DNA of 18,233 nucleotides, taken from Gemmatimonadota bacterium (GTDB lineage: Bacteria; Gemmatimonadota; Gemmatimonadetes; Longimicrobiales; RSA9). How positions within the stretch are numbered: position 1 is the first letter of the stretch; every line of letters begins with the position of its first letter. Positions 1 through 18,233 of the stretch are shown here, piece after piece. Made by a program: the position numbers and the translations under genes. Where the stretch lies: the NCBI GenBank assembly GCA_040905425.1, contig JBBDRO010000097.1, positions 1 through 18,233 on the forward strand, given 5' to 3'. A model generated the notes under the pieces. That model saw only the letters and a list, made by a program, of their open reading frames with translations, had not been told where the DNA came from and searched no databases.

Positions 1-1
1 C

Positions 2-418
2 GGGGGGCGGGTCCCGCCGCGCGAGCGCGGCGCGGCCATCGAACAGGTCTACCTGTCCCCCGCCGATCCCCAGGTGCGCATCCGTAAGGTGGACGGCCGC
101 TACGTGCAGACGGTCAAGGAGAAGGCCACCCGCATGGAGGTGGAGTTCCCGCTTCAGGCGGAGGTGGGGCGTGCCCTCTTCGAGCTGGCTATCACCGCGC
201 CCATCCGCAAGACGCGCTTCGTGGAGGGTCCCTGGGAGATCGACGTCTTCCACGGCCGCTTCGACGGGCTGGTCTATCTGGAGATCGAGGATCCGCCCCG
301 CACGCTGCCCCCGGTGCCCGGCTGGGTGGAGGTGGTGGGGCCCGCCTCCGCGGGCAACGTGAGGATGGCCACCATGAATGAGCGGAGCATCCGCGCGCTG
401 GTGGCCCGCTCACGCTGA
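2..418 (+). CDS. CYTH (class IV adenylate cyclase / triphosphate tunnel metalloenzyme) family protein, 5'-truncated by window edge
   Basis: The frame is open from base 2. Translation gives IEQVYL..VRIRK..YVQTVK..RMEVEF..IRKTRF..WEIDVFHG..GLVYLEIE, the typical CYTH motif order. The N-terminal ExExK motif would lie upstream of the window. Confidence 0.85.
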   Translation, partial: GGRVPPRERGAAIEQVYLSPADPQVRIRKVDGRYVQTVKEKATRMEVEFPLQAEVGRALFELAITAPIRKTRFVEGPWEIDVFHGRFDGLVYLEIEDPPRTLPPVPGWVEVVGPASAGNVRMATMNERSIRALVARSR

Positions 419-486
419 GGTGGCGCGCCCCCCGGTGGTGGCGGGCGCAACAAGGACCTGCCCCGTCTCCGCCCCCCGCACGGTCG

Positions 487-515
487 TGGACTTTCCGCGA
501 ACTTTCCCACACCTT
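487..515 (+). promoter_or_regulatory. Putative sigma70-type promoter for a leaderless transcript
   Basis: TGGACT (487-492), 17 nt, CACCTT (510-515), then ATG at 522 six nt later with no Shine-Dalgarno. ACTTTCC is repeated at 490 and 501. Confidence 0.4.
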
Positions 516-521
516 GCACGC

Positions 522-2381
522 ATGGACCCCTCCTCCCAACCCGCGCGCGGTAGCTACACCCCCACCGGTTGGCGCATCACCGGCTCCGGGGCGGGTGAGA
601 TCGTGGAGCGTTCCTCCGCGGCCGCCGCCCGCCTGCGCCCCGGCACCCCGCGGGAGACCCTCTTTGCCCTCCAGTGCACGGTGAACCCGGTGGTGCGCGG
701 CCGCCCGGCCGCGGAGCTGCTGCTGGAGGCCATCACCGATGACATCCGCCTGACGTGGCCCGAATGTCCGCGGCTGCTGCGCGACGAGGAGGTGGCGCGG
801 ACCCCGTCGCGCTTCGGCGGACTGCGCTATCAGGTCCGTGAGGAGCCCGGTACGGAGTGGCTGGGGGAGGTCATCTGGCGCTCGGTGCACCCCGTGGTGG
901 CGGGCGCCCCCATTACCACGCGGGTACTGCTCGAGGAGCGCAGCCATTACACGCGGGTGAACGTGCGGGTCACGGCCGACGAGGGCACGTTCAGCGTGCG
1001 CGGTTACGTGGGAGCCGGCCAGGCGCAGCCCGCCTTCCTGCGTGCGCTGGCGGGAGAGGGCAGCCTCACCTGGATGGGCGCGCCGGTGCGGCCGATCCCG
1101 CTCGGTCAAGGGGAGATCGCGGACTTCGTGGAGAGCGTACTCGCGGCGCCGGAGCGGGAACTCCCCGTGGCCGTGCTCGCCCCCACGGAGCGGGAGGAGT
1201 ACCTGGTGGATCCGGAGGACCTGGCGTGGCAGCTCCTGGGGCGGGCGCGCCTCTATTTCCTGCGCTTCCACGACCTCACGTTCGCGCTCACCGACACCAT
1301 CGGCGAGCGGCGCATGTCCGCCTACTGGGGCGCGGTGCACGGCTATTACCCCGGGTGGTCCCGGCACGACGACCCCATGGACCACCCGCTCCTGGTGGCG
1401 GATCGACTGGTGGATCCGGTGATCCGTGCCACCTGGCTGGGCGAGTTGGGGATGTGGCTGGGGGAGCGGGTTGAGCTGCCACCCCTGCTGGACGAGCGCT
1501 ACGAAGCGCCGGAGGAGGACGAGCCGGAGGAGGTGGATGAGGCGCCGGCCGCCGCCGCCGCCGCGGCGGCTGAGGCGGCTGAGGTGGAGATGGTGCCCGG
1601 TAGCGCGCCGGGCCCGCGGGAGAGCCCGGAGCCGAGCGCGCCGCCCACCCCCGCAGCCGCCGCTCCGCCCGCTACCTGGGCCGATCCCACGCCGCTCCTC
1701 TTCCGCCTCCTGGCTGACGTGGAGAAGGTGGCCGGTCTGGTCCGCGACCTGGCGGACGAGGTGGAGCGCCTGCGCACCATCGGCGCCGTGCGCTCCGCCA
1801 GCACCAGCGCCATCGAGCGTCGGCTGGGGCGGCTGGAGGCGTTCCTGGGGGAGGCGCTGGCCGGGGATGAGCCCGCGCAGGACGCCACCGGAGAGACGGG
1901 CGCCCCCGATCCCGCCGCGGAGGCGGAGGACGAGGGGCGCACCACCCTCGTGGAGGTGGTGGAGGGCGCCGCCGAGGCGCACGCCGACGCCCTGGTGTTC
2001 CTGGATTCGGCCCGTACCTCCGCAGCCGAGAGCCCCTTCGAGGACCCGGAGCGGGTGCGGGCGGTGCTGGACGCCATGGCCCGCGTAGCCAGGCAGCGGC
2101 GCGACGGCGTGCTGGGCACGTCGCTCCGGGAGGCCTTCCGCGACCTGGGTGTGGACTACCGCCCCGGCATAGCCAAAAGCACGTCGGGCCGGCTACGGGA
2201 GCAGTACCTCTTTACCGATGCCGCGGGCACCGCCGTGGAAGCGGTGGAGCACATTGCCCTGGGCGGCACCTACGACCCCCGCCGCTGTCTGCGCATCTAC
2301 TTCACCTCCCGCGTCCCCACCGAGCCGCGCTTCGTCATTGCCCACGTGGGGCGCCACTTCGAGGTGATGACCTCCACCTGA
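522..2381 (+). CDS. Hypothetical 619-aa multidomain protein with acidic/Pro-Ala linker, coiled coil and putative RelE/YafQ-like C-terminal domain
   Basis: Long ORF with GC3-rich codon usage from ATG 522 (the track's 378 start overlaps the CYTH gene). C-terminus reads EHIALGGTYDPRRCLRIYF..RFVIAHVGRH. The domain call is inference. Confidence 0.8.
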   Translation: MDPSSQPARGSYTPTGWRITGSGAGEIVERSSAAAARLRPGTPRETLFALQCTVNPVVRGRPAAELLLEAITDDIRLTWPECPRLLRDEEVARTPSRFGGLRYQVREEPGTEWLGEVIWRSVHPVVAGAPITTRVLLEERSHYTRVNVRVTADEGTFSVRGYVGAGQAQPAFLRALAGEGSLTWMGAPVRPIPLGQGEIADFVESVLAAPERELPVAVLAPTEREEYLVDPEDLAWQLLGRARLYFLRFHDLTFALTDTIGERRMSAYWGAVHGYYPGWSRHDDPMDHPLLVADRLVDPVIRATWLGELGMWLGERVELPPLLDERYEAPEEDEPEEVDEAPAAAAAAAAEAAEVEMVPGSAPGPRESPEPSAPPTPAAAAPPATWADPTPLLFRLLADVEKVAGLVRDLADEVERLRTIGAVRSASTSAIERRLGRLEAFLGEALAGDEPAQDATGETGAPDPAAEAEDEGRTTLVEVVEGAAEAHADALVFLDSARTSAAESPFEDPERVRAVLDAMARVARQRRDGVLGTSLREAFRDLGVDYRPGIAKSTSGRLREQYLFTDAAGTAVEAVEHIALGGTYDPRRCLRIYFTSRVPTEPRFVIAHVGRHFEVMTST

Positions 2382-2521
2382 GGGGGCGGAGACGTTGCGG
2401 GCCGTTTGTGCGCTGCCACGCATCCGCGCGACGCCAAGTGGACACGGAACCAGTGCGTGGGGAGAAGCGGCCGCCAGATCTGTGAGGGGGTGCTGCGCTG
2501 GAGGGCTGGCTAGGCCCGGAG

Positions 2522-2653
2522 TCAGCCCACCCGCGTGCGCCTCGTGTGCAGAACCTCGTCGGGGTCGAGGAGCCGGAGGTCCCCTGGGCGAACGTTGACA
2601 CGCACGGGTTCGTGGTTTCCGAACGTGAACTCGACCGTGAGCAGGCTGTCCAT
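2522..2653 (-). CDS. Possible 43-aa small protein or gene remnant (MDSLLTVEFTFGNHEPVRVNVRPGDLRLLDPDEVLHTRRTRVG)
   Basis: ATG at 2653 to TGA at 2522-2524. Codons mostly end in G/C and the composition is protein-like. No clear SD. Confidence 0.3.
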   Translation of the reverse strand: MDSLLTVEFTFGNHEPVRVNVRPGDLRLLDPDEVLHTRRTRVG

Positions 2654-2919
2654 GGCGCCCGGTGCTCGCTTCGTCGAACGCCACGCCGTGTTTCAGCCGG
2701 TTCAGGCGTTCCTTCCTCCAGTCCCAGTCGAATTCATAGGGCGCCTTTGGATTCAGGGCTCCGGGTGGGGCGGCGGGCCGCCGTGGATCGTTGTGTCGCC
2801 CGAGGGCGGAGTTAGATTCGGTACAGCGTACCCGCGGAGGTCACTGATATGAATGACCTGGCAAGAAATGCTGCACAGGTGGGGAGTCGGCTGACCTCGA
2901 CCCGGCTGCGGGCGGCACG

Positions 2920-3657
2920 ATGCTGACCAACGCGTATCAGGATGCCCGGCGTGCGCGCGCCTATGCCCGGCTGGAATTTCCGGCCAGCTACTACCTGGCG
3001 TTCCGGGACCTGCCCGCACTGCTGGCCGAGCACGTGGAGGAAACCGAGGCGCTGGACTTCGGGTGCGGGGCGGGGCGCTCCACGCGCTTCCTGGCGCGCC
3101 TGGGATACCACGTCACGGGCGTGGACGTGGCGGCGGACATGCTCGAGCGGGCACGCCTCCTCGATCCCGGCGGCAGCTACCACCTGATCGACGACCGCGC
3201 GGCGGATCCGCTGCAGCCGGTGGCCTCACGCCGCTTCGATGTGGTGCTGGCGGCCTACCCGTTCGACAACATCCCGGGCCGGGCGCACCGCGCGCGTCTG
3301 ATGGAGGCCATCCGGGGGGTGCTGCGCCCCGCCGGACGATTCCTCCTGCTGGCCTCCGCGCCCGAAATCTACACGCACGAGTGGGCCACCTTCACCACCG
3401 CGGCGTTTCCGGAGAACCGCCGGGCCGGCAGCGGTGACGTGGTGCGGATCGTCATCAAGGAGGGTGGCGACGACCGGCCGGTGGAGGACCTGCTCTGGTT
3501 GGACGAGGACTACCGGGAGACGTTCCGGCGGGCGGGCCTGGCCGTCCGGGCGGTCCACCGGCCACTGGCCCGTCCGGACGAGCCGTTCGAGTGGGTCAGC
3601 GAGGAGCGGGTCTCGCCCTGGGTGATCTACGTGACGGAGGTGGCTGGGCGACGGTAA
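2920..3657 (+). CDS. Class I SAM-dependent methyltransferase
   Basis: Motif I ALDFGCGAGRS, followed by VTGVDVAADML, FDVVLA and LRPAGRFLL. Confidence 0.93.
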   Translation: MLTNAYQDARRARAYARLEFPASYYLAFRDLPALLAEHVEETEALDFGCGAGRSTRFLARLGYHVTGVDVAADMLERARLLDPGGSYHLIDDRAADPLQPVASRRFDVVLAAYPFDNIPGRAHRARLMEAIRGVLRPAGRFLLLASAPEIYTHEWATFTTAAFPENRRAGSGDVVRIVIKEGGDDRPVEDLLWLDEDYRETFRRAGLAVRAVHRPLARPDEPFEWVSEERVSPWVIYVTEVAGRR

Positions 3658-3786
3658 CTGGACGCGAAACCGGTGTTTGGAGGAAAGCGGACGGGTTGTG
3701 GCCGTGATCACGACGCTGGGGAGTACATGCTGTCCTATGGGGGCGTTCCGCGTCCGGTTGACGTTGCTCCCCGGAGGAAAGACCGC

Positions 3787-3816
3787 TTGACTTCCTGACC
3801 CGGCGGACTCCATCTT
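3787..3816 (+). promoter_or_regulatory. Putative sigma70 promoter of the protease gene
   Basis: TTGACT (3787-3792), 18 nt, CATCTT (3811-3816). An AGGAG SD lies at 3872-3876 before ATG 3884. Confidence 0.45.
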
Positions 3817-3883
3817 CGAATCGGCGGGCTGCCAGGGCTCGTCGATCCACGCAGGACCCTCCCCCCTTCCCAGGAGCTGCAGG

Positions 3884-5149
<1,266 letters not shown>

Positions 5150-5176
5150 GGTCGTGAACGCCGAGCGGAGATAGTC

Positions 5177-5220
5177 CAGCCATCGTGGGCCGGGGAACCA
5201 TCCCCGGCCCACGCTGGCTG
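5177..5220 (+). terminator. Strong GC-rich hairpin downstream of the protease (terminator-like, no U-tract)
   Basis: CAGCCA-T-CGTGGGCCGGGGA / ACCA loop / TCCCCGGCCCACG-C-TGGCTG gives 19 bp with one mismatch. Confidence 0.5.
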
Positions 5221-5221
5221 C

Positions 5222-7477
5222 GTGCCAGATCCGCGCTACATCCTCGAAGTAAAAAAAGGCTCGACTTTGGCAGACACCGCCGTCCAGCAGGCTGACTTCC
5301 CCAAGCGAATTCTGCTACTGTCCCTGCTTTCGCTGCTCGTGCCCGTGCTCAGTTCCGTGCTGTACCCGGAATGGACCAGCGAGGACATGGGCATGCTGGT
5401 CTGGGTGCTAGCGCTTGCGCCGGCCTTCCTGCTCTCCTACTACCGCGGCTGGCGCGGCTCCTCCATGGCGCTCGCGGCCGGCATGGCCGCCTTCTCCCTG
5501 GGCCAGGCCATTCTGCTGTGGCAGGGTGCGGAGCCGCCGGGCACGGAGGTCACGCTGGCCATCGTGGCGGTGCTGCTGATGGTCACCCTGGGGAGCGGCT
5601 GGCTGGCGTCCGTGTTCCGCTCCTCGCTGCGGGCCTCGGAGAGCATGGCGCTCACCGATGCCGGCACCGGGCTGCCCAATCGCCGCCACGCCACCCTGCA
5701 CCTGGAGCGCGCCTTCGAGGCCGCGCGCCGTGGGAACCAGCTCTCCGTGGTGGCCTTCGACCTGGATCATTTCAAGGGCATCAACGACCGCTTCGGCCAC
5801 GCCACGGGGGATCGGGTGCTGGCCGATTTCGGCCGTCTGCTGCAGGGCAGGACCCGGCAGATGGCGCTCTCCGCCCGTACCGGCGGCGAGGAGTTCATCA
5901 GCATCCTGGACGGCGTGGGCGCCGATGGCGCGCAGGTGTTCGCCAATCGCGTGCTGGAGGATCTGCGCAAGCTGGAGTACCCGTGGGGCGGGGTGAGCGC
6001 GAGCGCCGGGATCGCCGAGTACGAGGCCGGCATGTCCTCTCCGGACGTCCTCCTGGCCGCGGCCGACCAGGCGCTCTACCGCGCCAAGCAGAGTGGTCGC
6101 GATCAGGTGGCCACGCTGGCTCCGATGGGCATACGGCAGGTGCCCGCCCCCGCGCCCGCCACCGCATCTGCCTCCCGGTCGACCGCCCGCGCGCCCGCCA
6201 CCGCATCTGCCTCCGCGGCGGCCGCGCCCGCCGCCGTGCCCGTGCCTGCCCCATCGCATGCGCCCGGCACCGCGGCCCCCGATCCCGCCTCCGAGCTGCC
6301 CCCCGGTGCCAGTCCGAGGCGGCCGCCCGCCGAACGGGGCAGCGGCGAGCTGATCCTGGTCCTGGATGACGACCCGGCCGTGCTGCGCATGATCAGCCGG
6401 GCCCTCCACCGGCTGGGCTATTCATCGTTGGAGGCAACCCGCCCCGAGCAGGCGCTGGAGATCGTGCGCGGCCTCTCCGAGCCGCTGGATCTGGTGTTGA
6501 CGGACGTGGTCATGCCCTCCATGAGCGGCTTTCGCCTGGTGGAGGTCCTGGAGGAGCAACAGGGGCCCGTGCGGGTGGTCTACATGTCGGGCTACCACAG
6601 GACGGACGTGGAGTGGGCCGGTACCCCGGGCGCGGTCCGCACCTTCCTGGAGAAGCCCATCGAGTTCAGCGTGCTGGCCCGCACCATCCGCGCGGCGCTG
6701 GACGTCCCGCTCTCGCCTCGGGACGCTCCTCCGTCCGAGGGGGATCGAGACGGCAGGGAGGACGGGGACGATGGGGAGGACGGGAATGACTCGCCGAGCG
6801 CGTTGCGGGCACGGCTGACCGCCCAGACCGCCATGCTCGAGGAGGCCGTCAGCGACGTGGTCCAGCGCCTGGCCTGGGCGGCCGAGTATCGCGACGACGT
6901 GACGGGGCAGCACGCCCAGCGGGTGGGCCTGCTCACGGGCCTGCTGGCCGAGGAGCTCGGCATCGAGGAGCCGCTCAGGGGCATCATGGCCGGCGCGGCG
7001 CCGCTGCACGATCTGGGCAAGATCGCCATCCCCGATGGCATCCTCCACAAGCCGGGGCCGCTCACGGCGTCCGAGCGGATCCTCATCGAGACGCATGCCA
7101 GTCTGGGCGCCGACCTGCTCTCCGGCAGCCGCCACCCGCTCATCCGCGAGGCCGAGCGCGTGGCCAGGAGCCATCACGAATGGTGGAACGGCAGCGGCTA
7201 CCCCGATGGACTGCGCGGCGAGGAGATCCCCCGCTCCGCCCGCATCGTGGCCGTGGCGGACGTCTTCGACAGCCTGACCCACGACCGCCCCTACCGCCCG
7301 GCGTGCACCATCGAGGAGACCATGGCCAGCATCGTGGAGGGCAGTGGAGTGCAGTTCGATCCCGCCGTCGTGGACGCCCTCAGCCGCCTGCGGGCGAGCG
7401 GTGCGCTGGCCCGGGTGGACGCTACGGAGATCGTGGCATGGCCGGATGCGGCGGGTGGGGAGGGGGAGGCGTGGTGA
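5222..7477 (+). CDS. Membrane-bound diguanylate cyclase / receiver / HD-GYP phosphodiesterase fusion (true start may be TTG 5267)
   Basis: About 4 N-terminal hydrophobic helices. GGDEF domain: TDAGTGLPNRR, DLDHFKGINDRFGH, RTGGEEF. REC: ILVLDDD..VLTDVVMP..MSG..EKP. HD-GYP: HAQRV, LHDLGK, HHEWWNGSGYP, VADVFDSL. Confidence 0.94.
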   Translation: MPDPRYILEVKKGSTLADTAVQQADFPKRILLLSLLSLLVPVLSSVLYPEWTSEDMGMLVWVLALAPAFLLSYYRGWRGSSMALAAGMAAFSLGQAILLWQGAEPPGTEVTLAIVAVLLMVTLGSGWLASVFRSSLRASESMALTDAGTGLPNRRHATLHLERAFEAARRGNQLSVVAFDLDHFKGINDRFGHATGDRVLADFGRLLQGRTRQMALSARTGGEEFISILDGVGADGAQVFANRVLEDLRKLEYPWGGVSASAGIAEYEAGMSSPDVLLAAADQALYRAKQSGRDQVATLAPMGIRQVPAPAPATASASRSTARAPATASASAAAAPAAVPVPAPSHAPGTAAPDPASELPPGASPRRPPAERGSGELILVLDDDPAVLRMISRALHRLGYSSLEATRPEQALEIVRGLSEPLDLVLTDVVMPSMSGFRLVEVLEEQQGPVRVVYMSGYHRTDVEWAGTPGAVRTFLEKPIEFSVLARTIRAALDVPLSPRDAPPSEGDRDGREDGDDGEDGNDSPSALRARLTAQTAMLEEAVSDVVQRLAWAAEYRDDVTGQHAQRVGLLTGLLAEELGIEEPLRGIMAGAAPLHDLGKIAIPDGILHKPGPLTASERILIETHASLGADLLSGSRHPLIREAERVARSHHEWWNGSGYPDGLRGEEIPRSARIVAVADVFDSLTHDRPYRPACTIEETMASIVEGSGVQFDPAVVDALSRLRASGALARVDATEIVAWPDAAGGEGEAW
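6151..6214 (+). repeat. 25-bp direct repeat (39-nt period) in the Ala/Pro linker
   Basis: CGCGCCCGCCACCGCATCTGCCTCC at 6151-6175 and 6190-6214, encoding APATASAS twice. Confidence 0.85.
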
Positions 7478-7510
7478 GCGGGGCGGCCCTGGCACCGCGT
7501 GATCTGACGT

Positions 7511-8845
7511 TCACTCCGGACGCAGTCGATACCGCACCACCCACGGCACGTCCAGCTCGTCCCGCTCCACCACCACGAACGCATCGCCCGAGGCCCACGA
7601 GATGGTGGCATTGCGCGGCAGGGTAAAGCGACCACGCGGGTCACCCTCCGGCCCGAGCACGATCCATCGGTCCCGCAGACGCCCGTCGTCGGTCCATCGG
7701 ATCCAGGCGCTGCCGTCCGCGCCGCCCACCACCGAGCGCACGGGCGGCGCGTAGGCCGGGAAGTCCATGGTCGAGCGGAGCACCCGCGCCACCGGCGCCG
7801 GGTCATCGAGCGGCGGGTCGCGCTGGACGGCGCCGTCCACGATGCGCACCATGCCTGAGCCCTGCACGGCGCTCCGCCATGCCAGCGAATCCAGGTAGGC
7901 TTCGGTGTATCCCTCCGGTGTGTAACTGTAGGTGCGGTGGTGCAGGGTGTCCCCGGTGAGCCCCGTGCGGGTGAAGGCGATTTCGGCGGCCGCCACGCTC
8001 GTGGGAGCGGACCCGGTAATGGTTACACGCCCGTCTTCGAGGGCGTAGCCCCGCGGGTCGTCGGCCGGGGGCCGCGGCGTGTTGAAGGTCCGCCCCTCCG
8101 CCTGGGTCGTGGGCCGATCACCGGGAGCTTCGAGCGCCGGCCGGGGATCGAAGCCGATCGTGTCGATGACGTTGCCGTCCAGGTCGAAGCGCACGCGAGG
8201 TACGCGCACCATCGAGCCGGGAGGCGGGCCCTCCGGACCGTTCCCGGCCGCCATGTCGCGCATGAAAATGGTGATCTCGCCCTCGAGGCTGCCGTCCCGC
8301 CGCCACCTGTAGGGCTGCAGCGATCCCGTGAAGCCATTGCCCATTGCCACGCTGACGGAACCGCTCAGGGACCGGGTAGTCAAGTGCTCGCCGGCGAGGC
8401 TGAAAAAGGAGATCCGTCCCCTACTGAACCCCCCCGATTCGATCACCCAAAGGGTGTCCCCCACGATGCCCAGCCTGCCCCGCGAACCGAACTCCCCCGG
8501 ACCCTGTCCCCGGCGCCCGAATGTGGCCACCCGCGCCCCGGTGGGATCCAGCACCCGGATCTCCAGGTCCTGGTTCTCGAACACGTAGAGGTTCCCCACC
8601 GGGTCCACAGCCATGGAGCCGGGAGAACTGAAGCCGGCCTCGGGATCGTCCACGCTCCCCACCCGGAAGACCTCCTCCAGCGTCAGCTCCGGGACGTTGT
8701 CCAGCTCGGCGCCGGCGGAGGCCGGCCCCGCGCGGCAGGCGGTCAGCAGGGCGGTGGGGAGCAGAGTGGCGGAGAGCAGAGTGGCGGAGAGCAGGAAGGC
8801 GGAGAACTGGGCCAGGAGAGCGGGGAGGGGGCGAACAGGCTTCAT
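7511..8845 (-). CDS. Six-bladed beta-propeller (NHL/TolB-like) lipoprotein, 444 aa
   Basis: GGAG SD before ATG 8845 (MKPVR..); lipobox LTAC. Motifs LTLEEVFRVG, AVDPVGNLYV, FGRRGQGPGEF, and C-terminal RDELDVPWVVRYRL. Confidence 0.85.
   Translation of the reverse strand: MKPVRPLPALLAQFSAFLLSATLLSATLLPTALLTACRAGPASAGAELDNVPELTLEEVFRVGSVDDPEAGFSSPGSMAVDPVGNLYVFENQDLEIRVLDPTGARVATFGRRGQGPGEFGSRGRLGIVGDTLWVIESGGFSRGRISFFSLAGEHLTTRSLSGSVSVAMGNGFTGSLQPYRWRRDGSLEGEITIFMRDMAAGNGPEGPPPGSMVRVPRVRFDLDGNVIDTIGFDPRPALEAPGDRPTTQAEGRTFNTPRPPADDPRGYALEDGRVTITGSAPTSVAAAEIAFTRTGLTGDTLHHRTYSYTPEGYTEAYLDSLAWRSAVQGSGMVRIVDGAVQRDPPLDDPAPVARVLRSTMDFPAYAPPVRSVVGGADGSAWIRWTDDGRLRDRWIVLGPEGDPRGRFTLPRNATISWASGDAFVVVERDELDVPWVVRYRLRPE
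8744..8803 (-). repeat. 15-nt tandem repeat (4 units, 2 identical) within the signal peptide
   Basis: + strand GAGCAGAGTGGCGGA occurs twice with degenerate flanking units. It encodes SAFLL-SATLL-SATLL-PTALL. Confidence 0.85.
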
Positions 8846-8977
8846 GGTGAACTCCACGCGGTGGTGGGGGCAACCTCGTGTCCAGAGACTTCCCGCAGGC
8901 CATCGTTCCTGAACTATCAGGCTAGTTGATCTGTTCGCAGCGGGCAAGCGTACGCGCGCGCCGCAGGAGTGGGCCGC

Positions 8978-9697
8978 TCACCGGCACCGCCCCGCCCGAT
9001 AATCCGCCGGCAGGCACTCGAAGGCGCTGCCCGACCAGAGCCCCGCCCCCTCCGCCCGGGCGCTGTCCGCCGCGGCCCGCAGCAGCTCAACGAGTCGCAC
9101 GTTCGGCGGATAGACCGACACCACCGCCATGCCACGCCGCACCAGCGCCCGGTTCACGAGCAGGGAATCCACGTACGCGTATGCGAGCAGCCGCTCGTAG
9201 GGGTCCCGGACCTGCACATCGAACTCCAGGCGCACGCTGTCCCCGGCCGGCAGCAGCAGGGCGGCCGTGTCCCGCGCGGCCGCGCCGTACGGACCCTGAT
9301 CGAGCTCGGGAGTGTCGATGAGGAGCAGGCGGATGCGCTCGCCGCCGTCGCATTCAAAGGTGTCTCCATCGATGACCCGGGCTATGCGGCAGGTGGCGGA
9401 GCCGCCGATGGTGGCCGTGATGGCCCCTCCGCCGGGCGGGCCGCCGCAGCCGCGGGAGCGCGATGGCCGGTAGCCGGCCGCCTCGGCCGTCGCGCGGGTG
9501 GTGAAGCGGCGCAGGTTCTCGGGCTTCAACTGCTGCCAGGCGTCGCAGCCGATCCAGAAGTAGACCTGGCCCTGGCTCGAAGCCACGTAGGCGGTGGCAG
9601 TGTCGGCGGTCTGGGCGTGCAGCGCGCCGGGGGCCGCTGCGGCAGCCAAGAACCACGCGATCCCCACCATAGCGGTGGGCGGCAGCAGGCGGTTCAT
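8978..9697 (-). CDS. Secreted thermonuclease (SNase family) with N-terminal Ada-metal-binding-like domain
   Basis: Signal peptide ends ALHA|Q. SNase motifs RVIDGDT, RIRLLLIDTPE, DPYERLLAY, VNRALVRRGMA and GAGLW. N-domain YVASSQGQVYF..C..PENLRRF..AEAAGYRP. Confidence 0.92.
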   Translation of the reverse strand: MNRLLPPTAMVGIAWFLAAAAAPGALHAQTADTATAYVASSQGQVYFWIGCDAWQQLKPENLRRFTTRATAEAAGYRPSRSRGCGGPPGGGAITATIGGSATCRIARVIDGDTFECDGGERIRLLLIDTPELDQGPYGAAARDTAALLLPAGDSVRLEFDVQVRDPYERLLAYAYVDSLLVNRALVRRGMAVVSVYPPNVRLVELLRAAADSARAEGAGLWSGSAFECLPADYRAGRCR

Positions 9698-9782
9698 TCA
9701 CGTCCCGGGCTCGAGGGTCCAGATTCTCCGTGGATCGACGTAACATACGCCCGCCGTTCACAAAATCGATAGCATCTGTTAT

Positions 9783-9800
9783 TGTACAACATATTGTACA
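9783..9800. promoter_or_regulatory. Operator-like inverted repeat overlapping -10-like hexamers
   Basis: TGTACAA-CATA-TTGTACA. TATTGTACA is also a direct repeat (9780, 9792), giving two TACAAT hexamers on the - strand upstream of the nuclease gene. Confidence 0.5.
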
Positions 9801-10281
9801 CTGAGCCGTACTTGTCTCCCGCCGTCTGCGGGGCCGGCCAGGGTTGGCGCCCTCCAGAGGCATCCCTGCCGGCACACTCCGGGAACGGGCGCGAGCCGCG
9901 TCGGACAATACATGTGTTTGCATGTTCTGACATGCACCCAAGGCCCTGTAGTGACCTGACTTATCAAACATTTCTCACGAGCAACAAACCAAAAAACGGA
10001 TCGACAAGATTCGGCATTCTATAGAATATAGAATATTCTGGCTCAACCACGCGGCCCGGCCCGAAATTTCCAGAGCGTTTGATGACCCCTGGCCATCCCC
10101 GGCGTCCGCGGTTCGCCGCCGCCCACATTTCGGCGCCGGCAGCATTTCGGCGCCGGGCTGGAGCGGTCTTATGCAGCATTGCCCCGAGGCGCCTTGTCAC
10201 ACGCCCCCACTACCGTTTGATTTCCACCGGACCTCGACCCATACCCGAGCCTCGACCTTCGCCCGCGGAGCCTGACCCCGG

Positions 10282-13212
10282 ATGCCCGAACGCACCTTCC
10301 TCGGCTGGGACGCCCCGGCCCTGCCTGCCGCCGTGGCGCACCTCGCGGACCGCTATGCGGATGCGAATGCGGGGGCGCTGACGCTGCGCGACTGCGTGCT
10401 GGCGGTGCCCGGCAAGCGCGCGGGGCGGCGGGTGAAGGAACTGCTGGTGGCTGAGGCCGAGCGGCGCGGGCTCCGTCTGGTGCCACCGCGCGTGACCACG
10501 CCGGGCAGTCTGCCCGAGCTGCTCCGTCCCCCCGCACGACCGGTGGCCAGCGGCGCACTCTGCCGACGGGTCTGGGCCGACACGCTGCGGGCGCTCCGAC
10601 CGGAGCAGGCGGTGCGGCTCTTCGCGGAGGCGCCGGCGGGGGAGGATCTGCGTGGCTGGGTGGCGCTCGGCCGGCAGCTCGAGACGCTGCACCGCGAGGT
10701 GGCGGCCGGCGGGCTCACCTTCCAGGACGTGGCGGAGCGCTGCGGCGGGGAGCTGCTCTTCGACGATTCGCCGCGCTGGCTGCTGCTGGCGGACCTGCAG
10801 GCGGCCTACGCGGAGGCGCTCGAGCGGTTGGGCTTTACGGACCGCTACCTGGCGCGGGTCGCGGCGCTCGATGCGGCGGAGGCGGCGGAGGCGGCGGACG
10901 GCCCCGAGGTGTGGCTGCTGGGGGTGGCCGAGCTGCCGGTGGTGGTGCGGCGGCTGCTCGCGGCGCTGCCTGCGGGGCGGCTGCACGCGCTGATCCACGC
11001 GCCGGCGGACATGGCCGACGCCTTCGACGAGCTGGGCTGCGTGATCCCCGCCTTCTGGACGGACTATCCTGTGCCGGTGGAGGATGGCCAGCTCCTGGTG
11101 GTGGAGGGGCCCGCCGACCAGGCGGCGGCCACGGCCGGCCTGCTGGCGCGGCTCGAGGGGGCGTACAGCGCGGACGAGATCGCCGTGGGCGCGCCGGACG
11201 CGGAGGTGGTTCCTTATCTGGCGGAGCGGCTGGCGGAGGCGGGCGTGCCCGCACGGCACGCGGAGGGGCTGCCGGTGCGGGCCACGGCGCCCTACCGCTT
11301 CCTGGAAGCGGTGGCGGAGGTGCTGGAGGGCGGCAGCGCGGAGGCGTGGGCCGCGCTGGCGCGCCACCCGGACCTGTGGCGCTGGCTGCGGACGGCCGGC
11401 GCAGGGTTCGATCATGCGGGCGCCACGGCCCTCCGTTCGCCAGACGCGTGGCTGGAGCCGCTCGACAGCTACCTGGCGCGGCATCTGCCGGCGCGGCTGG
11501 GTCGGTCGCTCCCGGGCGGGGCGGACGCCCGGGGAAGGGCTGGAGTGGGCGCCCTGGTGCAGGCGGTCGGCGGCCTCACGCGGGCGCTCCGGGGCAGCAA
11601 GCCCGTACGCGAGTGGATGCCGCTGCTCATGGAGCTGCTGCTCGACGTCTACGGCACCCAGCGGCTGAACCGCCACGTCCACGAGGACCGCGTGCTGCTG
11701 GCGGCGTGCACCAAACTGCGTGACGCGGCAGGCGAGTTGGCCGCCGTGGCCACGGCGGCGGACCAGGCGTGCGCGCCGGCCGTGGCCATCCGGATTCTCC
11801 TGGATGACGCGGCGGGGGAGGCTATCGCGCCGGAGCCGGAGGAGGCGGCGGTGGAGATCCTGGGCTGGCTGGAAATGCATCTGGACGACGCGCCCGTGGC
11901 CATACTGACGGGGGTGAACGAGCCCTACCTACCCGCCTCCCTGAACGCCGACCCATTCCTGCCGGATGCCCTGCGCGCCGCCCTGGGGCTGGAGGACAAC
12001 GCCCGCCGGCAGGCCCGCGACGCGTACCAGCTGAGCGCCATCCTTCACACGCGCGCGCACGCGGGGGTGATCGTTGGTCGTCGCTCGGCGGCGGGGGACC
12101 CGCTGCGCCCGAGCCGGCTGGCGCTGGCGGCCACCGGGGCGCCGCTGGCGGAGCGCGTGCGGGCGTTCTTCGGTCACGAGGCGCCCGTGTCCGGTTGGGC
12201 GGCTGCGGCCGGTGGCGCCGGCGCCGAGGGGGACGCCACGCCTGTCTCCGCCTTCCGCCTGCCACCCGATCCCGAACTCCGCGCCGCCGAGCCGATCGAC
12301 CGGCTTGCCGTCACGGCGTTCCGCGGGCTGCTACAAGATCCCTATATGTTTGCTTTGGAACGGGTGCTCGGACTGCATACGCTGGACGACGACGCCCGCG
12401 AGATGGACGGGCTGGTCTTCGGTGACTTCGCCCACAAGGTGCTGGAGCGCTTCGGGCGGAGTGATCTGACAAGTCAAACTGATGTTGGAGTTCTTGCGGC
12501 TGGCCTGGACGGCATCCTGGATACGCTGGCGGAGGCCCGCTTCGGCAACGGCGCGCGCCCGGCCGTGCGCCTGCAACTGGCGCAGCTGCGCGCGCGGCTG
12601 CACGCCTTCGCGAAGTGGCAGGCCGAGCATGCCGCGGCGGGATGGCGGATCGTGGGCGTGGAGTGCGCCACCGAGGATGAGGGCGTGCCCTTCGAGGTGG
12701 ACGGGGCCCCCGTCCACCTGACCGGCCGTGTGGACCGCATCGACTACCACGCCGAGGAAGAGGCCTGGATGGTCCTCGACTATAAGACCGGTGACCGCGC
12801 TCACACCCCCGAGGATACCCACCGGCGCGGCCGGTCCGGGGCCCGGGAATGGGTGGATCTGCAGCTTCCCCTTTACCGGCACATCCTCCCCGCAGTCTGT
12901 GTTGACGCGAACAATCGGCTTGTAACACCCAAGATCGACCATGTTATGTTCGGCTATCTGACGCTTTGCGCGGAGGCCGACCATGTCGGCGCCTGCTTTG
13001 CCGAGTGGAGCGCGGCCGAGCTGGCCGAGGCGGACGAGGCGGCCCGCGGCTGCGTACGCATGCTGCGCAGGAACGTGTTCGCCTGGGAGCCCGGCGCGCG
13101 GGCGTACGCGCACGCCGACGTGAAGGCGCTGCTGGGGGAGGGTCGCCTGCTCTCGCCGGAGGACGAGGTGGACGGGGCGGATGAGCTGGACGTGCTGGGC
13201 GGGGCGAGATGA
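10282..13212 (+). CDS. addB: AddB-like subunit: degenerate helicase scaffold plus C-terminal PD-(D/E)XK (RecB-type) nuclease
   Basis: N-terminal LAVPGKRAGRR..TPGSLPE. Nuclease motifs LTGRVDRID, VLDYKTG and LQLPLY. ATGA overlap with the downstream UvrD-nuclease gene. Confidence 0.85.
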   Translation: MPERTFLGWDAPALPAAVAHLADRYADANAGALTLRDCVLAVPGKRAGRRVKELLVAEAERRGLRLVPPRVTTPGSLPELLRPPARPVASGALCRRVWADTLRALRPEQAVRLFAEAPAGEDLRGWVALGRQLETLHREVAAGGLTFQDVAERCGGELLFDDSPRWLLLADLQAAYAEALERLGFTDRYLARVAALDAAEAAEAADGPEVWLLGVAELPVVVRRLLAALPAGRLHALIHAPADMADAFDELGCVIPAFWTDYPVPVEDGQLLVVEGPADQAAATAGLLARLEGAYSADEIAVGAPDAEVVPYLAERLAEAGVPARHAEGLPVRATAPYRFLEAVAEVLEGGSAEAWAALARHPDLWRWLRTAGAGFDHAGATALRSPDAWLEPLDSYLARHLPARLGRSLPGGADARGRAGVGALVQAVGGLTRALRGSKPVREWMPLLMELLLDVYGTQRLNRHVHEDRVLLAACTKLRDAAGELAAVATAADQACAPAVAIRILLDDAAGEAIAPEPEEAAVEILGWLEMHLDDAPVAILTGVNEPYLPASLNADPFLPDALRAALGLEDNARRQARDAYQLSAILHTRAHAGVIVGRRSAAGDPLRPSRLALAATGAPLAERVRAFFGHEAPVSGWAAAAGGAGAEGDATPVSAFRLPPDPELRAAEPIDRLAVTAFRGLLQDPYMFALERVLGLHTLDDDAREMDGLVFGDFAHKVLERFGRSDLTSQTDVGVLAAGLDGILDTLAEARFGNGARPAVRLQLAQLRARLHAFAKWQAEHAAAGWRIVGVECATEDEGVPFEVDGAPVHLTGRVDRIDYHAEEEAWMVLDYKTGDRAHTPEDTHRRGRSGAREWVDLQLPLYRHILPAVCVDANNRLVTPKIDHVMFGYLTLCAEADHVGACFAEWSAAELAEADEAARGCVRMLRRNVFAWEPGARAYAHADVKALLGEGRLLSPEDEVDGADELDVLGGAR

Positions 13213-16200
13213 GCGCGCACGGGCAGCCGCAGCCGGCGCCGCTCCAGCTCCCCCGCCAGCTCGTGCTGGCCTCGGCCGGCTCGGGCAAGACGTTCCGCAT
13301 CTCCTCGGAGCTCATCCGGCTGCTGGCGCTCGGCCAGGCGCCGGATGAGATCCTTGCCTCCACCTTCACCCGCAAGGCGGCCGGCGAGATCCTGACGCGG
13401 GTGCTGCTGCGCCTGGCCGAGGCGGCCCTGGACGGCGACCAGGCGGCGGAGCTGGCCGGGCACACGGGCATGGGCGCTGTGCCGGGGAGCGCCGAGCCGG
13501 CCTTCTGGTGCGGCGTGCTGGAGCACACCGTCCGCCACCTGCACCGCCTGAACGTGGGCACGCTGGACGCCTTCTTCATGCGCAGCACGCGCAGCTTTGC
13601 GCTGGAGCTGGGCTTTCCGCCACGCTGGACGATCGCCGACGCGGCCGCGCGCCGCCGCCTGCACGAGCTGGCGCTCGGCGACGCCATGGCCGCCGTGGAG
13701 CCGGACCTCCTGGCGGAGGTGATCCACGCCATAGCCGAGGGGCAGGCACGCCGCTCCGTGCACGACAAGCTGCTGGAGGACATCGAGGGCCTGCTCCACG
13801 TGCAGCGCGCCCTGAATCCCGCGGTGGACGATGCCTGGCAGAGTTTCGATACGCTGGCCGGGAAGGGCAGGGCCGAGCCGGAGGCGCGCCCGCCGCTGGC
13901 AGCGGCCATCGCCGCCGCGGAGCCGCCGCGCACCCAAGCGGGCACCCCCAACGTCACCTGGCAGAAGGCGCTCGCGAGGACGGCGGGACTGGTGGCGGAG
14001 GGCCGCTGGAAGGAGCTGCTGCAGGAGACGCTGGTCAAGGCCGCCCGCGACGACGCGGCCTACGCCCGGCACCCTGTCCCGCCCGCCCTCCAGCGGCACT
14101 TCCAGGAGGCCGCGGCGCTGGCCCGCCTGGACCTGGCCGTACGCTACGCGAATGCGTCGCATGCCATGGGGACCTTCGCGCGGGTCTACGAGACGGCGCT
14201 GGAGAAGCGCGCCCGCGCCATGGGCCTCTTCGGCTTCGATGACGTCACGCGCCTGATGGGCGGTGCTTCTCCGCTCGGCGGCCGGCCCGATCTGCACTAC
14301 CGCCTGGACGCGCGCACCCGGCACGTGCTGCTCGACGAGTTCCAGGACACGTCGCTGGCGCAGTGGGAGGCGCTCCAGCCGATCGCCGACGAGCTGCTGG
14401 CCGGCCACGAGGGCGAGCGGGCGGCCGTCATCGTGGCCGATCCCAAGCAGTCCATCTACGGCTGGCGTGGCGGTGCGCCGGAGCTGGTGGACCACATCCG
14501 CGCGCGCTACGAACCCGAGCTGGCCACGCTGGCCCGCAGCTGGCGCTCCAGCCAGGTGGTGCTGGACACCGTGAACCGGGTCTTCGGCGCACTGGACGGG
14601 CTGCCCATCTGGGCGGACGATCCGGCGGGCGCGGAGGAGGCGCGCCGCTGGCTCACCGCCTTCACCCCGCACGAGGCCGAGCACGCGCAACTACGCGGCC
14701 ACGTGCGCATGGTGGTCGGGCCCGCCGACGAGCCGCGCAGCCGGCAGCGCCCCAACCTCTGCCGCGCCGCCGCCGAGCTGGTGGCCGACCTCAGCGCGCG
14801 GCTTCCTGGCCGCTCCATCGGCGTGCTCACGCGCGGCAACGCCGCGGTGGCGCGCATCATCATGGAGCTCCGCCGCCTGGGCGTGCCCACCAGCGAGGAG
14901 GGCGGTACGCCGCTCACTGACGCCGCGCCCGTGGCCACCCTGCTGGCGCTCCTCCGCATGGCCGATCACCCGGGCAACACGGTGGCCCGCTACCACGTGG
15001 CGCGCACCCCGCTCGGCGCCGCGCTGGACTACACCGATCCCACCGATGAGCCCGCCGCGCGCACCCTGGCGCACCAGGTGCGCCACCGCCTGGTGGTGGA
15101 CGGCTACGGGGCCACGCTGGCGGACGTGGCCGGCCGGGTGCTGGACGCGTGTGACGCGCGTGAGCGTCGTCGCTTAGGACAACTCGTGGAGCTGGCGTTC
15201 CGCTACGAGGATCAAGCGACGCTGCGTCCCTCCGACTTCGTCCGCTACGTCCACGCCGAACGCGTGGAGGATCCCACCGCGGCCGACGTGCGTGTGATGA
15301 CCGTGCACCAGTCGAAGGGGCTGGAGTTCGACGCCGTGGTGCTCCCCGAACTGGACGCGCCGCTCACGCAGACGGACGTGCGGCGGCCGCTGACGTACCG
15401 CCCCGAGCCCACCGCACGCGTCACGCGAGTCTTCCCCTACGTGCCCGGGGAACTGCGGACGCTCTTCGCGGATTTGCCCGAGCTGTCCGCCGCCGCCGAC
15501 CAGGCGTACGCCGCCGCCCTGCGCGACGCGCTGTCCACGCTCTACGTGGGGCTGACGCGCGCGCGCCACGCCGTGCACGTCATCGTGAAGCCGGATGGCA
15601 GGAGCGGTCGGGGCAGCGCGAAGACGGCCGCGCGGGTTCTGCGCGAGGCGCTGTGCGGGGAGGAGGAGGCCGTGGAGGGTGCGGTGCTGTATGAGGCGGG
15701 GGAGGCGGATTGGTATGGTGCGGGTGCGGGTGAGGCGGATCCGGCCGCCGCGCCGGTTGGGGCCGCCGCACCGGTTGGGGCCGCCGCACCCGCGCGCGTG
15801 GCCCTCCGCCGCGACCCGCACCGCACGCGTGTGCTGCCGCGCCACAGCCCCTCGGAGCTGGAGGGCGGCACGCACGTGGATCTCTCCCTGGTGCTCCGCC
15901 TGGGCACCACCGCGGCGCTCTCCCGCGGCTCGGTGGCGCACGCCTGGTTCGAGCGCATCGGCTGGCTGGAGGATGGCGTGCCCGCGCGCGCGGCGCTGCT
16001 GGCGTGCGGACGGGCGGCCGCGCCGGACATGGAGGGCGTCGAGCTGGCGGCGCTGCTGGAGCGCTTCATGGGTTGGCTGGAGGAACCGGGGCTTCGCGAC
16101 CGGTTGTCGCGCAGCCGCTTTCCGGCGGAGGTGGAAGTGGAGTTGGAGCGCGAGCTGCCCTTCATCCGGCGCGAGGCGGACGCCCTCATGGAGGGCGCCA

Positions 16201-16436
16201 TCGACCGGCTGGTGGTCGTCCGCCAGGCTGGGCGCCCGGTGGCGGCGGAGGTCCTGGACTACAAGACGGATGCCCTCGAGCCCGGCAACGAGGCCGGCCT
16301 CCGCCACCGCGTGGAGCACTACCAGCCGCAGATGGCGGCCTACCGGCGCGCGGTGGCGGAGATGTACGCACTGGAGGCCAGCGCGGTGCGGGGCGCGCTG
16401 GCCTTCGTGGAGTGCGGGGTGGTGGTGGAGCTCTGA
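13209..16436 (+). CDS. addA: AddA-like UvrD (SF1A) helicase with C-terminal RecB-type nuclease
   Basis: Walker A ASAGSGKT, TFTRKAAGE, DEFQD, DPKQSIYGWRG, SWRS, TVHQSKGLEF, LYVGLTRA. Nuclease motifs EGAIDRL, VLDYKT and QMAAY. Confidence 0.92.
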   Translation: MSAHGQPQPAPLQLPRQLVLASAGSGKTFRISSELIRLLALGQAPDEILASTFTRKAAGEILTRVLLRLAEAALDGDQAAELAGHTGMGAVPGSAEPAFWCGVLEHTVRHLHRLNVGTLDAFFMRSTRSFALELGFPPRWTIADAAARRRLHELALGDAMAAVEPDLLAEVIHAIAEGQARRSVHDKLLEDIEGLLHVQRALNPAVDDAWQSFDTLAGKGRAEPEARPPLAAAIAAAEPPRTQAGTPNVTWQKALARTAGLVAEGRWKELLQETLVKAARDDAAYARHPVPPALQRHFQEAAALARLDLAVRYANASHAMGTFARVYETALEKRARAMGLFGFDDVTRLMGGASPLGGRPDLHYRLDARTRHVLLDEFQDTSLAQWEALQPIADELLAGHEGERAAVIVADPKQSIYGWRGGAPELVDHIRARYEPELATLARSWRSSQVVLDTVNRVFGALDGLPIWADDPAGAEEARRWLTAFTPHEAEHAQLRGHVRMVVGPADEPRSRQRPNLCRAAAELVADLSARLPGRSIGVLTRGNAAVARIIMELRRLGVPTSEEGGTPLTDAAPVATLLALLRMADHPGNTVARYHVARTPLGAALDYTDPTDEPAARTLAHQVRHRLVVDGYGATLADVAGRVLDACDARERRRLGQLVELAFRYEDQATLRPSDFVRYVHAERVEDPTAADVRVMTVHQSKGLEFDAVVLPELDAPLTQTDVRRPLTYRPEPTARVTRVFPYVPGELRTLFADLPELSAAADQAYAAALRDALSTLYVGLTRARHAVHVIVKPDGRSGRGSAKTAARVLREALCGEEEAVEGAVLYEAGEADWYGAGAGEADPAAAPVGAAAPVGAAAPARVALRRDPHRTRVLPRHSPSELEGGTHVDLSLVLRLGTTAALSRGSVAHAWFERIGWLEDGVPARAALLACGRAAAPDMEGVELAALLERFMGWLEEPGLRDRLSRSRFPAEVEVELERELPFIRREADALMEGAIDRLVVVRQAGRPVAAEVLDYKTDALEPGNEAGLRHRVEHYQPQMAAYRRAVAEMYALEASAVRGALAFVECGVVVEL
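15744..15790 (+). repeat. 18-nt tandem repeat (about 2.6 units) in the helicase-nuclease linker
   Basis: GCCGCCGC(G/A)CCGGTTGGG twice plus a partial unit, encoding AAAPVG AAAPVG AAAP. Confidence 0.85.
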
Positions 16437-16511
16437 GACAGTACCGGCGCCGCCCCCTTTTCGTTATCTTCCACGGTCAGCAACGCCCCGCTTCCGCGAC
16501 CCAGGATGAAC

Positions 16512-16904
16512 ATGGCCGACGCATCCAGCCCGCCCCCGCAGGATTTCGTGGTCAAGACCGCCTCCCTTTACGCCCGCGCGGGCTTCGACGGCGGTGACCT
16601 GCTGCGGCCCGCGTTCCCCACGCTCGGTGCCGGGGATCTGCGTGCGCTGCTGGTGGGTGTCATCCATCACTACGTCATCCCCGTGCTCGATCAGAGCGTC
16701 CAGACGCTGCAGATCCCCACCGGCCACAACCCTCTCCGGGCCGCCAGTGTGGACGGCGTCAGCGTGCGCTGGACCACCGCCGAGCACGGCAACGGCCCGC
16801 CCCTCACGCCGGCCACGGTGACGGTGACCATGGAGCAGGTGCTGGCCGCCGCGAAGCGGCTGCGCATCGCGGTCGTCCCCGCCTCCGCCGAGGCGAGCGC
16901 CTAG
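16512..16904 (+). CDS. Hypothetical protein (~130 aa; alternative start 16506)
   Basis: ORF with genome-typical codon usage between addA and the metK promoter. Contains GFDGGD and HNPLRA..VDG segments. Function unknown. Confidence 0.75.
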   Translation: MADASSPPPQDFVVKTASLYARAGFDGGDLLRPAFPTLGAGDLRALLVGVIHHYVIPVLDQSVQTLQIPTGHNPLRAASVDGVSVRWTTAEHGNGPPLTPATVTVTMEQVLAAAKRLRIAVVPASAEASA

Positions 16905-16946
16905 CGGGAGCCAGAGGCCCGGGTGACGCCGCCAGGCCGCCTCCGC

Positions 16947-16976
16947 TTGCCCCGTCCGGGCAGCAAGGTATATTGT
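16947..16976 (+). promoter_or_regulatory. Putative sigma70 promoter of the metK leader
   Basis: TTGCCC (16947-16952) with TATATT (16969-16974) or TATTGT (16971-16976). This places the TSS at about 16981, just before the aptamer P1. Confidence 0.6.
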
Positions 16977-16982
16977 TACGAA

Positions 16983-17085
16983 CAGGCAGCATTTAGCCGC
17001 GAGACAGCGGCTACCTACTTGGCCGGCCTGACCCCTACGCCGCGGCAATGCCGTGTGCCGCGGGGTCGAACAGGGACTAAAGGGT
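16983..17085 (+). ncRNA. Putative SAM-II/SAM-V-class riboswitch aptamer with long, hairpin-containing loops
   Basis: P1 CAGGC(16983-87)/GCCUG(17026-30), with motif order CAUUU..CUUG..ACUAAAGGG as in SAM-II/V. Inserted hairpins AGCCGC/GCGGCU and CCGCGGCA/UGCCGCGG. Located directly upstream of metK. Confidence 0.72.
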
Positions 17086-17092
17086 GACGCGT

Positions 17093-17130
17093 ACGACCTG
17101 CGATCACCGGTGATCGCAGGTCGTTTTTTT
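17093..17130 (+). terminator. Intrinsic terminator (attenuator) in the metK leader
   Basis: Perfect 32-nt palindrome ACGACCTGCGATCACC-GGTGATCGCAGGTCGT running into T7 (17124-17130), 18 nt before the metK start. Confidence 0.9.
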
Positions 17131-17148
17131 ATGCATGGAGGGGTGCCC

Positions 17149-18233
17149 GTGTCCGCCTACGTCTTCACGTCCGAGTCCGTCTCCGAGGGCCACCCCGACA
17201 AGGTGGCCGACCTCATCTCCGACAGCGTGCTGGACGCCTGCCTGGCGCGCGACCCCCGTTCCCGCGTGGCGTGTGAAACCCTGGTGAAGGGCGGCCACGT
17301 CTTCCTGGCCGGGGAGGTGAGCATCCCCGGTCAGCCGGCGCCGGACTGGGAGGACGTGGTCCGCGCGGCCGTGCGCAGCGTGGGCTACACGGACCCCGCC
17401 GACCCCTTCGCGGCGGACACGCTCCAGCTCCACGCGTACGTGACGGAGCAGTCGGACCAGATCAGGCAGGGCGTGAGCGGCGGGGAGGAGCTCGGCGCGG
17501 GCGACCAGGGCCTCATGTTCGGCTACGCCACGGACGAGACGCCCGAGCTCATGCCGCTGCCCGTGCTCCTGGCGCACCGCCTGGCCGCCGCCCTGGCCAG
17601 CGACCGCAAGCGCGGCGCCGTCCCGTTCCTCCGCCCCGACTCCAAGACGCAGATCTCGGTGGCCTACCAGAACGAGGTGCCCGTGGGCGTGACCGCCGTG
17701 CTGGTCTCCACGCAGCACGCCCCCGGTGCCCTGGATCAGGTGTCCGCGCATGTGCGTGAGAACCTCCTCCCGCGTGTCCTCGGCGATTGGTATCACCCGG
17801 GCATCGAGGTCCTGATCAACACGGCCGGCGAGTGGACGGTGGGCGGCCCCGCGGCGGACGCGGGGCTCACCGGCCGCAAGATCATCGTGGACACCTACGG
17901 CGGCCGGGCGCGCCACGGCGGCGGCGCCTTCAGCGGCAAGGATGCCACCAAGGTGGACCGCAGCGGCGCCTACTTCTGCCGCTGGCTGGCGCGCCAGGTG
18001 GTGGCGCGGGGCCTGGCCAGCCGCGCGGAGATTCAGGTGGCCTACGCCATCGGCCGCGCCGCACCCGTGTCGGTGGCCGTGGACACCTTCCATACAGGCG
18101 ACAACGCCGCGGCGGCCGCCTTCGTGGCGCGTCATGATTTTCGCCCGGCGGCCATCATCGAGCGCCTGGGACTCGACTGCCCCATCTATCGCGCCACCAC
18201 CAATTACGGGCATTTCGGACGGCCGGGGCTGCC
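17149..18233 (+). CDS. metK: S-adenosylmethionine synthetase (methionine adenosyltransferase), 3'-truncated by window edge
   Basis: GGAGGGG SD (17137-17143) and GTG start. Manual translation gives FTSESVSEGHPDKVADLISD, GAGDQGLMFGYA, LRPDSKTQ, GLTGRKIIVDTYGG, HGGGAFSGKDATKVDRSGAY and YGHFGR. Absent from the ORF track because there is no stop in the window. Confidence 0.98.
   Translation, partial: MSAYVFTSESVSEGHPDKVADLISDSVLDACLARDPRSRVACETLVKGGHVFLAGEVSIPGQPAPDWEDVVRAAVRSVGYTDPADPFAADTLQLHAYVTEQSDQIRQGVSGGEELGAGDQGLMFGYATDETPELMPLPVLLAHRLAAALASDRKRGAVPFLRPDSKTQISVAYQNEVPVGVTAVLVSTQHAPGALDQVSAHVRENLLPRVLGDWYHPGIEVLINTAGEWTVGGPAADAGLTGRKIIVDTYGGRARHGGGAFSGKDATKVDRSGAYFCRWLARQVVARGLASRAEIQVAYAIGRAAPVSVAVDTFHTGDNAAAAAFVARHDFRPAAIIERLGLDCPIYRATTNYGHFGRPGL

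Follow-up and report, generated by a model that had tools for sequence, protein, structure and literature searches.

The leader of the metK gene (S-adenosylmethionine synthetase) in this stretch of Gemmatimonadota DNA is probably a SAM-responsive transcriptional OFF riboswitch that controls metK, built as a pseudoknot of the SAM-II/SAM-V kind in a variant form that the existing models miss. We favor this reading on the basis of sequence comparison and predicted folding, and the RNA looks like an altered form of an established device that introduces no new principle. We have not filed it as a demonstrated member of the SAM-II clan, because covariance models fail to recognize it and because one pair of the core is replaced by a mismatch; SAM binding is putative. 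In the following, the window means the whole 18,233-nt stretch of DNA that was analysed, which is 72% GC, and the coordinates of all features discussed are collected in Table 1.

The candidate aptamer occupies a structured leader of ~110 nt that lies between a sigma-70-like promoter and an intrinsic terminator. Positions 16800-17300 contain a single promoter-like site, compared with 0.0 expected from shuffled sequences, and a single terminator-like site, compared with 0.1 expected, whose folding energy is -25.0 kcal/mol. Transcription would start near 16981, 2 nt 5′ of P1, and the open reading frame upstream of the promoter ends at 16904. When the 191-nt leader is folded and compared with shuffled versions of itself, it yields a z value of -2.67, with 2 of 200 shuffles folding equally well. 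The identity of the downstream gene is evident from the three MetK Pfam domains in its product (E-values from 1.7e-33 to 5e-54).

The best named relatives of this MetK protein are from Gemmatimonadota (71% identity) and Longimicrobiales (68% identity), and a protein designated P0001 is 96% identical to it. The window also encodes an AddA-like helicase-nuclease at 13209-16436, for which the labelled relatives among the 120 matches listed are nearly all from Longimicrobiales, Longimicrobiaceae or Gemmatimonadota (47-53% identity). Judged by these protein names, the source is probably an uncultured, Longimicrobiales-like bacterium of the Gemmatimonadota.

Table 1. Elements of the putative riboswitch, its expression platform and the adjoining metK gene, numbered by position in the window.
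Feature	Position	Strand	Remarks
Sigma-70-like promoter, 5′ neighbor of P1	16947..16974	+	TTGCCC - 16 nt - TATATT
P1 5′ strand, CAGGC	16983..16987	+	Five Watson-Crick pairs with 17026-17030
Loop 1, AGCAUUU	16988..16994	+	AUUU (16991-16994) starts 3 nt after P1; conserved in SAM-V, RF01726 and L002
Loop-1 hairpin, AGCCGC-GAGACA-GCGGCU	16995..17012	+	6 bp; in MFE and centroid folds
P2a 5′ strand, ACCU	17013..17016	+	Pairs with 17082-17085
A17017 and C17018, opposite A17081	17017..17018	+	Two unpaired nt on 5′ side versus one on 3′ side
P2b 5′ strand, UUGGCC	17019..17024	+	UUG conserved in SAM-V, RF01726 and L002
P1 3′ strand, GCCUG	17026..17030	+	Pairs with 16983-16987
Loop 3	17031..17073	+	43 nt; 8-bp P3-like hairpin (17040-17063), then GGUCGAACAG
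P2b 3′ strand, GGAC-U-AA, plus A17081	17074..17081	+	ACUAAA agrees with SAM-V consensus
P2a 3′ strand, GGGU	17082..17085	+	Overlaps antiterminator
Antiterminator hairpin	17083..17108	+	17083-17091 with 17099-17108, one bulge
Intrinsic terminator	17093..17130	+	14-bp GC-rich stem (17093-17124), T run to 17130
GGAGGGG, 5′ of metK GTG	about 17138-17144	+	Downstream of terminator
metK (S-adenosylmethionine synthetase)	17149..18233	+	GTG start at 17149; continues past window end

An earlier note on this DNA had described a 5-bp P1 (CAGGC/GCCUG) that encloses AGCAUUU and a hairpin, a second hairpin further 3′, and a final segment that could form a pseudoknot with ACCU and UUGGCC at the cost of one G-A mismatch. 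All of these elements are present at the coordinates listed in Table 1, and to them we add two components missing from that description: G17025, an unpaired junction base between the P2b 5′ strand and the P1 3′ strand, and the 10 bases GGUCGAACAG (17064-17073) between the second hairpin and GGACUAAAGGGU, which include CGAACA at 17067-17072. The hairpin inside P1, to which a seventh pair (U16994-A17013) could be added, is followed by ACCUACUUGGCC (17013-17024). The hairpin of loop 3, in which the 8 bp of CCGCGGCA/UGCCGCGG close an 8-nt loop, is likewise found in the predicted folds. The P2 3′ strand, GGACUAAAGGGU, spans 17074-17085 and matches 17013-17024 through nine pairs and one mismatch, a count that describes pairing potential only. 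P2a consists of three Watson-Crick pairs (A17013-U17085, C17014-G17084 and C17015-G17083) and one G.U pair (U17016.G17082). The upper part of P2b is formed by U17019-A17080 and U17020-A17079, and its lower part by G17021-C17077, C17023-G17075 and C17024-G17074, with the G.A opposition of G17022 and A17076 as the sole mismatch.

In this canonical register U17078 is left unpaired, and we propose it, by analogy with known members of the class, as the candidate for the bulged U to which the SAM adenine would be paired. By the same reasoning, A16991-U16994 may provide the third strand of a triplex, and A17017 or C17018 together with A17081 may be equivalent to the A:A pair that grips the amino-acid end of the ligand.

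The closest letter match to the window is offered by SAM-V riboswitches (metY/bhmT, Candidatus Pelagibacter), which share the RGGY/RCCY strands of P1, AUUU, UUG and ACUAAA. As given in the accessible part of the Stockholm file of Meyer (2009), the SAM-V consensus is RGGY..AUUUGA..A.CYRUAU..UGUGC-RCCY..RAAGY-ACUAA-AAARG, where P1 is formed by RGGY and RCCY, and P2 by U..UGUGC with GY-AC-AA, leaving the U of ACUAA unpaired. The window contains counterparts in the same order and with the same pairing scheme, namely AGGC, AUUU, UUGGCC-G-GCCU and GGACUAAA. According to the available portion of Huang and Lilley (2018), the unpaired U47 of SAM-V pairs with both the SAM adenine and U8, a U20:A48.U9 triple lies around the sulfonium and is followed by a U19:A49.U10 triple, A50 is paired with A18 to grip the amino-acid end of SAM, and G21 stacks on the ligand; inosine at A50 severely impaired binding. 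The bases of SAM-V that make these contacts (U47, A48, A49, A50, U8-U10, U19, U20 and G21) are identical in the window, and the equivalent of A18, the partner of A50, is ambiguous between A17017 and C17018. The same portion of that study describes loop 3 as a P3 stem-loop followed by stacked A-minor adenines, and the window likewise has a stem-loop here, with adenines after it.

Four features nevertheless set the window apart from SAM-V. SAM-V RNAs act on translation, their P2a of 2 bp concealing the Shine-Dalgarno sequence, whereas in the window P2a has 4 bp and a terminator is present. G.A takes the place of the SAM-V pair U22-A45, the loop-1 hairpin is absent from SAM-V, and SAM-V is an AT-rich marine family, unlike the GC-rich window.

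SAM-II RNAs (metA motif, RF00521) resemble the window in overall organization: an H-type pseudoknot with P1, P2b and P2a, a U-rich loop 1 placed in the groove of P2b, UUG, and a 3′ strand on which A's come after a bulged U. They precede methionine and SAM genes as genetic OFF switches, as we propose for the leader of metK here. The likeness extends to the flanks, since in both cases P1 adjoins a promoter and P2 leads into an intrinsic terminator; in the part of Corbino (2005) available to us, the usual distance from the SAM-II promoter to P1 is a few nucleotides, and a terminator is found downstream of P2 in many members. In the available portion of Huang and Lilley (2018), transcriptional control is ascribed to most SAM-II RNAs, together with a stable P2a that has 5 bp in 60% of cases, and the 4-bp P2a of the window resembles these. 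The contacts seen in the SAM-II crystal structure, as listed in the accessible text of Kelley and Hamelberg (2010), involve U10/U11/U12, U20-U21-G22 and U44-A45-A46-A47, with an A19:A47 pair; the metX SAM-II structure is 2QWY (PMC3303485, as far as its open text goes). These contacts and the consensus of the long-loop SAM-II family RF01726 have the same letters as the core of the window. In contrast to SAM-II, the window includes an 18-nt loop-1 hairpin, a loop 3 of 43 nt that contains a hairpin, and the G.A mismatch in P2b; P3 is stated to be absent from SAM-II in the consulted portion of PMC6061858.

To place the leader among its relatives, we retrieved at least 80 metK loci from genome contigs by means of the MetK protein, the best relatives listed being 60-63% identical. 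The closest MetK among the matches listed (63% identity) comes from a Gemmatimonadaceae MAG (DATFHG010000078.1), and the locus, here called L002, carries the same architecture upstream of metK. Its P1 has 7 bp (GCGCGGC/GCCGCGC) and is followed by G-AUUU. Its P2 is formed by CGA-U-UUGACGG with CCGUC-(U)-AA-G-UCG, which pair without mismatch and in a single register while leaving the U unpaired. Loop 3 contains a 5-bp hairpin, and CGAACA (1361-1366) stands shortly before the P2 3′ strand. Between the window and L002 the helix sequences differ and the pairing is kept, and AUUU, UUG, C-U-AA and CGAACA are identical. This P2 is also the best duplex partner that the L002 3′ strand can find (-16.2 kcal/mol), with 19 of 1000 shuffles equally good. 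L002 differs from the window in having no loop-1 hairpin and in carrying G rather than A after CUAA, the position of A50 in SAM-V. It is thus a second and cleaner version of the fold, yet it is no textbook member, because inosine at the A50 position severely impairs ligand binding in SAM-V. These comparisons bear on the suggestion in the earlier note that the leader is a divergent member with two inserted stems. The loop-1 hairpin is indeed unusual, but the hairpin of loop 3 has known counterparts in the P3 of SAM-V and in L002.

The variant type is carried by these two sequences. Visual inspection of the regions upstream of metK in 19 further, mostly GC-rich loci, including the eight other Gemmatimonadota loci, revealed no similar motif, and neither did inspection of the upstream region of L003. 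CTAAAG and GCATT did not co-occur within the 400 nt upstream of metK in any of the 80 retrieved loci, a blastn search with the leader revealed no similarity to these loci, and a tblastn search of them with nine proteins of the window revealed no synteny. A tblastn search of plasmids with MetK returned 189 records, all below 60% identity.

Covariance models do not recognize the leader. With the gathering threshold, an Rfam scan of the whole window yields no matches, and with E<=10 no SAM family is found in 16880-17180 (301 nt) or in 16978-17092 (115 nt), where the only matches are weak and unrelated. The library that was scanned is confirmed to include RF01726, and we assume that it also includes the models for RF00521 and for SAM-V, the latter of which we take to be RF01826. 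Neither SAM-II, nor SAM-V, nor the long-loop family produced a match to the leader even at E<=10. This outcome agrees with the suggestion in the earlier note that standard models could miss the RNA, and it answers the check by Rfam scan that had been proposed there. The view that the leader is a SAM-II/SAM-V-like aptamer is partly supported, by its core elements, its metK context and L002, and no covariance model lends it support. L002 is equally unrecognized by Rfam, including when its positions 1290-1450 are scanned at E<=10.

Among the 40 of the 80 retrieved loci that were scanned with Rfam, SAM riboswitches were found upstream of metK as SAM-I (L016 and L046), SAM-I/IV (L001 and L011) and the long-loop SAM-II family RF01726 (L042, L047 and L080, all Bacteroidota; 56-74 bits). 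The layers of the three long-loop RNAs follow the same scheme as those of the window, with P2a, an unpaired A region, UU/AA, a U that bulges out, G-C and, below these, a short helix. They differ from the window in having no hairpins in loops 1 and 3, with loop 3 formed by a run of A's. A match to the RF00519 sRNA (L029, 3181-3255) lies downstream of metK and is unrelated. The presence of SAM-I/IV and SAM-I RNAs before the metK genes of relatives raises the question of whether the leader could be a divergent member of another SAM class (SAM-I, SAM-IV, SAM-I/IV, SAM-III, SAM-VI or SAM/SAH). We consider this extremely improbable. The search that detected those RNAs in L001, L011, L016 and L046 finds no such class in the leader at E<=10, and the predicted fold has no multi-helix junction. 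Furthermore, SAM-III and SAM-VI act on translation and have the Shine-Dalgarno sequence as part of a three-way junction, whereas this sequence is here located 3′ of the terminator.

Models built from the relatives themselves were no more successful. A covariance model made from L042, L047 and L080 with P2 as its structure matched neither the window nor L002 at E<=10. When L002 alone served as the basis of a model, 63 matches to the window were obtained at E<=10, and the + strand leader is not among them; this model fails to link the two RNAs because their sequence similarity is too low. Pairs were instead compared in a hand-anchored table, as the MAFFT alignment of the five RNAs (window, L002, L042, L047 and L080) was unusable. 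In this table the helix sequences differ and the pairing is kept, although only two of the five RNAs are of the variant type.

The position of G17022.A17076 deserves particular attention in this comparison, since it is A-U in L002, C-G in the long-loop RNAs and U-A in SAM-V, and thus a Watson-Crick pair in all of these but not in the window. Moreover, a rival register of P2b in which A17076 is bulged, G17022 pairs with C17077 and G17021 pairs with U17078 is more stable on paper than the canonical one (-7.9 versus -3.7 kcal/mol). Because it pairs U17078 with G17021, this register removes the unpaired U and would abolish the canonical pocket. Both observations would fit an RNA with a SAM-II-like fold whose pocket is altered or degenerate, such that it binds another ligand (SAH or a SAM-related compound), binds SAM differently, or is a switch in decay. 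There is precedent, in the partially available literature, in SAM-I variants that sense spermidine and still occur before metK. Even so, an altered or decaying pocket seems distinctly unlikely to us. Every SAM-contacting base of SAM-V and SAM-II is kept in the window, the regulated gene is metK itself, and the terminator/antiterminator logic is intact. Nor is the weakness of P2 unusual, for the P2 of the verified long-loop RNA in L042 is equally weak (-3.6 kcal/mol), so that a weak P2 is normal for the class.

A different concern is that the resemblance to SAM-II and SAM-V might have arisen by chance. The leader would then be no metabolite-binding RNA at all, but rather an attenuator or a small terminated transcript under the control of a protein, of another RNA or of nothing. 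To estimate how often such a resemblance is expected, we composed a descriptor. In order, it requires a P1 of at least 4 bp, ATTT 0-4 nt later, TTG joined to a lower helix (2-6 positions, no more than one of them mismatched), the 3′ strand of P1, and the complement followed by C-T-AA. Loop 1 is limited to 45 nt and loop 3 to 70 nt. When applied to both strands of the window it matches once, at the leader, and among 300 windows simulated with a Markov-1 model it matches anywhere in two (mean 0.0067), a figure that is optimistic because the descriptor was composed after the sequences had been seen. An earlier version that demanded three lower pairs missed the window and was noisy in AT-rich loci. 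As a control, the exact canonical site was recovered in two of the three Rfam-verified long-loop RNAs. Across the 35 retrieved metK loci with GC >= 0.6 (138,123 nt) the only match is the metK leader of L002. The descriptor is unspecific in AT-rich DNA (53 matches in 93,374 nt) and gives five matches in 80,012 nt of intermediate GC content. CTAAA by itself occurs once on the + strand of the 18,233 nt, in the leader.

We regard a chance resemblance as unlikely, although several observations speak in its favor: the model-based searches lend membership no support, the descriptor is post hoc and the examples number two. In addition, when the 3′ strand of the window is paired against shuffled sequences, 581 of 1000 shuffles provide an equally good duplex. 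This last test is powerless, however, because the verified long-loop RNAs fail it too (604, 650 and 195 of 1000 shuffles equally good). A chance origin must also be reconciled with an expectation of only ~0.007 matches per window, even before location is considered, and with the independent match in L002, which has the same position with respect to metK. Agreement extends to features that the descriptor did not require, including the third A of CUAAA, the 4-bp P2a and CGAACA, and to two arrangements outside it, the promoter abutting P1 and the overlap of P2a with the antiterminator. A match on the correct strand, between a promoter and a terminator and directly 5′ of metK, is hard to ascribe to chance.

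Other regulatory elements that could account for a terminated leader were also considered. A leader-peptide attenuator responsive to Met is unlikely, as the sole upstream open reading frame, which begins at 17049, is 10 codons long and lacks an internal Met. The lack of an Rfam match and a leader that is too short make a T-box unlikely. It is also unlikely that the terminator is bidirectional and shared with a convergent gene, in that no such gene is read on the other strand.

Our preferred reading, a SAM-responsive OFF switch for metK, calls for an expression platform in which ligand binding and transcription are coupled. Such a platform can be discerned downstream of the pseudoknot. The 3′ arm of a predicted antiterminator (17099-17108) is the upper part of the 5′ arm of the terminator, and its 5′ arm includes G17083-U17085 (GGU) of the P2a 3′ strand GGGU. 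P2 and the antiterminator are mutually exclusive because they have GGU 17083-17085 in common. For transcripts extending to 17108 and to 17112, the antiterminator is the MFE structure, with -9.9 and -11.5 kcal/mol, respectively, and when evaluated alone it has an energy of -10.9 kcal/mol. If the P2 3′ strand is blocked during folding, the terminator alone forms. At about -10 kcal/mol, the antiterminator is far weaker than the terminator (-25 kcal/mol). In L002 a hairpin at 1378-1397 shares bases with the 3′ strand of P2a as well as with the 5′ arm of a second, bulged hairpin, which lies before metK and runs into a U-rich tail, GUUUUGUUUU. A simple scan of L002 called no promoter and no terminator. 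The overlap of P2a with an antiterminator in both RNAs is consistent with the logic of a SAM-dependent OFF switch.

From these parts a sequence of events can be proposed, for which the elements, their pairing potentials, the promoter, the terminator and the P2a/antiterminator overlap are computed, and the triplex, the ligand with its contacts and the switch are what we infer. Transcription would begin ~2 nt ahead of P1, and P1, the loop-1 hairpin and the loop-3 hairpin would be the first structures to fold. When SAM is abundant, 17074-17085 would dock on 17013-17024 to form P2b and P2a, with the AUUU of loop 1 lying in the major groove. The adenine of SAM would face the bulged U17078 and stack on U17020 on one side and on G17021 on the other, while the sulfonium would adjoin the U17020:A17079.U16993 layer and the amino-acid end would be held at A17081. 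With GGGU (17082-17085) sequestered in this manner, the antiterminator could not form and the terminator would halt transcription before metK. At low SAM levels this 3′ strand would be free to build the antiterminator and permit readthrough into metK.

In the available part of Corbino (2005), SAM-II RNAs are reported from alpha-proteobacteria, a few other proteobacteria and the Bacteroides group, whereas the window derives from Gemmatimonadota. The earlier note had supposed that an aptamer of this kind might be undescribed in the lineage. In keeping with that, our search of the open literature, with subscription journals outside its scope, found no report of a SAM riboswitch in Gemmatimonadota, and among publications on SAM-II variants it found nothing relevant by title or abstract. 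One might go further and regard the window and L002 as a distinct, undescribed Gemmatimonadota subclass of SAM-II, which would grip SAM in another manner or have shifted its specificity to a SAM-related compound. The traits of such a subclass would be its GC-rich and transcriptional nature, the P3-like stem, the CGAACA linker and the tolerance of a hairpin in the triplex loop. Its pocket changes would be, in the window, the G.A beneath the layer of the ligand and, in L002, the G in place of the amino-acid-contacting A. We consider such a subclass quite unlikely.

The current picture of how SAM riboswitches function is unchanged by this leader. If the assignment to the SAM-II/SAM-V kind is confirmed, the SAM-II fold would be extended to Gemmatimonadota, and the hairpin at the far end of the triplex loop and the non-Watson-Crick pair below the ligand layer would serve as natural experiments on what the SAM-II pocket can tolerate. 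Confirmation would also mean that Rfam models under-detect GC-rich, insertion-bearing members of this small pseudoknot class, and surveys of riboswitch distribution would consequently overlook such members.

Within the putative SAM-II/SAM-V-like leader preceding the metK gene of the window, the sequence UUUAG at positions 16992-16996, which runs from loop 1 into the first hairpin, is fully complementary to the CUAAA segment at positions 17077-17081 that belongs to the 3′ strand of P2. The five Watson-Crick pairs that could be formed represent a possible alternative pairing in the ligand-free state. Comparable complementarity, albeit weaker, is present in the SAM-II long-loop RNAs. A 10-codon upstream ORF also overlaps this region. 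It carries no internal Met codon, no obvious ribosome-binding site was seen, and it is probably without meaning. For the question raised by the G17022•A17076 mismatch in P2b, the nearest comparison available would be the leader associated with P0001, a MetK protein that is 96% identical to that of the window and is encoded on a 64,832-nucleotide ENA contig.

Features of the window and of the L002 metK leader (coordinates refer to each sequence)
Feature	Position	Description
Window, long ORF	378-2381	667 aa
Window, protein-coding gene	5222-7477	751 aa; GGDEF, response-regulator receiver and HD-GYP-type HD domains
Window, long ORF	7511-8947	478 aa; (-) strand
Window, long ORF	8969-9772	267 aa
Window, TATTGTACA	~9780-9800	2 copies; intergenic, upstream of AddB-like gene
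Window, TTCTATAGAATATAGAATATTCT	~10018-10040	palindromic; intergenic, upstream of AddB-like gene
Window, CATTTCGGCGCCGG	10125-10158	2 copies; intergenic, upstream of AddB-like gene
Window, AddB-like and AddA-like gene pair	10282-16436	
Window, long ORF	16506-16904	132 aa
Window, uORF	17049-17081	ATG 17049, TAA 17079; within loop 3 and P2 3′ strand
L002, P1	1312-1318/1338-1344	
L002, AUUU	1320	
L002, P2	1327-1337/1370-1381	U1375 unpaired
L002, P3 hairpin	1347-1361	
L002, antiterminator/terminator pair	follows the P3 hairpin	predicted

Elsewhere in the window, an AddB-like protein (PD-(D/E)XK nuclease, 976 aa) and an AddA-like protein (UvrD helicase and nuclease, 1075 aa) are encoded by adjacent genes whose stop and start codons overlap at positions 13209-13212. 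The intergenic region upstream (9780-10160) is locally AT-rich and carries three repeats that may be operator sites of this DNA-repair operon. The 751-aa protein is predicted to combine domains for both the synthesis and the breakdown of c-di-GMP in a single chain. None of the four long ORFs listed yields a Pfam match at E ≤ 0.001, and some may not be genes, given that the sequence is GC-rich.

A predicted and unannotated SAM-II-like pseudoknot leader also resides upstream of metK in a Gemmatimonadaceae MAG (L002, 1277-1425), where it gives no Rfam match either at the gathering threshold or at E ≤ 10. Related metK genes from other lineages are preceded by SAM-I/IV riboswitches, as in an Aminicenantes MAG (L001, 1189-1312) and a Comamonadaceae MAG (L011, 1308-1412), or by SAM-I riboswitches, as in two Bacillota MAGs (L016, 1287-1383; L046, 1320-1421). 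Because relatives in other lineages carry these other SAM riboswitch classes, the metK gene family, in the small sample of loci listed, is under the control of at least three aptamer architectures.
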